The notes under the pieces were generated by a model. The model saw nothing but the letters and a program-made list of their open reading frames with translations. It ran no database searches and was not told the origin of the DNA. This document shows, piece after piece, positions 1-64,000 of a stretch of 64,000 nucleotides of DNA (the first letter of the stretch is position 1; each line of letters begins with the position of its first letter). Both the position numbers and the translations under genes were made by a program. The stretch comes from an uncultured Flavobacteriales bacterium (GTDB taxonomy: Bacteria > Pseudomonadota > Alphaproteobacteria > UBA8366 > JADFVY01), in assembly GCA_964347475.1 (NCBI GenBank), contig CAYFYY010000007.1, forward strand, positions 1,261 through 65,260. The letters run 5' to 3'.

Positions 1-210
1 CCCGGCGGCGGCCAGCGACTTTTCGATATTGTCGAGCACGGTGCGCACCTGCGCCGCCATGTCGCCGATTCCGACGACGCTGCCCTGCTTATCGAACGGC
101 ACAGTGCCGGCGACATGCACCTGGGTCGCGCCGGTCGCCTTGATCACCTGCGTATAGAGGCCGCGGTTCGGCCGGTAGGTGTCGTCGGGGTTGATCCGCT
201 CGAGCGGCAT
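1..210 (-). CDS. RidA/YjgF/Rid family protein (5' part; runs off the window edge)
   Basis: Not in the ORF track. ATG at 210 preceded by GGAGG; my translation MPLERINPDDTYRPNRGLYTQVIKATGATQVHVAGTVPFDKQGSVVGIGDMAAQVRTVLDNIEKSLAAAG has the typical Rid N-terminal pattern. Confidence 0.85.
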   Translation of the reverse strand, partial: MPLERINPDDTYRPNRGLYTQVIKATGATQVHVAGTVPFDKQGSVVGIGDMAAQVRTVLDNIEKSLAAAG

Positions 211-243
211 GCCGTCCTCCCGGGCGCCGCGCGCCCCCGAAGC

Positions 244-1551
244 TCAATACGGGTTGGCGATCGGCAGCTCCTGGGCCGGGAACAGGGTGATCACCTGGCA
301 GCCGTCACTGGTGACCACGACCTCTTCCTCGATGCGCGCCGCCGACATGCCGTCGGTCGCCGGGCAGTAGGTCTCGAGCGCGAACACCATGCCCTCCTTG
401 ATCTCCATCGGATCGTCGAAGGACACCAGGCGCGAGATGATCGGCCGCTCGTGCAGGGCGACGCCGAGCCCGTGCCCGAACTGCAGCGCGAACGCCTCCA
501 TCTCGTCGGCGAAGCCGAACTCCTCGGCCTTGGGCCAGACGGCGGCGACCTGGTCGGTGCCGACGCCCGGCCGGATCATCGCGATCGAGGCGTCGATCCA
601 CTCGCGCGCCTTCTTGTAGGCGTCCTGCTGGGCGGCGGTCGCCTTGCCGATGTTGAAGGTGCGGTAATAGCAGGTCCGGTAGCCCATATAGGCCTGGATG
701 ATGTCGAAGAAGGCCTGGTCGCCGGGGCGCAGCACGCGGTCGGTGAAGTTGTGCGGATGCGGGCTGCAGCGCTCGCCCGACACGGCGTTGATCGCCTCGA
801 CGTCGTCCGAGCCCATCTCGTAGAGCATCTTGTTGGCCTTGGCGACGAGGTCGGATTCGCGCACGCCCGGCTTCATCTCCTCGAACATCATGTGATAGGT
901 GCCGTCGACCATCGAGGCGGCGACGTTCAGCAGCATGATCTCGTCCATGCTCTTGATCTCGCGGGCATCCAGCATGACCTGCTGGCCGTCGCGCACCTCG
1001 AGGTTCTGCTTCTGCAGCTCGAACATCATCGGCGGCTCGACGATGTCGACGCCGATCGGCTGGTCGGCGACCCCGGCCTCGACCAGCATCGCCTTGATCT
1101 CCTTCGCCGCCTTTTCCATCAGCCCGGCCGAGGGCGGCACCGTGCCGCGCAGGCCGAGCATGCCGGCATGGCAGCAGCTCTGCGGCAGCCACGGCGCGTG
1201 CAGCCGGTGGTGCGCCGCGGCCGAGCCGAAGTCCCAGACATGCGGCTCCATGTCGCCGGCCAGGAGGCAGTAGCGGGCGATCTTGTCGCGCGACCATTCG
1301 CCGATCGTGGTGCTGGAGATGTAGCGGATGTTGTTGTTGTCGAAGCACAGCAGGGCGCCGAGTTCGGAGTTCTGCATCGCCTGGCGCGTGCGCCCGAGCC
1401 GGTAGTTGTGCAGGCGCCGGAAGTTCACCCGCTCCTCGAAGTCGACGGCGCTGTTGCCCGGCGCCGGGATGGCGCGGTCCCAGTTGTAGCGGGGATCGAT
1501 GTCCTCCGGCCGGATGATCGTCGGTTCGCTCAGCTTCGCCTTGTCGCTCAT
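244..1551 (-). CDS. M24 (Xaa-Pro peptidase/creatinase fold) family hydrolase
   Basis: Creatinase-like N-domain (DNNNIRY) plus pita-bread motifs FFDI, GHGLG..LHE, ALETY, RIEEEV; GGAGG upstream. Confidence 0.88.
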   Translation of the reverse strand: MSDKAKLSEPTIIRPEDIDPRYNWDRAIPAPGNSAVDFEERVNFRRLHNYRLGRTRQAMQNSELGALLCFDNNNIRYISSTTIGEWSRDKIARYCLLAGDMEPHVWDFGSAAAHHRLHAPWLPQSCCHAGMLGLRGTVPPSAGLMEKAAKEIKAMLVEAGVADQPIGVDIVEPPMMFELQKQNLEVRDGQQVMLDAREIKSMDEIMLLNVAASMVDGTYHMMFEEMKPGVRESDLVAKANKMLYEMGSDDVEAINAVSGERCSPHPHNFTDRVLRPGDQAFFDIIQAYMGYRTCYYRTFNIGKATAAQQDAYKKAREWIDASIAMIRPGVGTDQVAAVWPKAEEFGFADEMEAFALQFGHGLGVALHERPIISRLVSFDDPMEIKEGMVFALETYCPATDGMSAARIEEEVVVTSDGCQVITLFPAQELPIANPY

Positions 1552-1609
1552 GTCTCGGTCCTCCCGGTTTCGTCCATTATACCCCTGATCGCGGCGCCGC
1601 GAAGGCCCC

Positions 1610-2683
1610 TCATCCCGGCCTCGCCCCCAGATGCCCGGCCATCCAGTCCGCCGTCAGCGAATCGTAGCAGTGGCGTCGGTTGTTGGCGTTGTGGCCGCCG
1701 CGCGGGACCACCAGGAACTGGGTCGGCCCCGAGGCCTCCTCAGCGATGCGCGCCGTCGATTCGGGCGGCACGATGGAATCGTCATCGCCGGTGACCAGGA
1801 ACAGCGGGCAGGTGATCTTCGACGCGACGCCCTCCATCGACAGCTGTTTCGAGGCCTCCTCCGCCTCTTCCATCGTCGTCGCGCCCGAACGCTGCATGAA
1901 GGCGGCCTTGGTCAGCGGCGTCGAGTTGGCCCAGCCGTCGTGCCGGTTGTAGGGGCCGGACAGGCCGATGCAGGCCTTGATGCGCTTCTCGAAGGCGGCG
2001 GCGCGCGGCGCGTAGTAGCCTCCGAGGCTGACTCCCCATAGGCCGATGCGCCCGGCATCGATGTCGGCCCGGGTCGTAACGAAGTCGACGACGGCGGTCA
2101 CCGCCACCTCGTAGTCGCCGCGGATCGCGAACTCGTACTCGCCCTCGCCCTGGCCGGGCCCGTCGAAGGCCAGCGTCGCCATGCCGCGGCGCAGGAACGG
2201 CGCCTCGTTGGTGCCGAGCTCCTCCTTCGCCGAATCGAGGCCGCAACACATGATCACCACCGGCGGCCGCTCGACGCCGCGCGGCTTGCGCAGGACGCCG
2301 TACAGCGCCTTGCCCTCGTAGGGGATCTCGACGCGCTCGCCGGGCGGGTCGAGATGCGGCAGCGCCATTGTATGGCACTCGACCGCCTTGGCATGCGCCG
2401 CCTTCAGCTGGTCCATGTCCTTGACGAACAGGAACTTGGCGAAGTGGTACAGCACGGCGGCGCGCTGCAGATGCTCGCCGGCGCTGATGCCATGCCCCTC
2501 GGCCAGCGCCTTGCGGCCGGCGTCCTCGTGCTCGGCGGCGCGTGCCGACCAGGCCCGGCACCAGTCGTCCCAGCGGTCAAGGCTCCCGGTCACCTCCTGG
2601 AAGTCCGACAGCGGCACGCCGTTGATGACGAACCGGCCGGCCCATTTGGCGATGACGATGTCGATCAGCTTGTCCCGTGCCAT
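1610..2683 (-). CDS. Alpha/beta hydrolase, 2,6-dihydroxy-pseudooxynicotine-hydrolase-like (FrsA-like)
   Basis: True start MARDKLID at 2683 with GGGAGG RBS; GLDSAKEE, FDGPGQGE, nucleophile GVSLGG, D and H of the triad (GDDD, GGHN). Confidence 0.85.
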   Translation of the reverse strand: MARDKLIDIVIAKWAGRFVINGVPLSDFQEVTGSLDRWDDWCRAWSARAAEHEDAGRKALAEGHGISAGEHLQRAAVLYHFAKFLFVKDMDQLKAAHAKAVECHTMALPHLDPPGERVEIPYEGKALYGVLRKPRGVERPPVVIMCCGLDSAKEELGTNEAPFLRRGMATLAFDGPGQGEGEYEFAIRGDYEVAVTAVVDFVTTRADIDAGRIGLWGVSLGGYYAPRAAAFEKRIKACIGLSGPYNRHDGWANSTPLTKAAFMQRSGATTMEEAEEASKQLSMEGVASKITCPLFLVTGDDDSIVPPESTARIAEEASGPTQFLVVPRGGHNANNRRHCYDSLTADWMAGHLGARPG

Positions 2684-2699
2684 GTCCGGCCTCCCGTGC

Positions 2700-3488
2700 T
2701 CATGTTCCCGTGGTGCGGGCGGCGTCCGGCGCCGCCGCCTTCGGCTTGCCGCCGATGCCCTCGTACTGCTCCGACAGCCGCGCCCCGAAATAGAACGCCC
2801 GCGCATAGGAGGACCGCGCCCGCATCCGCGCATACCAGTCGGTAACGGACGGGCGGTCGGCCCACAAGGCCCCGAGGCCGAGGTCGTCGGCACGATCCAC
2901 CAGCGGCAGCATGCAGAAATCGGCCAGGGTGATCCGCGCCCCGCAGAGCCATGCCCCCTGCTGCAGCGTCGTGTCCATGCGCGATGCGGTGAGCGCGATG
3001 CGCTCCTCCGCCTCGTCCAGCGTCTGCCGGTCGAAGCCGGTGCGGGCGAACTTGCGGAAGAAATGCTTGCGCAGAGGCTTGGCCGCGGCGATGCGCTCGA
3101 ACTCGGCCGGGTCCATGTCGCGGAAATGCTTCGCGAAGCCCTGGTTGTAGGACGGGTAGCGCACCGCCGGGGTCGGCACCTCGTCGATGAAGCGCAGCCA
3201 GGCCCGCATGCGCGCGCGTCCGGCCGGGTCAACCGGCGTGAACGAAAGTTCCGGGAACACCTCGTCGAGATATTCGACGATCACCGAGGATTCGATGATC
3301 ACCGCGCCGTCGTGGACCAGCGCCGGGACGACGCCGTTGGGGTTGATCGCAAGGTACTCTTCGGTCAGCTGGTCGCCGGCGAACAGGCGCAGCCGATGGT
3401 CGACGAAGTCGAGCCCCTTCTCGTGCAGGACCAGCCGCACCTTCTGGCTGCAGGTCGACTGTGCCGCGTTGTACAGCTCCAGCGTCAT
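2700..3488 (-). CDS. Glutathione S-transferase family protein
   Basis: MTLELYNAAQSTCSQKVRLVL, INPNGVVPALV, IESSVIVEYLDE, ITLADF motifs. Confidence 0.9.
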   Translation of the reverse strand: MTLELYNAAQSTCSQKVRLVLHEKGLDFVDHRLRLFAGDQLTEEYLAINPNGVVPALVHDGAVIIESSVIVEYLDEVFPELSFTPVDPAGRARMRAWLRFIDEVPTPAVRYPSYNQGFAKHFRDMDPAEFERIAAAKPLRKHFFRKFARTGFDRQTLDEAEERIALTASRMDTTLQQGAWLCGARITLADFCMLPLVDRADDLGLGALWADRPSVTDWYARMRARSSYARAFYFGARLSEQYEGIGGKPKAAAPDAARTTGT

Positions 3489-3505
3489 GAAACGCTCATC
3501 ATCCC

Positions 3506-3660
3506 GGACACCTTTGCGCGGCAATGGAATGCGTCATCGCGAGGCTGCGAAGCAGCCGCGGCGATCCAGAAAAGAGCGCGTTTTGCGCGGCGTTCTGGAT
3601 TGCCACGTCGGCCTTCGGCCGCCTCGCAATGACGATCTTGGTTTGCGTGCATGGGTCTCC
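3506..3660. repeat. Palindromic intergenic element, family A, copy 1 (MITE/REP-like, about 155 bp)
   Basis: Core 3532-3634 (CGTCATCGCGAGG...CCTCGCAATGACG) is near-identical to the reverse complement of 40553-40655; degenerate outer inverted repeat GGACACCTTTGC...GCATGGGTCTCC. Confidence 0.85.
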
Positions 3661-3678
3661 AACCTGCCTCCGAGCCGG

Positions 3679-4620
3679 TCAGTCCTCGAGCCCGGTCGGC
3701 ACGGCCACGTTCTCGGATTTGAGCTCGAGCCCCGAGGCCCGCGCCTGCAGCTCCAGCAGGGTCGCGAAGTCGGTGTCGGTAAACCCGTTGCCGATCAGCG
3801 CTTGGATGATCTCGCGCGTCGCGGAGGCGACCGGCATCGGCACCTCGAACTTGCGCGCCGCGGCGAGGCCGAGATCCATGTCCTTGCGCAGCAGCGGCGG
3901 CGTGAAGGTCGTCGTGTAGTCGAGGTTGACCAGGGCCGGCGACTTGTACTGGGTGAACATCGAGCCCATGACGCTCTTGTTGATGAACTCGAGCAGCGCG
4001 TGGCGCGGCACGCCGGCCTTCTCGGCCAGCACCGTGATCTCGACCAGCGACTGGATGACGACGCCGAGGAAGACGTTGTGGCAGATCTTACAGAAGCGGG
4101 CCAGCTCGCCTTCGCCGACATAGCTGACGCCGCGCCCCAGCCGCTCCAGATAGCCGACCGCCTCGTCGTAGGTCTCCTTCGGCCCGGAGGCGACGATGCT
4201 GAGCTTGCCGGCCTTGACCACCTTGCCGTTGCCGCTGACCGGCGCGGCCAGGAACGCCGCGCCGACCTTGCCGACGTCTTCGCGCGCCTGGGCCGAGGCC
4301 TCTTCGGAGACGCTGGTGCAGTCGATGAAGATCTTCGGCGGTCCACCGGACCCCGAGAGCACGCCGGTCGGCCCCGAGATCACCTCCAGGAGGTCGTCGG
4401 AGGTCGCCACCATCGTGAACACGATGTCGCGGTCGGCAAGGTCGGCCGGCGAATCGACGATCGTCGCGCCCGCCGCCTCGAGCGGCTCGGCCTTCGACCG
4501 GGTGCGGTTGTAGACGGCGATATCGCAGCCGGCCTTGGCCAGGCGCTCGGCCATCGGGTAGCCCATGCGGCCGGCGCCGATCCAGCCGAGTCTGTGCCGT
4601 TTGGGATCGAAATCTGTCAT
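3679..4620 (-). CDS. NAD(P)-dependent beta-hydroxyacid dehydrogenase family (3-hydroxyisobutyrate dehydrogenase-like)
   Basis: GWIGAGRMG Rossmann motif, YNRT, APVSG, catalytic Lys in KICHN, KDMDL. Confidence 0.88.
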   Translation of the reverse strand: MTDFDPKRHRLGWIGAGRMGYPMAERLAKAGCDIAVYNRTRSKAEPLEAAGATIVDSPADLADRDIVFTMVATSDDLLEVISGPTGVLSGSGGPPKIFIDCTSVSEEASAQAREDVGKVGAAFLAAPVSGNGKVVKAGKLSIVASGPKETYDEAVGYLERLGRGVSYVGEGELARFCKICHNVFLGVVIQSLVEITVLAEKAGVPRHALLEFINKSVMGSMFTQYKSPALVNLDYTTTFTPPLLRKDMDLGLAAARKFEVPMPVASATREIIQALIGNGFTDTDFATLLELQARASGLELKSENVAVPTGLED

Positions 4621-4674
4621 CGCTCTCCATCTCGTGTTTTGAAGGTGTGTTCCATGCTCATGACCTTGCGGGCC

Positions 4675-5712
4675 TCAGTCCCAGTCGAGGATGCGCGGCA
4701 GCCGCCCCATGCGGCGCAACGTGCCGACGATCCCATTGGGGAAGAACATCAGCGCCAGGATCATGACGATGCCGGTGCCGAGGATGTTGATCTGGCTGGC
4801 GCCGAACTGGGCGACGAAGAACTCGTTGAAGGCGACCAGCAGCACGGTCCCGACGACCGGGCCCGCCACCGTGCCCTTGCCGCCGAGGATGCACATCAGC
4901 ACCATGTTCGCGGCGACCAGGATGATCAGGAAGATGTTGGGCCGCAGATAGGTCATGTAGTCGCCCCAGATGGCGCCCGCCATGCCGACGAAGAAGGCGC
5001 TGATGGCGAAGGCCAGGATCTTGTAAAAGCGCGTGTCGATACCGGCGCTCTCGGCCTTGATCTCGTCCTGCGAGATCGCCCGCAAGCCCAGCCCGAACTT
5101 CGAGTGCCGGATCGCGTAGGAGGCCAGCACCGCGGCCACCGCGATCGCCAGCATCGCATAGTAATAGGGGATCTTTACGTACTGCACCGGCAGCTCCATG
5201 CGCGGCAGACTGATGCCGTTGGAGCCGCCGACGAAATCCCAGTTGTCGAACAGGATGCGCGCCACCATCAGGAGCGCGATCGACGAGATGATGAAGGCCG
5301 GCCCACGCACGCGCAACGTGATGAGCCCGATGCAGAAGCCGACGGCCATGGCCGCAACGCCGGCGAACGGCGCGGTCACGAAGGACGGGATGCCGTAACT
5401 GGCCAGCAGCATGCCCGAGAAATAGCCGCCGACGCAGAAGAACACGTTGTGCCCGATCGAGATGTAGCCGGCAAAACCGCCGAGGATATTCCAGCCCGAG
5501 GTCATGGCGATGTACATGAAGCAGTACAGCATCAGGTGAAGCGGATAGTTCCAGTTGCCGCCGGTCAGCTGCACCAGCGGGAAGGCAAGGAGGACGCCGA
5601 ACACCGCGAGCAGCGCGACGCGCGAACCGCCGCCGCGGCGCGCGCCGGCGAGCCCGGCCTTGTAGGCGGAGCGCTCGGCGAGGACGGATTCGATGCTGCG
5701 CTGCTGGTCCAT
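4675..5712 (-). CDS. Branched-chain amino acid-type ABC permease (LivM-like)
   Basis: WNILGGFAGYISIGH, GLGLRAISQDEIKAESAGI, ILGGKGT motifs; hydrophobic. Confidence 0.92.
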   Translation of the reverse strand: MDQQRSIESVLAERSAYKAGLAGARRGGGSRVALLAVFGVLLAFPLVQLTGGNWNYPLHLMLYCFMYIAMTSGWNILGGFAGYISIGHNVFFCVGGYFSGMLLASYGIPSFVTAPFAGVAAMAVGFCIGLITLRVRGPAFIISSIALLMVARILFDNWDFVGGSNGISLPRMELPVQYVKIPYYYAMLAIAVAAVLASYAIRHSKFGLGLRAISQDEIKAESAGIDTRFYKILAFAISAFFVGMAGAIWGDYMTYLRPNIFLIILVAANMVLMCILGGKGTVAGPVVGTVLLVAFNEFFVAQFGASQINILGTGIVMILALMFFPNGIVGTLRRMGRLPRILDWD

Positions 5713-5719
5713 GCCGGGC

Positions 5720-6592
5720 CTACTCCATCTTCGCGCCGAACAGGCCCTGCGGGCGCACCAGCAGGATCAGGAACAGCGCCAGGAAGAACGTCATCATCGA
5801 CCAGGTCGAGCCGAAATAGGAGCCGACGAAGGCGGACACGATGGCCAGCAGGAAGGCGCCGACCACGGCGCCCATAAGGCGTCCCATGCCGCCGAGCACG
5901 ATCAGCGACATGAGCAGCGCGATCCACTCCCAATGGCGCGCCGGGAAGAAGCTGAAGATGAAGCTGATCAGCGCGCCCGAGGCGCCGGCGAGGCCGATGC
6001 CGATGCCGAAGGTTACGGTCGACACGAGGCCGACATTGACGCCGAGTAGCTGCGCCGCGTCACGGTTCTGGGTCGTCGCCCGGATGGCGTAGCCGAAGCG
6101 CGTGTATTTGAGGAACGCGACCAGGGCGCCGATCAGGCCGATGCTGATGACGCCGGCATAGAACTGGCCCTTGGGCAGGAACAGGTCGCCGATGAGGATG
6201 GCCTCGACGGCATAGGCCGGCGAGGTGATGCGGTGGATGTTGCCGAAGGCGACGCCGAGCAGACCGTCGAACGACAGCGCCACGGCGAAGGTCAGCAGCA
6301 CCGTCATCTCCGAGTATTTCGCGCTGCTCGCCTCGCGCTCGAAGATCAGCTTGTAGACGATGATGCCGAGGCAGAACAGCACGACCGCGGCGATCGGCAT
6401 CGACAGGATCGGGTCGAGGCCGATCAGCTGGAACAGCCAGTAGCTGACATAGGCACCGATGATGATGAAGATCGGATGGGCGAGATTGATGATCTTCATG
6501 ACCCCGAAGATCAGCGTCAGCCCCGAGGCCATCAGGGCGTACACGCCGCCCAGCGCGGCGCCGATCAGCAGGATCTGCAGGATATCGGTCAT
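5720..6592 (-). CDS. Branched-chain amino acid-type ABC permease (LivH-like)
   Basis: GLTLIFGVMKIINLAH, TRFGYAIRATTQNRDAAQLLGVN, VLGGMG. Confidence 0.92.
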   Translation of the reverse strand: MTDILQILLIGAALGGVYALMASGLTLIFGVMKIINLAHPIFIIIGAYVSYWLFQLIGLDPILSMPIAAVVLFCLGIIVYKLIFEREASSAKYSEMTVLLTFAVALSFDGLLGVAFGNIHRITSPAYAVEAILIGDLFLPKGQFYAGVISIGLIGALVAFLKYTRFGYAIRATTQNRDAAQLLGVNVGLVSTVTFGIGIGLAGASGALISFIFSFFPARHWEWIALLMSLIVLGGMGRLMGAVVGAFLLAIVSAFVGSYFGSTWSMMTFFLALFLILLVRPQGLFGAKME

Positions 6593-6605
6593 CGCACCCC
6601 CGCCG

Positions 6606-7346
6606 TCATGCCGCGCCGGCGCGCTTGCCGAGGTAGAGCTCGCGGATCCGCGGATCCTGAAGGATCCCGTCCGCCGGCCCCTCGAACAAGGTCTTGCCGA
6701 GGTCGAGCACGCAGCCGAGATCGGCGTTGGACAGGCCGACGACGGCGTTCTGCTCGACGATGATGACGGTAATCCCCTTGTCCTTGAGCAGCCGGATGAT
6801 GTCGAAGACCTGCCGGACGACCCGCGGCGCGAGGCCGAGCGACGGTTCGTCGAGCATCACGATGCGCGGGCGCAGCACCAGGGTTCGCCCCATGGTGAGC
6901 ATCTGCTGTTCGCCGCCGGACAGCGACTTGGCGCGCTGGCCGCTGCGCTCGCGCAGGATCGGGAACGCTTCCAGCACCTCGTCGATGCGCGAGTCCAGCT
7001 CGGCCTTGTCGGCGAGGATATAGCCGCCCATGCGCAGGTTCTCGCGCACGCTCATGTCCGGGAACAGCGCACGCTCCTGGGGGACGAGACAGATGCCGCG
7101 GCGCAGCACCTGGTCCGGCCGCAGCCCGGTGATCGCGTGGCCGTCGAAGTTAACGCTGCCGGCGCGCGCCGGCAGCAGGCCCGCCACAACCTTCAGCAGG
7201 GTCGACTTGCCCGCGCCGTTCGGGCCGATGATGCAATGGGTCCGACCTTCCTCGACGGTCATTTCCGCGCCGTTCAGGATCGCCGGCCCACGCCCGTAGC
7301 CGGCGACCACATCGCGCACCTCGAGGAGCGCCGCCGCGTCAGGCAT
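6606..7346 (-). CDS. ABC transporter ATP-binding protein (LivF-like)
   Basis: Walker A GPNGAGKST, signature LSGGEQQ, Walker B MLDEPS; start MPDAAALLEV overlaps the livG-like stop. Confidence 0.93.
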   Translation of the reverse strand: MPDAAALLEVRDVVAGYGRGPAILNGAEMTVEEGRTHCIIGPNGAGKSTLLKVVAGLLPARAGSVNFDGHAITGLRPDQVLRRGICLVPQERALFPDMSVRENLRMGGYILADKAELDSRIDEVLEAFPILRERSGQRAKSLSGGEQQMLTMGRTLVLRPRIVMLDEPSLGLAPRVVRQVFDIIRLLKDKGITVIIVEQNAVVGLSNADLGCVLDLGKTLFEGPADGILQDPRIRELYLGKRAGAA

Positions 7347-8079
7347 GGCCGGCCTCCCCGCCGAGATAGGCATCGAGCACCCGCGGGTCGGCCTGGATGG
7401 CCTGCGGCTCACCCTCGGCGATGACCGAGCCGTACGCCATCACGACGACCTTGTGGCTAAGGCTCATCACCAGATCCATGTTGTGCTCGACGATCAGCAC
7501 CGTCAGGCCCTGGCTGTTGAGCTCCTGGATGTGCCCGACGATTGCCTCGAGGAGTGCCGGGTTGACGCCGCCGGCCGGCTCGTCGAGCAGGATGATCTTC
7601 GGCTCCGACATCAGGAGCGCGACGAAATCCATCAGCTTCTTCTGGCCGAACGACAGGTTGCGCGCCTCCTCGTGCGCAAGATGCGTGATGCCGACGAAGT
7701 CGAGCAGGTCCATCGCGCGCGCCTCCTCGGCGCGGCCGATGGCCCGGCGGAACAGGCCGGCGAGGCCGTCGACGCGGGCCTGCACGACGAGGTTCTCCAG
7801 CACCGTCAGGTCCTCCAGCGTGCGCGTGATCTGGAAGGTCCGGCTCAGCCCGCGCCGTGTGATCTGGTGCGGGGGCAGCGCGTCGATCCGCTCGCCGCGC
7901 AGCCACACCTCGCCGGAATCGGCTTCCAGCGTGCCGCTGATCAGGTTGAAGACGGTCGTCTTGCCGGCGCCGTTGGGGCCGATCAGCGCCGTGATCGAGC
8001 CCTCCGCCACCGTGAACGAGCAGTCGTCCACGGCATGGATGCCGCCAAAGGATTTGCACAGCCGGCGAACTTCGAACAT
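7339..8079 (-). CDS. ABC transporter ATP-binding protein (LivG-like)
   Basis: GPNGAGKTT, LSFGQKK, LLDEPAGG, VEHNMD. Confidence 0.93.
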   Translation of the reverse strand: MFEVRRLCKSFGGIHAVDDCSFTVAEGSITALIGPNGAGKTTVFNLISGTLEADSGEVWLRGERIDALPPHQITRRGLSRTFQITRTLEDLTVLENLVVQARVDGLAGLFRRAIGRAEEARAMDLLDFVGITHLAHEEARNLSFGQKKLMDFVALLMSEPKIILLDEPAGGVNPALLEAIVGHIQELNSQGLTVLIVEHNMDLVMSLSHKVVVMAYGSVIAEGEPQAIQADPRVLDAYLGGEAGHA

Positions 8080-8177
8080 GCCCTCAACCCAAATGCAACC
8101 GGAAACGATTCCAGACCGCCGGCCGGCGGGCCGGCGCGCCGCAATTCGCCAAAGACCGCGGCGCCCCGATTACCGAC

Positions 8178-9464
8178 TCACCACTGCGGCTTCGGGTAGA
8201 GGATCGGCACCGTGCCCTCGAACTCATCCGTCGGATAGATGAATTTGAGCTCGCCGCCCTGCCACTGGGTCATCAGATGCGGCCGGTCGATCGGCAGGCC
8301 ACGCTTGTCCCAGTGGAACGGGCCGAGGATCGTGCGCACCGGTTCGGCCGCCGTACGGGCATGCAGCCAGTCGGCGAGCTTGCCATTGTCGGTCGTGCCG
8401 GCGCCGCGGATCGCCTGCTCCATGCCCTGGCACAGGGCGAACGGAATCGCTCCGTCCTCGTCCGGCTCGGCGCCGTATTTGGCCTTGAAGGCGGCGATGA
8501 AGTCCTTGTTCCCGAACGGCTTGCCGGACAGAAGTCCCTTCCAGTCGGCGGCCGGATGCCAGCTCGAATGGATGATGACGCCGTCGGAGGCCTTGCCGAC
8601 GGCCTCCTGATATTCGTTCTGCGTGCCCTGGCTCATGAAGATCGCCTTGGGCTGGTACTTGAGCGTCTGCAGGGCGCGGGTCAACTGCACCGCCTCCTCC
8701 GCCGACGCGGTCAGTCCGACCAGGAACTCGGCGTCGCTGCGCTTGATCGAGTTGGCCAGTGTCACCCAGTCCGAGAAACCCTCCTCCGGCCATTTCTCGT
8801 TCAGCACGACCTTCATGCCGAGATCGGCGAAGTTGCCCGGCGCAAGGTTGGCCACGACCTTGCCGCTGCCCGGCAGCGTGACCTCCTCGCCGAGCAGGCC
8901 GGCGGCGATGCCGTTGGCGAAGAAGTCGTCGGCGCGCACAATGGCGACGGTCTTCGGCATGTTCGCCGTGCCGACCAGGTCCTTGAGCATGCGCTCCACC
9001 GACTCGCCGATATGCTCGGCCGCGTTCTGCTGGAAATAGAACAGGTTCTTGTGGCCGATGCTGTAGATGCGCAGCGCCCCGCCCGAGGGAATCGGGTTGA
9101 CCATGCCGTAGCGCTCGGTGATCGCGCTGACCGGGAAGGTCAGCTTGCTGGAAAACGTGCCGAAGATCACGTCGACCTTGTCGACGTTGATCATGCGCTC
9201 GTACTGGCTGATCGCGGTCTCCGTGTCCGAGCGGTTGTCGCTGACGATCAGCTCGAGCTTGCGGCCGAGGATGCCGCCGTTCTCGTTGATCATGCTGACG
9301 CACAGCTCGTAGCCGACCTTGTGCTTGTCGCCGGTCACCGAAAACCCGCCGGTCAGCGGCAGCGAGGCCCCGACCTTGATCGGCTGCTGCGCCCATGCGG
9401 TGCCCGCCAACGCCGAAACAGCAAACGTCGCGGCCGCAAGGGCCGGTAAGAGTCTGAAATTCAT
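8178..9464 (-). CDS. ABC transporter substrate-binding protein (LivK/PBP1 family)
   Basis: Signal peptide MNFRLLPALAAA...AWA, then IKVGASLPLTG; GGAGG RBS before ATG 9464. Confidence 0.92.
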   Translation of the reverse strand: MNFRLLPALAAATFAVSALAGTAWAQQPIKVGASLPLTGGFSVTGDKHKVGYELCVSMINENGGILGRKLELIVSDNRSDTETAISQYERMINVDKVDVIFGTFSSKLTFPVSAITERYGMVNPIPSGGALRIYSIGHKNLFYFQQNAAEHIGESVERMLKDLVGTANMPKTVAIVRADDFFANGIAAGLLGEEVTLPGSGKVVANLAPGNFADLGMKVVLNEKWPEEGFSDWVTLANSIKRSDAEFLVGLTASAEEAVQLTRALQTLKYQPKAIFMSQGTQNEYQEAVGKASDGVIIHSSWHPAADWKGLLSGKPFGNKDFIAAFKAKYGAEPDEDGAIPFALCQGMEQAIRGAGTTDNGKLADWLHARTAAEPVRTILGPFHWDKRGLPIDRPHLMTQWQGGELKFIYPTDEFEGTVPILYPKPQW

Positions 9465-9567
9465 CCTGTCCTCCCTGTACGACATGCAAGTGAAAATGCG
9501 CGTGCCCGTGTTTTGCCGGAACCTACCCGCTGCGAAGGTGCCCGCCGGAAGCGGCGAAAAGCCTTTT

Positions 9568-9581
9568 CGCAATCGTTTGCA
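9568..9581. promoter_or_regulatory. Candidate LacI-family operator
   Basis: CGCAATCGTTTGCA fits the LacI-family palindrome NGNAANCGNTTNCN, in the divergent spacer between the ABC operon and lacI. Confidence 0.6.
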
Positions 9582-9730
9582 CGTGGTAGGCTGAACCTAC
9601 TGCCCGCGCGCGCGCCAAGTCAAGCGCTTTGTCCGGCCCGGCGGCCTGCCGACGCGCCGGCCGGAGCGAGATCCGCCGGGGCGGATTGTCTCCACGACAG
9701 TCACGGAAACCACCCGCGAACGTTGCGCCC

Positions 9731-10792
9731 ATGGTCGAGAAAACGCCCCCACCATCCGCCCGCAAGGCCACGACGATCAAGGAACTGGCCGAACATGTCG
9801 GCGTCCACGTCTCGACGGTATCGCGGGCGCTCAATCCCGAGACCCGGAACCTGATCGGCCCCGCGGTGGTCAATCGGGTGCTCGCCGCGGCCGACGAGCT
9901 CGGCTACGTTCCGAATTCGATGGCGGCGGCGCTGCGCACCGGCCAGTCGCGCACCGTCGGCATTCTGATACCGGACCTGATGAACCCGGTCTTCCCGCCG
10001 TTCATCCGCGGTATCCAGGACACCCTCGACGAGGCGGGGTACACCGCCATCATCGCCAATTCCGACGGCGACAAGGACTACGAGCGGGACATCGTGCAGA
10101 AGATGAAGGCGCGGTTCGTGGCCGGCCTGATCATGGCGACGCCGCTGTACCGGGGCGACCCCGCGGTCCGCGAATGCCTCGACCGGCACATTCCGGTCGT
10201 CCTCATCAACCGCGCGGTCGACGAGGGGGCGATCAGCGCCGTGGTCAACGACGACAGGGCCGGCATCATGGCGGCGGTCGATCACCTGGCGCGGCTCGGG
10301 CACCGGCGCATTGCCCATATGGCGGGGCCGCAGGCGACCTATACCGGGATGACGCGCTATCAGGCATTCGTCGCGGCGATGCAGGCCCACGTGTTGCCGG
10401 TGGACGAGGATCAGATCGCCTTCGCGGACGGCTATACGATTCCTGCGGGCCATCAGGTCATGCGCGCGCTGCTCCGCCGCGGGCCGGCCTTCACGGCGCT
10501 GATCGCCGCCAACGACCAGCTCGCCCTCGGCGCCCTCGACGGCCTGTCCGAGGCGGGTCTGCGCGTGCCGCGCGATGTCTCGCTGGTCGGCTTCAACGAC
10601 ATGCCGCTGGTCGACCGGATCGACCCGCCGCTGACCACGCTGCGCATCCAACATTACGAGATGGGCGCCGAAGCCGCCCGCATTCTGCTCGAAGAGCTGA
10701 CGGCACGGAAATCGCAAAGCCGCACCGTCATGCTGAGGCCCGAACTCGTCGTGCGCGGCTCCACGGGACCAGCCCGCAGAGCGAGGTCATAA
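9731..10792 (+). CDS. LacI family transcriptional regulator
   Basis: TIKELAEHVGVHVSTVSRALN HTH, GYVPN..AAAL hinge, NDQLALG, VSLVGFND. Confidence 0.95.
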   Translation: MVEKTPPPSARKATTIKELAEHVGVHVSTVSRALNPETRNLIGPAVVNRVLAAADELGYVPNSMAAALRTGQSRTVGILIPDLMNPVFPPFIRGIQDTLDEAGYTAIIANSDGDKDYERDIVQKMKARFVAGLIMATPLYRGDPAVRECLDRHIPVVLINRAVDEGAISAVVNDDRAGIMAAVDHLARLGHRRIAHMAGPQATYTGMTRYQAFVAAMQAHVLPVDEDQIAFADGYTIPAGHQVMRALLRRGPAFTALIAANDQLALGALDGLSEAGLRVPRDVSLVGFNDMPLVDRIDPPLTTLRIQHYEMGAEAARILLEELTARKSQSRTVMLRPELVVRGSTGPARRARS

Positions 10793-10871
10793 AGTTTTTT
10801 TTAGTACTAAGGAATAATTTACGCGCCCCTCCGTTTTACAACCAGAAGTACGGGCAAATCCGGGGGTTCCG

Positions 10872-11063
10872 ATGCGCTTCCTGAAGATGTTCTTTGCTTC
10901 GTTACGCATGGCGAATGCGCTCGACAACGATTTTTACAAGCACGAGGCGTCGCACAACGAGGCGCTGATCGACGAGCTGTGTCGGCAGGACGAAATGGCC
11001 GATTCCAAAGCCACGGATACGCATTCGCACACCGGCATCGGAGCCGCCGCAAAGCCTGCCTGA
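10872..11063 (+). CDS. Small hypothetical protein (63 aa)
   Basis: ATG preceded by GGGGG, plausible codon usage, AT-rich upstream region, downstream terminator. Confidence 0.55.
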   Translation: MRFLKMFFASLRMANALDNDFYKHEASHNEALIDELCRQDEMADSKATDTHSHTGIGAAAKPA

Positions 11064-11136
11064 ACGACATCGTAATTTCTCCTCAGTTCATCTGCAGGCG
11101 TGACCAGCTCGTGGGCAGGGATTCGGTCACGCCACG

Positions 11137-11171
11137 CCAGGCGCCAGGGTGGGGGGCGCCTGGTTTTTTTT
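11137..11171 (+). terminator. Rho-independent terminator
   Basis: Stem CCAGGCGCC / GGCGCCTGG followed by T8. Confidence 0.8.
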
Positions 11172-11345
11172 GCGTCGGCCATCCTAGACCCTCGGCGTTT
11201 TCGTCGACCTTGTGGTCTCATAGAACCGCGATCCTGCGTTAACCTTCCCGCAATCGCGCATTGCGATACTGGCCGCCGCACGCTGCGGGCGATCCCGGCC
11301 GAGGCCCCTTAAAGGTTTGAACACGCCTGTCCGGCGCCGGAAGCG

Positions 11346-12260
11346 ATGGACCACCGAAAATCGGACATACCCGCTGGGGCGGCGACCTTTGGCCTCGAGA
11401 AGACGGTCGGAAAGGACGGGAGCAGGCTGTTCCCGGTCCTGGATTCGCAGGCCCGGGCAGCGCCGGATGCCGAAGCGATCAAGGCCGCCTTCGACAAGAT
11501 GATGCGCGGCCTCGCCCACGGTTCCGGTGACCAGACCTACGCCGGATACAGGGCGCTGTACGAGGTCGGCCATGCCGTCGTTCCGGAACTGGAGCAACGA
11601 ATCATGCAGGCAGACTGGAATACAGTCTCGCGAACGGACACGACGCGGATGCAGACGGCCCTGGTAACTCTCCTGCATGATATCGATGAGGCACGGTCCC
11701 GGGATGTCATCGACCGGCTGCTCCACGCCGGCTGCCACCCGTCCCTGCGGGGCGTGCTGAACAGCATCCGGCGCTACGATTCGAGCGGCTTCTGGGTCCA
11801 CGATATCCGCGGGCTGCGGGTCCTGGTGTCGCGGGAGATCGACGAATCTGAGGACGTTTTCGCCCATTTGGACCTCTGGCTGGCCAGCGTGCCGATAGAA
11901 GATCTGGCCGGCATCATGCGGCTCCACGTCGTAAGAAGCCCGCCTGAAGCGGATTACGCGGGCCAGTACATGCCAATCCTGTCGACGATCACGGTTATCT
12001 GGGAAGAACCGGTCTTCGGCGGCAGGATATTGGAGCGGCTTGTGCGCTTCGGCGTCGAGAAAACCCTGTATCACGAAATCGGCCACCATGTTCACCGGCA
12101 CAGCTTCGGCCGACAGCCCGAACAGGAGAAGGAGGCGGACCGTTACGCGGCCGCCCGTATGCGAGCGAACTATCCCTGGCTGGCCGGCGTTGCCGGCGTG
12201 ATCCGGCGTCTCCTGCCCGCCGGTTTCTGCCGGAGGCAGCCGCGCATTCGAGATACTTAG
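11346..12260 (+). CDS. Hypothetical protein with HExxH zincin-like motif
   Basis: LYHEIGHHVH followed by EQEKEADRYA; helical N-terminal part; no family recognised. Confidence 0.7.
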   Translation: MDHRKSDIPAGAATFGLEKTVGKDGSRLFPVLDSQARAAPDAEAIKAAFDKMMRGLAHGSGDQTYAGYRALYEVGHAVVPELEQRIMQADWNTVSRTDTTRMQTALVTLLHDIDEARSRDVIDRLLHAGCHPSLRGVLNSIRRYDSSGFWVHDIRGLRVLVSREIDESEDVFAHLDLWLASVPIEDLAGIMRLHVVRSPPEADYAGQYMPILSTITVIWEEPVFGGRILERLVRFGVEKTLYHEIGHHVHRHSFGRQPEQEKEADRYAAARMRANYPWLAGVAGVIRRLLPAGFCRRQPRIRDT

Positions 12261-12641
12261 TAGGGTATCGTTCTCGAATATCTTGCCGGAGCCCCCCACA
12301 CGCCCCTGGAAACCAGTGCCCCCCGCGCGCGACCCCGCCGCCCGGCTGGCGGCGCGGCCGCCGCCTTGCGCGGAGGTCATGGAGGCGCGGCGGATCTCCC
12401 GCCTGCGGCTGACGGTGCGGGAGGACGCGGTGGCGGCCGGGCTGGTTGGGGAGCGGCCCGGGCACGGCAACCCCGCCACGCCGCATGCAATGCCCGCCGG
12501 GCGGGCGCTGATCGGCCGGTATGCCCGCGTCGCCCCTTACGAGCAGCCGCAATTCGTTTGGAAGTGACGGCGCCTCTGCGTTGACAGCGTCGCCGCCGCG
12601 GCGGGATACTTCTTCGCCACGCCTAAGAGACGGAGGACGCC

Positions 12642-13295
12642 ATGAATCTCGGACTCGAAGCGGTGCGGCCGGCGGTGGTCGCCGTCGACCTGCATCGCGG
12701 GCATCTCGACATGGAGGTGGCGACCCTGCCGGCGCCGCCGGATGTCGCGGCCCGGGTGGTCGCCGCCAACAGAGCTTTCAACGCGCGCTGCCGGGCGCTG
12801 GGCATCCCCATCGTCCACGTCGTCTCGCAGTACCGCGACCCGTCGGAGACGGCGGGCAACCCGTACTGGCGCACAAAGGCGGGCCGGGCCGGCGACACAA
12901 GGGCGAACCAGTTCCGCCACAACCTCGCCGGCAGCCCCGGCACCGAGATCATGCCCGGCCTGTTCGAGGCCGGCGACCTGGTGATCGACACCAAGAAGCG
13001 CAAGGACTGCTTCCATGCCACCGACCTCGATTTCCTGCTGCGGGCGCGCGGCGTCAACGTGCTGCTGCTGACCGGGGTGAACACCAACAGCTGCGTGCTG
13101 TGCACCGCCGCCACCGCCAACACGCTCGACTATCTGCCGATCGTCGTCGAGGACTGTGTCGGCTCGATGGACGGGGCGGCGCAGCACGAGGCGGCGCTCC
13201 TGTGCATCCGCACCGCGCTCGGCTTCGCGATGCCGCAGGACGACGTCTTCGCGGCGCTGGCCGCCAACGGCATCGGCTCGCAAGCGGCCGAATAG
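12642..13295 (+). CDS. Isochorismatase-family cysteine hydrolase
   Basis: Triad Asp (VDL), Lys (TKKR), Cys (TNSCV); GGAGG RBS. Confidence 0.9.
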   Translation: MNLGLEAVRPAVVAVDLHRGHLDMEVATLPAPPDVAARVVAANRAFNARCRALGIPIVHVVSQYRDPSETAGNPYWRTKAGRAGDTRANQFRHNLAGSPGTEIMPGLFEAGDLVIDTKKRKDCFHATDLDFLLRARGVNVLLLTGVNTNSCVLCTAATANTLDYLPIVVEDCVGSMDGAAQHEAALLCIRTALGFAMPQDDVFAALAANGIGSQAAE

Positions 13296-13484
13296 GGCCG
13301 CGCAAACCCGCAGAAAACGCCTTTGCATGGGGTCGTTCCACACGGCCGTCGGAGTTTGAGCCTTCAACGACCTATCGGGACAGAAGGACCGCGCGTCGCC
13401 ACTGGACGCCGGATCGAAGATCCGTCGCCCCGATCCCGTTGCCATCCCGACGCGCGGCGGCGCCCCGTTTGCGACAGCCCTTTT

Positions 13485-14660
13485 TCAGAAGCGGCAGTCG
13501 CTCTCGGGCTGGTCGATGCCCAGCGTATCGAGGATGTCGGTGCGATGCAGGAACCCGTCGAGCGGCGCGCGTTCGGCGACCGCGTTGTGGGTGTGCAGCA
13601 GCAGCGGCTGGCGCAGCTGGTTGTTCCATGGCCGGAAGCTCGCCGGGTTGCCCTTGTAGGCATCGAAGGTCAGCGCGTCGCCCTTGAGATAGGTGGACAG
13701 TGCCTCGAACTCGGTGCTGCCGGTCCGCGTCAGCGCCTCGACGATCAGCCGGACGGCGGCCCAGGCGGCCCAATCGGCGTCGCTCATCTCGCGCCCGGCC
13801 AGCTTCTCGAAGCGCTGGTTGAGCTGCGGCGCGCCGTGCCGCTCCCAGGCCCAGTGCCAGGCGCTGGCGATCAGCCCCTCGGTGCCGACGACCAAGCGCG
13901 GCTGTTGGGCCTGGTAGGGGACGTAGCGGCCGAATTCGCCGTCGCTGTCGGCGAGGAAGACGACGTCGTGGGCCGGCTCGGCGGTCAGCAGGCGGACGTT
14001 GTTGCGGCCGCGCTCGCGCGGATCGTTGCTCAGCACGAAGGGCTTCGCGGCGACGATCCTGAGGCCGAACTTGGCGGCCGAGCGGGCGAAGGCGTCGGCC
14101 AGCGCCGCATCGTCCGGCAGCGGGCCACGCAGCACGAGAACCCGGCGCCAGTTCTGTGCCGCAAGATACTGGGCCATCGCATCGGTCAGCATGGCGCGGC
14201 TGGGGATCACGTGCATCAGTCCGGCGCGGCAATCGGCGCGGCGCAGCCGGTCGGCGGGCTCGGAGATGTTGAACAGCAGCACCCCGTCGTCGCGCAGCGC
14301 ATCGGCCAGCGCCAGCAGCGCCGCCGCGTCGGCATCGACGACGACGAAGCGGGCGCTGCTGTCGTCGCGCAGCCCCCGCACGGCCGCCGCGAGTGCATCG
14401 GGCGTCGCCGCCTCGGCGCGCGCGAGATTGAGGTCGAGGCCGAGGGCGCGGCCGATTACCCGGCTCTCGCGCAGCGCCGCCTCGGCGCCGGCGTAGGGAC
14501 GATGTCGGGTCTTCAGCTTGAGTCCGGCATAGCTGCGGATCTCAGCGTAGCGCGCATCGTCGACGATCTCGAGATAGCCGATGGTGAACGGCGTCCGTTC
14601 GGCGGCGGCCACGGCGAGCGGTACGAACAGCAGCAGGGCGAGGGCCGGGACGGCACGCAT
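13485..14660 (-). CDS. PQQ-catabolism-associated ABC-type substrate-binding protein
   Basis: Signal peptide MRAVPALALLLF; WERHGAPQLNQRF, DWAAWAAV, FRPWNNQLRQP motifs; ATGA overlap with the YVTN gene. Confidence 0.85.
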   Translation of the reverse strand: MRAVPALALLLFVPLAVAAAERTPFTIGYLEIVDDARYAEIRSYAGLKLKTRHRPYAGAEAALRESRVIGRALGLDLNLARAEAATPDALAAAVRGLRDDSSARFVVVDADAAALLALADALRDDGVLLFNISEPADRLRRADCRAGLMHVIPSRAMLTDAMAQYLAAQNWRRVLVLRGPLPDDAALADAFARSAAKFGLRIVAAKPFVLSNDPRERGRNNVRLLTAEPAHDVVFLADSDGEFGRYVPYQAQQPRLVVGTEGLIASAWHWAWERHGAPQLNQRFEKLAGREMSDADWAAWAAVRLIVEALTRTGSTEFEALSTYLKGDALTFDAYKGNPASFRPWNNQLRQPLLLHTHNAVAERAPLDGFLHRTDILDTLGIDQPESDCRF

Positions 14661-15664
14661 CAGTCGTCGATCAGGATGCCGTAGGGGACCATGCCGACCG
14701 GCACCGACTTGAGCACCCGGCGCGACTCGGTGTCGATGATCGAAATGTCGTCCGACAGCCCGTTGGCGACGTAGAGGCGGCGTTCGTCGCGGGTCAGTGC
14801 CAGGCCCCAGGGTCTCTTGCCGACGAGGATGTATTGGAGGATCTCGCGGCCCGCGACATCGACCACGGCGACGTGGTTGGCGCGGCCGAGCGCCACATAG
14901 GCGGTCGTGCCGTCGCCCGTGATCAACAGGTCGACCGGGGTGACCTGCTCGCGCCGGAAACCGGGCGGCAGGAACAGGATGTCGCCGATCAGCTTGTTGC
15001 TGGCCGTGTCGATGATGTCGACCTCGCCCGCCAGTTCCGCGGACACCCAGAGCTCCTTCTCGTCCGGTGTCAGCGCAAAGCGGCGCGGCCGCGTACCGAC
15101 GAAGATGTCGGCCCGCACCTCCATGTCCTCGAAATTGATGACGTGGACCAGGTTGGCGGCCTCCGAGGCGACGTAGACGGTCTTGCCGTCGCGGGTGAAC
15201 AGGACGCCCTCCGGTTCCTCGCCGAGCTCCGCCTCGCCCTCGACCCTGCCGGTCTCGACGTTGACCTTGGTCGCCGCTGCGTCCTCCTCGTTGGAAACCA
15301 CGAGATATCGCCCGTCGGGGCTGAGGTCGAAGGTCTCCGGCTCCTCCATCTTGCGGATACGCTGGACCAGCTTCGCCGTGGCGACCTCGTACACCGCGAT
15401 CACGTTGTCGTCGGCACAGCCGACGAAGAAACGGGTGCGATCGAGGTTGAAATGGATCCCCCGCGGCCGCGCGCAGGTCGCGAACTCGTCGACGACCGTG
15501 TCGCTGCGTCCGTCGAGCACCGTGATCGTGCTGCTCTTCTCGTTGGTGATGTAGATCCGCCCCGTCGGCTCCGCGTGCGCCGGCGCCGCCGCCCACACAC
15601 ACGCGCAGATCGCCAGCGCAATTCGGCCGACAGACCGCGCCGGGCCATTGCAAGTCCCATACAT
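14660..15664 (-). CDS. PQQ-catabolism-associated YVTN beta-propeller protein
   Basis: Repeated blades (IYITNEKS, EPEGV, VGTRPRRF, VGKRPWGL, VANGLSDDISIID); start codon uncertain. Confidence 0.88.
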   Translation of the reverse strand: MYGTCNGPARSVGRIALAICACVWAAAPAHAEPTGRIYITNEKSSTITVLDGRSDTVVDEFATCARPRGIHFNLDRTRFFVGCADDNVIAVYEVATAKLVQRIRKMEEPETFDLSPDGRYLVVSNEEDAAATKVNVETGRVEGEAELGEEPEGVLFTRDGKTVYVASEAANLVHVINFEDMEVRADIFVGTRPRRFALTPDEKELWVSAELAGEVDIIDTASNKLIGDILFLPPGFRREQVTPVDLLITGDGTTAYVALGRANHVAVVDVAGREILQYILVGKRPWGLALTRDERRLYVANGLSDDISIIDTESRRVLKSVPVGMVPYGILIDD

Positions 15665-16046
15665 CGAAACGCCTGCCTGACCGCTCTTACCTGATTCGTC
15701 TTTTCGCCGATGGTAGCGACACCGGCCGCCGATTGCCAATGGCTTTCCCACGGACCCCCACAGCCGCCGCTTTCAAAGCCTGTGCGCGAAACTCGCGGCG
15801 GCATTGCGACAGAATGTCACAGTCAAAATTGACTACGAACAATTAAGGCGCAATAATCGGTCGTTGGATCGTCGCGGAAGGTCCCGGAGATAAGCCCCGG
15901 TGAACACGGGGTACCCGGAAATAGTGACCGCATGGTGCGCATATGCATGGCACAGCGATCCGGAGTGCGGGGGGCAGGAGCAATCACCAGAAACCCCATC
16001 GTGTCTCGGTGACCGAACGCCTTTGCCCGAAGACCAGGGAGGAATT

Positions 16047-17765
16047 ATGGGACATTCAACAGCAAGTAAATCGATGAAGCTTGCCGGCATCGCCATGGCG
16101 GCCGGCCTCGTCGTCGGCGCTACAGTGGCGGCAGCGCAAGAAGTCGACAGCGGCACCCGTTACGGCGACATGCAGGCCGTGACACAGGACATGCTGAATT
16201 TCGCCGCCGGGGACGGCAACAATTTCCTGCACACGAACGGCAACTATAATCAGACGCGCTACTATCCGGCGCGCCAGATCAATGTCGATAACGTGAAGCG
16301 ACTCCGTCCGGCGTGGATCTTCCAGACCGAAATCGTCGAATCGCAGGAAACGACCCCGATCGTCGTGAACGGCATCATGTACATCACGACGTCGTTCAAC
16401 CATGTCTATGCGCTGAATGCCAAGACGGGTGAGCAGATTTGGCACTACAAGCACAAGATGGGCCCGGTCACCACCTATTGCTGCGGGCCCAACAACCGCG
16501 GCGTGGCGGCCTACGGCGACAAGCTCTTCATGGGCACGCTCGACGCCAAGTTGGTGGCGCTCGACGCCAAGACGGGCAAGCTGGTCTGGGAGCAGCAGAT
16601 CGCGGATCCGGAGCTGGGCTATTCCGAGACCATGGCGCCGACGGCGGTCAACGGCAAGATCCTGATCGGCACCAACGGCGGAGAGTTCGGCATTCGCGGC
16701 TTCGTGAAGGCCTACGATGCGAACACCGGCAAGCTTTTGTGGACGTTCAACACGATCCCCGAGAATTCGGTCGGTGTGTGGGCAACGCACGATGCCACCG
16801 GTCGCGACCTGAAGCGCGACATCGAGAGCGAGAAGGCGGTGCTGCAGAAGCTGGGCGATCCCTACAAGACGCTGGGCGGCGGCGTGTGGCAGAACCCGGC
16901 CGTCGACCTCGCGCGCAACCGGATCTACTTCGTGGTCGGCAATCCGTCGCCGGACCTCGACGGTTCGATCCGTCCCGGGGACAACCTCTATACCGATTCG
17001 CTGGTAGCGGTGGACCTGGATACTGGCGAATACGTCTGTCACTTCCAGTATATCGCCCACGACGTATGGGATCTCGATGCTGTCAGCCCGCCGATCCTGG
17101 TCCAGGTGAAGGACAGTGACGGCAACACGGTCGACGGCCTGCTGCACGGTGGCAAGACCGGCCATGTATATATCCATAACCGTGAGGACTGCTCGCTGAT
17201 CCGCTTCTCCGAGGCGATGGTGCCGCAGGAAGACATGTGGACCCTGCCGACCAAGGACGGGGCGCGCATGCTGCCGGGTGCCAATGGCGGCGTCGAATGG
17301 TCGCCGATGACGGTCGACGAGAAGCTTGGCCTCGTCTATGCGATCAACCTGCACCAGCCAATGACCTATCACGTCGAGAGCACACCCTATCCCGAAGGCA
17401 AGCTGTGGCTTGGCGGCGCCTTCAAGGTGATCCCCTCGGAGGAGCAGTGGGGCAACGTGACGGCCGTCGAGTACAACACCGGCAAGATCCGCTGGAAGGT
17501 CAAGACGCCGCAGCCGATGATCGGCGGCATCCTGGCCACGGCCGGCGGCCTGTTGTTCACCGGTGAGGGCAACGGCCTGTTCAAGGCCTACGATTCGGCC
17601 ACCGGCAACGTGCTGTGGAGCTTCCAGGCCGGCGCCGGCGTTAATGCTCCGCCCGCGTCGTATACCGTGGACGGCAAGCAGTACATCGTCGTCGGAGCCG
17701 GCGGCAACGTGCAGCTGAACTACAAGCGCGGTAACAACATCATCGCCTTCGCGCTGCCTGACTGA
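16047..17765 (+). CDS. PQQ-dependent alcohol dehydrogenase-type quinoprotein
   Basis: Signal peptide, vicinal CC (YCCGPNNRG), [20 protein letters not shown], Trp-docking repeats; GGAGG RBS. Confidence 0.92.
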
Positions 17766-17797
17766 CCGGGCTAGCACGAAGGTCGAAACCTTCGGAC

Positions 17798-17829
17798 GGG
17801 CCGGCTGCCCACGGGCGGCCGGCCCTTTT
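17798..17829 (+). terminator. Rho-independent terminator
   Basis: GGGCCGGCTGCCC / GGGCGGCCGGCCC stem followed by TTTT. Confidence 0.7.
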
Positions 17830-17922
17830 CCGCCACCGGCGCCCCGCTGCGGTGGGCTCGATCGGCGCGGCAGGGGAGCGGTTCGCTGACCCGGAGGAAC
17901 GAACGCAGGACTGTTTGACGAG

Positions 17923-18555
17923 ATGACAAGGATCCGAATCCTCCCTGTTGTGCTGTGCACCGCCCTCTGGCTTGGCGCGGTCCCGTCGGCGAGAGCGGAC
18001 ATACACTCCCGCATCCCGGAGCCGGCGGGGCCGACGGACCTGCCCGAGGCGTATGCGCCGGTCGAGGAAAAGCTGACGCTGTGTTTCGACTGCCACGGCG
18101 CCAACGGATACACACCGGACCCGGCATACCCGATCTTGGCGGGCCAGGAGTACTATTATCTCTACGTCCAGCTGCGGGATTTTGCGGCCGGGCGTCGCGC
18201 GTCCGACATCATGGGGCCTGTGGCGTCCGAGCTCAGCCGCGATGAGATGAAGCTGCTTGCCCAGTACTTCTCCGAGCAACCCTGGCCCGATATCGGTTAT
18301 CGCGGCGCCGCGGACAAGGTGGCATCGGGTGCGCGCGCGGCGGCCGCGGGCCAATGCGTCCAGTGCCATCTTGGCGGCTACGAAGGCAACAGCCGGGTGC
18401 CGCGGCTGGCCGGCCAGTATCCGGCGTATCTCTACAAGACCATGGTGGACTTCAAGACCAAGGCGCGCGCCAACTCGCCCGCCAAGTCCTCGCTGATGGA
18501 ATCGTATAGCGAAGACGACCTCGCGGCGCTGGCCGAGTTCCTTGCCGACAAGTAG
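17923..18555 (+). CDS. Di-haem cytochrome c4/c553-like
   Basis: Signal peptide; CFDCH and CVQCH; YPILAGQ and VPRLAGQ; axial Met candidates. Confidence 0.92.
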   Translation: MTRIRILPVVLCTALWLGAVPSARADIHSRIPEPAGPTDLPEAYAPVEEKLTLCFDCHGANGYTPDPAYPILAGQEYYYLYVQLRDFAAGRRASDIMGPVASELSRDEMKLLAQYFSEQPWPDIGYRGAADKVASGARAAAAGQCVQCHLGGYEGNSRVPRLAGQYPAYLYKTMVDFKTKARANSPAKSSLMESYSEDDLAALAEFLADK

Positions 18556-18701
18556 CGGTGTCACCGCTACGCCGCAAACTCGATAATCCTGGAATGCGGC
18601 ACCGGTTCCGCGCCTTGCCGCATGCGGTATGCGCCCTAGATTTCGGGTGCAAACCGGTTCCGGGGCGGCGGCCCCGCACTCTGACATGGAGGCAGCCGGA
18701 C

Positions 18702-19838
18702 ATGACCCGCCGAGGAACATTGCGCCGCGTTGCGGCCCTGGTGGCGGTATCAGTACCGTTGGCCACGGCCTGTGTCGCCGCCGAGTCCCATCCGTCGCAG
18801 CATTACGACTTGCGCCTCGCAACCGTCGCCGACGGTCTCGAACATCCCTGGTCGCTCGCCTGGTTGCCGGACGGGCGCATGCTCGTCACGGAGCGTGAGG
18901 GCCGGCTGCGGATCGTCGCGCCCGACGGAACGCTCTCGGCTCCGGTCGCCGGGCTCCCCAAGATCGCCGATGTCGGGCAGGGCGGGCTGCTCGACGTGCT
19001 GGTCGACCCCGACTTCGCGACCAGCCGCACGATCTACTTCTCCTTTTCCGAACCTGGGGCGGGGGGAGCCGGCACGGCGGTCGCGCGGGCGGTCCTCAAC
19101 GGCAACCGCCTGAACGACGTTACGATACTGTTCCGACAGACGCCGAAATCGGGCGGCGGCCGACACTTCGGCTCGCGGCTCGTTCTGGCCCGCGACGGCA
19201 CCCTGTTCGTGACCGTCGGCGAGCGCGGCGAGAGCGAGCGCGCGCAGGATACGACGGTCAACCGCGGCCAGGTCGTGCGCATCAAGCGAGACGGCAGTAT
19301 CCCCGCAGACAACCCGTTCGTGGGTCGAGAGGGCTATCGGCCGGAAATCTGGTCATACGGCCACCGCAACCCGCAGGGCGCGGCCCTTCATCCGGAGACC
19401 GGGGAGCTTTGGCTCCATGAGCACGGCGCCGCCGGGGGTGACGAAGTCAACATCGCGCGGGCCGGCCGCAACTATGGCTGGCCGGTCATCGCCTATGGCC
19501 GTCATTACTGGGGCGGCAAGATCGGCGAAGGCACGCACAAGGCGGGAATGGAGCAGCCGATCCACTACTGGGATCCATCGATCGCCCCGTCCGGGATGGC
19601 GTTCTACACCGGCGACAGGTTCCCGGCGTGGCGCGGCAATTTGCTGGTCGGGGCGCTCAAGTACCAGCTTCTCGCGCGCCTCGTCCTCGACGGCGAAGAA
19701 GTGGTGGAAGAGGAGCGCATCCTTACCGATCTGGGGGAGCGCATCCGCGACGTCCGCCAGGGACCGGACGGCTACATCTATCTCCTGACCGACGAAGGCG
19801 ACGGCCGGATCCTGCGCCTCGAGCCGGCCGACGGCTGA
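18702..19838 (+). CDS. PQQ-dependent sugar dehydrogenase (glucose/sorbosone dehydrogenase, YliI-like)
   Basis: PWSLAWLPDG, GQGGLLDV, HFGSRL, SYGHRNPQG, NYGWP, APSG, RIRDVRQGPDG. Confidence 0.92.
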   Translation: MTRRGTLRRVAALVAVSVPLATACVAAESHPSQHYDLRLATVADGLEHPWSLAWLPDGRMLVTEREGRLRIVAPDGTLSAPVAGLPKIADVGQGGLLDVLVDPDFATSRTIYFSFSEPGAGGAGTAVARAVLNGNRLNDVTILFRQTPKSGGGRHFGSRLVLARDGTLFVTVGERGESERAQDTTVNRGQVVRIKRDGSIPADNPFVGREGYRPEIWSYGHRNPQGAALHPETGELWLHEHGAAGGDEVNIARAGRNYGWPVIAYGRHYWGGKIGEGTHKAGMEQPIHYWDPSIAPSGMAFYTGDRFPAWRGNLLVGALKYQLLARLVLDGEEVVEEERILTDLGERIRDVRQGPDGYIYLLTDEGDGRILRLEPADG

Positions 19839-19851
19839 CCGCGGACACAGC

Positions 19852-20775
19852 CTACGGCTGGAGCCCTGCTGCGAGCAGGGCGGCTATGCCGTCGCGCGCC
19901 GCACCGGCGGCAAGGTCAGCGGCGGTCTTGCCGTCCTTGTCCTTCAGGCTGGAGCGAGCGCCGGCCGTGATCAGGCGCTCCACCACCTCAGCATGACCCA
20001 TTTCGGCTGCGATCATCAGGGCGGTCCGGCCGCGGTTGTCCTGCAGGTCGACCGTGGCGCCGCGTGCGATCAATGCGCTGACCGTCGCCACGCCATCGCC
20101 GACGGGCACGTCGTTCGCATGGCCGGCAGCCCACATCAGGGCCGTCAGGTCGTTCCCGTATCGTTCATCCGGCGCAACCCCCGCGTCCAGCAAGAGCGCC
20201 ACGGAATCGCTGAACCCCTTGGCTGCGGCGTAGACCATCGCGGACTTGCCGGTGCGATCGACGAGCCTGGCGTTGGCGCCATGCGACAACAGCGTCTCGA
20301 TAACGTCATCGTCGCCATTAAATGCCGCCGCCGTCAGCGCGGTGACGCCCTTGTTGTTGCCCGCATCCACTGCCGCCCCGGCCTCGACCAGCATCATGGC
20401 GACCCGGCGGTGGCCGCCCTCAGCGGCGCGGATCAGCGGCGTGCTGCCGGCGAGATTCCGGTGGTTTATGTCGGAGCCCGCGTCGAGCAGGATCCGGACC
20501 GCTTTGCGGTGGCCGTTGGCCGCAGCCAGCAGCAGCGGCGTGTTGCCGAAACGGTTGCGGGCCGCGACATTGGCACCCTGCTCGAGATAGCGCGCCACGT
20601 CCTCGTCCCAGCCCTTCTCCGCCGCCTGGATCAGCGCCAGGTTCATCGTCATTTGGTTGACCGGAACACCGCGCGCCGAACTCGGTGTGGTGTCGCGATA
20701 GTGTGTGTCGGCCAGGGCCGGCGGCGCCGCCGCTGCTACCACCAACAGGAGGATTCCCCGCCACATGCCGGTCAT
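19852..20775 (-). CDS. Exported ankyrin-repeat protein
   Basis: Signal peptide; multiple G.TPL/TAL..AA repeats. Confidence 0.9.
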   Translation of the reverse strand: MTGMWRGILLLVVAAAAPPALADTHYRDTTPSSARGVPVNQMTMNLALIQAAEKGWDEDVARYLEQGANVAARNRFGNTPLLLAAANGHRKAVRILLDAGSDINHRNLAGSTPLIRAAEGGHRRVAMMLVEAGAAVDAGNNKGVTALTAAAFNGDDDVIETLLSHGANARLVDRTGKSAMVYAAAKGFSDSVALLLDAGVAPDERYGNDLTALMWAAGHANDVPVGDGVATVSALIARGATVDLQDNRGRTALMIAAEMGHAEVVERLITAGARSSLKDKDGKTAADLAAGAARDGIAALLAAGLQP

Positions 20776-21073
20776 CGGACGCTCTCCCTGCGTTTCTTTC
20801 TTCCCTCTTGCTGACGCAGGATAGCAGATGCCGCGCTCGCCGCAACCGGGCGGCGTTCGAAATAACGCGGACGAACCCGACCCGGTCGCGGCCCGGGCGC
20901 ACGCCGTGGCGGCTGGAGTTCTATGGTACCGTCACGGCGTGCGGTCCCGAGGGCAACGGCCGAGGAGAGCCACCAGTGTCGCTGAAGATGACCGCCGCCG
21001 GTCCATCGTCTTCGCCGGTTCCAGAAGACTGCCGCAGTCGCTGCTGTCGAGCATTGACAACCATCAAGTGCCG

Positions 21074-21277
21074 CTAACTACCGGCCTCCCTAGCCGCACT
21101 GCGGGCACCAGTCCCGCCGGTCAGACAGACGGGGCACACGCAGCCCGTCGCGCCGGTACGGACGATCATTGCCTCGTAATCGAACTGGCACTCGACCTTC
21201 AGGCACCAGCAATCGGCGGAGCCGTCGCAGTTAAAGCCGCGCCCGCAGTTGGGGCAGAGCGTACGCCGCACCATCAT
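21074..21277 (-). CDS. Cysteine-rich CWC family small protein
   Basis: CPNCG..F.C, CWC, C.CP.CL pattern. Confidence 0.8.
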   Translation of the reverse strand: MMVRRTLCPNCGRGFNCDGSADCWCLKVECQFDYEAMIVRTGATGCVCPVCLTGGTGARSAAREAGS

Positions 21278-21290
21278 CGCCGGCCGTCGG

Positions 21291-21812
21291 TCACATTCCG
21301 GCAGCGAAACGCTCGCGCACCACGCGCGTGAAAAGGGTGTCGACCAGCACGCCGCGCAGCGCCGCCTCCTCAGACACCTTGTCCGGGTCGAGCGAACCGT
21401 CCTCGCGCATCCGCACCGCCGTCTCGCGTGCCTTCACGACCATTGGATCCAAGCGGCTTGCCGCCGACCCGGCGATGAAACGGACCAGCTTGTCGGCAGC
21501 CGTCATGGCGTTCAGATAGTCACGGTCACCCTCATTCTGCAACACCCCGACCCGGTCCTTCATCCAGTCGACCCCCGCGCCCGACGCATCGCCCAGCGCA
21601 TGAAGTACGGCGTCGGCCGCGGCGATCGGTTCGAGATCGTCGCCGTGCCGCCCTTGGGTCAGCTGCAGCGCCGCGCAGAGCAGGAATCCGAGGACGTAGG
21701 CATCCTCCCAGAATCCATCGGACGCCGGAAGCGCGCGCATACGATCGTCGACGAAGACATCGATCACCTCGTTCGCGGTCTGCCGCGCTTGTGCTTCGAT
21801 CGGTTCGCTCAT
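21291..21812 (-). CDS. Hypothetical helical protein
   Basis: Start MSEPIEAQ at 21812; coding-like composition; co-oriented with neighbours. Confidence 0.65.
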   Translation of the reverse strand: MSEPIEAQARQTANEVIDVFVDDRMRALPASDGFWEDAYVLGFLLCAALQLTQGRHGDDLEPIAAADAVLHALGDASGAGVDWMKDRVGVLQNEGDRDYLNAMTAADKLVRFIAGSAASRLDPMVVKARETAVRMREDGSLDPDKVSEEAALRGVLVDTLFTRVVRERFAAGM

Positions 21813-21909
21813 GAAGGCCCCTCTTCCTCTGCCGCCCTGCATACCATTCGCGGGCGGCGAATGCACGCCTGACCCGGGTTGCCCGGCATTCGGGCTGTCG
21901 CGCCGGCAG

Positions 21910-22647
21910 CTAAGCGGAGAGTTCCCCAAACACCCGCTGCAGCAGCTGCGTCGTGCGCTTGGCCGGGTCGCGGCGGATCGCTGCCTCCTCCCTGGCAACG
22001 TAATGGAACAGGCCGTCGAGACTCTTCTCCACCGTATAACGGGTCAGGTCAGCCTTGACGTCGGGCACGAACGGGACGGCCTCGTACCGCGCCATCATGC
22101 GGTCGAAGGCCCGGATCGCACCGACATCGCCCATCGAGTCGAGAACGATCGGTGTGAACCGCTCGGTCAGCGGCACCGTCATCTTCCCCCGGAAATATCG
22201 CGTCGCGGCATCGTCTGGGCCCTTCCAAATGGTGCGCACGTCGGACAGCGTCATCTCGCTGATCGCTTGCCAGAACACGTCCCGCGCTTCTGGCGCGGCG
22301 CGCTCGGCGGCGCGGTTCAGCTTCAGTTCGAGATCGGCGGTCAGGCTGTTGAAACCGATCCGGGTCAGGACATCGTGCACCGTATCGAGCTCGCCGGGCA
22401 GCGGAATGCGGATCGCCGGATCAGCATAGTAGCCGTCGAGTGTCCCCACCTGGTTCACGACGCGACCGGTACCGACCTTCAGCGCCTCTTTCAGGCCGGC
22501 GCCAATCTCGCGGTCCGTCAGAGGCGCGGCCAGCCCTGCGCTGTTCAAGGCCGATTGGAGGTTGAGGCCGCCGCCCCCCAGCGTCGTCTGGCACCCTGCC
22601 AGAGCGCCGCCAGACAACATAAGCAAGACGTCCCGTCGGCAGATCAT
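21910..22647 (-). CDS. DUF4197 domain lipoprotein
   Basis: RRDVL...LAGC signal; GLKEALKVG, LNRAAE.AAP, ATRYFR, EEAAIRRDPAKRTT.LLQRVFG. Confidence 0.88.
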   Translation of the reverse strand: MICRRDVLLMLSGGALAGCQTTLGGGGLNLQSALNSAGLAAPLTDREIGAGLKEALKVGTGRVVNQVGTLDGYYADPAIRIPLPGELDTVHDVLTRIGFNSLTADLELKLNRAAERAAPEARDVFWQAISEMTLSDVRTIWKGPDDAATRYFRGKMTVPLTERFTPIVLDSMGDVGAIRAFDRMMARYEAVPFVPDVKADLTRYTVEKSLDGLFHYVAREEAAIRRDPAKRTTQLLQRVFGELSA

Positions 22648-22736
22648 TGCTTGGCTCCTGTTCCGCATGTCGCGGGATGATAGCGGTAAACCGTTGCTCG
22701 GATGTAAACGGTCGCGCGCGGCGCCAGGCAATCGCC

Positions 22737-23153
22737 CTACATATCCGGCAGCGGCAGCGCGCCGCAGTCGTTGCCCTGGGCCGTGTGACCGACGACATAG
22801 CCGTCCGCGTCGACCTCGAAACTGGCGACGCAGTTGGCTTTCCAGGTAATGACCGGCGCCTGCCGCGTTACCGGCACCATTACCTTCTGCCCGTCGACCA
22901 TATGCGTCTCGGTGACCGTGTAGACATCACCGCCCTGGCGTTCGGTGTCGCTGCGGCGCCAGGTCAAGATCCGGCCGCCGCCCTTCATCTCGTATACGGC
23001 GTCCGGCGCACCCAGTTTCAGGACAAGCTCCCGCTCCGATGCGCCGATCCACTCATCGAGGCCAACCGGCGCATCGACATAGTCCTCTGACGCGCCGCAG
23101 CCGGCGGCGGCCAAGGCGGTAGCACATAGAAGAGGAAGCAGTCGCAACGACAT
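22737..23153 (-). CDS. Hypothetical lipoprotein
   Basis: Lipobox AAGC; WIGASERELV.KLGAP; two Cys near the C-terminus. Confidence 0.7.
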   Translation of the reverse strand: MSLRLLPLLCATALAAAGCGASEDYVDAPVGLDEWIGASERELVLKLGAPDAVYEMKGGGRILTWRRSDTERQGGDVYTVTETHMVDGQKVMVPVTRQAPVITWKANCVASFEVDADGYVVGHTAQGNDCGALPLPDM

Positions 23154-23442
23154 CGTGACCTCGCGGTCGAGACCGTCGCACCATGGCACGAATCAGAGGC
23201 CGCGTCACCCCGGCGCGGGCCGACCATCAGGTCGCCCGATCCTCGCCTGCAGCCGATCGACAGGCGCGCTAGGACTCCTTTCACCTTTGCGTGGTACATA
23301 ATTTGTTTGTCCCGCGATCACGACACAGGCGATCGCGGTGGCGATGGCTGGGCCCCGGCGGGGGCCCGGCACCCCCGAGACACCATCGGCACGTCGCGCG
23401 GACCGGCCGGTGCCGCGGGACTTTTAAGGTGGAGAACACGGA

Positions 23443-24246
23443 ATGAAGAAGCGAGAGCGCCCCGGCGCTTTTCCCTCGGCCCGGCAGGACGAGGAGGCCG
23501 CCCGGCACTTCCGGGACACGCCGCAGACGCGGTCGCCGAGCTACCGGCTGGCGTTCGCCGACCCGGATTTCCTGCTGCGCGAGGATTTGCGCCCGGTGCG
23601 GCTGCAGCTCGAGCTCCTCAAGCCCGAGCTGGCACTGCAGGAAGCGGAAATCGTCTCGACCATCGTCGTCTTCGGCAGCGCACGCACGCCGCCGCGCGAA
23701 CATCCGAACGCCGACGAGCGCATGCGCGACTACGAAGAGGCGCGGCGCTTCGCGCAGATGATGGCAGAGCGGGAGCGCAACAACGGGCTGCACAGCGTTA
23801 TCGTCACCGGTGGCGGACCGGGCATCATGGAAGCGGCCAACCGCGGCGCCCGCGAGGCGGGGATGCGGACGATCGGCCTCAACATCGTGCTGCCGCACGA
23901 GCAGGCGCCGAACCCTTACATCACACCGGAGCTGAGCTTCCAGTTCCATTACTTCGCGATCCGCAAGATGCATTTCCTGATGCGGGCGCGGGCGCTGGTC
24001 TGCTTTCCCGGCGGCTTCGGTACGCTGGACGAGCTGTTCGAGACCCTGACGCTGATCCAGACCAATAAGATCGAACCGATCCCGGTGCTGCTGTTCCGCG
24101 AGGCGTGGTGGCGGCGCATCGTCAATTTCGAGGCGATGGCCGAGGCCGGCATGATCGCGCCCGAGGATCTCGAGATCTTCGATTTCGTCGAAAGCGCCGA
24201 GGCCGCCTGCGAGTTGATCGACGCGTTCTACCGGCAGGAGAGGTAG
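23443..24246 (+). CDS. LOG family protein (TIGR00730-like Rossmann fold)
   Basis: FGSAR, TGGGPGIMEAANRGA, FAIRKMHF, PGGFGTLDELFE. Confidence 0.92.
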   Translation: MKKRERPGAFPSARQDEEAARHFRDTPQTRSPSYRLAFADPDFLLREDLRPVRLQLELLKPELALQEAEIVSTIVVFGSARTPPREHPNADERMRDYEEARRFAQMMAERERNNGLHSVIVTGGGPGIMEAANRGAREAGMRTIGLNIVLPHEQAPNPYITPELSFQFHYFAIRKMHFLMRARALVCFPGGFGTLDELFETLTLIQTNKIEPIPVLLFREAWWRRIVNFEAMAEAGMIAPEDLEIFDFVESAEAACELIDAFYRQER

Positions 24247-24267
24247 GCGGCTCCGATTGTCGCGCGA

Positions 24268-24825
24268 CTACTCGGCGGCGGCCACGGTGGCGTACCGTTG
24301 CACGCGCAGCGCGGCGGCCGGTACCCGGGCGTCGGCGGCGGGCTGAAAGACCACCGAGATTTCGCGGAATGCGCGGTGGGCGCCATCGGCGTCCTGATGC
24401 GCCGCCAGCTCGAACGAATCGAAGCCGCAGCGGGCCATGGCGAACAGCTGGTCGCGGAGCACCTGGCCGGTGGCGCGGATCTCACCGTCGAAGCCATACC
24501 GCTCGCGCAGCAGCCGCGCCGTGGTGAAGTGCCGTCCGTCGGTGAGCAACGGGAAGTCAAGGGCGATCAGGTCAAGCCGGTCGAGATCGCCGATCAGGGC
24601 GTGCAGCTTCTCGTCGCTGGCAAGCCATACGCCGACTGCCGCATTGCGCCGAGCGAGCGTCTCGCGCTCAGCCTGCCAGCGCGCCAGCGACACGATGACG
24701 GGCGCCCCGTCGGGCAGCGGGGCATCGTCCGCAACACGAGTCCAGATATCGGTCTCGGTGATCGGAGGTCCATCGATGAGTCGGATGATTCGCATGACAG
24801 GAGCTCCCAGTTCGCTTGCGGTCAT
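24268..24825 (-). CDS. DUF934 domain protein
   Basis: IALDFP...DGRHFTTARLLRERYGFDGEIRATG.VL.DQ...M.RCGFD; ATGA overlap with the sulfite reductase gene. Confidence 0.9.
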   Translation of the reverse strand: MTASELGAPVMRIIRLIDGPPITETDIWTRVADDAPLPDGAPVIVSLARWQAERETLARRNAAVGVWLASDEKLHALIGDLDRLDLIALDFPLLTDGRHFTTARLLRERYGFDGEIRATGQVLRDQLFAMARCGFDSFELAAHQDADGAHRAFREISVVFQPAADARVPAAALRVQRYATVAAAE

Positions 24826-26477
24826 GACGGGCTGTAAAGGGCGGCGCGGAACGGGTCCTGGCCGACCCGGCGCACTGTGTCCAGGAAGCGCTCGCCGTCC
24901 TCGCGCTGATTGACATAAGTCAGGATGATCGTCTCGATGGCGTCGATGACGTCGTCGGCGCCGAAACCGGGCCCGACGATGCGGCCGACCGCAGCGTCCT
25001 CGGCGGAGGAGCCGCCCAGCGTGACCTGATACGATTCGGCGCCCGACTTCTCGAGGCCCAGAATCCCGATATGGCCGACATGGTGATGGCTGCACGAGTT
25101 GATGCAGCCGGAGATGTTGATCGACAGCTGATCGAGATCGTACTGCTCGTCCAGCGCCGCCAGCCGCTCGCTCAGGCGCTGCGCGATCGGGATGGACCGC
25201 GCCGTGGCGAGCCCGCAGTAGTCGAGGCCGGGGCAGGCGATGATGTCGGTGACGCGCGACAGGTTCGGCGTCGCAAGGTCGAGCCCGTCGAGGGCCCGCC
25301 ACAGATCGAACAGCCGCGCCTGCGGCACGTGGGCGAGCACCAGGTTCTGCCGGTGGGTGACGCGGATTTCGCCGAAGCTGTAGGCATCGGCGAGGTCGGC
25401 CACCGCGTCCATCTGTGCTGCCGTCAGATCGCCGGGGATGCCTCCGATCGGCTTCAGCGATATCGTCACCGCGGCGTAGCCCGGCCGCTTGTGCGGGAAC
25501 AGGTTGGCCTTGGTCCAGCGCGCAAAGGCGCTGTCCTCGAAACGGCGCGCCTCGAACTCTTGGCTCTGCCCCGGCAGATCGGCATAGGCAGGAGGGCGGA
25601 AGTGGGCCTGCATGCGCACGATCGTCGCGGCAGCCAACTGCAGCCCGGAGTCCTTGATATGCGACCACTCCGCTTCCACGAGCTCACGGAAGCGCTCGAT
25701 GCCAAGCGTTGAGACGAGGATCTTGATGCGCGCCTTGAAGAGATTGTCGCGCCGGCCCTCGACATTGTACACGCGCAGGATTGCCTCGAGGTAGCTCAGC
25801 AGGTGCTCCTTAGGCAGGAACCCGCGCAGCAGCTGGGCGATCATCGGAGTCCGGCCGAGCCCGCCGCCAACCCAGATCTCGAAGCCGACCTCGTCGTCGA
25901 GCCCGCGCACGAGTCGCACCCCGATGTCGTGCACGCGCATTGCCGAGCGGTCGCTGGCCGACCCCGTGACCGCGACCTTGAACTTGCGCGGCAGGAACGA
26001 GAACTCGGGATGGTTGGTCGACCACTGGCGGATGATCTCCGCCCACGGCCGCGGATCCTCGATCTCGTCGGCGGCAACGCCGGCAAACTGGTCGGTGGTG
26101 ATGTTGCGGATGCAGTTGCCGCTGGTCTGCACCGCATGCATCTCGACCGCGGCCAGCTCATCGAGGATGTCCGGCGCGTCCGCCAGCCGGATCCAGTTGA
26201 ACTGGACGTTCTGCCGCGTCGTGAAGTGGCCATAGCCGCGGTCGTAGCGCCGCGCGATGCGGGCCAGGGCGCGCAGCTGGTTGGACGTAAGCAAGCCATA
26301 GGGAATGGCGACGCGCAGCATGTAGGCGTGCAGCTGAAGATAGAGCCCGTTGCGCAGGCGTAGCGGCTTGAACTCGTCCTCGGACAACTCGTTGGCGAGC
26401 CGTCGCCCCACCTGGTCGCGGAACTGGGCCGAGCGCTCGTCGACGAAGGATTGGTCGAGGCTGTCATAGGCGTACAT
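24822..26477 (-). CDS. cysI: Nitrite/sulfite reductase hemoprotein (CysI/Sir-like)
   Basis: RLRNGLYLQ, HFTTRQNVQ, TSGNCIRN, LPRKFK, ACPGLDYC...ISGCINSC siroheme/[4Fe-4S] ligands. Confidence 0.9.
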   Translation of the reverse strand: MYAYDSLDQSFVDERSAQFRDQVGRRLANELSEDEFKPLRLRNGLYLQLHAYMLRVAIPYGLLTSNQLRALARIARRYDRGYGHFTTRQNVQFNWIRLADAPDILDELAAVEMHAVQTSGNCIRNITTDQFAGVAADEIEDPRPWAEIIRQWSTNHPEFSFLPRKFKVAVTGSASDRSAMRVHDIGVRLVRGLDDEVGFEIWVGGGLGRTPMIAQLLRGFLPKEHLLSYLEAILRVYNVEGRRDNLFKARIKILVSTLGIERFRELVEAEWSHIKDSGLQLAAATIVRMQAHFRPPAYADLPGQSQEFEARRFEDSAFARWTKANLFPHKRPGYAAVTISLKPIGGIPGDLTAAQMDAVADLADAYSFGEIRVTHRQNLVLAHVPQARLFDLWRALDGLDLATPNLSRVTDIIACPGLDYCGLATARSIPIAQRLSERLAALDEQYDLDQLSINISGCINSCSHHHVGHIGILGLEKSGAESYQVTLGGSSAEDAAVGRIVGPGFGADDVIDAIETIILTYVNQREDGERFLDTVRRVGQDPFRAALYSPS

Positions 26478-26489
26478 AGGGCGTCTCCG

Positions 26490-26777
26490 TCAGCTCTGCC
26501 CGACCGTCGGCCCACCGGCGCGGATCCGCTCGCGCAGCCGGACCGGCACGAGCATCGATGCGTTGGCGGTGCGCATAACATCGACCTCGACCTCGTAGGG
26601 GGCGATAACGCGCCCTGCCGCTTCGTCGGCATGCGCCTCGGCCAGCATCGCCGCAACCGTATCGTCGTCGTCGCGCGCCGCGGCCCGGTCGATCTCCTCG
26701 TGCCAGGCGCCGGCCCCGTCGCGCCACACGACGGCGCCGTCGGTCAGCCGGCTGGCGGTGATGACGCGGTGTGACAC
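26490..26777 (-). CDS. DUF2849 domain protein
   Basis: VITASRLTDGAVVW ... RERIRAGGPTV; typical position upstream of cysI; GTG start. Confidence 0.88.
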   Translation of the reverse strand: MSHRVITASRLTDGAVVWRDGAGAWHEEIDRAAARDDDDTVAAMLAEAHADEAAGRVIAPYEVEVDVMRTANASMLVPVRLRERIRAGGPTVGQS

Positions 26778-26855
26778 GGCGAACCCCTGTTTCAGTCAAT
26801 CGGGCGCGTAAATTTACGGCTATCGATCGTATAACAGATAGTGCGTCACTGAGTC

Positions 26856-26878
26856 ATGTAAAATATTTTTTATTACAT
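26856..26878. promoter_or_regulatory. AT-rich dyad upstream of the DUF2849-cysI operon
   Basis: ATGTAA-N11-TTACAT in a conspicuously AT-rich spacer. Confidence 0.35.
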
Positions 26879-26947
26879 CTTTTAAAATGTTCTTTATGCA
26901 CGCACACCACCGATTGGCAACCGATCTACTTGGCCGGTTCGCGAAAT

Positions 26948-29635
26948 TCAGGCGGGAACGGCACTCTCCGGCGCAGACGATGGCGAAATGAAGCGCCAGT
27001 AGACCCAGCCGATGGCGATTAGGCTGAGACCGAGCCCAAGGAACGAGGCAACGCGGAACAAGCCACCGATCTCCGCCATGTCGAACAGGAAGACCTTGCA
27101 CACGGTCAGCATCAACACCGCCATCGCGGCATGGCGCACCGGTTTGTTGTTGCGCCATATTCCGACCGCCAGCAGCGCCAGGGAATAGACCAGCCACAGA
27201 CCGGAATAAGCGTACCATTCACCGTCGGAGGTGGCATGTGGGTTCAGGTAGGTACCATGGAACGCATGGCGCAGTTCGAGCGACAACCAGACGAAGACCA
27301 GAACAAGGCCGGCAATCCCTGCGCCGCCCGCAACGGGCTTGAGGTCTTGCCGCTTAGTTTCGGAGCGAAACGCTAGGCTGAATCCGGCCGGAATCGCGTA
27401 GGCCAGGAGCAGCAGGTTCGCGACCGGCCAGGCACCGACGGGATCACCGGTCAGCAACGGGTTTAGCCCCAGCAAATGCAGCAAAACGATCTGCACTGCC
27501 GTAAGACCGCCCAGGATCCGCCAACCCCACAAGGCGACCAGCCGCGGATGCTCCGCCCGGCATTGCCACAGCAGGGCGAAGGCGATGGCGGCCCAGGCGA
27601 TCGTGCGCAGGCTCGTCTCCAGCAGGTTGTCGCCGGGCAGGAACTGGCCGCGATTGACGATATCGGCGATCTCCAGGGTCCAGAACAGCGTCAGGAACGC
27701 CAGCGCGCCCGCTTCCAACGCCAGCACGAGGCGGTCGTCCCCGGTGCGCCGGAACGACCGCGCGGCGAAGTAGAAGGCAAGCGTCGGCAGCCCATAGCCG
27801 TAGAGCATCCAGTTGAGCCCCGGCGTAGCGCCCAGCCGGTAGTCGAACAGCTCGTAATTGAACACGAGGCGGATCAGCACGCTGCCCGCCACGACCAGCG
27901 CGACGTGTCGTAGTGCCCGCACGTTGGTGTGGTCGTGGATCCAGGCCATTGCCGGCAGCTGCAGCGACAGCGCAACGGTCAGCCACGCGTTCTCCAGCGC
28001 CATCGCCAGAGCCAGCGAGACCGCAGCGACGACGCCGACCGCATAGCCGGCCAGTGCGCCGTCTATGCCCGCCAGGTCGCGCTTGCGGGCAACCCAGGTC
28101 GCCGCCACCAGATTGAGGCCGGCGAGGATCAGCCCCATCGCGGCCCATTCGAGGGCGACCTCGAAGTCTCGCATGCGCCAGAACGCGATCGCCAGTGCGG
28201 CGACGGGACCGCCCGCCGACACGCTCGCCCACAGTCCGGGGCGCGCGGCGCCACGCAGCAGCACGAGACCGCCGATGCCGAACAGGGCGGCATAGCCGAG
28301 CGCGGCCACGGCGAACGGTTGAAGCCCCGGCGGCAGGGTGTCGAGGATGTCGATCTCCCCGGGCCAGTACGGCAGTTCCCAGCTGGCCAGGATGATCGCG
28401 GCCAGCGCCGCGCCTCCGATCGCGAGCGCATCGAACGTCACGTCGCGCCGCCCGGCGATCAGCAGGAATGCACCGAGAATGCCGGCCCAGACCACCGATC
28501 CGGTGCCGAAATCATCGACCCAGACCAGCAAGAGCGCCAGCACCAGCATGGCGCCGCTGGCGGACCAGGCGAGCAGAGCCGGGCGCGGCAGCGCCCACAG
28601 GAATTTCGGCCAAGCGACCGCCGTGTCGTGCCGGGCAAGGCCGGCCGGCATGTAAGTGAACAGGACAGCCGTGACCGTCAGATAGCCGCCGACGGCCGGC
28701 GCGCCGAGATTGTACCACTGCTCGATCATCCATATCACGGGCCACAAGGCAGCGCCGGCCAGGGCGCCCCAGGCGAGCCAGCCCCAGCCCTTGTAGCGCA
28801 GCACCGCCAGGGCCGCCGCGTTGACCGCGGTCAGGTAGGGAAACAGCGAGTAGGCGGACGGATGGCCGGTCTGGACCAGGCCCGGCACCAGGAAACCGCC
28901 GAGGATGCCGAGCGCGGCGACGACTGGGCCGTGCTTGATCGACAGCACGATGGCGGTGGCCCAGACCCCGCCCAGCATCGCGAAAGCCGGCGGCGGCGCC
29001 AGCAGGTCGTACCGCGCATAGGCCGCATAGATGCTGACGAACAGGGCCGACACGCCGGCCGCGACCAGCGCCGGGGTCACGATGGTCGGTTTCAGCGCCG
29101 CGATCTTTCGTTCGGCGGGGTGGCGGCGCAGCAGCTCGCCGCCGAGGATCAGCGCGACGCCGATTGCGGCGCCGAGGGCGCACTGCACCTTCGGCCCCAG
29201 CCAGTCCATCTCGATCGCATGGCGGACCAGGAACACGACGGCAAAAGCCACCGCGACAGCGCCCACCACCGGCAACACCAGCGGTGCGAATCGTTCGTCG
29301 AATCCGCCCTTTTTGGGGCCGCCCGTCGCCGCGGTCGCCGGCGCCGGCGCCTCTGGCGGTGACGTCGGCGGCGGCGAGGGCGCGGCGGCGACGCGCGGCG
29401 GCTCCGCCGCCGGCTCGGGGACGACCGGTTTCGGTGCGGGAGTTTCCGGCCGCTCCTCCGGCGCCGGTGAGGCGGCGCCGGACACCCGGCCCTGCAGGTC
29501 GCGCAGCACCCGGCTGGCGCGCGCGAGATCCGCCCGGAGATCGCTGATCTTGACCAGCGCAACGATCGCCATGATCGGCGCGGCAAGGACAAGGCCGCCG
29601 AAACCCAGCAGCATCAGGATGAACAGGACCTCCAT
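26948..29635 (-). CDS. DUF2339 domain integral membrane protein
   Basis: Start MEVLFILML; Pro-rich linker, many TM helices, LTVCKVFLFDM...RVASFLGLG C-terminus. Confidence 0.88.
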   Translation of the reverse strand: MEVLFILMLLGFGGLVLAAPIMAIVALVKISDLRADLARASRVLRDLQGRVSGAASPAPEERPETPAPKPVVPEPAAEPPRVAAAPSPPPTSPPEAPAPATAATGGPKKGGFDERFAPLVLPVVGAVAVAFAVVFLVRHAIEMDWLGPKVQCALGAAIGVALILGGELLRRHPAERKIAALKPTIVTPALVAAGVSALFVSIYAAYARYDLLAPPPAFAMLGGVWATAIVLSIKHGPVVAALGILGGFLVPGLVQTGHPSAYSLFPYLTAVNAAALAVLRYKGWGWLAWGALAGAALWPVIWMIEQWYNLGAPAVGGYLTVTAVLFTYMPAGLARHDTAVAWPKFLWALPRPALLAWSASGAMLVLALLLVWVDDFGTGSVVWAGILGAFLLIAGRRDVTFDALAIGGAALAAIILASWELPYWPGEIDILDTLPPGLQPFAVAALGYAALFGIGGLVLLRGAARPGLWASVSAGGPVAALAIAFWRMRDFEVALEWAAMGLILAGLNLVAATWVARKRDLAGIDGALAGYAVGVVAAVSLALAMALENAWLTVALSLQLPAMAWIHDHTNVRALRHVALVVAGSVLIRLVFNYELFDYRLGATPGLNWMLYGYGLPTLAFYFAARSFRRTGDDRLVLALEAGALAFLTLFWTLEIADIVNRGQFLPGDNLLETSLRTIAWAAIAFALLWQCRAEHPRLVALWGWRILGGLTAVQIVLLHLLGLNPLLTGDPVGAWPVANLLLLAYAIPAGFSLAFRSETKRQDLKPVAGGAGIAGLVLVFVWLSLELRHAFHGTYLNPHATSDGEWYAYSGLWLVYSLALLAVGIWRNNKPVRHAAMAVLMLTVCKVFLFDMAEIGGLFRVASFLGLGLSLIAIGWVYWRFISPSSAPESAVPA

Positions 29636-29850
29636 GGCCGTCCCCTTTCGAATTCCCGCACATAGTGCGCAGCCAGACATGTTTTGCCGGAAAATATGAA
29701 ATGCAAAGTTAACCGCGTTTCCCGACGTCGCGGGTCGACTCGTACAAGACGATCCGGGCCGTGCGGCGCTTGGCTCCGGTCTTTGCAATCTGGTAAGAGA
29801 TTGCCGTTACGATCGGCGGCTGCTTGCGGGCGGACACGGCAGAGGACGGC

Positions 29851-31023
29851 ATGCTGGCCTTCGAAAAGGACGAATATCTCGAGCGAATCGAGAACACCAA
29901 GCTGCGCATGATGCAGTTCGGACTCGACGTATTGCTGGTCGCCGACCCCGCCAATATGAACTACCTGACCGGTTACGACGGTTGGTCCTTCTACACGCCC
30001 CAGGTCGTTGTGGTGGCGCTGGCTCTCGACGAACCGCTCTGTGTCGTCCGAGGGATCGACCTCAACGGCGCGAAGGTCACGACCTTTCTCGACGACAGCA
30101 ACCTCGTCGGCTACCCGGACGACTACGTCCAGAACAAGCGCATGCACCCGATGGACTTCGTCGCCGAGATGCTGGAGGCGCGCGGTCTGGCACGGGGCAC
30201 CATCGGTGTCGAGATGGACGCCTATTATTTCACTGCGGCCGGCGCCGAGGCGTTGCATCAGAGCCTGCCAAACGCGACCTTCAAGAACGCCTACACGCTG
30301 GTCAACTGGATCCGCATGATCAAGTCGCCGCAGGAGCTCGCCTACATGCGGCAAGCGGCGAGAATCCTCGAGACGGTGATGGAGACGGCGATCGCCGCAG
30401 TGACGCCGGGCGTGCGCCAGTGCGACGCGGCAGCGGAGATCCTCGCTGCGCAGGCGCGCGGGACCGCTGAATTCGGCGGCGACTACACGGCCATTGTGCC
30501 GATGCTGCCGAGCGGCGCCGGCACCTCGACGCCGCATCTGACTTGGTCGGACCGGCCTTTCGCCCCTGGCGAGGCGACGATCCTGGAGCTCGCCGGCTGT
30601 CGCATGCGCTATCACTGCCCGCAGGCGCGCACGGTGTTCCTCGGCTCCCCGCCGCAGAATCTGACGGACACGGCAAAGGTGGTCGTCGAAGGGCTGAATG
30701 CCGTCATCGCCGCAGCGCGGCCCGGCCTGACCTGCGAGGAGATCGAGGGTGTGTGGCGCCGGATCATCGCCCGGGCCGGCATCGTCAAGGAGTCCAGGAT
30801 CGGATATTCCTGCGGGCTCAACTACCCGCCAGACTGGGGCGAACACACGATCAGCCTGCGGCCGGGCGACAAGACGGTGCTGCAACCCGATATGACGATC
30901 CATGTCATCCCCGGCATCTGGCAGGACGACTGGGGCATCGAGATCAGCGAATGCATCCACCTGACGGACACCGGTGCCGAGCCGCTGGCTCGCACGCCAC
31001 GGGAGCTGATCGTCAAAGCATAG
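29851..31023 (+). CDS. doeA: Ectoine hydrolase DoeA/EutD-like M24 family protein
   Basis: DPANMNYLTGYDGWSFY, GYPDDYVQ...HPMD, GGDYTAIVPMLPSG, PHLTWSD, YPPDWGE closely follow DoeA/EutD as I recall them. Confidence 0.78.
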   Translation: MLAFEKDEYLERIENTKLRMMQFGLDVLLVADPANMNYLTGYDGWSFYTPQVVVVALALDEPLCVVRGIDLNGAKVTTFLDDSNLVGYPDDYVQNKRMHPMDFVAEMLEARGLARGTIGVEMDAYYFTAAGAEALHQSLPNATFKNAYTLVNWIRMIKSPQELAYMRQAARILETVMETAIAAVTPGVRQCDAAAEILAAQARGTAEFGGDYTAIVPMLPSGAGTSTPHLTWSDRPFAPGEATILELAGCRMRYHCPQARTVFLGSPPQNLTDTAKVVVEGLNAVIAAARPGLTCEEIEGVWRRIIARAGIVKESRIGYSCGLNYPPDWGEHTISLRPGDKTVLQPDMTIHVIPGIWQDDWGIEISECIHLTDTGAEPLARTPRELIVKA

Positions 31024-31092
31024 GGCGCAAGGACAATGCTCGTCGCACGTCGGCGCCGCCGTGGCAGGACACGCCGGATCCGGGAACGGCCG

Positions 31093-31575
31093 CTAGCGCA
31101 TGGCGCCCCGGTCCGAAATCGGCTTCGCGTAAGCCAATTCCACATCCCAGGGGAAAAGAATCCAGGTATCCTGGCTGACCTCGGTAATGAACGTATCGAC
31201 CAGTGGCCGGCCCGCCGGCTTCGCGTAGATCGTCGCGAAATGCGCCTTCGGCAGCATATCCCGCACCACCTTCGCCGTGGTCCCGGTGTCGACGAGATCG
31301 TCGACGATCAGCCAGCCTTCGCCGTCGCTGTCCAGGCCTTTCAGGATTGTCGTCGCGCCGTGGTCTTTGTGTTCGTACGACGCAATGCAGACCGTATCGA
31401 CCAGCCGGATGTCGAGTTCCCGGGCGACGATGGCCGCCGGGACGAGGCCGCCGCGGGTGATGGCGACGATTCCCTTGAACGGCCCCTGTTCGTGCAGTCG
31501 CCACGCCAGGGCCCGCGCATGCCGGTGCAACTCGTCCCACGAGACGGGAAATTCCATCTGTGCCGATTCGCTCAT
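31093..31575 (-). CDS. gpt: Xanthine phosphoribosyltransferase
   Basis: [20 protein letters not shown] motif [23 protein letters not shown]. Confidence 0.95.
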
Positions 31576-31768
31576 CACCCCGATCCTCCTGTGCCCCCCA
31601 ATTGGTGCGTTCTAGCCCATGGACTTGGCGGCAGCAACGTCGATACCCTGCGTTTTAGAGGCATTTTCGGCTTAACCGCCGATTCATACCCGTCGTTGAT
31701 GATGTTTCTTGGTCTCGACCGTTTATGATCCTAGGGTGTCCGGTTCGGAAGGCAGATTCACCGTGGAG

Positions 31769-34048
31769 ATGCGGGAAGTCAGCGCCTGCCTCGGCATGAT
31801 CGTTGCTCTGGCTGGTTGTGAGAGCACTACCAGCGATTCGCGTGCCTTCCGCAACGATAACCTGCCCATTCCCGATCCGCTGGCAGGTCAGCAACTGCCA
31901 GCAAATTTCGAGACCGCAGAATTCTCCGCCCAACATGGTCTCAACCAGATTGGCGCCCAGCATGCCTATGCCAAGGGGGCCTCTGGCGGCGGCGTCGTGG
32001 TGGCGGTGATCGACACCGGGATTCAAGTCGACCACAGCGACCTCGCCGCCAATGTTTCCCCGGACAGCATCGACATCGTGCGCGGAGACCCTGTCACGGA
32101 CGAGGATGGCCACGGAACGCACGTCTCAGGGACCGTCGCTGCGGAAAAGAACGACGTGGGGATGCACGGCGTTGCCTTCGACGCAACGATCCTGGCGATC
32201 CGCACAGATACCGTGATTGCCGACCCGGTATTCTGCGGCGGGCCCGCCCAGTGTTCAGTGTTCTATGAAGCCGACCTTATCAACGCGATTCGCTATGCAA
32301 CCGGCAAGGCACATGTGATCAATCTGAGCCTTGGCGGCCCGGTCCCGCTCAGCTTCCAGTTCGAGCAGGAACTGCGTCGCGCGATGAATGCGGGTTCTAT
32401 CATCGTTGCGGCCACGGGCAACGACGGAGCCACGGAACCCGGCTGGCCGGCAATGTACGCGGGCTCTCCGACCGTCAACACGAGCGGCCAGCTGATCGCC
32501 GTGGGTGCCGTTGACAGTACCGGCACAATCGCGGCCTTTTCCAACGAATGCGGCACAGCGAAGGATTATTGCCTCGTAGCGCCAGGCGTAAACATCTATT
32601 CGACGGTTCCCGGCGACGCCTACGCATTCTACTCCGGGACTTCGATGGCTACGCCGCACGTCTCCGGCGCGGCGGCATTGCTGATCCAGACCTGGCCGAT
32701 GCTTCCCCCTTCGGATGTCGTAAGCATTCTGCTGACCACGGCAACCGATCTGGGTGCGGCCGGGGTGGACGTCGTGTACGGCCACGGGTTGTTGAATTTG
32801 GACGCCGCAATGCAGCCGGTCGGCAGCCTGGCGATTCCGCTTTCCGGTTCCGCAACAGGCCAAACCGTTACGCTGGATGGTACTTCGCTGTCTCTGGGGC
32901 CGGCGTTCGGCAACGCGCTCAGCGGTTCGACGTTGCTTGCACAGGCTTTCGCCCTGGATGATTTCGATCGCAATTTCGTTGCCGGGTTGGACGGGCGTGT
33001 CGTTCGTGCCGACCGGAACTTCGGTCTCGACGCTCTTATGGCCGGCGGCATCCAGCCGGTCGAAGCCGCCTTGCCCAACGGCGCGAAAGTCTCCCTCGGC
33101 GCGACAGAGCAGGCGAGCGCTGGTCCGGGGTGGGACGCCATCGGCATGGCCTCCGAGCAAGAGGCAGAGCGCGACGTGCGTGGGATGAGCCTGGCGTTCT
33201 CGGGGAGCGATGGCACCGCCTACCGCATCGGCTATGACGTAACGCCGGCGCAGATGGTCGACGACATCGCAGTCACCCCGGCAGCAAGCCTGTTCTGGAT
33301 GTCTGACGAGCTTCTCAACCCGCAACATGGGCTGGTCGGGACTGGGGCGGCCTTCACGGCAAGCCGCGGGCTCGGTGCCGGGAGTGTACTGACCGTTGGC
33401 CTGGTCGATGAACTTGGTCAGCAGAGTGGCGACACCGGCAACGCGCGGATCGGCGAAATCGCGGTTGCCCATCTATTCCCGGGCGGTGCTGCCCTGACGG
33501 CGCGGTTCTCGCATGTCGACGAGCGTAGCGGCTTCCTCGGCAGCGACGCGGATGGTGGCTTCTCGGTCGAGGGGGCCAACAGCCGGTTCTACGTCCTCGG
33601 TGGCCGTCTGCCGCTCGGCGCGGGGGTAGAACTGCTCGGCAGCTACACGTTGGGAACGACCGACATGACGGCCGACGGGACTAGCCTTCTGAGCGACTGG
33701 AGCGGCGCCCGTGCCGATGCTTTCGGGCTTGGCATCGTCAAGGACAATGCACTGGGCACCGGTGGGCGGATCGGATTCCTGGCTGGGCAGCCACTGCGGG
33801 TCAACGCCGCCTCTGCCAACCTGACCGTGCCGGTCGACTATCAGCTGGACAAAACGGTCGTGCAGGCTTCCGAACGGGTTTCGCTGGTGCCGACCGGCCG
33901 CGAGATCGACCTGCAGATCGCTTATGACAGGACCATCGGGATCCAGGGAAACCTGTCGGGCTGGCTGATGATGCAGCTGGAGCCCGGACATGATGCCGAA
34001 GCGCCGCCAGCGTACGGCATCGGCGTGCGCTTCGCGACGGCCTTCTGA
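31769..34048 (+). CDS. S8 subtilase with lipoprotein signal and C-terminal beta-rich (autotransporter-like) domain
   Basis: LAGC lipobox; triad VIDTG, HGTHVSG, GTSMATPHV; alternating-pattern C-terminus ending in Phe. Confidence 0.88.
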   Translation: MREVSACLGMIVALAGCESTTSDSRAFRNDNLPIPDPLAGQQLPANFETAEFSAQHGLNQIGAQHAYAKGASGGGVVVAVIDTGIQVDHSDLAANVSPDSIDIVRGDPVTDEDGHGTHVSGTVAAEKNDVGMHGVAFDATILAIRTDTVIADPVFCGGPAQCSVFYEADLINAIRYATGKAHVINLSLGGPVPLSFQFEQELRRAMNAGSIIVAATGNDGATEPGWPAMYAGSPTVNTSGQLIAVGAVDSTGTIAAFSNECGTAKDYCLVAPGVNIYSTVPGDAYAFYSGTSMATPHVSGAAALLIQTWPMLPPSDVVSILLTTATDLGAAGVDVVYGHGLLNLDAAMQPVGSLAIPLSGSATGQTVTLDGTSLSLGPAFGNALSGSTLLAQAFALDDFDRNFVAGLDGRVVRADRNFGLDALMAGGIQPVEAALPNGAKVSLGATEQASAGPGWDAIGMASEQEAERDVRGMSLAFSGSDGTAYRIGYDVTPAQMVDDIAVTPAASLFWMSDELLNPQHGLVGTGAAFTASRGLGAGSVLTVGLVDELGQQSGDTGNARIGEIAVAHLFPGGAALTARFSHVDERSGFLGSDADGGFSVEGANSRFYVLGGRLPLGAGVELLGSYTLGTTDMTADGTSLLSDWSGARADAFGLGIVKDNALGTGGRIGFLAGQPLRVNAASANLTVPVDYQLDKTVVQASERVSLVPTGREIDLQIAYDRTIGIQGNLSGWLMMQLEPGHDAEAPPAYGIGVRFATAF

Positions 34049-34288
34049 CGCCGAATTGACCGGTTGGCCGCGCGCCGTGCTATGACGGGACGATCAGTGG
34101 CGCGGCGGCAGCTGCGGCCGATCAACGGGAAGTGATGGCGCCCCACCGTGCGCTGCTTGACTTCCATATTCGATTATTACAATCTTCTAATGAAATAAAG
34201 CGTCGGGGTCGCCTGCGGCCTCGCCGGCGCGCTCGGTTTCGACAATCTTGTCAGGGCGGGGCATTGACCTGGAAAGGAAATAGCGACG

Positions 34289-34783
34289 ATGTCGGAGAAC
34301 AACAACGCGAAGAGCATGTCGATCATCGTGACCAAGGGCTCGCTGGACTGGGCCTATCCGCCCTTCATTATCGGCACGACCGCTGCGGCGATGGGGCTGG
34401 ATGTCACGATGTTCTTTACGTTCTACGGCCTCGGCCTTCTGAAGAAGAAGCTCAACCTCCAGGTTACCCCGCTCGGCAACGCGGCCATGGAGATGCCGAT
34501 GCTGGGTGGCCATATGACGATGCCGAACATGGTGGGCATGTTGCCCGGCGTCGATAAAGCGGCGACCGTGATGATGAAGAACCTCATCAAGAAGAAGGGC
34601 GTGGCGTCGATCGAGGAATTGCGGGAGGCCGCGATCGAGTCCGAGATCCGCATGATCGCCTGCCAGATGACGCTGGACCTGTTCGAATACAAGCGCGAGG
34701 ACCTGATCGAGGGCCACGAGCTTGGAGGTGCGGCGACCTATATCGACGCAGCCACCAAATCCGACATCAACCTGTTCATTTGA
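34289..34783 (+). CDS. dsrE2: DsrE2-like sulfur carrier (DsrE/DsrF/DrsH-like family)
   Basis: TKGSLDWAYPPFI, FFTFYGL, KKKGVASIEELRE, IACQMT.DLF as in DsrE2 of sulfur oxidisers. Confidence 0.85.
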   Translation: MSENNNAKSMSIIVTKGSLDWAYPPFIIGTTAAAMGLDVTMFFTFYGLGLLKKKLNLQVTPLGNAAMEMPMLGGHMTMPNMVGMLPGVDKAATVMMKNLIKKKGVASIEELREAAIESEIRMIACQMTLDLFEYKREDLIEGHELGGAATYIDAATKSDINLFI

Positions 34784-34839
34784 GGCGGCATCCGGCCGAC
34801 CTTTCGCAACGCGACGCAATCAGCAAGGAGAAACCACAC

Positions 34840-35067
34840 ATGGCCGATCAGGTGCTCGACGCCAAGGGGCTGAACTGCCCGCTGCCAATACTCAAGGCGA
34901 AGAAGGCATTGAAGGATGTGCCCGCGGGCGGCACGCTGGAAATCCAGGCAACCGACCCCGGGTCGGTCGCGGACTTTGAAGCATTTTGCCGCACGACCGG
35001 GAACGAGCTGCTGGAATCCAAGACCGAAGACGGCGTTTACGTGTTCGTCATCAAACACACGGGTTGA
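34840..35067 (+). CDS. tusA: Sulfur carrier TusA
   Basis: LDAKGLNCPLPILK, ATDPGSVADFEAFC; AAGGAG RBS. Confidence 0.92.
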   Translation: MADQVLDAKGLNCPLPILKAKKALKDVPAGGTLEIQATDPGSVADFEAFCRTTGNELLESKTEDGVYVFVIKHTG

Positions 35068-35631
35068 CGGGATCGCGAAACGCCCGGAAAATATGGAAAA
35101 ATCATCAGCCGGCCCGGGATGTGACGCCCCGGGCCGTTTCTGTTCGGCAGTCCGAGTTGCCGCCAACATCCTGCAAGTATACGCAAGGCAGACCTTTGGC
35201 ATAACGCTCACGGGCGGCTATGTGGCCTGAATTCGAAGCAGTTTGTGCTGGGTTGTATTTAAAGTAACCGGCTTTTCGATTTGATCGCTTCCGCTCAGAT
35301 TGCACGCCTGTATGTCCGCTTTACGATAATATTCGCCAAATACATACCAGATGATATAAGAAAGTCCTTATTATTTGTCAAACAAACACGGAATTGGTTT
35401 CGCATGTAACGGACTGCTATTTGCAGGTTAACCACATATTTTTTTGCACAATACATTAGATGATGGTAATTTAGAGAGATATAACACACCGTGCTCGCTC
35501 GGTTCGGCGGGCATGAGCCAAGACAGGGGGTGCGTCTGGTGCTTCCGTCAACAAGCCAGGAAAGAGGGCCGTGGGCGGGATCTCCTGGGCACAGCAAGTT
35601 GGCATCTCGGTCTTCACACTCAGGAGGTAGC

Positions 35632-36885
35632 ATGAAGAAGGTATTGTACAGCTGCGCAGCGGGCGCGACCGCTGCGATTGTCGCATGCGCTCCCGCTCAG
35701 GCGACGGAGGGGTATTTCACGCACGGCATCGGTGCCGTCAACAAATCGATGGCCGGCGCCGGCGTCGCCACCGGATTCGACGCCATGTCGCAGGCGACCA
35801 ATCCGGCCGCGCTGACGCTTGTGGACCCGCAATTCACGGCGGATATCTCGCTGTTCAGTCCGCGGCGTGAGTACACCGCCACGAACACACCGTTTCTCGT
35901 CGCCAGTCCGGGGCTCGATAGCGATAGAAACTATTTCTTCATTCCCTCTCTGGCCGGAGCCTACGAAATAGACGACGTGTCGTCCTGGGGGTGGGCATTT
36001 TACGGTCAGGGAGGCATGAATACGACCTATGACGATCCAGTTGGACCGTTTGGCGGCGGAAAGACGGGCGTTGATCTCTCGCAAGCCTTTTTGCAGTTCA
36101 CCTACGCGCGTGACATTACACCCCGGATCAGCGTTGGGGTCAGCCCAATTCTTGCAGCCCAGCGGTTCAAGGCATTTGGTCTTCAAGCGTTCGACAACGC
36201 GACGAATTCGTCGAATCCGGGCAACGTTACGAACAGGGGCTACGAATTGTCGTATGGTTACGGCGGCAAACTCGGCGTGCAAGCCGATATCGGTGGCGGA
36301 GTCCGGTTTGGAGCTTCCTACCAGACACGCATGTACATGAGCAAATTCGACAAGTATTCGGGGCTTTTCGCCGAACAGGGCGATTTCGATATCCCGCCGG
36401 CGCTGCAAGCTGGATTCTCGTGGGATTCGGGCGCTGGCGTGACCGTTGCCCTCGACTACAAGAGAATCTTTTACGAGGCTATCGACGCAGTCTCGAATCC
36501 CCTGTCACCGGGTACACTTACGGGTACGAGCAATCTGCTGGGGGCGAGTGACGGCTCCGGATTTGGCTGGGAGAACATCAACTCTTACAAATTGGGTATC
36601 CAGTGGCAGGCAACTCCAACAGTGGCACTCAGGGCAGGGGTCGGGTTTAACGACAATCCAATCCCCTCATCCGAGGTTATGTTCAACATTCTGGCGCCCG
36701 GCGTGCAGGAGCAGCATTACACGGCCGGACTGACTTGGCAGCAGAGCCCGAACAGCGCCTTCATGCTCGGTGCCATGTATTCACCCAGCAGCAGCGTGTC
36801 CGGGCAGGATCCGTTCAGCGTGCACACCATCGAGCTTGAGATGTGGCAGTTCGAGGTTACCGCCGGCTGGACCTGGACCTTCTGA
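35632..36885 (+). CDS. FadL/OmpP1/TodX family outer-membrane transporter
   Basis: Signal peptide then TEGYFTHGIG, NPAAL plug motif, GFGW, terminal WTF; AGGAGG RBS; lower GC than the flanks. Confidence 0.88.
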   Translation: MKKVLYSCAAGATAAIVACAPAQATEGYFTHGIGAVNKSMAGAGVATGFDAMSQATNPAALTLVDPQFTADISLFSPRREYTATNTPFLVASPGLDSDRNYFFIPSLAGAYEIDDVSSWGWAFYGQGGMNTTYDDPVGPFGGGKTGVDLSQAFLQFTYARDITPRISVGVSPILAAQRFKAFGLQAFDNATNSSNPGNVTNRGYELSYGYGGKLGVQADIGGGVRFGASYQTRMYMSKFDKYSGLFAEQGDFDIPPALQAGFSWDSGAGVTVALDYKRIFYEAIDAVSNPLSPGTLTGTSNLLGASDGSGFGWENINSYKLGIQWQATPTVALRAGVGFNDNPIPSSEVMFNILAPGVQEQHYTAGLTWQQSPNSAFMLGAMYSPSSSVSGQDPFSVHTIELEMWQFEVTAGWTWTF

Positions 36886-36912
36886 CGAAACCAACCGACG
36901 TCCGTACGGCAA

Positions 36913-36939
36913 GGGCCGGGCATCGTGCCCGGTCCTTTT
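36913..36939 (+). terminator. Rho-independent terminator
   Basis: GGGCCGGGCA-TCG-TGCCCGGTCC followed by TTTT. Confidence 0.7.
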
Positions 36940-37081
36940 CCGTCAACGGCAACCGACGGGCGGGGCTGAGCCCTGAGCTGCGCAAAAAAGTGTTGTTAGG
37001 CAGGGATTGATTCCGGGTGGTCGCGGCGTTTCCTCCTCAAGAACGAACAAGAAGGTACGTCACCGACGTCGGGAGGAGACG

Positions 37082-37456
37082 GTGAGACGAATCAAGATCA
37101 CGATCGGTCCCGTCGAGCTGTACGCGAAGCTGCTCGACACGCCTGCAGGAGAAGCCATACGCAGCGCCCTGCCGTTCCTGTCGATGGCGCGGGTCGCCGA
37201 CAGTGCGGTGGTGTTCTCGGCGCCGGGGCCTGTCCCGCCCCATTCGGGACTGCCGGCCATGGGCCGGCCCGGCGATTTCGTTCTGTGCGGCAGAAGCGGG
37301 ACGTGCGGTATCGATTTCGGGATCGAACCTTTTTCGCGCAATCGCCGCCACGGCCCGCGGCGCTCGGGCGACGTCTGGGCGCGCGCGATGGGGGACATCG
37401 CGGCGCTGAAACACGTCATCGACGGTGATCGCGTGGCGGTCCACGGAGTCGAATAG
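37082..37456 (+). CDS. Cyclophilin-like fold protein (divergent)
   Basis: GTG after GGGAGGAG; RIKITIG.VEL.A.LLDTP..EAI..ALPF N-terminus; C-terminal ..L..V.DGD.V.V; middle appears degenerate. Confidence 0.6.
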   Translation: MRRIKITIGPVELYAKLLDTPAGEAIRSALPFLSMARVADSAVVFSAPGPVPPHSGLPAMGRPGDFVLCGRSGTCGIDFGIEPFSRNRRHGPRRSGDVWARAMGDIAALKHVIDGDRVAVHGVE

Positions 37457-37820
37457 CCATCAAATCCGGCACGTGGCGTCTCGTCGACGCCACCCGCCCG
37501 ATGTGCCTGTCCACTGGACAGATCACAATGTTGCCGTCGCTCCGAAGAATCTCAACCATGCGTGTCTACCAATCCCGGTCCAGGGCAAGCACGAGTCTTC
37601 GAGGCTGAGATAACGTCGGCCGCGCTGACGGCACCCAGCCGCGGTGATCGTGGACGTTATTGCCTGTATCGGCGTGGACATCATTCCCGAAGAATCGGCC
37701 CGGCATGAACTGCAAACATTTTGCGCCCGTCAATACCGCCGTGCGACATCGCGTCAACTGGCGTTGGCCGCACCGATGCCCAAATATATTAGATATTTCT
37801 AATTTTTTGAGATCAGGAGG

Positions 37821-38255
37821 ATGCCGATGGCAACGACGGCACGAGTCAAATGGATCGAAGGATCCCGTTTCATCGGGGAATCGCAGAGCGGCCATGCCGT
37901 CGTCATGCAGGGCCTGGCCGGGGAGGGGGAACCGTCGGTGGGCATCCGGCCGATGGAGATGCTGTTGCTCGGCATGGGCGGCTGCACGGCGATCGACGTC
38001 GTGATGATCCTGCAGAAGTCGCGCGAGGCGGTGACCGACGTGGTCGTCGAGATCGAAGCCGAGCGGGCCGAATCGGTGCCCAAGGTCTACAAACGGATCC
38101 ACGCGCACTACGTCGTCACCGGCCGGGGTTTGAGGCCATCTGCGGTCGAGCGTGCGGTCAAGCTGTCGGCCGAAAAATACTGTTCCGCCACCGTCATGCT
38201 GGGGGCAACGGCCACCGTCACGCACGACTTCGAGGTCGTCGAGGCGGACGGTTAG
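37821..38255 (+). CDS. OsmC/YhfA family protein
   Basis: RPMEMLLLGMGGCT.IDVV.IL.K, LSAEKYCSAT; AGGAGG RBS. Confidence 0.92.
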   Translation: MPMATTARVKWIEGSRFIGESQSGHAVVMQGLAGEGEPSVGIRPMEMLLLGMGGCTAIDVVMILQKSREAVTDVVVEIEAERAESVPKVYKRIHAHYVVTGRGLRPSAVERAVKLSAEKYCSATVMLGATATVTHDFEVVEADG

Positions 38256-38311
38256 CGCGTAATCGGTGACGTTGGGCTCGGCCGTATCGGCGCGACCTTA
38301 CGACAGACGCC

Positions 38312-38929
38312 TCAATCGTCCGGGAGGTATCGGAAATGGCCGCTGATCGGGTAGGTGAACAGCATGTCTTTCAGCTCTGGCCCGCGGCCGATGTTGTGCG
38401 CGATCAACGGGCGCCTGCCGTCGGCCGAGCGGCGATCGGTGACGATGCCGATGTGCGGAAGGTTGCCGGGCAGACGCCAGGTGACCAGATCGCCGGGCCG
38501 ATAGGTGTTCGGGTCATCGCTGACCGCAAGTGAGCGGCCGTGCCGCGTGAAGAATGTCTCAAGATTGGGCACGCGCCGATGATCGATGCTCCGGTCCGGT
38601 CGTGTGAGGCCCCAGCGCTGCGGATAGGCCGCGAATTCTCGGATCATGTCTTCATGGACCTCTTTTTGCAGATCGATGCCGAGTCCTGAGCGGTAAGCGC
38701 GAACGACCAGGTCGGTGCATACGCCGATATCGTCCGGCACGTCCCCGCCCGGATAGGCGAGGGTCCGGTACGAGCCATCGTAGACGACCCTGTGCCCGGT
38801 GCGCTCGATCGCCGCCGCCACAAGGTCCTGCCCGGACTCGCCCGGCTGCCGCTGCGCCTGGGCCGCCGGCGGCAACAGGATGACGATGGCGGCCAGATGC
38901 AGAATGGCGCTCCGCACTATCACATGCAC
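38312..38929 (-). CDS. DUF1287 domain exported protein
   Basis: YDGSY..L.YPGGDVP...GVCTDLVVRAYR, IDHRRVPNL, PGDLVTW, HIGIV, HNIG; GTG start after AGGAGG. Confidence 0.88.
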   Translation of the reverse strand: MHVIVRSAILHLAAIVILLPPAAQAQRQPGESGQDLVAAAIERTGHRVVYDGSYRTLAYPGGDVPDDIGVCTDLVVRAYRSGLGIDLQKEVHEDMIREFAAYPQRWGLTRPDRSIDHRRVPNLETFFTRHGRSLAVSDDPNTYRPGDLVTWRLPGNLPHIGIVTDRRSADGRRPLIAHNIGRGPELKDMLFTYPISGHFRYLPDD

Positions 38930-39017
38930 GAGGACCTCCTGCCATGATCGGAGGAGCATTTCGCCCCCTCGGCGTCATCAAATCACTGCAATCCGGCAAA
39001 AAAGCGGCGGCGAACGC

Positions 39018-39491
39018 TCAACCGGAGCACGCCGGCACGAGGCCGCGCTTCTCCAGGTAACGTTGGTGGTGCTCCTCGGCCCGCCAGAAGGCGCCGGCGG
39101 GAACAATCTCGGTGACGATAGGCTGGCGGTGCCGTCCGGACTCTTCCAGTGCGCGCTTGGAACTGCGGGCCTGGCGCTCCTGCGCAGCGTCGTGCACGAA
39201 GATGACCGAGCGAAACGCGCTGCCGACGTCGGGACCCTGGCGGTCCCGTTGCGTCGGATCGTGGAAGCGCCAGAACGAGCTCAGCAGTTCGGTATAGCTC
39301 ACGCTGGCCGGGTCGTACTCCACGCGTACCACCTCAACGTGTCCTGTCGTGCCCGAGCCGACCTCCCGGAATGTCGGGTTCGGCACGTGGCCGCCCATGA
39401 ACCCGACTTCCGTGGCGGTGACGCCCGGGATGAGCCTGACGGCCGCCTCGACGCACCAGAATCGTCCGGCGGCGAATGTTGCGGTGGCCAT
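39018..39491 (-). CDS. msrA: Peptide-methionine (S)-S-oxide reductase MsrA homologue with an altered active site
   Basis: MsrA fold motifs ([33 protein letters not shown]), but GRFWC instead of GCFW. Confidence 0.85.
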
Positions 39492-39593
39492 GGCGAGGCC
39501 CTCCTCCGTCTCGCATGTATAAGAGTATCACGTTCCCTAGGTCCGGCAACCGTCGTGTCCGCCGCGGCAGCGCTCGTTATGGGCGTGAAGCGT

Positions 39594-40505
39594 CTATTGG
39601 CTCTCGACGTCGGTCTTGCTCCGTTCGCAATTGGCGGCCCGCTCCATTGCGGCGCAGACGGCTGACTGGTCCTCGTCGCCATGGCCCTGCGCCACTGCGG
39701 CGTAATAGGTCTGCAAGGCCGCGTGATAGATCGGTGTCGGCACGAGATGCCGTGCGGCGTGCTCAACGATCAGCCGCGAGTCCTTCAGCGGGATCGAGAA
39801 ATTCATGCCTTCCCTGCGGTAGTCGTTCTCCGCCATCAGGGCGCCGCGCACCTCGAACATGGCCGACGACGAGCCGCTGCCGCTGATCACCTCGTGGATC
39901 ATTTTCGGGTCGAGGCCGGACTTCATGCCGAGCACCATGACTTCGGCCGCGACGCTGTTGTGCACCAGGTTCAGGATGTTGCCGCAGAACTTCATCTTCA
40001 TGCCGCAGCCGAATTCGCCGACGAAATGGCTCCGGCGCGTGAACAGGTCGACGATCGGCCGTACCCGCTCCCAGGCCCGTCTGTCGCCGCTGCCGAAGGC
40101 GGTGAGCTTGCGATCGAGCGCCATGATGCGATTGCCGCTCACCGGGCAATCGAGCAGGATCCGGCCGGCTTCCGCCAGGGCGTCGCGGGCCTTCTCCTTG
40201 TCCGCGATCGAGAAGGTGGAAAGCTCGACGACGATCTGGCCCTCCCGCCCGCCGTGCACCAGCCCGTCCGCCCCGGACACCACCGCGTGCAGGGACTCGG
40301 CGGTCGGCAGGCAGAGAAAGACCACGTCCGCCTGGTCCGCGGTTTCGCGCGGTGTCGCCGCGGCCTCGGCGTGTGCCGCAACGAGATCCGATGTGCGCTT
40401 TGGGTCGATATCGCACCCTATGACGCGACGCCCTGCCGCGACGAGATGGCCCGCGATGGCCGAACCCAGCACGCCGAGCCCGATGAATCCGACAGTGTCG
40501 CTCAT
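39594..40505 (-). CDS. NAD(P)-dependent beta-hydroxyacid dehydrogenase family
   Basis: GFIGLGVLG, DCPVSG, MKFCGN, GSGSSSAMF, KD. Confidence 0.88.
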   Translation of the reverse strand: MSDTVGFIGLGVLGSAIAGHLVAAGRRVIGCDIDPKRTSDLVAAHAEAAATPRETADQADVVFLCLPTAESLHAVVSGADGLVHGGREGQIVVELSTFSIADKEKARDALAEAGRILLDCPVSGNRIMALDRKLTAFGSGDRRAWERVRPIVDLFTRRSHFVGEFGCGMKMKFCGNILNLVHNSVAAEVMVLGMKSGLDPKMIHEVISGSGSSSAMFEVRGALMAENDYRREGMNFSIPLKDSRLIVEHAARHLVPTPIYHAALQTYYAAVAQGHGDEDQSAVCAAMERAANCERSKTDVESQ

Positions 40506-40525
40506 CTTTCCCTCCACCATCGTGG

Positions 40526-40682
40526 TGGAGACCTTTGCAGAAAACGCCAAATCGTCATTGCGAGGCGGCCGAAGGCCGACGCGGCAATCCAGGATGCCGC
40601 GGAAACGAGAGCTTTTCCTGGATCGCCGCGACTGCATTGCAGCCTCGCGATGACGAAGTCCAGTTTCGTGCAAAGGTCTCCA
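40526..40682. repeat. Palindromic intergenic element, family A, copy 2 (with perfect 14-bp terminal inverted repeat)
   Basis: TGGAGACCTTTGCA (40526-40539) / TGCAAAGGTCTCCA (40669-40682) enclose a core 40553-40655 matching 3532-3634 in inverted orientation. Confidence 0.87.
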
Positions 40683-40860
40683 TGATGAGGAGTGTAGCGG
40701 TTGTTCGAGGCGCCGCAAACGGTGTGCGGCGAAGGAATGCGACAACGTTTGGAGATCGGCGCGCTGACACCGATTGATGGAAATTTAAGACATTGGCTGG
40801 TATTGATGTGGTCGGCGCTTGCGGCGACCGGAACAACGGAGCTGGAACGTGCGGAACCGA

Positions 40861-41409
40861 ATGTCAGTGGCTGGCCGGAACTGCGTGGTCGTCATCGCGC
40901 TGGCGGCGCTCGCCGCCTGCAGCAGTCCGAAGGTCAGTGATTCCCTGTATCGTGACAGCGAGGTCGGCATCTCGAAGCGCATCGTCCGGTGCCGCGTCCT
41001 CGAGGCGCGCGAGGTGGCGATCCGTGGTGACGACGCGCCCGAGAAGGGCGAAGCCGTCGGGTCCATCGTTGGCCTTCTCGTGGGCGCCATCATCGGCAGC
41101 CAAATCGGCGACGGTGCCGGCAGGGACATCGCGGTCCAGGTGGGCGCCACCGCCGGTGCGGCGGCCGGCGGCGGCGCCGGGCGCCAGGCCGCCGACAAGT
41201 TGAGCGAGCGTCCCGGCATCGAGTACTCGATCATCCTCGACGATGGCCAGGAGCTGACGCTGGTCCAGGATTTCCTCGAAACCGACCGCATCGTGCAGCC
41301 TGGCGAGACCTGCCGCCTGCAGATCGAGGCCGAGGGCATGAACCGCGTTCTGCCCGCCGAGCACCTCCCCGAGCGGATCAACGCGCCGAAGACGACGACG
41401 GTCCAGTAA
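40861..41409 (+). CDS. Glycine-zipper 2TM outer-membrane lipoprotein (SlyB-like)
   Basis: LAAC lipobox; GSIVGLLVGAIIGSQIGDG.G; EY.I.LDDG...T.VQ. Confidence 0.85.
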   Translation: MSVAGRNCVVVIALAALAACSSPKVSDSLYRDSEVGISKRIVRCRVLEAREVAIRGDDAPEKGEAVGSIVGLLVGAIIGSQIGDGAGRDIAVQVGATAGAAAGGGAGRQAADKLSERPGIEYSIILDDGQELTLVQDFLETDRIVQPGETCRLQIEAEGMNRVLPAEHLPERINAPKTTTVQ

Positions 41410-41518
41410 TCCGAAATCGACACCTTTGGCCGCGCCCCGGTTCCCTGCGGCGGGCCGCGCCCTATATCCGATTGGAAGGGCCGACGATTCCGGCCCGTTC
41501 GAAACGGGAGGCGGTGTC

Positions 41519-42163
41519 ATGGCGAAAGCTGCGGTCGACGACGGTCCGACAATCGAGTGCGCGGAGAACGGTCCCTACATCGTGAAGGACTGCCAGCGCC
41601 TGACGGACGACGCCGGCGCGGCGCTCGCCGCGAAGCGCGTCTTCGCGCTGTGCCGGTGCGGGGGTTCGGCCAACAAGCCGTTCTGCGACGGCACCCACGC
41701 GCGCAACGGATTTTCCGGCGAGCGCGTCTCCGACGGCGCAAACGACCGGCGCGATACCTATGTCGGCAAGGGCATTACGATTCATGACAACCGGGCGATC
41801 TGCGCGCATGCCGGCGTCTGTACGGACAGTCTGCCGAAGGTCTGGCGGATGGACGAGGAGCCGTGGATCGATCCCGACGGCGCCCCGGTGGAGGCGATCA
41901 TCGAGGTGATCCGTGCATGCCCGTCGGGCGCCCTCAGCTATTCCGTCGGCGGTAAGGAGGTCGCGCGGCCGTCGAGCGAGCCGGCGATCCGGGTTGCGAA
42001 GGACGGTCCCTATCACGTGAGCGGCGGCATCGCGCTGCACAACGTGCAGTGGGGCGAAGCGGCGCCGCGCGACCACTACACGTTGTGCCGGTGCGGCGCG
42101 TCGAAGAACAAACCGTTCTGCGACGGCTCGCACTGGGATATCGGCTTCAAGGACGGCGGCTAG
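41519..42163 (+). CDS. CDGSH iron-sulfur protein with central divergent ferredoxin domain
   Basis: Two CRCG.S.NKPFCDG(T/S)H motifs flanking CAHAGVC...CPSGAL. Confidence 0.92.
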   Translation: MAKAAVDDGPTIECAENGPYIVKDCQRLTDDAGAALAAKRVFALCRCGGSANKPFCDGTHARNGFSGERVSDGANDRRDTYVGKGITIHDNRAICAHAGVCTDSLPKVWRMDEEPWIDPDGAPVEAIIEVIRACPSGALSYSVGGKEVARPSSEPAIRVAKDGPYHVSGGIALHNVQWGEAAPRDHYTLCRCGASKNKPFCDGSHWDIGFKDGG

Positions 42164-42211
42164 GGCGTTAGCCGGTATTGTTGTACCCAACTAGACAGGT
42201 GCGACTTCAAG

Positions 42212-42309
42212 CTTCGAGACGGCTCTTGTCGCAGCCGCCTCAGCATGAGGCTCCACTGCTTGTGCCCTCATGCTGAGGAGGGCCGCGAGGCCCGTCTCGA
42301 AGTATGAGG
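42212..42309. repeat. Palindromic intergenic element, family B, copy 1 (REP/RIME-like)
   Basis: CTTCGAGACG...CTCAGCATGAG / CTCATGCTGAG...CGTCTCGAAG; 44 bp at the 3' end match 45701-45744 inverted with 2 mismatches. Confidence 0.85.
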
Positions 42310-42422
42310 TCGTACCGTTACGGCCGAGCCCAAATTAACCGATTTCGCGAGAGTGCACTTTCCGTGAGATGGAAACGGCGCAGGCCATCGGCTTGCCCCA
42401 ACATAACAAATACCGTTCCACT

Positions 42423-42950
42423 CTAGGCGACACGCCCCCGACGCCCGTCGAGCAGCCCGTGAATGTTCCGGCGCATCGCGTCGGACGGGGATTCCTTCGC
42501 GCGCTCGACTATGAAATCGCTGGCGACACATTCCAGCATGGTGTCATGAAAGGTCAGAATGAAGTGGTGGTAGCTGAGGAATGAGTCCGGGTTGTGCAGG
42601 TCATGAACCCGGTTCATCCGCTCGAGCCTGCGGACCCAGGACGACTCTAGCACCTCATAGCCGCCATACCATTTCAGGCCGCGCGCATAGAGGGGATGCC
42701 CGGACAGGACTTCATCGTTCGGATAGCCGAACATGAAGCTCAGGGCGCTGAAGATAACGGTCGCCGTCTGGTCGTCGAATCGCGGATCTTCCAGTTCCGC
42801 CGGGTCCCACTGCGTCGGCGGTCCCTGAATATAGTATGCGATGAGCAGTGTGCTCTCGTTCGCAGCGACCAGCGGCAGCGGCGCACCGGCGTCCGGCTTC
42901 GGTAACCCGTCAAGCGCGACCACGCGGTCCCTCTGATCGATTTCGTACAT
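42423..42950 (-). CDS. Conserved-looking hypothetical protein
   Basis: FGYPNDEVLSGHPLY.RGL..YG..EV..SSW, HFILTFHDTMLECVA; not assigned to a family. Confidence 0.75.
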   Translation of the reverse strand: MYEIDQRDRVVALDGLPKPDAGAPLPLVAANESTLLIAYYIQGPPTQWDPAELEDPRFDDQTATVIFSALSFMFGYPNDEVLSGHPLYARGLKWYGGYEVLESSWVRRLERMNRVHDLHNPDSFLSYHHFILTFHDTMLECVASDFIVERAKESPSDAMRRNIHGLLDGRRGRVA

Positions 42951-43001
42951 CGACAATCCTTCTGGCTTGTTGCGATTGTCCGGCCATGGCGCCCGCCGGT
43001 C

Positions 43002-43289
43002 TCATCGCCGCCGCTTCTCGCGCCACCGGAACAACAGGCCGCCGAGGATGTACGACAGGTCGGGCAGCAGGGCGAGCGGCAGCAGGGCAAGGAACGGTCC
43101 CCAGCCGAGCCCCGGAACCAGCAGCAGCGCTGCGATACCGAACACGCTGCCAAAGATCACCATGGGCGACGGGCCGCTCGTCTCCATTCGCTGGTGCTTG
43201 CCGATCTCGAAGACAAGGTTGTAGAAGGCGAAGAAAGACCAAAGCACCCCGAGCACCGCCACACCGATCCAGCGATCGATCTCGGACAT
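43002..43289 (-). CDS. Small membrane protein (about 3 TM)
   Basis: Hydrophobic segments; starts 12 bp after the GntR stop with a GGGA RBS. Confidence 0.65.
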   Translation of the reverse strand: MSEIDRWIGVAVLGVLWSFFAFYNLVFEIGKHQRMETSGPSPMVIFGSVFGIAALLLVPGLGWGPFLALLPLALLPDLSYILGGLLFRWREKRRR

Positions 43290-43301
43290 CGCGGCGTCCC
43301 T

Positions 43302-44045
43302 TCAGCCCAGTTCCACCTGGTAATGGTGGGTCTTGGTCAGGCAGCGGCTGAGCCGCCATTCCACGGGCTTGCCGTCGAGGGCGAGGGCGATCCGGTCGAT
43401 CTCCAGCAGCGGCGCGCCCGGCGCGATCCCCAGCAGCCGGGCATCGCGCGCGTCGGCCGCAACGGCGGACAGGCGCTCGACCGCGCGGGCGATGGTGACG
43501 CCGTAGCGACGCTCGTAGAGATCGTACAGCGTGTTCGGCACCTCGCGAATGTCGGCAAGGTCGGGGAACAGCAGCTGCGGCACCGTGAGGGTCTCGGCGA
43601 TCGCGGGCTGGCCGTCGAGGCTGCGCACGCGACGGATGCGGACGACCGGCGCGCCGTGGCCGATCGCGAGCCATCCGGCCTCGATGCGGCTGGCCAGTCC
43701 CTTGCGCACCGACACGAGGCGGCTCTCCGGCAGGCGGCGCTCGCCGTCGGGTCCGACGAGGTGGAAGAAATGGAACAGCGCGCGGCGCTGGTCGTGTTCG
43801 GCGACGAAGGTGCCGCGGCCCTGCCGGCGGACGACGACATTGTCCGCCGCCAGGGCGTCCAGGGCCTTGCGCACCGTGCCCTGGCTGACCCCGAAGCGGT
43901 CGGCCAGCTGAAATTCGCTGGGCAGCAGTTCGCCCGGTCGCCATTCGCCGGCGATCAGGTGCTGCAGCATCAGCGCCTTGACCTGGGCATAGAGCGGTCG
44001 GGCGCGGGGGCCCTCGCCCGTCCCGGAGTGCAGCGGTACGTCCAT
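43302..44045 (-). CDS. GntR family (HutC subfamily, UTRA) transcriptional regulator
   Basis: PLYAQVK, LPSE..LA.RFGVSQGTVRKAL..L, RRQGRGTFV; UTRA C-terminus; divergent from suyAB. Confidence 0.93.
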   Translation of the reverse strand: MDVPLHSGTGEGPRARPLYAQVKALMLQHLIAGEWRPGELLPSEFQLADRFGVSQGTVRKALDALAADNVVVRRQGRGTFVAEHDQRRALFHFFHLVGPDGERRLPESRLVSVRKGLASRIEAGWLAIGHGAPVVRIRRVRSLDGQPAIAETLTVPQLLFPDLADIREVPNTLYDLYERRYGVTIARAVERLSAVAADARDARLLGIAPGAPLLEIDRIALALDGKPVEWRLSRCLTKTHHYQVELG

Positions 44046-44082
44046 GCGCCCATGATAGCGCACTCCTTGACTCGCGGCTATC

Positions 44083-44108
44083 TTTTATGTCTTATATAAG
44101 ATCTAAGA
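44083..44108. promoter_or_regulatory. Candidate GntR operator palindrome
   Basis: TTTTATGTCTTATATAAGATCTAAGA, with perfect core TCTTATATAAGA, between the divergent gntR and suyA. Confidence 0.65.
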
Positions 44109-44145
44109 TTATTTTCCAACAAACAGGACACGGAGGGGAAGGCAG

Positions 44146-44430
44146 ATGCCTCCGCATTTTCTGGTTCACAATCCCGAGGATTCCGCGGGCGTCGTCGTCG
44201 TCGAGGACGCCAAGGCGGGCATGGAGCTCGAGGGCTGGGTGATGGACACCGACGAGACCATCCACGTCACCGCGCTCGACGACATCCCGATCGGCCACAA
44301 GGTGGCGCTGTCCGACATCGACAGCGGCGACACCATTCTCAAGTACGGACATGATATCGGCAAAGCGGTCGCCGACATAAAGCGCGGCGGCCACATGCAT
44401 GTGCACAACGTCAAGACCAAGAGGTGGTGA
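44146..44430 (+). CDS. suyA: (2R)-sulfolactate sulfo-lyase alpha subunit (SAF domain)
   Basis: [25 protein letters not shown]...[11 protein letters not shown]; directly upstream of suyB. Confidence 0.85.
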
Positions 44431-44432
44431 CC

Positions 44433-45602
44433 ATGGCCAGCCGCAAATTCCTGGGATATCGCCGCGAGAACGGCCGCGTCGGCATCCGCAACCACGTCAT
44501 CATCCTGCCGCTGGACGATCTGTCGAACGCTGCCTGCGAGGCGGTGGCGCACAACATCAAGGGCACGATGGCGATCCCGCACCCCTATGGCCGGCTGCAG
44601 TTCGGCGAGGATCTCGAACTGCACTTCCGCACCCTCATCGGAACGGGGTGCAACCCCAACGTCGCCGCCGTCGTCGTCATCGGCATCGAGCCGGGCTGGA
44701 CCGGAAGGGTGGTCGACGGCATCGCCAAGACCGGCAAGCCGGTCGAGGGCTTCGCCATCGAACGCAACGGCGACCACAAGACCATCGAGATGGCGTCGCG
44801 CAAGGCCAAGGAATTCGTCCACTGGGCGTCCGAGAAACAGCGCGAGGAAGCCGACCTGTCCGAGCTCTGGGTCTCGGTCAAGTGCGGCGAATCGGACACG
44901 ACGTCCGGCCTCGCGTCCAACCCGACGGTCGGCAACGTGATCGACAAGATCGACCCGCTGGGCGCCTATACCTGCTTCGGCGAAACCTCGGAGCTGACGG
45001 GCGCCGAGATGATCTGCAAGACGCGCGCCAGAACGCCGGAGGCCGGCGAGAAGTTCATGCGCACCTGGCAGGCGTACATGGACGAGGTGATCGAGCCGCA
45101 CAAGACCTCCGACCTCTCCGACAGCCAGCCGACCAAGGGCAATATCGAGGGCGGGTTGACGACGATCGAGGAGAAGGCGTTCGGCAACCTCGAGAAGATC
45201 GGCAAGAAGACCCAGTTCGTCGACGTTCTGGAACCCGCCGAGGCGCCGTCCGCCGGGCCGGGCCTCTATTTCATGGACACCTCGTCGGCGGCGGCCGAAT
45301 GCGTGACCCTGCAGGCCGCGGCCGGGTTCGTCGTGCACCTGTTCCCGACCGGCCAGGGCAACGTCATCGGCAACCCGATCGAGCCGGTCATCAAGCTCAC
45401 GGCCAACCCGCGCACGGCGCGCGAGATGGCCGAGCATATCGACGTCGACGTCTCGGGGATCCTGCGCCGCGAGATGACCCTGGACGAAGCCGGCGATGCG
45501 CTGCTGGAGATGACCCTGCGCACGTGCAACGGCCGCCTGACCGCGGCCGAGGCGTTGGGCCATCGCGAGTTCGTGCTGACCAAGCTCTATCGCAGCGCCT
45601 GA
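44433..45602 (+). CDS. suyB: (2R)-sulfolactate sulfo-lyase beta subunit (UxaA family)
   Basis: [76 protein letters not shown]. Confidence 0.88.
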
Positions 45603-45700
45603 CGGCGGACGTCCTGCCGGGCGAACGCCGTCACCTCCTGCATTCTGTCCGCGCGACGGGAGCGGGCCGATGAAGTCTGCGCGGCGCCGGCGCCGAGCGA

Positions 45701-45804
45701 CCTCATCCTTCGAGACGGGCCTCGCGGCCCTCCTCAGCATGAGTCTCCGATGTTTGTGTCCTCATGCTGAGGAGGCTGCCAAGCAGCCGTCTTGAAGTAT
45801 GAGG
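45701..45804. repeat. Palindromic intergenic element, family B, copy 2
   Basis: CCTCATCCTTCGAGACG...CGTCTTGAAGTATGAGG terminal inverted repeats; internal CTCAGCATGAG/CTCATGCTGAG stem. Confidence 0.85.
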
Positions 45805-45998
45805 GAGTGCTGCCGTCCGGAACCGATTCCACTTTATCGGATACCGCTCGAGGCCACCTCAATAAAGCTGCATGCGGGCCCCGCCCGGTCATTCGGCGTC
45901 GATGGCCACGGCGTCCATGCGGCGATCGCTGAGGTCGGCCACGATCCGGCCCACGCCGGGCGGTTGGGCACGCGTGGGGCTGGCGCCATGGCGCCAGG

Positions 45999-47048
45999 CT
46001 ACCCGTCGCCGCGCAGCGCGGCCAGCGCCTCGGTCAGCCCAGCCGCATAGCCGAAATTGGCTGGCGTGCCGCCGGAATGGAGGAACAGGATATTGTGGTC
46101 CGGCCCGGTCTCGCCGGCACGCGCGATCGTGCCGGCCAGCACCTTGCCGGTATAGACCGGATCGAGGATCAGGGCCTCCGAGCGCGCCGCGAGGTCGATG
46201 GCGCGCACCGTCGGCTCGTTGAGCTGCCCGTAGCCGGGCGCGAGATGCGCATCGTCGGTGATCACGTCCTCCGCCGCCACGACGGGCGCGGTTGAGAGCA
46301 ACGCGGCGATCTCGCGGCAGCGCGCGATGATCCGCTCGCGCTGGATGTCGGCGGCGCGGCGCACGCAGACGCCGGTCACGCGGATCGCACTGCCCAGCGC
46401 GCGCAGGCCGAACAGCAGCCCGGCATGGGTCGCGCCGCTGCCCGAGGCGACCACAATCTCGTCGATGCGGGGCAACTGCGCCTCCAGCTGGCCGAGAATC
46501 TCCCGCGCCGCATCGACATAGCCGAGCGCCCCCAGCGGCTTATGTCCCGGCGCCAGCGGGATGACATAGGGGTGGCGGCCCCGGCTCTCGAGGTCTTCGG
46601 CGATCTCGTGCAGGCGGCGGTCGGCGCCGGCCTCGTCCTCGCCATGCGCATAGGAATGCAGCGTCGCCCCCAGCATGCGGTCGAGCAACACGTTGCCGGA
46701 TTGGCGGTATTCCGCCTCCGTCTTCGCGACCCGCTCCTCGAGCTGGATATGGCAGTCGAAGCCCAGCCTGGCCGCGGCCGCCGCCGTGCTGCGCGCGAAG
46801 TTCGACTGCACCGCGCCGGTGATCAGCACGGTGTCGGCACCCTGCTGCAGCGCCTCGCCGAGATAGAACTCAAGCTGCCGCACTTTGTTGCCGCCGAAGG
46901 CAAGCCCGGTGCAGTCGTCCCGCTTGACGTACAGCCCGCCGGCGCGCCCGAGCGCCGCCGCCAGGTTCGGCATCGCCTCGAGCGGCGTCGGGTAGTGGCC
47001 GAGCCGCGCCCGCGGCATCGCATCGAGGCGGTCCAGCGCATCAGACAT
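45999..47048 (-). CDS. PLP-dependent D-cysteine desulfhydrase / cysteate sulfo-lyase / ACC deaminase family enzyme
   Basis: YVKRDDCTGLAFGGNKVR (PLP Lys), GAVQSN, SGSGATHAG, LDPVYTGK, FLHSGG. Confidence 0.9.
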   Translation of the reverse strand: MSDALDRLDAMPRARLGHYPTPLEAMPNLAAALGRAGGLYVKRDDCTGLAFGGNKVRQLEFYLGEALQQGADTVLITGAVQSNFARSTAAAAARLGFDCHIQLEERVAKTEAEYRQSGNVLLDRMLGATLHSYAHGEDEAGADRRLHEIAEDLESRGRHPYVIPLAPGHKPLGALGYVDAAREILGQLEAQLPRIDEIVVASGSGATHAGLLFGLRALGSAIRVTGVCVRRAADIQRERIIARCREIAALLSTAPVVAAEDVITDDAHLAPGYGQLNEPTVRAIDLAARSEALILDPVYTGKVLAGTIARAGETGPDHNILFLHSGGTPANFGYAAGLTEALAALRGDG

Positions 47049-47784
47049 ATCCGAGCAATCCGGCCAGTGAATGGACGAACAGGCTCAGCGACGTTGCCGC
47101 AAGCAGGACCGCGATCGCGATCCGGAAGCCCTGCTCGGTGAACCGGCTGGCCACCAGGCGTCCGAGCGCTACGCCACCCAGGGTCGCCGGCGCTAGCCAG
47201 CCCGCCAGCAACAGCGTCTCGCGCGCAATGCCGACCAGCGCCGCCTGGAACGCCACCGCCAGGATATAGGAGAACACGAAGGTCACCAGAACCGTGGCGC
47301 GGATCGTGTCCTTCGAATGCCGCAATACGGCCATACGGGCGGCCACCGGCGGCCCGGGCATCGCGAGGCTCGTATTCATGGCCCCCGACAACACCCCGAC
47401 CCCGAGGTCGCGGGCGCGCTGCGTTCCGACGCCCCATCGCGCGCCGCCGAGGACTCCTGCCGCCGAGAGGGCCATATAGAATACGGCTGCGCCGGCCAGA
47501 AGTTTCAGGGTGTCGATGCTGACGGCCCGGAAGATCAGGATGCCGAAAGGAAATCCGGCGAGGCTTCCGAGCAGGATTCGTTTGAGGAGGGTCCAGTCGA
47601 CGCTGCGCCACAGCGATGGCGTCAGTACGAGCGCAATCAGCAGGCTCAGCAGCATCGAAATCTGGATGGCGGACCCGCTGTTCAGGGTCAAGAGGATCAC
47701 CGGCCCGGCGAGCACCCCGAAGCCGATTCCGGTCGCCGCCTGCAGCAGCGCTGCGACCAGCACGGAGGCCTGCAGGGCCAGCAT
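47041..47784 (-). CDS. TauE/SafE sulfite-exporter family protein
   Basis: LQAATGIGFG, GSLAGFPFG, SGAMNTSLAMPGPP; hydrophobic; start could be GTG at 47796. Confidence 0.85.
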   Translation of the reverse strand: MLALQASVLVAALLQAATGIGFGVLAGPVILLTLNSGSAIQISMLLSLLIALVLTPSLWRSVDWTLLKRILLGSLAGFPFGILIFRAVSIDTLKLLAGAAVFYMALSAAGVLGGARWGVGTQRARDLGVGVLSGAMNTSLAMPGPPVAARMAVLRHSKDTIRATVLVTFVFSYILAVAFQAALVGIARETLLLAGWLAPATLGGVALGRLVASRFTEQGFRIAIAVLLAATSLSLFVHSLAGLLGYV

Positions 47785-47810
47785 GGCGGCATCCACCTTG
47801 CGCGCCCCCG

Positions 47811-48587
47811 TCAGGCCGCCAGCAGGCCCGGCACGCCCTGCCAGACGAGGCGCAGACCGGTCAGCGTCAGCATGGCGAACACGATGCGGTAGAACCACCG
47901 GTCGCTCAGCATGCGGTGGAAGCGCAGCCCGAGCCAGACGCCGACCGGGATGGCGGGGGCCAGCGCCAGCGCGGTGCCGAGATTGCCGGGCGAGAGCTGC
48001 CCCAAAAGCCCGTAGGGGATCAGCTTGGTGTAGTTCACCACCGCGAAGAAGATCGCCATCGTCCCGACATAGACCGACTTGTCCAGCCGCTGCGGCAGCA
48101 GGTAGACCTGCACCGGCGGCGAGCCGGCATGGGCGACCGTGCTGGTGAAGCCCGACAGCCCGGCCCACAGCACGCCGCGCGGGCCCGGCTGGCTCGGCGC
48201 CCGCTGGGCCCGGCGCAGCACGGTGTTGCCGGCAAAGCGCCAGGCGACGAAGGCCAGCGCCACCGCGCCGACGATCAGCCGCACGATGTCGTCGCTCAGA
48301 TAGTGGAACGACAGCCCGCCGATGGTGATCCCGACGAGCGCGCCGGGCAGCATCAGCGCCATGTTGCGGCGGTGCCAGGCGTGGCGGTAGGCCCACAGCG
48401 CGGCGATGTCGAGGACGCACAGGATCGGCAGCAGGATCCCCGCGGCCTGCACCGGCGGAATCACCAGCGTCATCATCGGCACCGAGACGATGCCAAGCCC
48501 GCCGCCGACCCCGGTCTTGGAGATGCCCGAGATCACCACGGCCGGAAACGCGACGATGTAGAACAGCGGGTCGGTGATGAGGTCCAC
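47811..48587 (-). CDS. TauE/SafE sulfite-exporter family protein
   Basis: GISKTGVGGGLG, LLPILC.LD, SGFTSTVAHAGSPP..VYLLPQRLDK, KLIPY..LG; GTG start. Confidence 0.9.
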   Translation of the reverse strand: MDLITDPLFYIVAFPAVVISGISKTGVGGGLGIVSVPMMTLVIPPVQAAGILLPILCVLDIAALWAYRHAWHRRNMALMLPGALVGITIGGLSFHYLSDDIVRLIVGAVALAFVAWRFAGNTVLRRAQRAPSQPGPRGVLWAGLSGFTSTVAHAGSPPVQVYLLPQRLDKSVYVGTMAIFFAVVNYTKLIPYGLLGQLSPGNLGTALALAPAIPVGVWLGLRFHRMLSDRWFYRIVFAMLTLTGLRLVWQGVPGLLAA

Positions 48588-48674
48588 CGGCGGGTGACTC
48601 CGCGGTCGCAGCGAAAGAGAAGGCCGGCAAATCCCGGCCGGCGGCGAGGCTAGCACGTTTCCGGGCGAAAGGCG

Positions 48675-50195
48675 CTAGCCCTGATAGCTGTCGGCGAGAT
48701 CGCCGGTCTCGGTACAGTAGCCGCCGGGCGCCGGGGCGCGGCCCTCCAGAAGCACGTCGAATTGGAAATTCAAATACCAGTGGGGACTGCCGCTGGGATG
48801 GCTGGAGTACATGGCGACCGCGTCCGGAGCGTGCCAGGAGAGCGCAATAGGGCAAGTTGTCCTGACGCAATACCGAACCGTCGGTATCGGCGTTGCCTCG
48901 TCTTGTTCCTCTTCGGCTTCCCCCGATTCTGCTTTCCTGCGGTCCCTCTCCTCGTCGAAGCGCCTGGTGGCGTCATGCACCACATATGTCCACCGGTCTG
49001 ATGTTTCGGGCCAGGGCCGGGCGTCCCGGTCGGCCGCATCGACCATGCCCGCGGTCACCGTCACGGTGCAGCTCAAACGGGCGATGCCGTCTTCCGGGTT
49101 CTCGACCAGATCCGGCAGAAGTCGGCCCAGACCTTCGTCGGGCGCGGCCGGCGACCAGTGTCCCAACTGGTTGATTGTCGCGACGATCTCCGCCTCGGGG
49201 CGCCCCGATTGCTGAAGGCCGTCCGCCCAGTGGGCCAGTGCCGCCCCGGTACCGGTGCCAGCGGAAAGCGCAGGGATTGAAGCTGTAATCAGAACGAGTG
49301 TGAAGTGAACCGGCAAGATCAGAGCGGCAAGCGACGCGGCAAATCCGATGATCGCGACCGAAATGCGGACGGGCATGCCGACGGCTTTCGTCCCGCTGCG
49401 GCCGGGCCTAAGGTCCGGCGGATCGTCTTCTGAAACGTCGTCCCGTTGCGCAATTTCCCGCCATGAAACCAGGAGTCCGGCGGTCACCAGAAATCCCAGT
49501 GGCACGACCGGGAAGGCCAGGAACAGGTCCCACACCGTCGGTATGTGGTTCCAACGCACGGTATCGAGCAGATAATAGGACAGGATGGCGGGCCCGATTA
49601 GGACAGGAATCAATATCAATGATTCCATAGCAATAAGTCCGGAAATCCAGACCGAGAGGACGCGGGACGCGCCGGACCGGCCGTTCCGGCGAGTGGCGGC
49701 GCCGGCATCCGCCCGTTCGGCCCACGGCCGGATCGCGAATGCCAGGCCGAGAAGCAGGGCCGCCAGCGCCAGCAGGATCGCCGTCTTCGACAACCAGGGC
49801 AGATAATCCGCCGGTCCGAACGGAAACGAGGGGCCGTCCGGATCCCCTTCGAAAATCCCGACAATTCGCTCCCACTGATATGCGTGGTAGAGCCATGTCA
49901 GAAGCGAGGCGAGGAGAAGCGCCACGACCGACATCAGGGCGCTCATCGTGCACAGAAATTGAAGTATAAACTCTTTGAACTCCCGGAACGCCATTTTGAG
50001 CCGTTTCCATCGATCGCGGTATCCGATCAATGGCCACAGCGAATAGGTCAGATCCACCGCGACAATCGCGCCCAAGGTGACCAGAAAGCCCGCCGGCCAC
50101 AGGACGGAAAACACCGCCGCCATCGCCGCGAACAGGAGAACGGTGTGCAACAGCCAGCGCCCCGCCTTGCCTTGCCACGTGTGACGAGTCCGCAT
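48675..50195 (-). CDS. Unknown multi-pass membrane protein, paralogue 1 (506 aa)
   Basis: About 7 hydrophobic segments, then a soluble domain with C..., YCVRTTCP, SSHPS, PGGYC...YQG. Confidence 0.82.
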   Translation of the reverse strand: MRTRHTWQGKAGRWLLHTVLLFAAMAAVFSVLWPAGFLVTLGAIVAVDLTYSLWPLIGYRDRWKRLKMAFREFKEFILQFLCTMSALMSVVALLLASLLTWLYHAYQWERIVGIFEGDPDGPSFPFGPADYLPWLSKTAILLALAALLLGLAFAIRPWAERADAGAATRRNGRSGASRVLSVWISGLIAMESLILIPVLIGPAILSYYLLDTVRWNHIPTVWDLFLAFPVVPLGFLVTAGLLVSWREIAQRDDVSEDDPPDLRPGRSGTKAVGMPVRISVAIIGFAASLAALILPVHFTLVLITASIPALSAGTGTGAALAHWADGLQQSGRPEAEIVATINQLGHWSPAAPDEGLGRLLPDLVENPEDGIARLSCTVTVTAGMVDAADRDARPWPETSDRWTYVVHDATRRFDEERDRRKAESGEAEEEQDEATPIPTVRYCVRTTCPIALSWHAPDAVAMYSSHPSGSPHWYLNFQFDVLLEGRAPAPGGYCTETGDLADSYQG

Positions 50196-50200
50196 GCCGT

Positions 50201-51698
50201 TCACCCCTGAAAGCTCTCGGCGAGGCTGCCGTCGGCCAGGCAGTAGCCGCCCGGCACGGCCGCCACGCCGTCGGCGGAGAGGTCGAAATAGAGCGGATGC
50301 ATCCAGTCCGGCCTGGCGCTGGGGTGGCTGGAGACGAGGGCGATCGCATCGGGGGCCCGCCAGACCACCGGGCTGGGACAGGCGACACGGAGGCAGTAGC
50401 GGACCGCCCCCGACGCGGAATTTCGGTCCGCGTCTTCGTCTTTCCCTCCTGAGTCCCCTGTACCCGAGGGCGACCGGCTCTGACGGTCCTTGATCCGCGG
50501 CGCCGGCAGATCGGGCCACGGGGCGGTGGCCAGTTCGGCGGCGTCGACAAGACCGGCCGCGACGGTCATCGGGCACCTCCACGCGCCGTCGGCCCCGTCC
50601 GGGTCCCGGTCCGACGACTGAAGCAGCCTCGCCAAGCCCTGTGTCGGCGCGTCGGGCGACCAGAAGCCGTTTTCGTTGATCATGCCCGCGATTTCCGCGG
50701 GCGATCGGCCGGATCGCCGCTGTTCGCCGGCCCACCGGTCGAGGGCATCGCGGGACAGCGTCCCGGTAATGAGCGCCTGCGCCGACGCGCCGGCAGCAAC
50801 GGTTCCGACATGGGCGTAATGGCTGAAGATCCCTGCGACCGTCAGAAACCCCGCCAAGGCGACGGCGGCAAAGCCCGGCGTGCGGATCCCGACGAGCCTC
50901 AGGGGCATGCCTGCGAGCCTGCCGTCCGGCGGAACCGGCGGTGCGTCCGGCGGCAGCTCCAACTGGTACAGAACGTCGCGTACCGTCACAACCATCGCCG
51001 CGACCACGAAGAGGCCAATTGGCAGGGCGGGATAGAACAGGACCATGTCCCAGGCGTTCGGGGCTTTGTCCTGCAGGATCTCCCGGAGAAGGATACGGAA
51101 ATCACCCGCGCATTTGGCCAGGATGACCAGCAACTCGATGAACTGGACGAACACGAACCCGATCAGCCAGAAGGACAGGACGCTGGCGGCGCGCGGTCGG
51201 AGCCCCGGCGGCCGGGCCGCCCCGGACCCCTTTTTTCGCCAGCTTCGGCCGGAGCGCCAGCGCCAGGCTCAGCAGCAGGGCCGCGACCAACAACAGGATT
51301 ACGGCCATGCCGACCTTGTTCGTATAATTTCCGGGAATGACATTGGCGGCGGCGGAGAGAAAACTCAGACCCGATATCGCGCCGGAGACGTCCCAGCGAT
51401 AGGCGTTTGCAAGCCACAAGAGCGGCGCGGCAATACCAAGCGCCAGCGCCGCCGACGCACCGCTGAGGCCGCAGACGAGAAGCATTCCCGCGCCCTTGGA
51501 CGGCACATCGGGCGTGTTTCGCAGCTCGCGATACAGAAAGATCGGCGACACAATGTAAGCGAGGCAGACCAGCGCGCCGATGAAAGAGCCGTCGGAATAG
51601 CCGACGGTCGCGAAAAGGATGGCAAGCGTTGCGGACAGCAGGGCGGTCCGCCCGAGCCAGCGCAACGCATTCCGGTGCCGGCCATTCGTCTTCAGCAT
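50201..51698 (-). pseudogene. Unknown multi-pass membrane protein, paralogue 2 (498 aa if repaired), split by a +1 frameshift
   Basis: ORF 51102-51698 carries the N-terminus and ORF 50201-51154 the C-terminus; the homology to paralogue 1 switches frame near the T6/C4 run at 51227-51236. Confidence 0.8.
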
Positions 51699-51703
51699 CC
51701 CCT

Positions 51704-53092
51704 TCAGCCCTGATACCTCCCCGCCAGCCGGCCGTCCGCGGTGCAGTAACCGCCCGGCGCCGGGGCGCGGCCTTGGGCGAACAGGTCGACGAACAAATTG
51801 TAGCTCCAGCCGCGGTTGCGCGAGGGGTGGCTGGAATGGAGGATGACCACGGGCCTTTCATGCCACACGGCGGGCGACGGGCAGGCCAGGCGCAGGCAGT
51901 AGCCGACCGCCGGCAGCGGTCGGAATCCGGCCTCGTAGCCGGCGATCCACGGCTCGTTGCGCAGGGCCGAGTTGTCGGCGACGCGGGCGTCGATGGTGAT
52001 GCGGCACTGGTCGCTGAGGCCCAGCTCCTCCAGGGTGCCGCCAAATTGGGACAGGGCGCCGGGGCGGCGGGGGCCGGGCCCTTCGGCGCTCCAGCCGCCC
52101 TGCGTGCGGAGTTCGGCGGCGATCGCCGCCGGCTCGCGCCCTTCCGCCTCCTGCGCCGCGATCCAGGCGTCGGTGGCGCGCGAGACCTCGCCCCAGCTGA
52201 CGATCATCGTCGTCGCGCCGAGGGACGCGACGATGCCGATATGCAGGACCTGGAGATACCATCCGTAACCGACTCCGACGCTCGCCACGGCCGTCAGCAG
52301 GCCCGGCACGCGGCCGCGTGACGGCCGGCGCGGGGCGCGCAGCGACGCCAGCGCCGCCGGCTGCAGCCGCCGGAACGCCACCATCAACACCGATGACGCC
52401 AGGAGGGCGGCGGGAAGCAGCGGGAACGCCTCGGCGACGTCCCAGAGGACGACAGTGCGGTCCGGGTTCGCGGCCTGCAGCAGCGGCGGCAGCGAAAAGG
52501 TGCCGACGACGACGTTGGCGAGGCTCAGCACCCCGAACCCCAAGAGAAGCCAGGCCGCCGCCGCCGGCCACAGACTCGCGAATCCCTCGTCGCCGATGCG
52601 CTTGAGGCAGGCACCCACGCTCTCGCGGTCGCGTCGCAGCAGGGTCGTCGCGGCAAGGAACACCGCTGCCGCCGCGACGATCAGGCCGAGCGCGAGGGAC
52701 AGTGCGGACGCCAGCGCCAGCGGAAACCCCAGCCCGAACCCGTGCGGGTCGAGGATTTCCGTTCGGTAGGCGGCGTGGAACCAGACCGTGGACACCAGGA
52801 CGGAGAAGCCGGCCGCCATGGCGACGGCGCTCGCCAGCTGGGCCAGCGAGAACGCGGCGACGCGGCGCGTCGACGGCAGCTCGGTCGCACGATCGAGAAA
52901 CGCCACCAGCGGGGCACCGATCACATAGCCCAGGACGACCGCCAGCGGCATGAAGAGGTACAGGTCCGTGACCGTGGTCCAGTACAGCGGCGCGGCCAGG
53001 AACAGGAACACCGCCAAGGCTTCCAGAAGGCTCCAGCCGTAGGCCGGCACCGCCGTTCTCGTATTCGGACCTTGCGTGTAGCTGGTTGCCAT
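51704..53092 (-). CDS. Unknown multi-pass membrane protein, paralogue 3 (462 aa)
   Basis: Same architecture and motifs (YCLRLACP, HSSHPS, PGGYC..DG.LA..YQG). Confidence 0.82.
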   Translation of the reverse strand: MATSYTQGPNTRTAVPAYGWSLLEALAVFLFLAAPLYWTTVTDLYLFMPLAVVLGYVIGAPLVAFLDRATELPSTRRVAAFSLAQLASAVAMAAGFSVLVSTVWFHAAYRTEILDPHGFGLGFPLALASALSLALGLIVAAAAVFLAATTLLRRDRESVGACLKRIGDEGFASLWPAAAAWLLLGFGVLSLANVVVGTFSLPPLLQAANPDRTVVLWDVAEAFPLLPAALLASSVLMVAFRRLQPAALASLRAPRRPSRGRVPGLLTAVASVGVGYGWYLQVLHIGIVASLGATTMIVSWGEVSRATDAWIAAQEAEGREPAAIAAELRTQGGWSAEGPGPRRPGALSQFGGTLEELGLSDQCRITIDARVADNSALRNEPWIAGYEAGFRPLPAVGYCLRLACPSPAVWHERPVVILHSSHPSRNRGWSYNLFVDLFAQGRAPAPGGYCTADGRLAGRYQG

Positions 53093-53189
53093 GGCACCCC
53101 GTTTCCGGCCGGTCGCGCAGAATGGCAAAACCGGGGCCAAACACTCTAGCGGGAAAGGTCTAACTCTCTGTTAACCGGCGGTTGACCAC

Positions 53190-53902
53190 TTAGCCGGCAA
53201 GCCCTTCAATGCCCTGCCAGACGAGGCGGCAGCCGGTCAGGAAGATCAGTGCATAGCAGACGCGGTAGAACAGCTCTTCCGGCAGGCGCTTCTGAACGGT
53301 GACACCGAGCCAGATGCCGACCGGCGCCACCGGGGCGAGCAGCGCCGCCGTCGTAAGGTTGGTTGCGTCCAGCATGCCCAGCAGCGCATAGGGTACCAGC
53401 TTCATGATGTCCACGAGGGCGAACAGGATCACCGTCGTGCCGATGAAGACGCGCTTGTCCAGACGCTGCGGCAACAAGTTGATATGCGCCGGCGGGCTGC
53501 CGCCGTGGGCGACGACGCTGGTAAAGCCGCCGACCCCGACCCAGCGATAGAGCGTGAACAGGATGGCGATGGCGCCGACGAGGATGCGGATCATGTCGTC
53601 GTTCATGTAGCGGAAGGTGAGGCCGCCGATCACCACCCCGAGCAGCGAGCCGGGCAGCATGGTCGCAAGGTTGCGGCGGTCGAAGACCCCCAGTAGGCGC
53701 GCAGGCTGAACACATCCATGAACAAGAGCAGCGGCATCAGCATCGCGGCCGCCTGCACCGGCGGCACGATCAGCACCATCAGCGGCTCCGCCATGATGCC
53801 GAGCCCGCCGCCGACGCCGGCCTTGGAAAACCCGACGATCAGCACGGCGGGGACCGCCAACGCGTAGAACCATGCATCGCTGATGAATTCCAAGCGCTGC
53901 AC
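53190..53902 (-). pseudogene. TauE/SafE paralogue of 47811-48587, frameshifted and internally deleted
   Basis: N-terminus (GFSKAGVGGGLG) is in ORF 53630-53926 and the C-terminus in another frame; G5 run at 53687-53691; about 20 aa missing before GGFTS. Confidence 0.8.
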
Positions 53903-54131
53903 CCTTCGCATCGGCCCGGCTCGCATCCGCCTCCGGGGCCGGCGGCATGCCCGTGTTGTTCCGATTCTTGCTTGCGGGCAAGTGCTTTACCATGCGAGGG
54001 CGCGAACCGATAGCGGATGTCGCGATATCCTGCGGGGGTGCTCTTGACACGCTTTCGATTACGCGTAATTCATGCCCTACGTATACCGGACAGTTGCCGA
54101 AATCTGGTATACTCGTACCCGAGGTTCGATC

Positions 54132-54845
54132 ATGCCAGTCGCCAAGGAAGACAGGACAGCCGAAAGCACCCGCGCCAGCCTGAAGGCGCTTGACGGCGAG
54201 GCCGCGGACCGGCTCGCGGCGATGTCGCGAACGATCACCGTGCCGGCGGGCCGGACGGTGATGATGGAGGGTGCGCCGGCGACCGAACTGTTCAGCGTGT
54301 CCAGCGGCATCGTCAGCGTGTTCAAGCTGATGCCGGACGGGCGGCGGCAGATCACCGGTTTCCTCTATCCCGGCAGCTTCCTCGGCGTCACCTTCAACGC
54401 CGAAACCACGTATGCCTACAGTGCCGACGCGGTCACCGCCGTGACGCTGCGTTCGTATCCGCGCCGCAATTTCGAGCGCCTGCTCGACGAGGTGCCTGGG
54501 ATCCGCCGCGCTTTCATCGCCGCCATGGCCGACGAGCTGACCGAGGCGCAGGACCGCATGCTGCTGCTGGCCCACCGGTCCGCCAGCGAGCGGCTGGCCT
54601 GTTTTCTGCTGACCCTTGCACAGCGTCAGGCCGGCCCGGGCGGCGCGCCGGTCGATGCCGTCTTCATCCCGATGCGGGGCAGCGACATCGCCGACTATCT
54701 GGGACTGACCGCCGAGACGGTGAGCCGCACGCTCGCCACCTTCCGGCGCAAAGGGATCGTCGTGATCCGCCGGGGCGGCCATACGGAAATCCTCGACCGG
54801 CCGGCGCTGGAAGCCCTCGCGGGGCCGCTGTCCCGCCAGATCTGA
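54132..54845 (+). CDS. Crp/Fnr family regulator (FixK-like, no N-terminal Cys cluster)
   Basis: DGRRQITGFLYPG.F.G, SASERLA.FL, HTH DIADYLGLTAETVSR. Confidence 0.93.
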   Translation: MPVAKEDRTAESTRASLKALDGEAADRLAAMSRTITVPAGRTVMMEGAPATELFSVSSGIVSVFKLMPDGRRQITGFLYPGSFLGVTFNAETTYAYSADAVTAVTLRSYPRRNFERLLDEVPGIRRAFIAAMADELTEAQDRMLLLAHRSASERLACFLLTLAQRQAGPGGAPVDAVFIPMRGSDIADYLGLTAETVSRTLATFRRKGIVVIRRGGHTEILDRPALEALAGPLSRQI

Positions 54846-54969
54846 CCACAGCGCGCGGATTCCGCGTCCTGGTCACGGCAATGTGACCATGCACGGCTGC
54901 CTTCGGGATAGTTCCGTGAAAAATTGGTGGCATCTGCGTTGGCGTCACGAACACGAAGGAGCCCCCGTC

Positions 54970-55431
54970 ATGCCGATCCGTCCGCCTCTGGCCGTCTTCA
55001 TCATCGCCATCGGCCTCGTGTCGCACGCCTCCGTCGCGCCGGCGCTCGCCAAGGATCCGGTCTCGACCGGCACGTTCAGCGACCTTGCCGTCAGCGGCTA
55101 CGATCCGGTCGCCTATTTCCGGCAGGGCAAACCCGTCAGGGGGCAGAGCGCGCTGGAATATGCGTGGAACGGCGCCACGTGGCGGTTCTCCAGCATGGAG
55201 AACCTTGCCGCCTTCAAGGCCAGTCCACAGGAATTCGCGCCTCAATACGGCGGTTACTGCGCCTGGGCGGTAAGCCAGGGATATACCGCCAAGAGCGACC
55301 CCGAAGCATGGCGCATCGTCGACGGCAAGCTGTATCTCAACTACAGCAAGGACATACAGAAACGCTGGGAACAGGACATCCCCGGGAATATCGACAAGGC
55401 CGACGCCAACTGGCCCGCAGTGCTCGAGTAG
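54970..55431 (+). CDS. Exported YHS-domain-type protein
   Basis: Signal peptide; AVSGYDPVAYF, W.GATWRFSS.ENL..F...P..FAPQYGGYCAWAV, WRIVDGKLYLN. Confidence 0.9.
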   Translation: MPIRPPLAVFIIAIGLVSHASVAPALAKDPVSTGTFSDLAVSGYDPVAYFRQGKPVRGQSALEYAWNGATWRFSSMENLAAFKASPQEFAPQYGGYCAWAVSQGYTAKSDPEAWRIVDGKLYLNYSKDIQKRWEQDIPGNIDKADANWPAVLE

Positions 55432-55452
55432 CCGGTGTGCCGTGAGGCACGG

Positions 55453-55977
55453 TCAGGCCGGTGTGACCTCTCCTTTCGTGTCGTGCCGTGCCAGCCACGC
55501 ATCGTCCGCCAGTACGACGGATGTTTCGATCTGACGATCGGGGACGTCCCAGTAACGGCGCAGCAGGGCCGGGGTCTCGGCGCGTGGCAGCAGATGGAAC
55601 CCGTGCTTGCGATAGAAACCGACGGCCCAGTCGGCGGCGGCCCAGGTGCCGACCAGCAGCGGGCCGTCGCTGAACGCGCGGATATGCTGCAGCAGCCGGC
55701 CGCCGATGCCGCGACGGCGCATCGCCGAGCGCACATAGGCGTGGCGGATCAGCACGACATCCTCGACCGGCTGCAGTCCCATCACGCCGAGCAGCCTGCT
55801 GTCGCCTTCGAAGGCCCAGAACTTGACGCCCGCCGCGATGTCCTTGGCCAGCGCGTCGCGCGGCATATAGGGGTCGCGCCACCGGTCCGCGGGGATCACC
55901 CCCTTGTAGGCCCGCGCCGCATCGTTGACGATCGTCAGGATGTCTTCGAAGTCGCGTTGCGTGCAATAGCGGATCAT
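55453..55977 (-). CDS. GNAT acetyltransferase
   Basis: LIRHAYVR...RRRGIGG.LL, VGTW..A.WA.GFY.KHGF. Confidence 0.88.
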   Translation of the reverse strand: MIRYCTQRDFEDILTIVNDAARAYKGVIPADRWRDPYMPRDALAKDIAAGVKFWAFEGDSRLLGVMGLQPVEDVVLIRHAYVRSAMRRRGIGGRLLQHIRAFSDGPLLVGTWAAADWAVGFYRKHGFHLLPRAETPALLRRYWDVPDRQIETSVVLADDAWLARHDTKGEVTPA

Positions 55978-55983
55978 GGCGGG

Positions 55984-57558
55984 TCACACTGTAACATAAA
56001 CGCCGCCGCGTCTCCCATCCCCTGCGCCGTCGAACGCGCCGGTCACCGGATCCAGCGCCACCGCGTGGACGCCGCCGTAGAACATGCTGAAATGGTCCCA
56101 AAGCTCCTTTTCGGGGAACGGATCGGTAAAGTTGGCGACCCGGCGCCCATCGAAGCCACCCTCTGCGCCGACTGCCTCGACGCTCAGCAGGCCGCGCTCG
56201 TAATGGACGCGGGGGGCGGTGATCGCCTCCTGCAAGCCCATGCCGGAGCGCAGTACATTCATGAGCACCTGAAGGATCGCCGTGCGGATCCTGTTGGAGC
56301 CGCCGCTCCCCAGTGCCATGCGCCGCCCGTCGGGCTGATCCACCAGCGTCGGCGCCATCATCGACGAGATGCGCGTATCGGGCGCCCATTGGTGGAAGCC
56401 CTGCGGATTGATGTCCTCTTCGCCGAGCATGTTGTTCGGCATGATACCGCAGCCGGGCAACACATGGCCGCAGCCCTCGCCGTTCGATACGCTCATCGCC
56501 GCCGCGTTGCCGTCGGCGTCGATCACGCTGACATGGGTGGTGCCGCCCTGCTTGAGGGCGCGTCCCGCCATGGCCGCACGGTATCGGGCGACGACCGGGT
56601 CGGACAGCAGCGTGGCGACCATTCCTTCATCGCAGCCCTGGTCAAGGCCGCAGCCGGTGCGCGCGGCGTTCGCGGTCGCCATGGCGTCGACCAGCTGCAC
56701 GAGCCACTGGGGGTCGTCCGGTCTCCCCGCCACGACATGTCCGTCCAGTACGGCGAGGGTGAAGGCGATCAGCGGCCCGCCCGAGGAGGGCGGCGGGTTG
56801 GTGAGAATGCGGGCGCCGCCGAAGTCGCGGTGCAGCGGCCGCCGACGGATCACCTTGTAGTCGCGCAGGTCCGCTCGCGTGAGCGTGCCGCCCAGCGCGC
56901 TGCAGGCTTCCACAAGCTCGGCCGCGACCGCGCCGCGGTAGAACAGGTCGCGCCCTTCGCGGGCCAGCGCGTCCAGGGTCTCCGCCATGGCGCTGGGCCG
57001 GTAGATTTCATTCTCCCGCAGCACGTGGCCCGGCTCGACAGCACTTTCGAACAGAGCGGTCGCGCTAGCCGTGGCCAGGTAGATCGGCTCGACGATGTTC
57101 AGGATGTGGGCCTGCAGGGCCGAGATCTCGGTCCCGTCGCGCGCCAGTGCCACCGCGGGCTCGACGATGCGGGACATGGGCAGCCGGCCCAAATCCTGAT
57201 GGACGGCGAACAGCCCGGCCACGGTGCCGGGCGTCGCCATCGCACCGATACCGATATGGAATTCCTGCGTCGTGGTTCCGAAATCGACGTCGACCGGGTA
57301 GAACTCGATTTCCCCGGCGGGACGCTTACGCTTCGGCGTCTGGCAGAAGAAGTCATAGAGCACCGGCTCCCCGTCGGCGGGCTCGGCGAGAAGGAAGCCG
57401 CCGCCGGCCAGCGATGCCAGGACCGGCTCCGCCACGGGCGCCGTGCACAGCGCGGCAAGTGCCGCATCGAACGCGTTGCCGCCGTCGCGCAACATCTCGG
57501 CGGCGGCATTCGCGGTGGCCGCATCGCCCGCAGCTATAGCGCCTCTGGTTACCGACAT
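55984..57558 (-). CDS. ggt: Gamma-glutamyltransferase family protein
   Basis: GGNAFDAA, GGGF, PG.VAGL, PPPSSGG, nucleophile TTHVSVID, SMMAPT, GSGGSNRI, DGRRGG. Confidence 0.9.
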   Translation of the reverse strand: MSVTRGAIAAGDAATANAAAEMLRDGGNAFDAALAALCTAPVAEPVLASLAGGGFLLAEPADGEPVLYDFFCQTPKRKRPAGEIEFYPVDVDFGTTTQEFHIGIGAMATPGTVAGLFAVHQDLGRLPMSRIVEPAVALARDGTEISALQAHILNIVEPIYLATASATALFESAVEPGHVLRENEIYRPSAMAETLDALAREGRDLFYRGAVAAELVEACSALGGTLTRADLRDYKVIRRRPLHRDFGGARILTNPPPSSGGPLIAFTLAVLDGHVVAGRPDDPQWLVQLVDAMATANAARTGCGLDQGCDEGMVATLLSDPVVARYRAAMAGRALKQGGTTHVSVIDADGNAAAMSVSNGEGCGHVLPGCGIMPNNMLGEEDINPQGFHQWAPDTRISSMMAPTLVDQPDGRRMALGSGGSNRIRTAILQVLMNVLRSGMGLQEAITAPRVHYERGLLSVEAVGAEGGFDGRRVANFTDPFPEKELWDHFSMFYGGVHAVALDPVTGAFDGAGDGRRGGVYVTV

Positions 57559-57586
57559 GACTCCCCGAACCGGCCGCCGATCGACG

Positions 57587-58420
57587 TCAAATTTGCGCCG
57601 ACCCCGCCTTCGCCTCCGTCTTGGTGTGGGTTTTTGGCCGTTCAAAGGCGCCGTAGTCCTCGACATAGGCGGTGTGGCTCAGCAACCCGCCTTCGGCCGA
57701 CCACTGGTGCAGCTGGAAGGCCGGCGGTTCTTTCGTAAGCACGATTCCTTTCGAGTCGTCCAGCTTGAGCTCGACCTGGAAGCTGGTGGCCGGGGCGACG
57801 GTGGCCGGCACGCCCGCGAACATCGTGCTGATCGGACGGTGGATGTGGCCGCACAGGATGCGGACGATCTGACCGTATGCCCTGACGACCTCGGCAAGGC
57901 GGGACGGGTCGGCCAGGCCCATGCCGTCCATGTGGGCGATGCCGGTGACGAACGGCGGATGGTGCATCAGGACGACGGTCGGTTTGTCCGGTGCGCATGC
58001 CAGCGTCTTGTCGAGCCAGCGGCAACGCGCCGCGCACATTTCGCCGTGCGGCTGGCCGGCGACCACGGTGTCGAGTGCGACGATGCGCAGCGGCCAGTCT
58101 TCGACAACGTAATGCAGGAAGTTCCTGTCCTGCCACGGCTGGTCGGGAAACGCCGCACGCAGGTTGCCGCGGATGTCGTGGTTGCCCGGCAACAGCAGGT
58201 AGGGCATGGCGGCACGGTCAAGAAGCCGGCGCAGCGCGGCGTATTCCTCCGGCCGGCCGTCGGCCGCAAGGTCCCCGGTCGCGACCAGAAGATCGGGACG
58301 CGGGGTGCGGCGATTGATCCGGTCGATCGCGCGTGCCAGCGCACCGTAGCTGTCGAGCTGGTCCAGCAGCAGCTCGCCGCTGGGCTTGACGTGCGTATCC
58401 GTGATCTGTGCTATGAGCAT
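57587..58420 (-). CDS. Class III cyclic-nucleotide phosphodiesterase-like metallophosphoesterase (CpdA/Icc)
   Basis: QITDTH, TGDL, PGNHD, HHPP, CGHIH. Confidence 0.9.
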   Translation of the reverse strand: MLIAQITDTHVKPSGELLLDQLDSYGALARAIDRINRRTPRPDLLVATGDLAADGRPEEYAALRRLLDRAAMPYLLLPGNHDIRGNLRAAFPDQPWQDRNFLHYVVEDWPLRIVALDTVVAGQPHGEMCAARCRWLDKTLACAPDKPTVVLMHHPPFVTGIAHMDGMGLADPSRLAEVVRAYGQIVRILCGHIHRPISTMFAGVPATVAPATSFQVELKLDDSKGIVLTKEPPAFQLHQWSAEGGLLSHTAYVEDYGAFERPKTHTKTEAKAGSAQI

Positions 58421-58510
58421 GTCATCTCGCCGATCAGGCCGGTTGCCGGGGCTGCTACTCTCCGCGATGCCGTCCGCGGCGTCAATTCGCAATCCCGGGA
58501 TGGAGAGGCC

Positions 58511-59689
58511 ATGATCAGAGGCGATATCGGGGCATTCATCGCCCATTGCGACACGGTGATCGCGGGTGCGAAGGATGCCTTGTTGAGCGGCCTGGACTTC
58601 GCGGTCAAGGACATCATCGACATTGCGGGCTGCCGCACCGGCTGCGGCAATCCCGACTGGCTTCGGAGCCACGGCCCGGCGGCCCGCTCGGCACCGGTCG
58701 TGCAGCGGCTGGTCGATGCAGGGGCGACGATGATCGGCAAAACCGTGACCGACGAGATGGCGTATTCGCTCATCGGCGAGAACGCGCATTACGGAACGCC
58801 GGTGAACGTCAATGCACCGGGCCGGGTGGCCGGCGGCTCGTCGAGTGGTTCCGCCGCAGCGGTCGCCGCCGGCGAAGCGCATTTCGCGCTCGGCTCCGAT
58901 ACCGGCGGCTCGGTGCGCATCCCGGCCAGCTTCTGCGGCATCTACGGCTTGCGCCCGACGCACGGGCGTATCCCGCTCGAAGGCATCATGCCGCTGGCCG
59001 AGAGCTACGATACGATCGGCTGGTTCGCCCGCGACCCGGCCGTCATGTCCGGCGTCGCCCACGTGCTGTTCGACGATTGGCACGAGCCCGAAATCCTCAC
59101 CCGGCTCTACGTGCCCGAGGATCTCTGGGCGCTGGCCGACGCCGCCGTCCAGGCGGCGCTGGGCTGCGCGCTCGACCGGCTGGAGGAGCTGGTTGGGCCG
59201 CAGCAGGGCATACTGATCGGTGAGGATTTCGGCCCCGAACCGCTGGTCTCAGCCTACATGGTACTGCAGGGGCGGGAGGCGTGGCACACGCACCGGGGCT
59301 GGATCGAGGCCGAGAATCCCGCGTTCGGGCCGGGAATTGCCGAGCGGTTCCGCATGATCTCCGCCATCGCCGATGACGAGGTTGCGCGCTGGAGCGGCTG
59401 GCGCAGCGATTTTGCCGACCGGCTCTGCGGGATCCTCACCGAAGGTGCCGTGATGGCTTTGCCGACGGCGCCGTGCATCGCTCCCCTGGTCGGCGAGCCG
59501 CAGGACCGGCTGGCCGATGTGCGCAGGCGCATCCTGATGATGACCGGCGCCGCCGGCCATGCCGGCCTGCCGGAGATCAGCATCCCGTTCGCCACGGTCG
59601 AGGGCTGTCCGGTCGGTTTCTCGATCGTCGGCCGGCGCGGCGGTGACGAGGTTCTGCTCGACCTCGCCCGGCGCATGGGGCGCGGCTGA
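58511..59689 (+). CDS. Amidase signature family enzyme
   Basis: AVKD, GKTVTDE, GGSSSGSAAAV, GSDTGGSVRIPAS. Confidence 0.92.
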   Translation: MIRGDIGAFIAHCDTVIAGAKDALLSGLDFAVKDIIDIAGCRTGCGNPDWLRSHGPAARSAPVVQRLVDAGATMIGKTVTDEMAYSLIGENAHYGTPVNVNAPGRVAGGSSSGSAAAVAAGEAHFALGSDTGGSVRIPASFCGIYGLRPTHGRIPLEGIMPLAESYDTIGWFARDPAVMSGVAHVLFDDWHEPEILTRLYVPEDLWALADAAVQAALGCALDRLEELVGPQQGILIGEDFGPEPLVSAYMVLQGREAWHTHRGWIEAENPAFGPGIAERFRMISAIADDEVARWSGWRSDFADRLCGILTEGAVMALPTAPCIAPLVGEPQDRLADVRRRILMMTGAAGHAGLPEISIPFATVEGCPVGFSIVGRRGGDEVLLDLARRMGRG

Positions 59690-59766
59690 CCCGATTTAGC
59701 ACTTGGTAAGAATTGTCGCCGTATCATCGGATAGACGGCCGTCCGGTATGCCCAAGGCCAGGAGCC

Positions 59767-60204
59767 ATGGACAAGCAGCGCATCCTGAATACGAGCTTCG
59801 CGGCGGCAGCTGCGGTGAACGGTGTGTCCCTCGTCACCGTGATCGTCGTGGTATGGCTGCTCGGTGCGCTGCCGGTGACCTATGGCGGCTTCGTCGAGAA
59901 GTTCGCATTCGCCGTTTCAGGCGGCGCGATGGCGTTCGGCCTTCGGCAGCTGGTGCGCAAGGTCCTCGTCCCGCGCATGTTCGAGCCGGGGCCGGTCGAC
60001 CCCGAGTTGCTTGCCGAGTTCAGGGACCACCGGTCCGTCGTCGTGTTTGTCTGGTGGGGCGGGATCATTCTCGGCCTCTTGTGCCTGACGTTCCCGCTGG
60101 AGCTGATCCGCGAGGGCGCGGCGTTTGCCTTGGCCGCCTCGCTGATCGTGCTGAGCCGCGAGAAGATCCTGGTCGAGTACTACCTGCTGAAGACCGAGGA
60201 ATAG
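59767..60204 (+). CDS. Hypothetical membrane protein (about 4 TM)
   Basis: AGGAG RBS; hydrophobic segments. Confidence 0.65.
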   Translation: MDKQRILNTSFAAAAAVNGVSLVTVIVVVWLLGALPVTYGGFVEKFAFAVSGGAMAFGLRQLVRKVLVPRMFEPGPVDPELLAEFRDHRSVVVFVWWGGIILGLLCLTFPLELIREGAAFALAASLIVLSREKILVEYYLLKTEE

Positions 60205-60429
60205 TACGCGGCGCGGCGGTGTAGAGCCTCGGTAAAGACCGGACTGCCGCGGCTGGGGTTGACCCACACCGGGCCGGATTTGCTATACACTCGCTGTCTC
60301 GTCCCGGTTAGAGCCGGCAATGCGTCGAAACCATGGGTGATATCGCCGTCGGGCGTGCCGGCAAGCAGTGCCGGGCCGGCGCCCCTGGTATCCGGAACGA
60401 CAATGACAGTGCCTAGCAGGAGTCCAGCA

Positions 60430-60972
60430 ATGCCCCATTATCCTAGGAAGCAAAAGATCCTGACCATTGCGGTCATTGCCGCACTCATGGGCATGGCGGC
60501 AGTCTCCGAGCCCGCATCGGCCAACCACGTCGCCGGCGACGGGATGAAGCCCGACCACGGGGCGCGCCTCGTCATACCTCTGATGAGCCCCGAACGCGGC
60601 AAGCGGTTGTTCGTCGAAAAGGGCTGCGTGGCGTGCCATGCCATCAACGGCGTCGGCGGCCACGACGCGCCGGCCATGGATGCGCATCGCAACATGGGGC
60701 TGGTAAACCCCTTCGACTTCGCGGCCAAGATGTGGAACCACGCCCCCGGCATGATCGCGGCACAGCAGGAGGCGTTCGGCGATCAAATCTACTTCACCGG
60801 CGAAGAGTTGGCCGACATTATCGCATTCCTGCACAACGACGAGGCGCAGCACAGCTTCAGCGAGGCGAACCTGACGCCGAAGGCCAGGAAGATGATGCAC
60901 CACGAACACGGTGGCAAGCCGGCGCCCGACGCCCATGCCGACGAAGTGGGCCACGGCCACGATCACCAGTAG
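60430..60972 (+). CDS. Exported mono-haem c-type cytochrome
   Basis: Signal peptide; G.RLF..KGCVACH; MWNHAPGM; His-rich tail. Confidence 0.88.
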   Translation: MPHYPRKQKILTIAVIAALMGMAAVSEPASANHVAGDGMKPDHGARLVIPLMSPERGKRLFVEKGCVACHAINGVGGHDAPAMDAHRNMGLVNPFDFAAKMWNHAPGMIAAQQEAFGDQIYFTGEELADIIAFLHNDEAQHSFSEANLTPKARKMMHHEHGGKPAPDAHADEVGHGHDHQ

Positions 60973-61110
60973 GGGTTCGGTCGCGGCGACACGCCGGACG
61001 CGCCCGATCGGGGGCCGGCCAGCCCCCGTGGCGGCCGCCCATCGGCGGGCTGATCTTTCTCTTCGGCACGGCGGCACAGGGTGGCCGGCGCGGCTGATTC
61101 AGGACGGCGC

Positions 61111-61124
61111 TTGATCCTGATCAA
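61111..61124. promoter_or_regulatory. FNR/FixK box
   Basis: Perfect TTGAT-CCTG-ATCAA, 63 bp upstream of the ATG at 61188. Confidence 0.85.
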
Positions 61125-61187
61125 CGCATTCGCGGCCGATTTCTGGCAGGCTTCGCTTGCGTACGGCTTCCACGTGCGGAGGATGCC

Positions 61188-61760
61188 ATGTTCGCGATTC
61201 CGGTACAGGTCACGTTCAGGAATATGGACTCGTCCGAGGCCGTCGAGGCGAACGTGCGGGAGAAGGCGGAGAAGCTGGAGCGGTTCTCCGACCATCTGAT
61301 GAGCTGTCGGATCGTCATCGAGGCGCCGCACCGGCATCATCACCGCGGCAAGCTCTACCACGTCCGCATCGATCTCGGCGTCGTCGGCGGTGAGCTGGTC
61401 GTGGCCCATGAAAGGCCGCTGGACCACGCTCACGAGGACGTGTACGTGGCGATCCGCGATGCCTTCAACGCCGCAACCCGCCGGCTCGAGGACTTCGAGC
61501 GCAAGCGCCGCGGCAGGATCAAGGCGCACGAGGTGCCCGTGCACGGCACGATCGCCGGCCTGTCGCACGATCACGGGTTTATCGCGACCAGCGACGGCCG
61601 CGAGGTCTACTTTCACAGGAACAGCGTCGTCGACGGCGATTTCGAGGCCCTCGAGGCGGGGGACGAGGTCCGCCTCGTCATCCACCCGGGCGAGGGCGAG
61701 AAAGGCCCGCAGGCGAGTACCGTGGTCCCTGTCGGCAAGCATCATCTCGTGTCGCGTTAA
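61188..61760 (+). CDS. HPF/RaiA ribosome-associated protein fused to a cold-shock domain
   Basis: QVTFRNMD.SEAVE..VREK, HEDVYVAIRDAF; CSD HGFI...DGREVYFHRNSV, GPQAS. Confidence 0.92.
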   Translation: MFAIPVQVTFRNMDSSEAVEANVREKAEKLERFSDHLMSCRIVIEAPHRHHHRGKLYHVRIDLGVVGGELVVAHERPLDHAHEDVYVAIRDAFNAATRRLEDFERKRRGRIKAHEVPVHGTIAGLSHDHGFIATSDGREVYFHRNSVVDGDFEALEAGDEVRLVIHPGEGEKGPQASTVVPVGKHHLVSR

Positions 61761-62016
61761 GGCATCGGCCGCCGCCGACATGCGGGCCCGTGCGCCGTCT
61801 GCCCGCTTGCGGCCCGGGACGGCGCGCGACGGCCCGATGACAAGACACGGATCTCGACCCGCCTTTTGCGAATTACACGAAAACCAGAGACGTGCCGGCC
61901 GGTGGCAGCGACCCGTAAAACAAGATTGCATGCGAAATGATTTGTACCCGCGACAGGCCCGGATCAGTTACAAGCGTGTCTGCAGGACGGAACGTGCTCG
62001 GCAGGACTTGGCGCCA

Positions 62017-63039
62017 ATGGAAACCGTGACACTCACGCTCAACGAAATGTATGGCCTCGCGCTGCGCATCCTGGTGCGCAGCGGCACCAGCGACCGGAAC
62101 GCGGGCCACGTCGCGACCGCGCTGTCCGTCGCCGAGGCCGACGGGCTGTCTGGTCACGGCCTGTCTCGTCTGCCCAGCTATGCGGCGCAGGTGCGCACCG
62201 GCAAGGTGAACGGTGCGGCCGTTCCGGTGGTTACCGAGCAACCCAACAAGGCGGTCGTTCGCGTCAACGCCAAGGATGGATTCGCCTTTCCGGCGATCTC
62301 CGAGGCGATCGACCGGATGACGCCACTGGCGCGACGGCACGGCATCGCCGCCGCCGCGATCGGCCATTCGCACCATTGCGGTGCGCTCGGCTACCACGTC
62401 GAGCGGCTGGCGGAGCGCGGTCTCGTATGCATCATGTTCGCCAACAGTCCTGCGGCGATCGCGCCTTGGGGCGGCAGCAAGGCTCTCTTCGGCACCAACC
62501 CCATCGCCTTCGCGGCGCCGCGCAACACCGGAACCCCGTTGGTGATCGACCTGTCGCTCAGCAAGGTGGCCCGCGGCAAGATCATGGTGGCCGCACAGAA
62601 GGGCGAGCCAATCCCCGAGGGCTGGGCGGTCGATAGCGCCGGCCGGCCCACCACCGACGCCAAGGCGGCGATGGCCGGCACGATGCTGCCGATGGGCGAC
62701 GCCAAGGGATCGGCGCTGGTGCTGATGGTGGAAATTCTGGCAGCGACGCTGACCGGCGCGAACTACGGATATGAGGCAAGCTCGTTCTTCGATGCGGAGG
62801 GCGCGCCGCCGCGGGTCGGCCAGACGATGATCGCCGTCGACCCCGACGCCACGGTCGACATTTTCACCGGCAATGCCTTCGCGCCGCGGCTGGAGGCCAT
62901 GATCGCGCAGATCCGCCAACAGCCGGGCACCCACGTCCCGGGGGCCAACCGCGAGGCGCGGCGCCGCGAGGCCCGTTATACGGGCGTGTCGATCCCCGCC
63001 GAACTGCACCGGCAGTTGACCGTCCTGGCGGGAGGTTGA
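62017..63039 (+). CDS. Ldh_2 family oxidoreductase, probably (2R)-3-sulfolactate dehydrogenase ComC-like
   Basis: GHGLSRL, SHHCGALG, APWGG...FGTNPIAF, DLSLS.VARGK, KGSAL. Confidence 0.85.
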   Translation: METVTLTLNEMYGLALRILVRSGTSDRNAGHVATALSVAEADGLSGHGLSRLPSYAAQVRTGKVNGAAVPVVTEQPNKAVVRVNAKDGFAFPAISEAIDRMTPLARRHGIAAAAIGHSHHCGALGYHVERLAERGLVCIMFANSPAAIAPWGGSKALFGTNPIAFAAPRNTGTPLVIDLSLSKVARGKIMVAAQKGEPIPEGWAVDSAGRPTTDAKAAMAGTMLPMGDAKGSALVLMVEILAATLTGANYGYEASSFFDAEGAPPRVGQTMIAVDPDATVDIFTGNAFAPRLEAMIAQIRQQPGTHVPGANREARRREARYTGVSIPAELHRQLTVLAGG

Positions 63040-63112
63040 TCCGCGGACTCGAATTGATGGTTCCGGTGCCGTTCCGAGGCCGTATAATGATTGACGCGAT
63101 TTCTGTGCCGAG

Positions 63113-63583
63113 GTGATCGGCGTGACCGACGAATCTGGCCTGACCATCCGCCCCGCGCGCGTCGGGGAGGCGGCTGCCATCCGTGACCTCGTGCGGCGGG
63201 CATACGCTGTGTACGTTCCGCGTATGGGGCGCGAGCCCGGCCCGATGCTGGACGATTACGAAAAGCGGATCGCGAACCGCTCCGCATTCGTTGTCGAGGT
63301 TGCGGATCGGATCGCCGGGGTCGTCGTGCTGCTGTCCGAGAGCGACCATCTGCTCCTGGACAACGTCGCGGTGGATACGGACGTGCAGGGCCGCGGCATC
63401 GGCAGGTTTCTCGTCGCGTTCGCCGAAGCGGAGGCGGTGCGGCGCGGCTATGGCGAAATACGCCTTTATACCCATGAAACCATGGTCGAAAACGTACGTA
63501 TGTACGCGGCAATGGGGTATGAGGAGACGGGCCGCGGCAGACAGGCCGGCTACGACCGGGTTTTCATGAGGAAACGGCTGTGA
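63113..63583 (+). CDS. GNAT acetyltransferase
   Basis: LLDNVAV...QGRGIGR.L, LYTHE.M.EN..MY...GY; start may be GTG 63122. Confidence 0.88.
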   Translation: MIGVTDESGLTIRPARVGEAAAIRDLVRRAYAVYVPRMGREPGPMLDDYEKRIANRSAFVVEVADRIAGVVVLLSESDHLLLDNVAVDTDVQGRGIGRFLVAFAEAEAVRRGYGEIRLYTHETMVENVRMYAAMGYEETGRGRQAGYDRVFMRKRL

Positions 63584-63716
63584 CTCTCTCGCAAGATTTG
63601 CGCTAACATGGCGGTTCTCTCCGTGTGAACGGGTTCGGGTATGGCGAGTTTCGGCCCGAGCGCGGCGATGCGGAGCCGGATCAGCGCACGGATGTCGGAC
63701 AGGGGGAGCGACGCGG

Positions 63717-64000
63717 ATGAAGCCCAAGGAATACTACGAGGAGATGTTCAAGGCCCATCAACTCGAGCTGGCGGCCCAGCTTGCGCGCCTGCGCGCGAAG
63801 CGCTGGGAGATCCAGAAGGACGCCGAGCGCGAGTTCGACGAGCAGGTCGACAGGCTGCGCCAGATGGCCGAGGACGCAGAGCAGCGGACCCGGAAGTTCT
63901 TCGATGCGGGCCAGGAGTCGTGGCGGGACATGGAAGAAAACATCTCGTCCGCATACGAGTCGGTCGTATCCGCCACCGAACGCGCCCTCGCGCGGTTCTC
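63717..64000 (+). CDS. Coiled-coil hypothetical protein (partial, runs off the window)
   Basis: Absent from the ORF track. GGGGGAG RBS; MKPKEYYEEMFKAHQLELAAQLARLRAK...QESWRDMEENISSAYESV; open to the end. Confidence 0.75.
   Translation, partial: MKPKEYYEEMFKAHQLELAAQLARLRAKRWEIQKDAEREFDEQVDRLRQMAEDAEQRTRKFFDAGQESWRDMEENISSAYESVVSATERALARF

Follow-up and report, generated by a model that had tools for sequence, protein, structure and literature searches.

How zero-valent sulfur, which is insoluble in water, passes the outer membrane is a long-standing question for Gram-negative sulfur oxidisers, and the locus studied here raises it in a specific form: does a FadL-type channel, encoded beside the sulfur carriers DsrE2 and TusA, belong to their relay? 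In sulfur oxidisers such as Allochromatium vinosum, the rhd-tusA-dsrE2 genes make up the sulfur-relay set, while FadL of Escherichia coli, TodX, TbuX and CymD are outer-membrane channels for hydrophobic molecules. The initial annotation of the window (the whole 64,000-nucleotide stretch that was analysed) had proposed that the three genes form a sulfane-sulfur import and relay unit in a setting without dsr, shdr or sox genes.

Profile searches bore out all three genes at the places first assigned to them, each on the forward strand. The dsrE2 gene (34289-34783) encodes a sulfur-carrier protein of 164 aa (PF13686, E 6e-51; NCBIfam DsrE2 equivalog NF047629, 222 bits against a cut-off of 210) whose only cysteine, Cys125, lies within IACQMT. 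The adjacent tusA (34840-35067) encodes a 75-aa sulfurtransferase (PF01206, E 1e-22, 79.8 bits against a cut-off of 28.6) with Cys13 in the CPLP motif (NCPLP), the Cys-Pro-x-Pro active site. The channel gene (35632-36885) encodes 417 aa of family PF03349 (69.8 bits against a cut-off of 29.7). Its leader (35472-35631, forward strand) is GC-rich, conserved within the genus in our alignment and ends in an AGGAGG ribosome-binding site; a riboswitch in this leader was considered and dropped, as the consensus fold was weak (-11 kcal/mol) and had no Rfam match. Because a terminator-like hairpin followed by GUUUCUGUU lies 3' of tusA (35106-35145, forward strand; -22.4 kcal/mol, z -2.9; conserved in the genome's own family, f1), dsrE2-tusA and the channel gene are separate transcription units. 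The channel gene is followed by an intrinsic-terminator hairpin of its own (36906-36943, forward strand; -27 kcal/mol, z -2.9), which explains a sub-threshold Rfam match to SorX. Further downstream lies a gene for an OsmC/YhfA-like protein with two cysteines (37821-38255, forward strand; PF02566, E 4e-16; NF008009, 165 bits against 138). A Cys-less MsrA paralogue and a DUF1287 gene adjoin the locus. A consensus promoter and terminator scanner returned nothing useful in the locus; promoter hexamers were picked by eye and hairpins were checked by folding.

Rhodanese and Sox queries found no match on the window's contig, as first noted for the window. For the genome, however, a setting without dsr, shdr and sox genes is not supported, and the lack of sox is true of the window only. 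A full sox cluster lies on contig C29, where soxXYZAB is accompanied by soxR and thioredoxin genes; the genome also has three genes of the YeeE/SoxT type and one cluster of TusA plus flavoprotein genes. The locus resembles the rhd-tusA-dsrE2 set and the TusA/DsrE3/Rhd cascade of Hyphomicrobium denitrificans (PMC11094781) in that dsrE2 and tusA are adjacent and their active-site cysteines kept, and orthologues in other Alphaproteobacteria adjoin soxT/yeeE and sox genes. It differs from these relay sets in that the pair stands apart from the sox, soxT and flavoprotein clusters, and in having an outer-membrane channel as a recurrent partner.

The promoters of the locus share an operator-like palindrome. 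Upstream of dsrE2-tusA, a -35-like hexamer TTGACT (34157-34162, forward strand, read from the sequence) sits in a block of about 40 bp that is near-invariant across four genera while its flanks diverge. An ATTC-N8-CAAT site noted earlier at 34168-34183, and likened to the SqrR operator, is present but does not match that operator above chance, ATTC-N8-GAAT at one mismatch occurring 5 times in the window against 13.8 expected; the exact SqrR core is absent. A better palindrome, of the form ATTAGA-N4-TCTAAT, starts eight bases downstream and overlaps the earlier site by 8 bp. An operator of the SqrR family is plausible, but the palindrome that is conserved, ATTA-N8-TAAT, stands in another register, at 34176-34191. 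This putative operator 1, ATTACAATCTTCTAAT, is one mismatch from ATTAGA-N4-TCTAAT, overlaps the -10 region of dsrE2-tusA and is conserved in six further genomes (G050, G052, G053, G055, G058 and G062). The site at 34168-34183 may be a weaker second site; its counterpart in genus g2, ATTAGA-TTAT-TACAAT, is two mismatches from ATTAGA-N4-TCTAAT. Putative operator 2, ATTAGATGATGGTAAT (35455-35470), lies between TTGCAC (35444-35449) and an extended -10 element, TGgTAATTT, and is the only well-conserved block of the diverged, AT-rich 565-bp spacer before the channel gene. Putative operator 3, ATTAGATATTTCTAAT (37788-37803), is a perfect palindrome that stands some 17 nt ahead of the ribosome-binding site of the OsmC-like gene; in G050, G052 and G053 its half-sites are kept and its 4-nt spacer varies.

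The three ATTAGA-N4-TCTAAT sites, which precede dsrE2, the channel gene and the OsmC-like gene respectively, compare with 0.16 expected in the window, and three were reached in none of 100 shuffles. Across the 4.68-Mb genome the shorter ATTA-N8-TAAT occurs 8 times, three of them within 3.6 kb at this locus, and sites within one mismatch of the longer palindrome number four (0.5 expected). The fourth-ranked of these four lies on contig C11, 17 bp before a gene for a 126-aa rhodanese. The rhodanese missing from the window is thus found behind the same palindrome: a single-domain protein in the same inferred regulon, as in the rhd-tusA-dsrE2 set, although, unlike in that set, on another contig. 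Across genera the half-sites of the palindrome are invariant and the spacers variable. The OsmC-like gene would be a regulon member specific to the family.

Sequence-only searches with the channel itself gave just weak matches, to CymD and TbuX. It has a signal peptide of 24 aa and a C-terminal Phe. In the AlphaFold2 model (pLDDT 86, pTM 0.85) a helical N-terminal segment is followed by 14 long strands, and the model's best Foldseek matches are FadL, TodX, TbuX and CymD (E about 1e-38 to 5e-38, TM ~0.7), with an identity of ~16% to the solved FadL and TodX structures. Residues N57-P58-A59 (the NPA hatch motif; 33-35 of the mature protein) and G27-Y28-F29 are invariant in 37 homologues. By this model the protein is a FadL-fold barrel of 14 strands plugged by an N-terminal hatch, like FadL, TodX, TbuX and CymD, and its putative function is to pass a hydrophobic substrate by lateral diffusion. 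Unlike those channels, it is flanked by sulfur carriers and not by fatty-acid or aromatic catabolic genes. The mature channel contains no Cys, nor any other feature pointing to sulfur.

Is the association between channel and relay more than local? Adjacency within f1 proves little because the entire neighbourhood is syntenic there, cyclophilin-like and DUF1287 genes included. Seven alphaproteobacterial channel homologues outside f1 were unlinked to relay genes, and in a GTDB species sample dsrE2 or tusA lay within 1.5 kb in just 2 of 27 channel loci, with any sulfur gene nearby in 5 of the 27. The reading that order- and class-level samples had suggested, that the adjacency is a family-specific accident, was overturned by a metagenome scan that yielded 80 channel homologues (39-67% identity, GC 37-70%). 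Here dsrE2 or tusA lay within 3 kb of the channel homologue in 33 of the 80 loci. Among the 41 loci whose upstream sequence reached 1.3 kb or more, 20 had dsrE2 or tusA upstream. Counting every neighbour with a part in sulfur trafficking, split YeeE/PmpAB pairs and LbpA-like genes among them, 43 of the 80 loci had at least one. Gene orders vary (dsrE2-tusA-fadL, tusA-dsrE2-fadL and dsrE2-fadL-tusA-arsR), the channel gene sometimes standing between dsrE2 and tusA with a spacing of 55-95 bp in these loci. One locus (L170) reads DmsC-like gene, perfect palindrome site, rhd, tusA, dsrE2, fadL; in another (L131), whose channel is 43% identical, one-mismatch sites lie upstream of tusA and of the channel gene. 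Relay-linked loci are scattered over the channel tree, which is unrooted because the canonical FadL paralogue is too distant to serve as outgroup and which covers the homologues without the fatty-acid and aromatic clades. Many of the homologues also neighbour a gene for a secreted 305-aa protein with no Pfam match, which is absent from the genome studied.

At the level of whole genomes, dsrE2 was present in 3 of 5 channel-bearing genomes against 8 of 395 others in a class sample (Fisher p 1.5e-4). In a phylum sample the overall rate was 60 of 280 (21%), whereas 18 of the 19 channel genomes that were scored carried the gene, 13 of the 32 channel-bearing genomes being left out. These statistics overstate the association because kin are not independent. 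The shared palindrome, the recurrent neighbourhood with its changing gene order and the genome-level co-occurrence together support a functional tie between the channel and the DsrE2/TusA relay that reaches beyond f1.

The same linkage and operator evidence would equally suit a channel that serves sulfur metabolism with other hydrophobic cargo (organosulfur compounds, for instance methanethiol, alkyl thiols, dimethyl sulfide and its di- and trisulfide counterparts) or that lets out sulfur formed in the cell. Since FadL-family channels are passive, the gradient would set the direction, and the solved relatives TodX, TbuX and CymD pass small aromatics. The recurrent partners, in contrast, are carriers of inorganic sulfane sulfur (DsrE2, TusA, rhodanese, YeeE/PmpAB, LbpA, sox), with no methanethiol or dimethyl sulfide enzymes among the recurrent channel neighbours examined, and we consider other cargo or export unlikely.

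The coupling might also be regulatory only, within a sulfide or reactive-sulfur stress regulon in which the channel and the OsmC-like protein serve lipid or hydrophobic uptake or envelope repair and carry no sulfur. A stress-type OsmC-like protein behind the same palindrome would fit this, as would the adjoining MsrA paralogue and DUF1287 gene and the many channel homologues that have no sulfur neighbour. Yet an OsmC gene neighbours the channel in none of the 80 metagenomic loci, whereas DsrE2 or TusA genes do so in the 33 noted above and sometimes enclose it, which makes a purely regulatory link improbable.

The identity of the regulator bears on a further alternative. SqrR of Rhodobacter capsulatus, HlyU, YgaV and BigR are persulfide-sensing repressors of the ArsR type. 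NolR is not a sulfur sensor, and a NolR-like or other ArsR-family protein that does not sense sulfur might bind the palindrome as a general regulator, with no persulfide switch. The palindrome also fits the NolR consensus (A/T)TTAG-N9-A(T/A), in the form ATTAG-N9-AT (PMC12445080), the structural relatives of our candidate regulator include NolR, and the genome has ten ArsR-family genes. The genome encodes two SqrR/SoxR-like regulators (C48:6979-7452 and C29:41357-41830); both keep the two sensing cysteines of the group. The C48 protein (G000:C48:6979-7452) matches HlyU at 6e-28 and SqrR at 1e-24, and its orthologues (57-64% identity) adjoin dsrE2-tusA-fadL in loci L114 and L130; Cys-pair regulators stand next to the cluster in these two and in L129, L148 and L175. 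In other families of Alphaproteobacteria the palindrome precedes soxXYZ (G091 and G236), lies upstream of soxX and dsrE2 (G350 and G469) and directly upstream of soxR-like genes (G250 and G469). These occurrences argue against a NolR-like general regulator, which we regard as rather improbable. In the genome's own sox cluster the palindrome was not found at up to two mismatches; a different AT-rich palindrome is present there.

For the repressor of the palindrome, a persulfide-sensing protein of the ArsR type, akin to SqrR, SoxR and HlyU, is instead the most likely identity, and the C48 protein is the best candidate. SoxR and sHdrR of H. denitrificans are repressors of this type (PMC10451225, PMC12423496). 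As in the SqrR, SoxR, HlyU, YgaV and BigR systems, the site is a 16-bp palindrome that starts with ATT and overlaps the core promoter; its 4-8-4 geometry is that of the SqrR core, ATTC-N8-GAAT (bioRxiv 10.64898/2026.05.15.721447; PMC9774250), but A/T takes the inner position, so the site reads ATTA-N8-TAAT and, extended, ATTAGA-N4-TCTAAT. Unlike in the SqrR/SoxR group, the candidate regulator gene is not adjacent to the locus. We found no published consensus for a SoxR operator.

That the adjacency arose by chance and was inherited in one family, the channel being an ordinary fatty-acid or hydrocarbon porin, is very improbable, for although synteny in f1 covers unrelated genes too and a canonical FadL is encoded elsewhere in the genome (321 bits to PF03349 against 70 for the channel), the neighbourhood recurs in shuffled orders over lineages of widely differing GC, dsrE2 co-occurs far above its base rate, the palindrome is shared and the channel has diverged far from the solved FadL and TodX structures.

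In each of the three separate units, dsrE2-tusA, the channel gene and the OsmC-like gene, the palindrome overlaps the core promoter, and we postulate that, with the rhodanese gene on C11 behind the same site, they form a small regulon. Sulfane sulfur would bridge the two cysteines of the repressor, which would then leave the DNA and allow all units to be transcribed. The passive barrel with its hatch could offer hydrophobic zero-valent sulfur, with cyclo-octasulfur or an organic polysulfane as candidate cargo, a path past the lipopolysaccharide barrier. Entry into the cytoplasm would possibly proceed via YeeE/SoxT-type transporters, and there rhodanese, TusA and DsrE2 would carry the sulfur in persulfide form. 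To this model as a whole, from persulfide-sensing repressor to sulfur-admitting channel, we give about an even chance. A comparable case is CT2230 of Chlorobaculum tepidum, a FadL-family protein of a sulfide-repressed regulon and a proposed mover of hydrophobic sulfur chains (bioRxiv 10.1101/172254), where the evidence is likewise a FadL-type channel and sulfur genes under a common operator-like motif. The likeness is in the kind of evidence; CT2230 belongs to another phylum, has another motif and has no DsrE2/TusA neighbourhood described.

In the searchable literature we found no published paper on a FadL-type channel paired with DsrE2/TusA, and recent SoxT/YeeE work on import across the cytoplasmic membrane makes no mention of an outer-membrane step. 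The channel is a testable, unproven candidate for the entry of a water-insoluble sulfur compound into sulfur-oxidising cells: a channel for hydrophobic molecules that recurs beside cytoplasmic sulfur carriers, and here bears their palindrome, is a specific gene to test. The arrangement of three promoters likewise offers ATTAGA-N4-TCTAAT as a defined candidate operator for a regulator of the SoxR/SqrR type. More tentatively, admitting cyclo-octasulfur or hydrophobic polysulfanes through the outer membrane may be the dedicated role of this FadL-like clade in many Gram-negative sulfur oxidisers, with the channel induced alongside Rhd-TusA-DsrE2 via persulfide-sensing repressors. If so, elemental-sulfur oxidation would gain its missing first step.

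The locus holds, on the forward strand, an S8 peptidase gene (31709-34048), dsrE2 (34289-34783; PF13686, E 6e-51; 222 bits to the NCBIfam DsrE2 equivalog, cut-off 210), tusA (34840-35067; PF01206), a FadL/Toluene_X channel gene (35632-36885; 70 bits), a cyclophilin-like gene (37007-37456) and an OsmC/YhfA-like gene (37821-38255), after which a DUF1287 gene and a gene for an MsrA paralogue lie on the reverse strand. DsrE2 retains its single cysteine, in IACQMT, and TusA its Cys13, in CPLP. The initial annotation had read dsrE2, tusA and the channel gene as a trio forming a possible import and relay unit. All three are present in that order, but folding placed hairpins with U-runs 3' of both tusA and the channel gene, each at z about -2.9, the former conserved among relatives, and the trio therefore represents at least two transcription units. 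The spacer between tusA and the channel gene is AT-rich and 565 bp long. The 5' leader of the channel gene (35472-35631) is a GC-rich stretch of ~150 nt conserved at genus level; it matches no Rfam family, and its consensus fold is weak.

An ATTC-N8-CAAT site, taken initially as a near-SqrR operator, is present at 34168-34183, although one-mismatch matches to ATTC-N8-GAAT are fewer in the window than expected by chance (5 versus 13.8). Regions 5' of orthologous loci were aligned across four genera of the window's family, revealing a nearly invariant block of ~40 bp upstream of dsrE2, CTTGACTTCCATATTCGATTATTACAATCTTCTAATGAA, between diverged flanks, and ACATTAGATGATGGTAATTTAG as the sole strongly conserved block within the tusA-channel spacer. 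The two blocks, on opposite strands, have in common CATTAGAnGATnGTAAT, a palindrome ATTA-N8-TAAT with the extended form ATTAGA-N4-TCTAAT (the operator). Eight ATTA-N8-TAAT sites exist in the 4.68-Mb genome, three of them within 3.6 kb at this locus, where motif search located operator copies at 34176-34191, 35455-35470 and 37788-37803, the last a perfect palindrome immediately 5' of the OsmC-like gene. When up to 2 mismatches are allowed, 3 sites fall in the window against 0.16 expected (3 reached in 0/100 shuffles), each overlapping a plausible -10 or spacer region when placed by eye. Among relatives the half-sites are fixed and the 4-nt spacer varies, a pattern typical of a protein-binding site. 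Since this conserved palindrome differs from the proposed one yet keeps the geometry of the SqrR core ATTC-N8-GAAT (bioRxiv 10.64898/2026.05.15.721447; PMC9774250), the earlier operator idea was right in kind and wrong in register. The cyclophilin-like gene, with a PF04126 match below cut-off, has no operator of its own and always lies 3' of the channel gene in the window's family, likewise in the extracted loci L096 and L097.

Genome-wide, 4 sites occur at up to 1 mismatch against 0.5 expected, two of them outside this locus. The site on contig C11, conserved in another genome (G050), lies 17 bp 5' of a 126-aa rhodanese gene (active-site loop CCASGAR) placed after a DmsC/NrfD-like membrane-protein gene. 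The order DmsC/NrfD-like gene, operator, single-domain rhodanese (G000:C11:68132-69512; L072:2130-3513) is also seen in L093 (G050), L084 (G091) and L170, and the gene pair is conserved across families with no SoeAB-type partners adjoining. The second site (G000:C64:12236-12251; L073:2537-2552), with one mismatch, sits between convergent genes, is conserved in G050 and G053 and may mark an unannotated small gene or RNA. The motif also occurs 50-170 bp 5' of soxX-soxY-soxZ in genomes of other alphaproteobacterial families (G091, G236, G350, G469), 5' of dsrE2 in G350 and G469, directly 5' of soxR-like genes in G250 and G469, and 3' of the DmsC-like gene in G091. The SoxR-like proteins of G250 and G469 share 56-65% identity with an ArsR-type protein of this genome (G000:C48:6979-7452), versus 41-50% with the SoxR of its own sox cluster. 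In alignments the C48 protein matches HlyU (6e-28) and SqrR (1e-24), and it retains both sensing cysteines; its orthologues lie next to dsrE2-tusA-fadL in two metagenomic loci (L114, L130). We infer that it is the best candidate for the repressor of the regulon. A regulator that does not sense sulfur is an alternative; the palindrome also fits the NolR consensus (A/T)TTAG-N9-A(T/A) (PMC12445080).

By its gene content, the genome belongs to a sulfur oxidiser. The description of the locus as lacking sox genes does not extend to the genome, which carries soxB, A, Z, Y and X on contig C29, outside the window, with thioredoxin-type genes and a soxR-like gene; SqrR/SoxR-like ArsR-type genes, suggested initially as worth seeking, are likewise present (C29, C48). 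A second soxY and three YeeE/SoxT-type genes, one with a tusA paralogue, also lie outside the window, and an LbpA query of the genome returned only a weak GcvH-like match. Contig C1 carries a further tusA paralogue with a Pyr_redox_2 flavoprotein gene. Because orthologous dsrE2-tusA pairs in other families (67-78% identity) adjoin sox, YeeE/SoxT-type and flavoprotein genes of these kinds, the pair appears to have moved away from them here, and an ancestral cluster seems to have been split in this lineage. The C1 set (G000:C1:90596-92999; L078), comprising the tusA paralogue, the 379-aa flavoprotein and two small unknown genes, is the same as that flanking dsrE2-tusA in G172, G312 and G140. The soxX-soxW intergenic region (G000:C29:39990-40300; L076:5990-6300) holds a different AT-rich palindrome, AAATCAT-N11-ATGATTT, which may be a site of the second, sox-cluster SoxR.

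The channel protein carries a signal peptide and a C-terminal Phe, and its mature part is free of cysteine. In its AlphaFold2 model (pLDDT 86) an N-terminal segment is followed by 14 long strands, with E. coli FadL, TodX, TbuX and CymD as closest structures (E down to 5e-38, TM about 0.7, ~16% identity). The FadL hatch motif NPA occupies residues 33-35 of the mature protein and does not vary among 37 homologues, and the canonical FadL of the same genome (321 bits) is distinct. The channel protein of the locus is a FadL-family member, divergent yet complete.

Within the order, the channel clade is limited to the window's own family (9/13 genomes), where dsrE2, tusA and the channel gene stay in this order as far as contigs permit, and unrelated downstream genes are likewise retained; seven homologues from elsewhere in the Alphaproteobacteria (30-55% identity) lack any sulfur neighbour. 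Taken alone, these observations would point to inherited adjacency, a picture changed by the recurrent linkage seen in a metagenome scan. Among the best 80 of 585 channel homologues (39-67% identity, GC 0.37 to 0.70), 33 carry dsrE2 or tusA no more than 3 kb away. Of the 41 loci in which 1.3 kb or more of sequence precedes the channel gene, 20 have these genes upstream in the same orientation. Some sulfur-trafficking neighbour is present in 43 of the 80 (19/31 for loci of at least 6 kb), such neighbours including split YeeE/PmpAB pairs (PF04143 with DUF6691), LbpA-like GcvH genes, rhodaneses and two-Cys ArsR regulators. Gene orders include dsrE2-tusA-fadL, tusA-dsrE2-fadL and dsrE2-fadL-tusA-arsR (gaps 95 and 55 bp). 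L170 joins both loci of this genome (DmsC-like, perfect operator, rhd, tusA, dsrE2, fadL), and L131 (43% identity) has a one-mismatch operator 5' of tusA and 5' of the channel gene. Linked loci occur throughout the channel tree (built with FastTree and left unrooted), in which 42 rows are linked, 24 are unlinked and 10-14 state changes are required. The GTDB phylum sample supports the linkage less than the metagenome scan does, with dsrE2/tusA within 1.5 kb in only 2/27 channel loci and any sulfur gene in 5/27. Co-occurrence of this clade with dsrE2/tusA, raised in the initial annotation, is strong for dsrE2 at genome level: dsrE2 is found in 18/19 scored channel genomes from ten families (base rate 60/280) in the phylum sample and in 3/5 versus 8/395 others (p 1.5e-4) in the class sample, where SoxY is found in 4/5 against a 24% base rate, figures overstated by the non-independence of related genomes.

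Tandem channel duplicates (52-60% identity to the query) occur in the sister genus g2 (L016:1501-4140, L010, L018) and in another alphaproteobacterial family (L177, G631). In 16 of the best 80 of 585 loci a gene for a secreted protein of ~305 aa, which matches no Pfam family and is absent from this genome, lies directly 3' of the channel gene (e.g. L100:4404-5321). Split YeeE/YedE-type inner-membrane genes (PmpAB-like, PF04143 with DUF6691) adjoin channel homologues without dsrE2/tusA in L110:2026-2965, L115:4364-5241 and L192 (G743), which looks like a pairing of outer-membrane and inner-membrane transporters.

The best-supported reading of these sequences is a persulfide-controlled regulon, which would comprise the Rhd-TusA-DsrE2 cytoplasmic relay, the FadL-type outer-membrane channel and the OsmC-like protein. 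Entry of a hydrophobic zero-valent sulfur species through the channel is suggested only by general FadL-channel function and gene company, and the channel might alternatively pass an organosulfur compound, or sulfur outward rather than inward. The coupling could also be regulatory only, as a stress response. The relay, SoxR/SqrR repressors and FadL channels are known separately; the FadL-family protein CT2230 of Chlorobaculum tepidum was proposed, from a shared promoter motif, to move hydrophobic sulfur chains (preprint 10.1101/172254), the outer membrane is not discussed in the SoxT import paper, and our literature search found no paper naming DsrE2, TusA and FadL together. What is new at this locus is that physically separate units would be tied by one defined operator, common also to the OsmC-like gene and a distant rhodanese gene, with a nameable SqrR/HlyU-like candidate regulator.

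Follow-up and report, generated by a model that had tools for sequence, protein, structure and literature searches.

MsrA is among the best-studied of the enzymes that repair oxidative damage. To our knowledge, every MsrA mechanism described so far begins with a cysteine (or selenocysteine) nucleophile. In MsrAs of the GCFWC type, the cysteine three positions further on does not make the attack but serves as the resolving cysteine. In E. coli numbering, which is used below for family positions, Cys51 is the nucleophile, Glu94 is the acid catalyst, and Tyr82 and Tyr134 are the proton donors (PMC6210582). In the about 105 canonical short-type MsrAs recovered in our search, Cys51, Tyr82, Cys86, Glu94 and Tyr134 are all invariant, and so are Phe52, Trp53 and Asp129. 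Here we analyze a gene, present in a 64,000-nucleotide stretch of DNA (the window) from an uncultured bacterium, that encodes an MsrA-like protein departing from this pattern at its catalytic centre. The features of the locus are listed in Table 1.

Table 1. The MsrA-like gene, its active-site codons and its neighbours in the window
Feature	Coordinates	Strand	Basis
OsmC-like gene, convergent, conserved at the end of the locus	37821..38255	+	domain search, locus comparison
DUF1287 gene, downstream and co-oriented, signal-peptide-like N-terminus	38312..38959	-	PF06940, 224.8 bits
CDS of the 157-aa putative MsrA-fold pseudo-reductase, stop codon included	39018..39491	-	ORF list, PF01625, TIGR00401, AF2, Foldseek
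Codon 93, TTT, Phe93 (SAFRS), replacing Tyr134	39213..39215	-	alignment
Codon 53, GAG, Glu53 (GHVE), acid catalyst Glu94 kept	39333..39335	-	alignment
Codon 45, GGC, Gly45, replacing the conserved Cys86 (VCSG to VGSG)	39357..39359	-	alignment
Codon 41, TTC, Phe41, replacing Tyr82	39369..39371	-	alignment
Codon 13, TGC, Cys13 (GRFWC), at the resolving-Cys position of GCFWC-type MsrAs	39453..39455	-	alignment
Codon 10, CGA, Arg10, replacing the catalytic Cys (E. coli Cys51)	39462..39464	-	alignment; codon read
Shine-Dalgarno-like GGAGGAGGG, 7 nt 5' of the MsrA-like ATG	39499..39507	-	read directly in the sequence
3-Hydroxyisobutyrate-dehydrogenase-like (HIBADH-like) gene, upstream and co-oriented	39594..40505	-	domain search, locus comparison

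An MsrA fold with an altered catalytic centre

The MsrA-like gene is an intact open reading frame with a GC3 of 0.83, on a par with that of its neighbours, and its product has no signal peptide. By sequence family and by fold this product is an MsrA. In profile searches it scored 194.1 bits against PF01625 (cut-off 23.7) and 185.5 bits against TIGR00401 (cut-off 108.1), and an AF2 model built from an alignment of 45 sequences reached a mean pLDDT of 92.5. Foldseek superposed this model on the poplar MsrA 2J89 with a TM score of 0.90 and an rmsd of 1.1 Å, and on solved MsrAs in general with TM scores of about 0.9 and rmsd values of 1.1-1.5 Å. The databases label the proteins of its clade as "peptide-methionine (S)-S-oxide reductase MsrA".

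Residues were mapped by alignment to 2J89 and to E. coli MsrA (1FF3/6YEV), complemented by an alignment of 140 sequences. An MsrA enzyme is recognized by the nucleophilic cysteine of its GCFW motif, at the N-terminus of helix 1, and by the combination of Glu94, Tyr82 and Tyr134. At the first of these sites the MsrA-like protein has Arg10; at the other three, Glu53 is present and the two tyrosines are replaced by Phe41 and Phe93. The protein furthermore keeps Phe11-Trp12 (equivalent to Phe52-Trp53), Asp88 (equivalent to Asp129) and, within the C-terminal HQ-Y motif, His142 and Tyr145. Since the altered positions are invariant in the canonical MsrAs, the deviation is far beyond what could be expected by chance. 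The preliminary description of this locus, which was made from the sequence alone, had reported a GRFWC motif with a CGA codon in place of the catalytic cysteine, the change of both activating tyrosines to phenylalanine, and an intact reading frame in which the Glu of GHxE and the His of HQ are kept. The alignments bear out all of these points, and for codon 10 the direct reading of the codon agrees with them.

An MsrA enzyme also relies on one or more recycling cysteines for its regeneration by thioredoxin. Cys13 and Cys155 are present in the MsrA-like protein, the G003/P0001 orthologue has Cys13 only, and the orthologues in G001/P0008 and P0012 contain no cysteine at all. The position of codon 13 is occupied in the clade by Cys, Ser or Gly. 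Judged by its residues, the MsrA-like protein would be unable to run the MsrA reaction as it is known.

The clade and its selective constraint

The closest database proteins form a set of about 30 sequences (P0001-P0016, P0018, P0019, P0060, P0106 and the orthologues found in genomes), all of which come from metagenome-assembled genomes (MAGs) of uncultured Alphaproteobacteria/Rhodospirillales. In the phylogenetic tree they are monophyletic with a support of 100/100 and nested among canonical short cytoplasmic MsrAs; the stem that leads to them is long, at 0.40 changes per site. This clade belongs to one uncultured family of the Rhodospirillales type.

Nine positions that are invariant in canonical MsrAs vary within the clade, and eight of them lie at or beside known active-site motifs. 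The residues encountered are C, R or S at Cys51; W, R or K at Trp53; S, C or G at Gly54; F, S, Y, T or Q at Tyr82; G, R, V, S or Y at Cys86; E, A or V at Glu94; D, Y, H or F at Asp129; A, Q, E or S at Gln133; and Y or F at Tyr134. The remainder of the protein is tightly conserved, and the only new residues that are characteristic of the whole clade are Leu20 and Ile21. This mosaic variation indicates that the Arg/Phe/Gly/Phe combination of the MsrA-like protein is the far end of a stepwise loss. Thus, the preliminary description was right in that the catalytic residues have been lost, but the "coordinated loss" that it proposed is not a single event. It had proposed a search for homologues with the Arg/Phe/Phe changes, and homologues do share the substitutions, both in related genomes and among the metagenome relatives. 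Glu94 is kept in all nine Arg-bearing sequences, and was lost only twice, in both cases in members that have Cys51. At the other extreme, P0003 still possesses the catalytic Cys, Tyr82, Glu94 and Tyr134, and members of this kind may be working reductases. Because some members have the full catalytic set, a function common to the clade could co-exist with catalysis.

In the sister genus g4, the orthologues L010, L011 and L016 have Arg or Lys instead of Trp53 (GCFRS, GCFKS) and Tyr or Phe instead of Asp129, and they keep Cys51 and Tyr134; the same orthologous gene has been eroded there by a different route. We also considered P0062 as an additional Arg-bearing member. Its first approximately 90 residues are near-identical to the Arg-type protein of G001/P0008, after which it continues as another type of MsrA, and we rejected it because it is probably a chimera of metagenome assembly, although it could also be a recombinant.

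An orthologue at the same locus is present in each of the five genomes of the genus (G000-G004). The codon at the catalytic position is CGA in G000, CGG in G001 and G002, and CGT in G003, all coding for Arg, and it is TGT (Cys) in G004. Among the metagenome relatives, P0012 has CGT (Arg), its Cys-bearing neighbour P0010 has TGT, and P0016 has AGC (Ser).

Selective constraint was estimated in these five genomes as pairwise dN/dS (Nei-Gojobori), using the same genome pairs for every gene. The values for the MsrA-like gene, 0.07-0.13, are below those of the canonical msrA (0.18-0.27) and of all the neighbours, for which the ranges are 0.16-0.33 (DUF1287 gene), 0.11-0.21 (OsmC-like gene) and 0.11-0.16 (HIBADH-like gene). 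Pairs in which both proteins bear Arg gave 0.084 (G000-G002), 0.087 (G000-G003), 0.115 (G000-G001) and 0.10 (G003-G001), showing that the cysteine-free orthologue of G001 is equally constrained. The 11 genomes examined and about 20 metagenome clusters all have an intact reading frame. About 1.35 synonymous substitutions per site have accumulated among the Arg-bearing members of the genus, over which about 2.4 replacements of the arginine would be expected without constraint and none was seen. By this rough estimate, the Arg codon itself appears to be under selection. As a counter-point, Arg is mutationally the easiest replacement, requiring a T to C transition in a GC-rich genome; the only other residue that a single transition can produce from TGY is Tyr. 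A pseudoenzyme is characterized by the loss of catalytic residues combined with purifying selection and a reading frame that stays intact across species, and the sequences compared here place the MsrA-like gene in this category. Its designation in the preliminary description as an intact, non-catalytic paralogue is therefore upheld, whereas the simple decay mentioned there as the alternative is contradicted, since homologues share the substitutions and the gene is both constrained and intact.

Genomic context and recurrence of arginine at the nucleophile position

The MsrA-like gene belongs to a locus with the order Gly-zipper protein, HIBADH-like gene (variable), MsrA-like gene and DUF1287 gene, followed by the convergent OsmC-like gene, and this order is conserved in both genera of the family. 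Adjacency of the MsrA-like and DUF1287 genes extends to the deeper metagenome members of the clade, and it is absent in all the canonical relatives examined. DUF1287 genes were found in 12 of the 14 genomes of the family, versus three of the 47 other genomes of the order. On the contig of P0016, two methyltransferase genes of the opposite strand (PEMT-like and Methyltransf_31) are located between the two genes (L045:5482-6976), which shows that the two can be separated and both still be kept.

DUF1287 proteins have a Cys-His-His triad and are placed, as an uncharacterised family, in the NlpC/P60-like amidase group (PMC10318531). Because the DUF1287 protein appears to be exported and the MsrA-like protein lacks a signal peptide, a direct physical partnership between them is doubtful. 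Their linkage may be regulatory or historical rather than physical. The HIBADH-like gene is present in genus g1 and at some g4 loci. We considered that it might form a functional operon with the MsrA-like gene, and discarded this idea because elsewhere its place is taken by a gene for a metallo-beta-lactamase-fold or hypothetical protein, or is empty. The listed reading frame of the HIBADH-like gene, 383 aa at 39594-40745 (-), is over-extended: the NAD-binding domain does not begin until residue 84, and translation probably starts at 40505, with MSDTVGFIGLG.

A scan of positions 37700-41000 for promoter and terminator consensus sequences found nothing. Just after the stop codon of the MsrA-like gene, at 38990-39012 (-), we observed the motif CCGCC(C)CTTTTT-G-CC-GATT, which is partly conserved across the clade and occurs at the same intergenic place in L034-L039, L046 and L048; the consensus scan made no call there. 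This motif could be a terminator tail, or else a promoter or operator element of the DUF1287 gene.

On the tree, the distribution of Arg requires a minimum of four changes, and Arg arose independently three times or more: once or twice within the genus, once in P0012 and once in a Firmicutes lineage. The Firmicutes proteins are MsrB-MsrA fusions of 336 aa, encoded at L082:1961-2971 (+) (MAG UBA5774) and L133:3001-4011 (+), that are 76% identical to each other. The MsrA domain of the L082 protein has the motifs GRFWN and PTFEQVS, and GRFWN is also present in its relative P0123 (76% identical). Both MsrA domains are free of cysteine, and the MsrB domain looks intact (RYCINS). The arginine is encoded by CGC in one fusion and by AGA in the other; dS between them is saturated, with a dN of 0.18 over the MsrA portion. 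A separate canonical MsrA-MsrB, membrane-anchored or secreted, is encoded elsewhere in the L082 genome. Thus, these fusions resemble the MsrA-like protein in having GRFW for GCFW, an MsrA domain without cysteine, purifying selection, a canonical MsrA encoded elsewhere in the genome and, in one of the two proteins, Phe for Tyr82. On the other hand, they have an independent origin in a separate, well-supported clade, are fused to an apparently intact MsrB, keep Tyr134 and have no DUF1287 neighbour. From the placement of these lineages in the tree, arginine came to occupy the nucleophile position independently in different lineages belonging to two phyla.

A wider scan covered the 149 most similar 50%-cluster representatives of a library of 1.84 billion proteins. 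About 10 of these deviate at the catalytic positions, and approximately 7% of the 149 have the nucleophile replaced by Lys, Ser, Pro, Gly or Leu; P0350, P0373, P0288, P0364 and P0334 are representatives without a nucleophile. P0350 has Lys for the catalytic Cys, Ala for Tyr82 and Phe for Tyr134, and P0373, whose N-terminus is of the secretion type, has Ser, Thr and Phe at these three positions. Like the MsrA-like protein, both have lost the nucleophile and the two tyrosines and have kept the Glu, the Phe-Trp pair and the Asp.

Proposed function, rival readings and known systems

We propose that the MsrA-like gene encodes a selected, reductase-dead pseudoenzyme with an MsrA fold that acts independently of thiols, a reading to which we assign a probability of roughly 0.7. 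Its ancestor would have been a short cytoplasmic MsrA that became a second copy beside the canonical msrA at the base of the family, came to adjoin the DUF1287 gene and underwent a burst of change, after which Cys51, Tyr82 and Tyr134 and, in places, Trp53, Glu94 and Asp129 would no longer have been invariant. In the lineage of the MsrA-like gene, a single TGT to CGT transition would then have put Arg at the nucleophile position, where it would have been kept through synonymous changes. The groups removed would be exactly those responsible for binding and protonating the sulfoxide oxygen and for attacking the sulfur. How such a protein would work is a more tentative matter. We can envisage, with some reserve, that it acts by binding without turnover, as a reader, sensor or holder of side chains resembling Met or Met(O), or as a module that binds a partner; a role in binding or sensing Met sulfoxide had also been suggested in the preliminary description. 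Such binding would rely on two retained elements, the Phe-Trp methyl pocket and Glu53, and the ligand would be either another protein or a side chain of the Met/Met(O) kind. Arg10 would be paired with Glu53, and the two changes from Tyr to Phe would turn the polar sub-site hydrophobic. An Arg-Glu ion pair in the former polar sub-site would fit the retention of Glu94 in all Arg-bearing sequences and its loss in Cys-bearing ones only.

Several other readings have to be weighed against this proposal, of which some concern the origin of the arginine. CGA is a single step away from TGA, and selenocysteine-containing MsrAs of the GUFWC type exist (PDB 4LWJ is among the Foldseek matches of the model); accordingly, the preliminary description had raised the possibility of a selenocysteine ancestor, in which UGA changed to CGA, or of a miscalled UGA. 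However, four genomes carry CGN codons for Arg and the sister taxa have TGT, so that the series of CGT, CGG and CGA points to a route from TGT to CGT followed by third-position drift, not to one from TGA to CGA. Furthermore, a selenoprotein MsrA is recognized by an in-frame UGA accompanied by selA, selB and selC, and in the source genome, scored as 100% complete, the codon is CGA, SelA was not found and aragorn detected no tRNA-Sec among the 44 tRNAs. Neither form of the selenocysteine reading survives this comparison as more than barely conceivable. Only slightly less remote, in our estimation, is the reading that a redundant copy of msrA is decaying into a pseudogene, or that the arginine is an artefact of assembly or sequencing. 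The genome does have a canonical msrA, as the preliminary description had asked to be confirmed, and the MsrA-like copy could thus be dispensable. Against decay stand the reading frames, intact throughout the genomes and metagenome clusters, and dN/dS values lower than those of the canonical copy; we consider a decaying pseudogene to be ruled out by these data. As for an error at codon 10, it is made very unlikely by the presence of Arg in four MAGs that were assembled independently and that use three different codons for it.

The remaining readings concern what the protein does. It could still be a methionine sulfoxide reductase that uses Cys13, the cysteine of the WC pair, as the nucleophile and Cys155 for recycling, and the preservation of both cysteines, of Glu53 and of the Phe-Trp pocket would be in line with this. 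However, both tyrosine proton donors are lost, Cys155 is absent in G003/P0001, and the cysteine at this position in GCFWC-type enzymes is the resolving one. Moreover, the orthologues of G001/P0008 and P0012 have no cysteine, and that of G001 is under the same constraint, which rules out activity through the WC cysteine, a possibility left standing by the preliminary description, as the general function of the clade. With both tyrosines lost, it is also unlikely for the MsrA-like protein itself, and overall we give this reading very little credence. Alternatively, the protein could be a neofunctionalised enzyme, with a pocket consisting of Arg10, Glu53, His51, Phe11, Trp12, Phe41 and Phe93, that carries out a non-thiol reaction or acts on another small molecule. 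This reading would account for the very strong constraint (dN/dS of about 0.1), for the persistence of Arg in two phyla despite synonymous and CGN/AGR changes, and for the recurrence of like changes in the unrelated representatives P0350 (Lys) and P0373 (Ser), where the recurrent set comprises a basic residue or Ser at the position of Cys, loss of Tyr82 and Phe at Tyr134, together with retention of Glu94, Phe52, Trp53 and Asp129. On the other hand, the pocket has acquired no new clade-wide residues, Leu20 and Ile21 being the sole signatures of the clade, and it differs between the two genera (Trp53 to Arg/Lys and Asp129 to Tyr/Phe in g4), which would hardly be expected if a single new active site were conserved. 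We therefore regard a new enzyme as improbable, albeit less so than the rival readings above. Extending the pseudoenzyme reading beyond the family, it is conceivable, although we would not yet favour it, that MsrA homologues with Arg or Lys for Cys make up a recurrent, undescribed, thiol-independent class that comprises the Rhodospirillales-type clade, the Firmicutes MsrB-MsrA fusions, P0350 and others. Positive selection would have favoured the basic residue, whose pairing with Glu94 would turn the pocket that reduces sulfoxides into a non-turnover reader of Met, Met sulfoxide or another ligand, a function linked in this family to the DUF1287 and OsmC genes.

A clade that has lost its nucleophile, in which some members have no cysteine at all and which is nonetheless under tighter constraint than the true enzyme, would point to a second, non-redox job of the MsrA fold. 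As applied to the Arg-bearing members, the annotation as MsrA reductase is almost certainly mistaken, and members mislabelled in this way would inflate counts of repair capacity. The independent origins of Arg in two phyla also provide a way to test, through exchange of Arg10 and Cys, how an enzyme is converted into a binding protein. In a limited literature collection we found no report of MsrA pseudoenzymes or of MsrA homologues without cysteine, which is not proof of novelty.

One known system for comparison is the canonical MsrA of the source genome itself, a GCFWC-type protein encoded at C12:53070-53522 in a 226-aa reading frame; the genome has one MsrB, on C13. This MsrA shares the family and the position of the +3 Cys with the MsrA-like protein. 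However, the two are only about 46% identical, the canonical protein has the complete Cys, Tyr, Cys, Glu, Tyr set, and it evolves faster. Canonical MsrAs of other organisms (2J89, 1FF3 and the MsrA domain of N. meningitidis PilB, 3BQF) have the same fold and are 45-48% identical to the MsrA-like protein, with which they have in common Phe52, Trp53, Glu94, Asp129, the HDPT and RQG-D motifs and the C-terminal EE-HQ-Y. Unlike them, the MsrA-like protein has Arg for Cys51, Phe for Tyr82 and Tyr134 and Gly for Cys86, and its clade has several cysteine-free orthologues, a relaxed active site and the DUF1287 neighbour. Selenoprotein MsrAs (GUFWC, Clostridium/Alkaliphilus oremlandii, PDB 4LWJ/4LWK) share the fold and the +3 Cys and have a catalytic codon one base from CGA; unlike these, the MsrA-like gene has no UGA, its genome no Sec machinery that could be found, and its ancestral codon was TGT. 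A conceptual parallel exists with the SPS1-type paralogues of selenophosphate synthetase, whose catalytic Sec/Cys has given way to Arg, Thr or Gly: a paralogue has lost its Cys/Sec nucleophile, often to Arg, and has been kept for another function. The fold and the pathway are unrelated, however, and the likeness is one of analogy only. Pseudoenzymes occur in most enzyme families, and the category to which we assign the MsrA-like protein is thus already known. What sets this case apart is the recurrent replacement of Cys by Arg, the existence of members without any cysteine, a constraint exceeding that on the true enzyme, and the DUF1287 neighbour.
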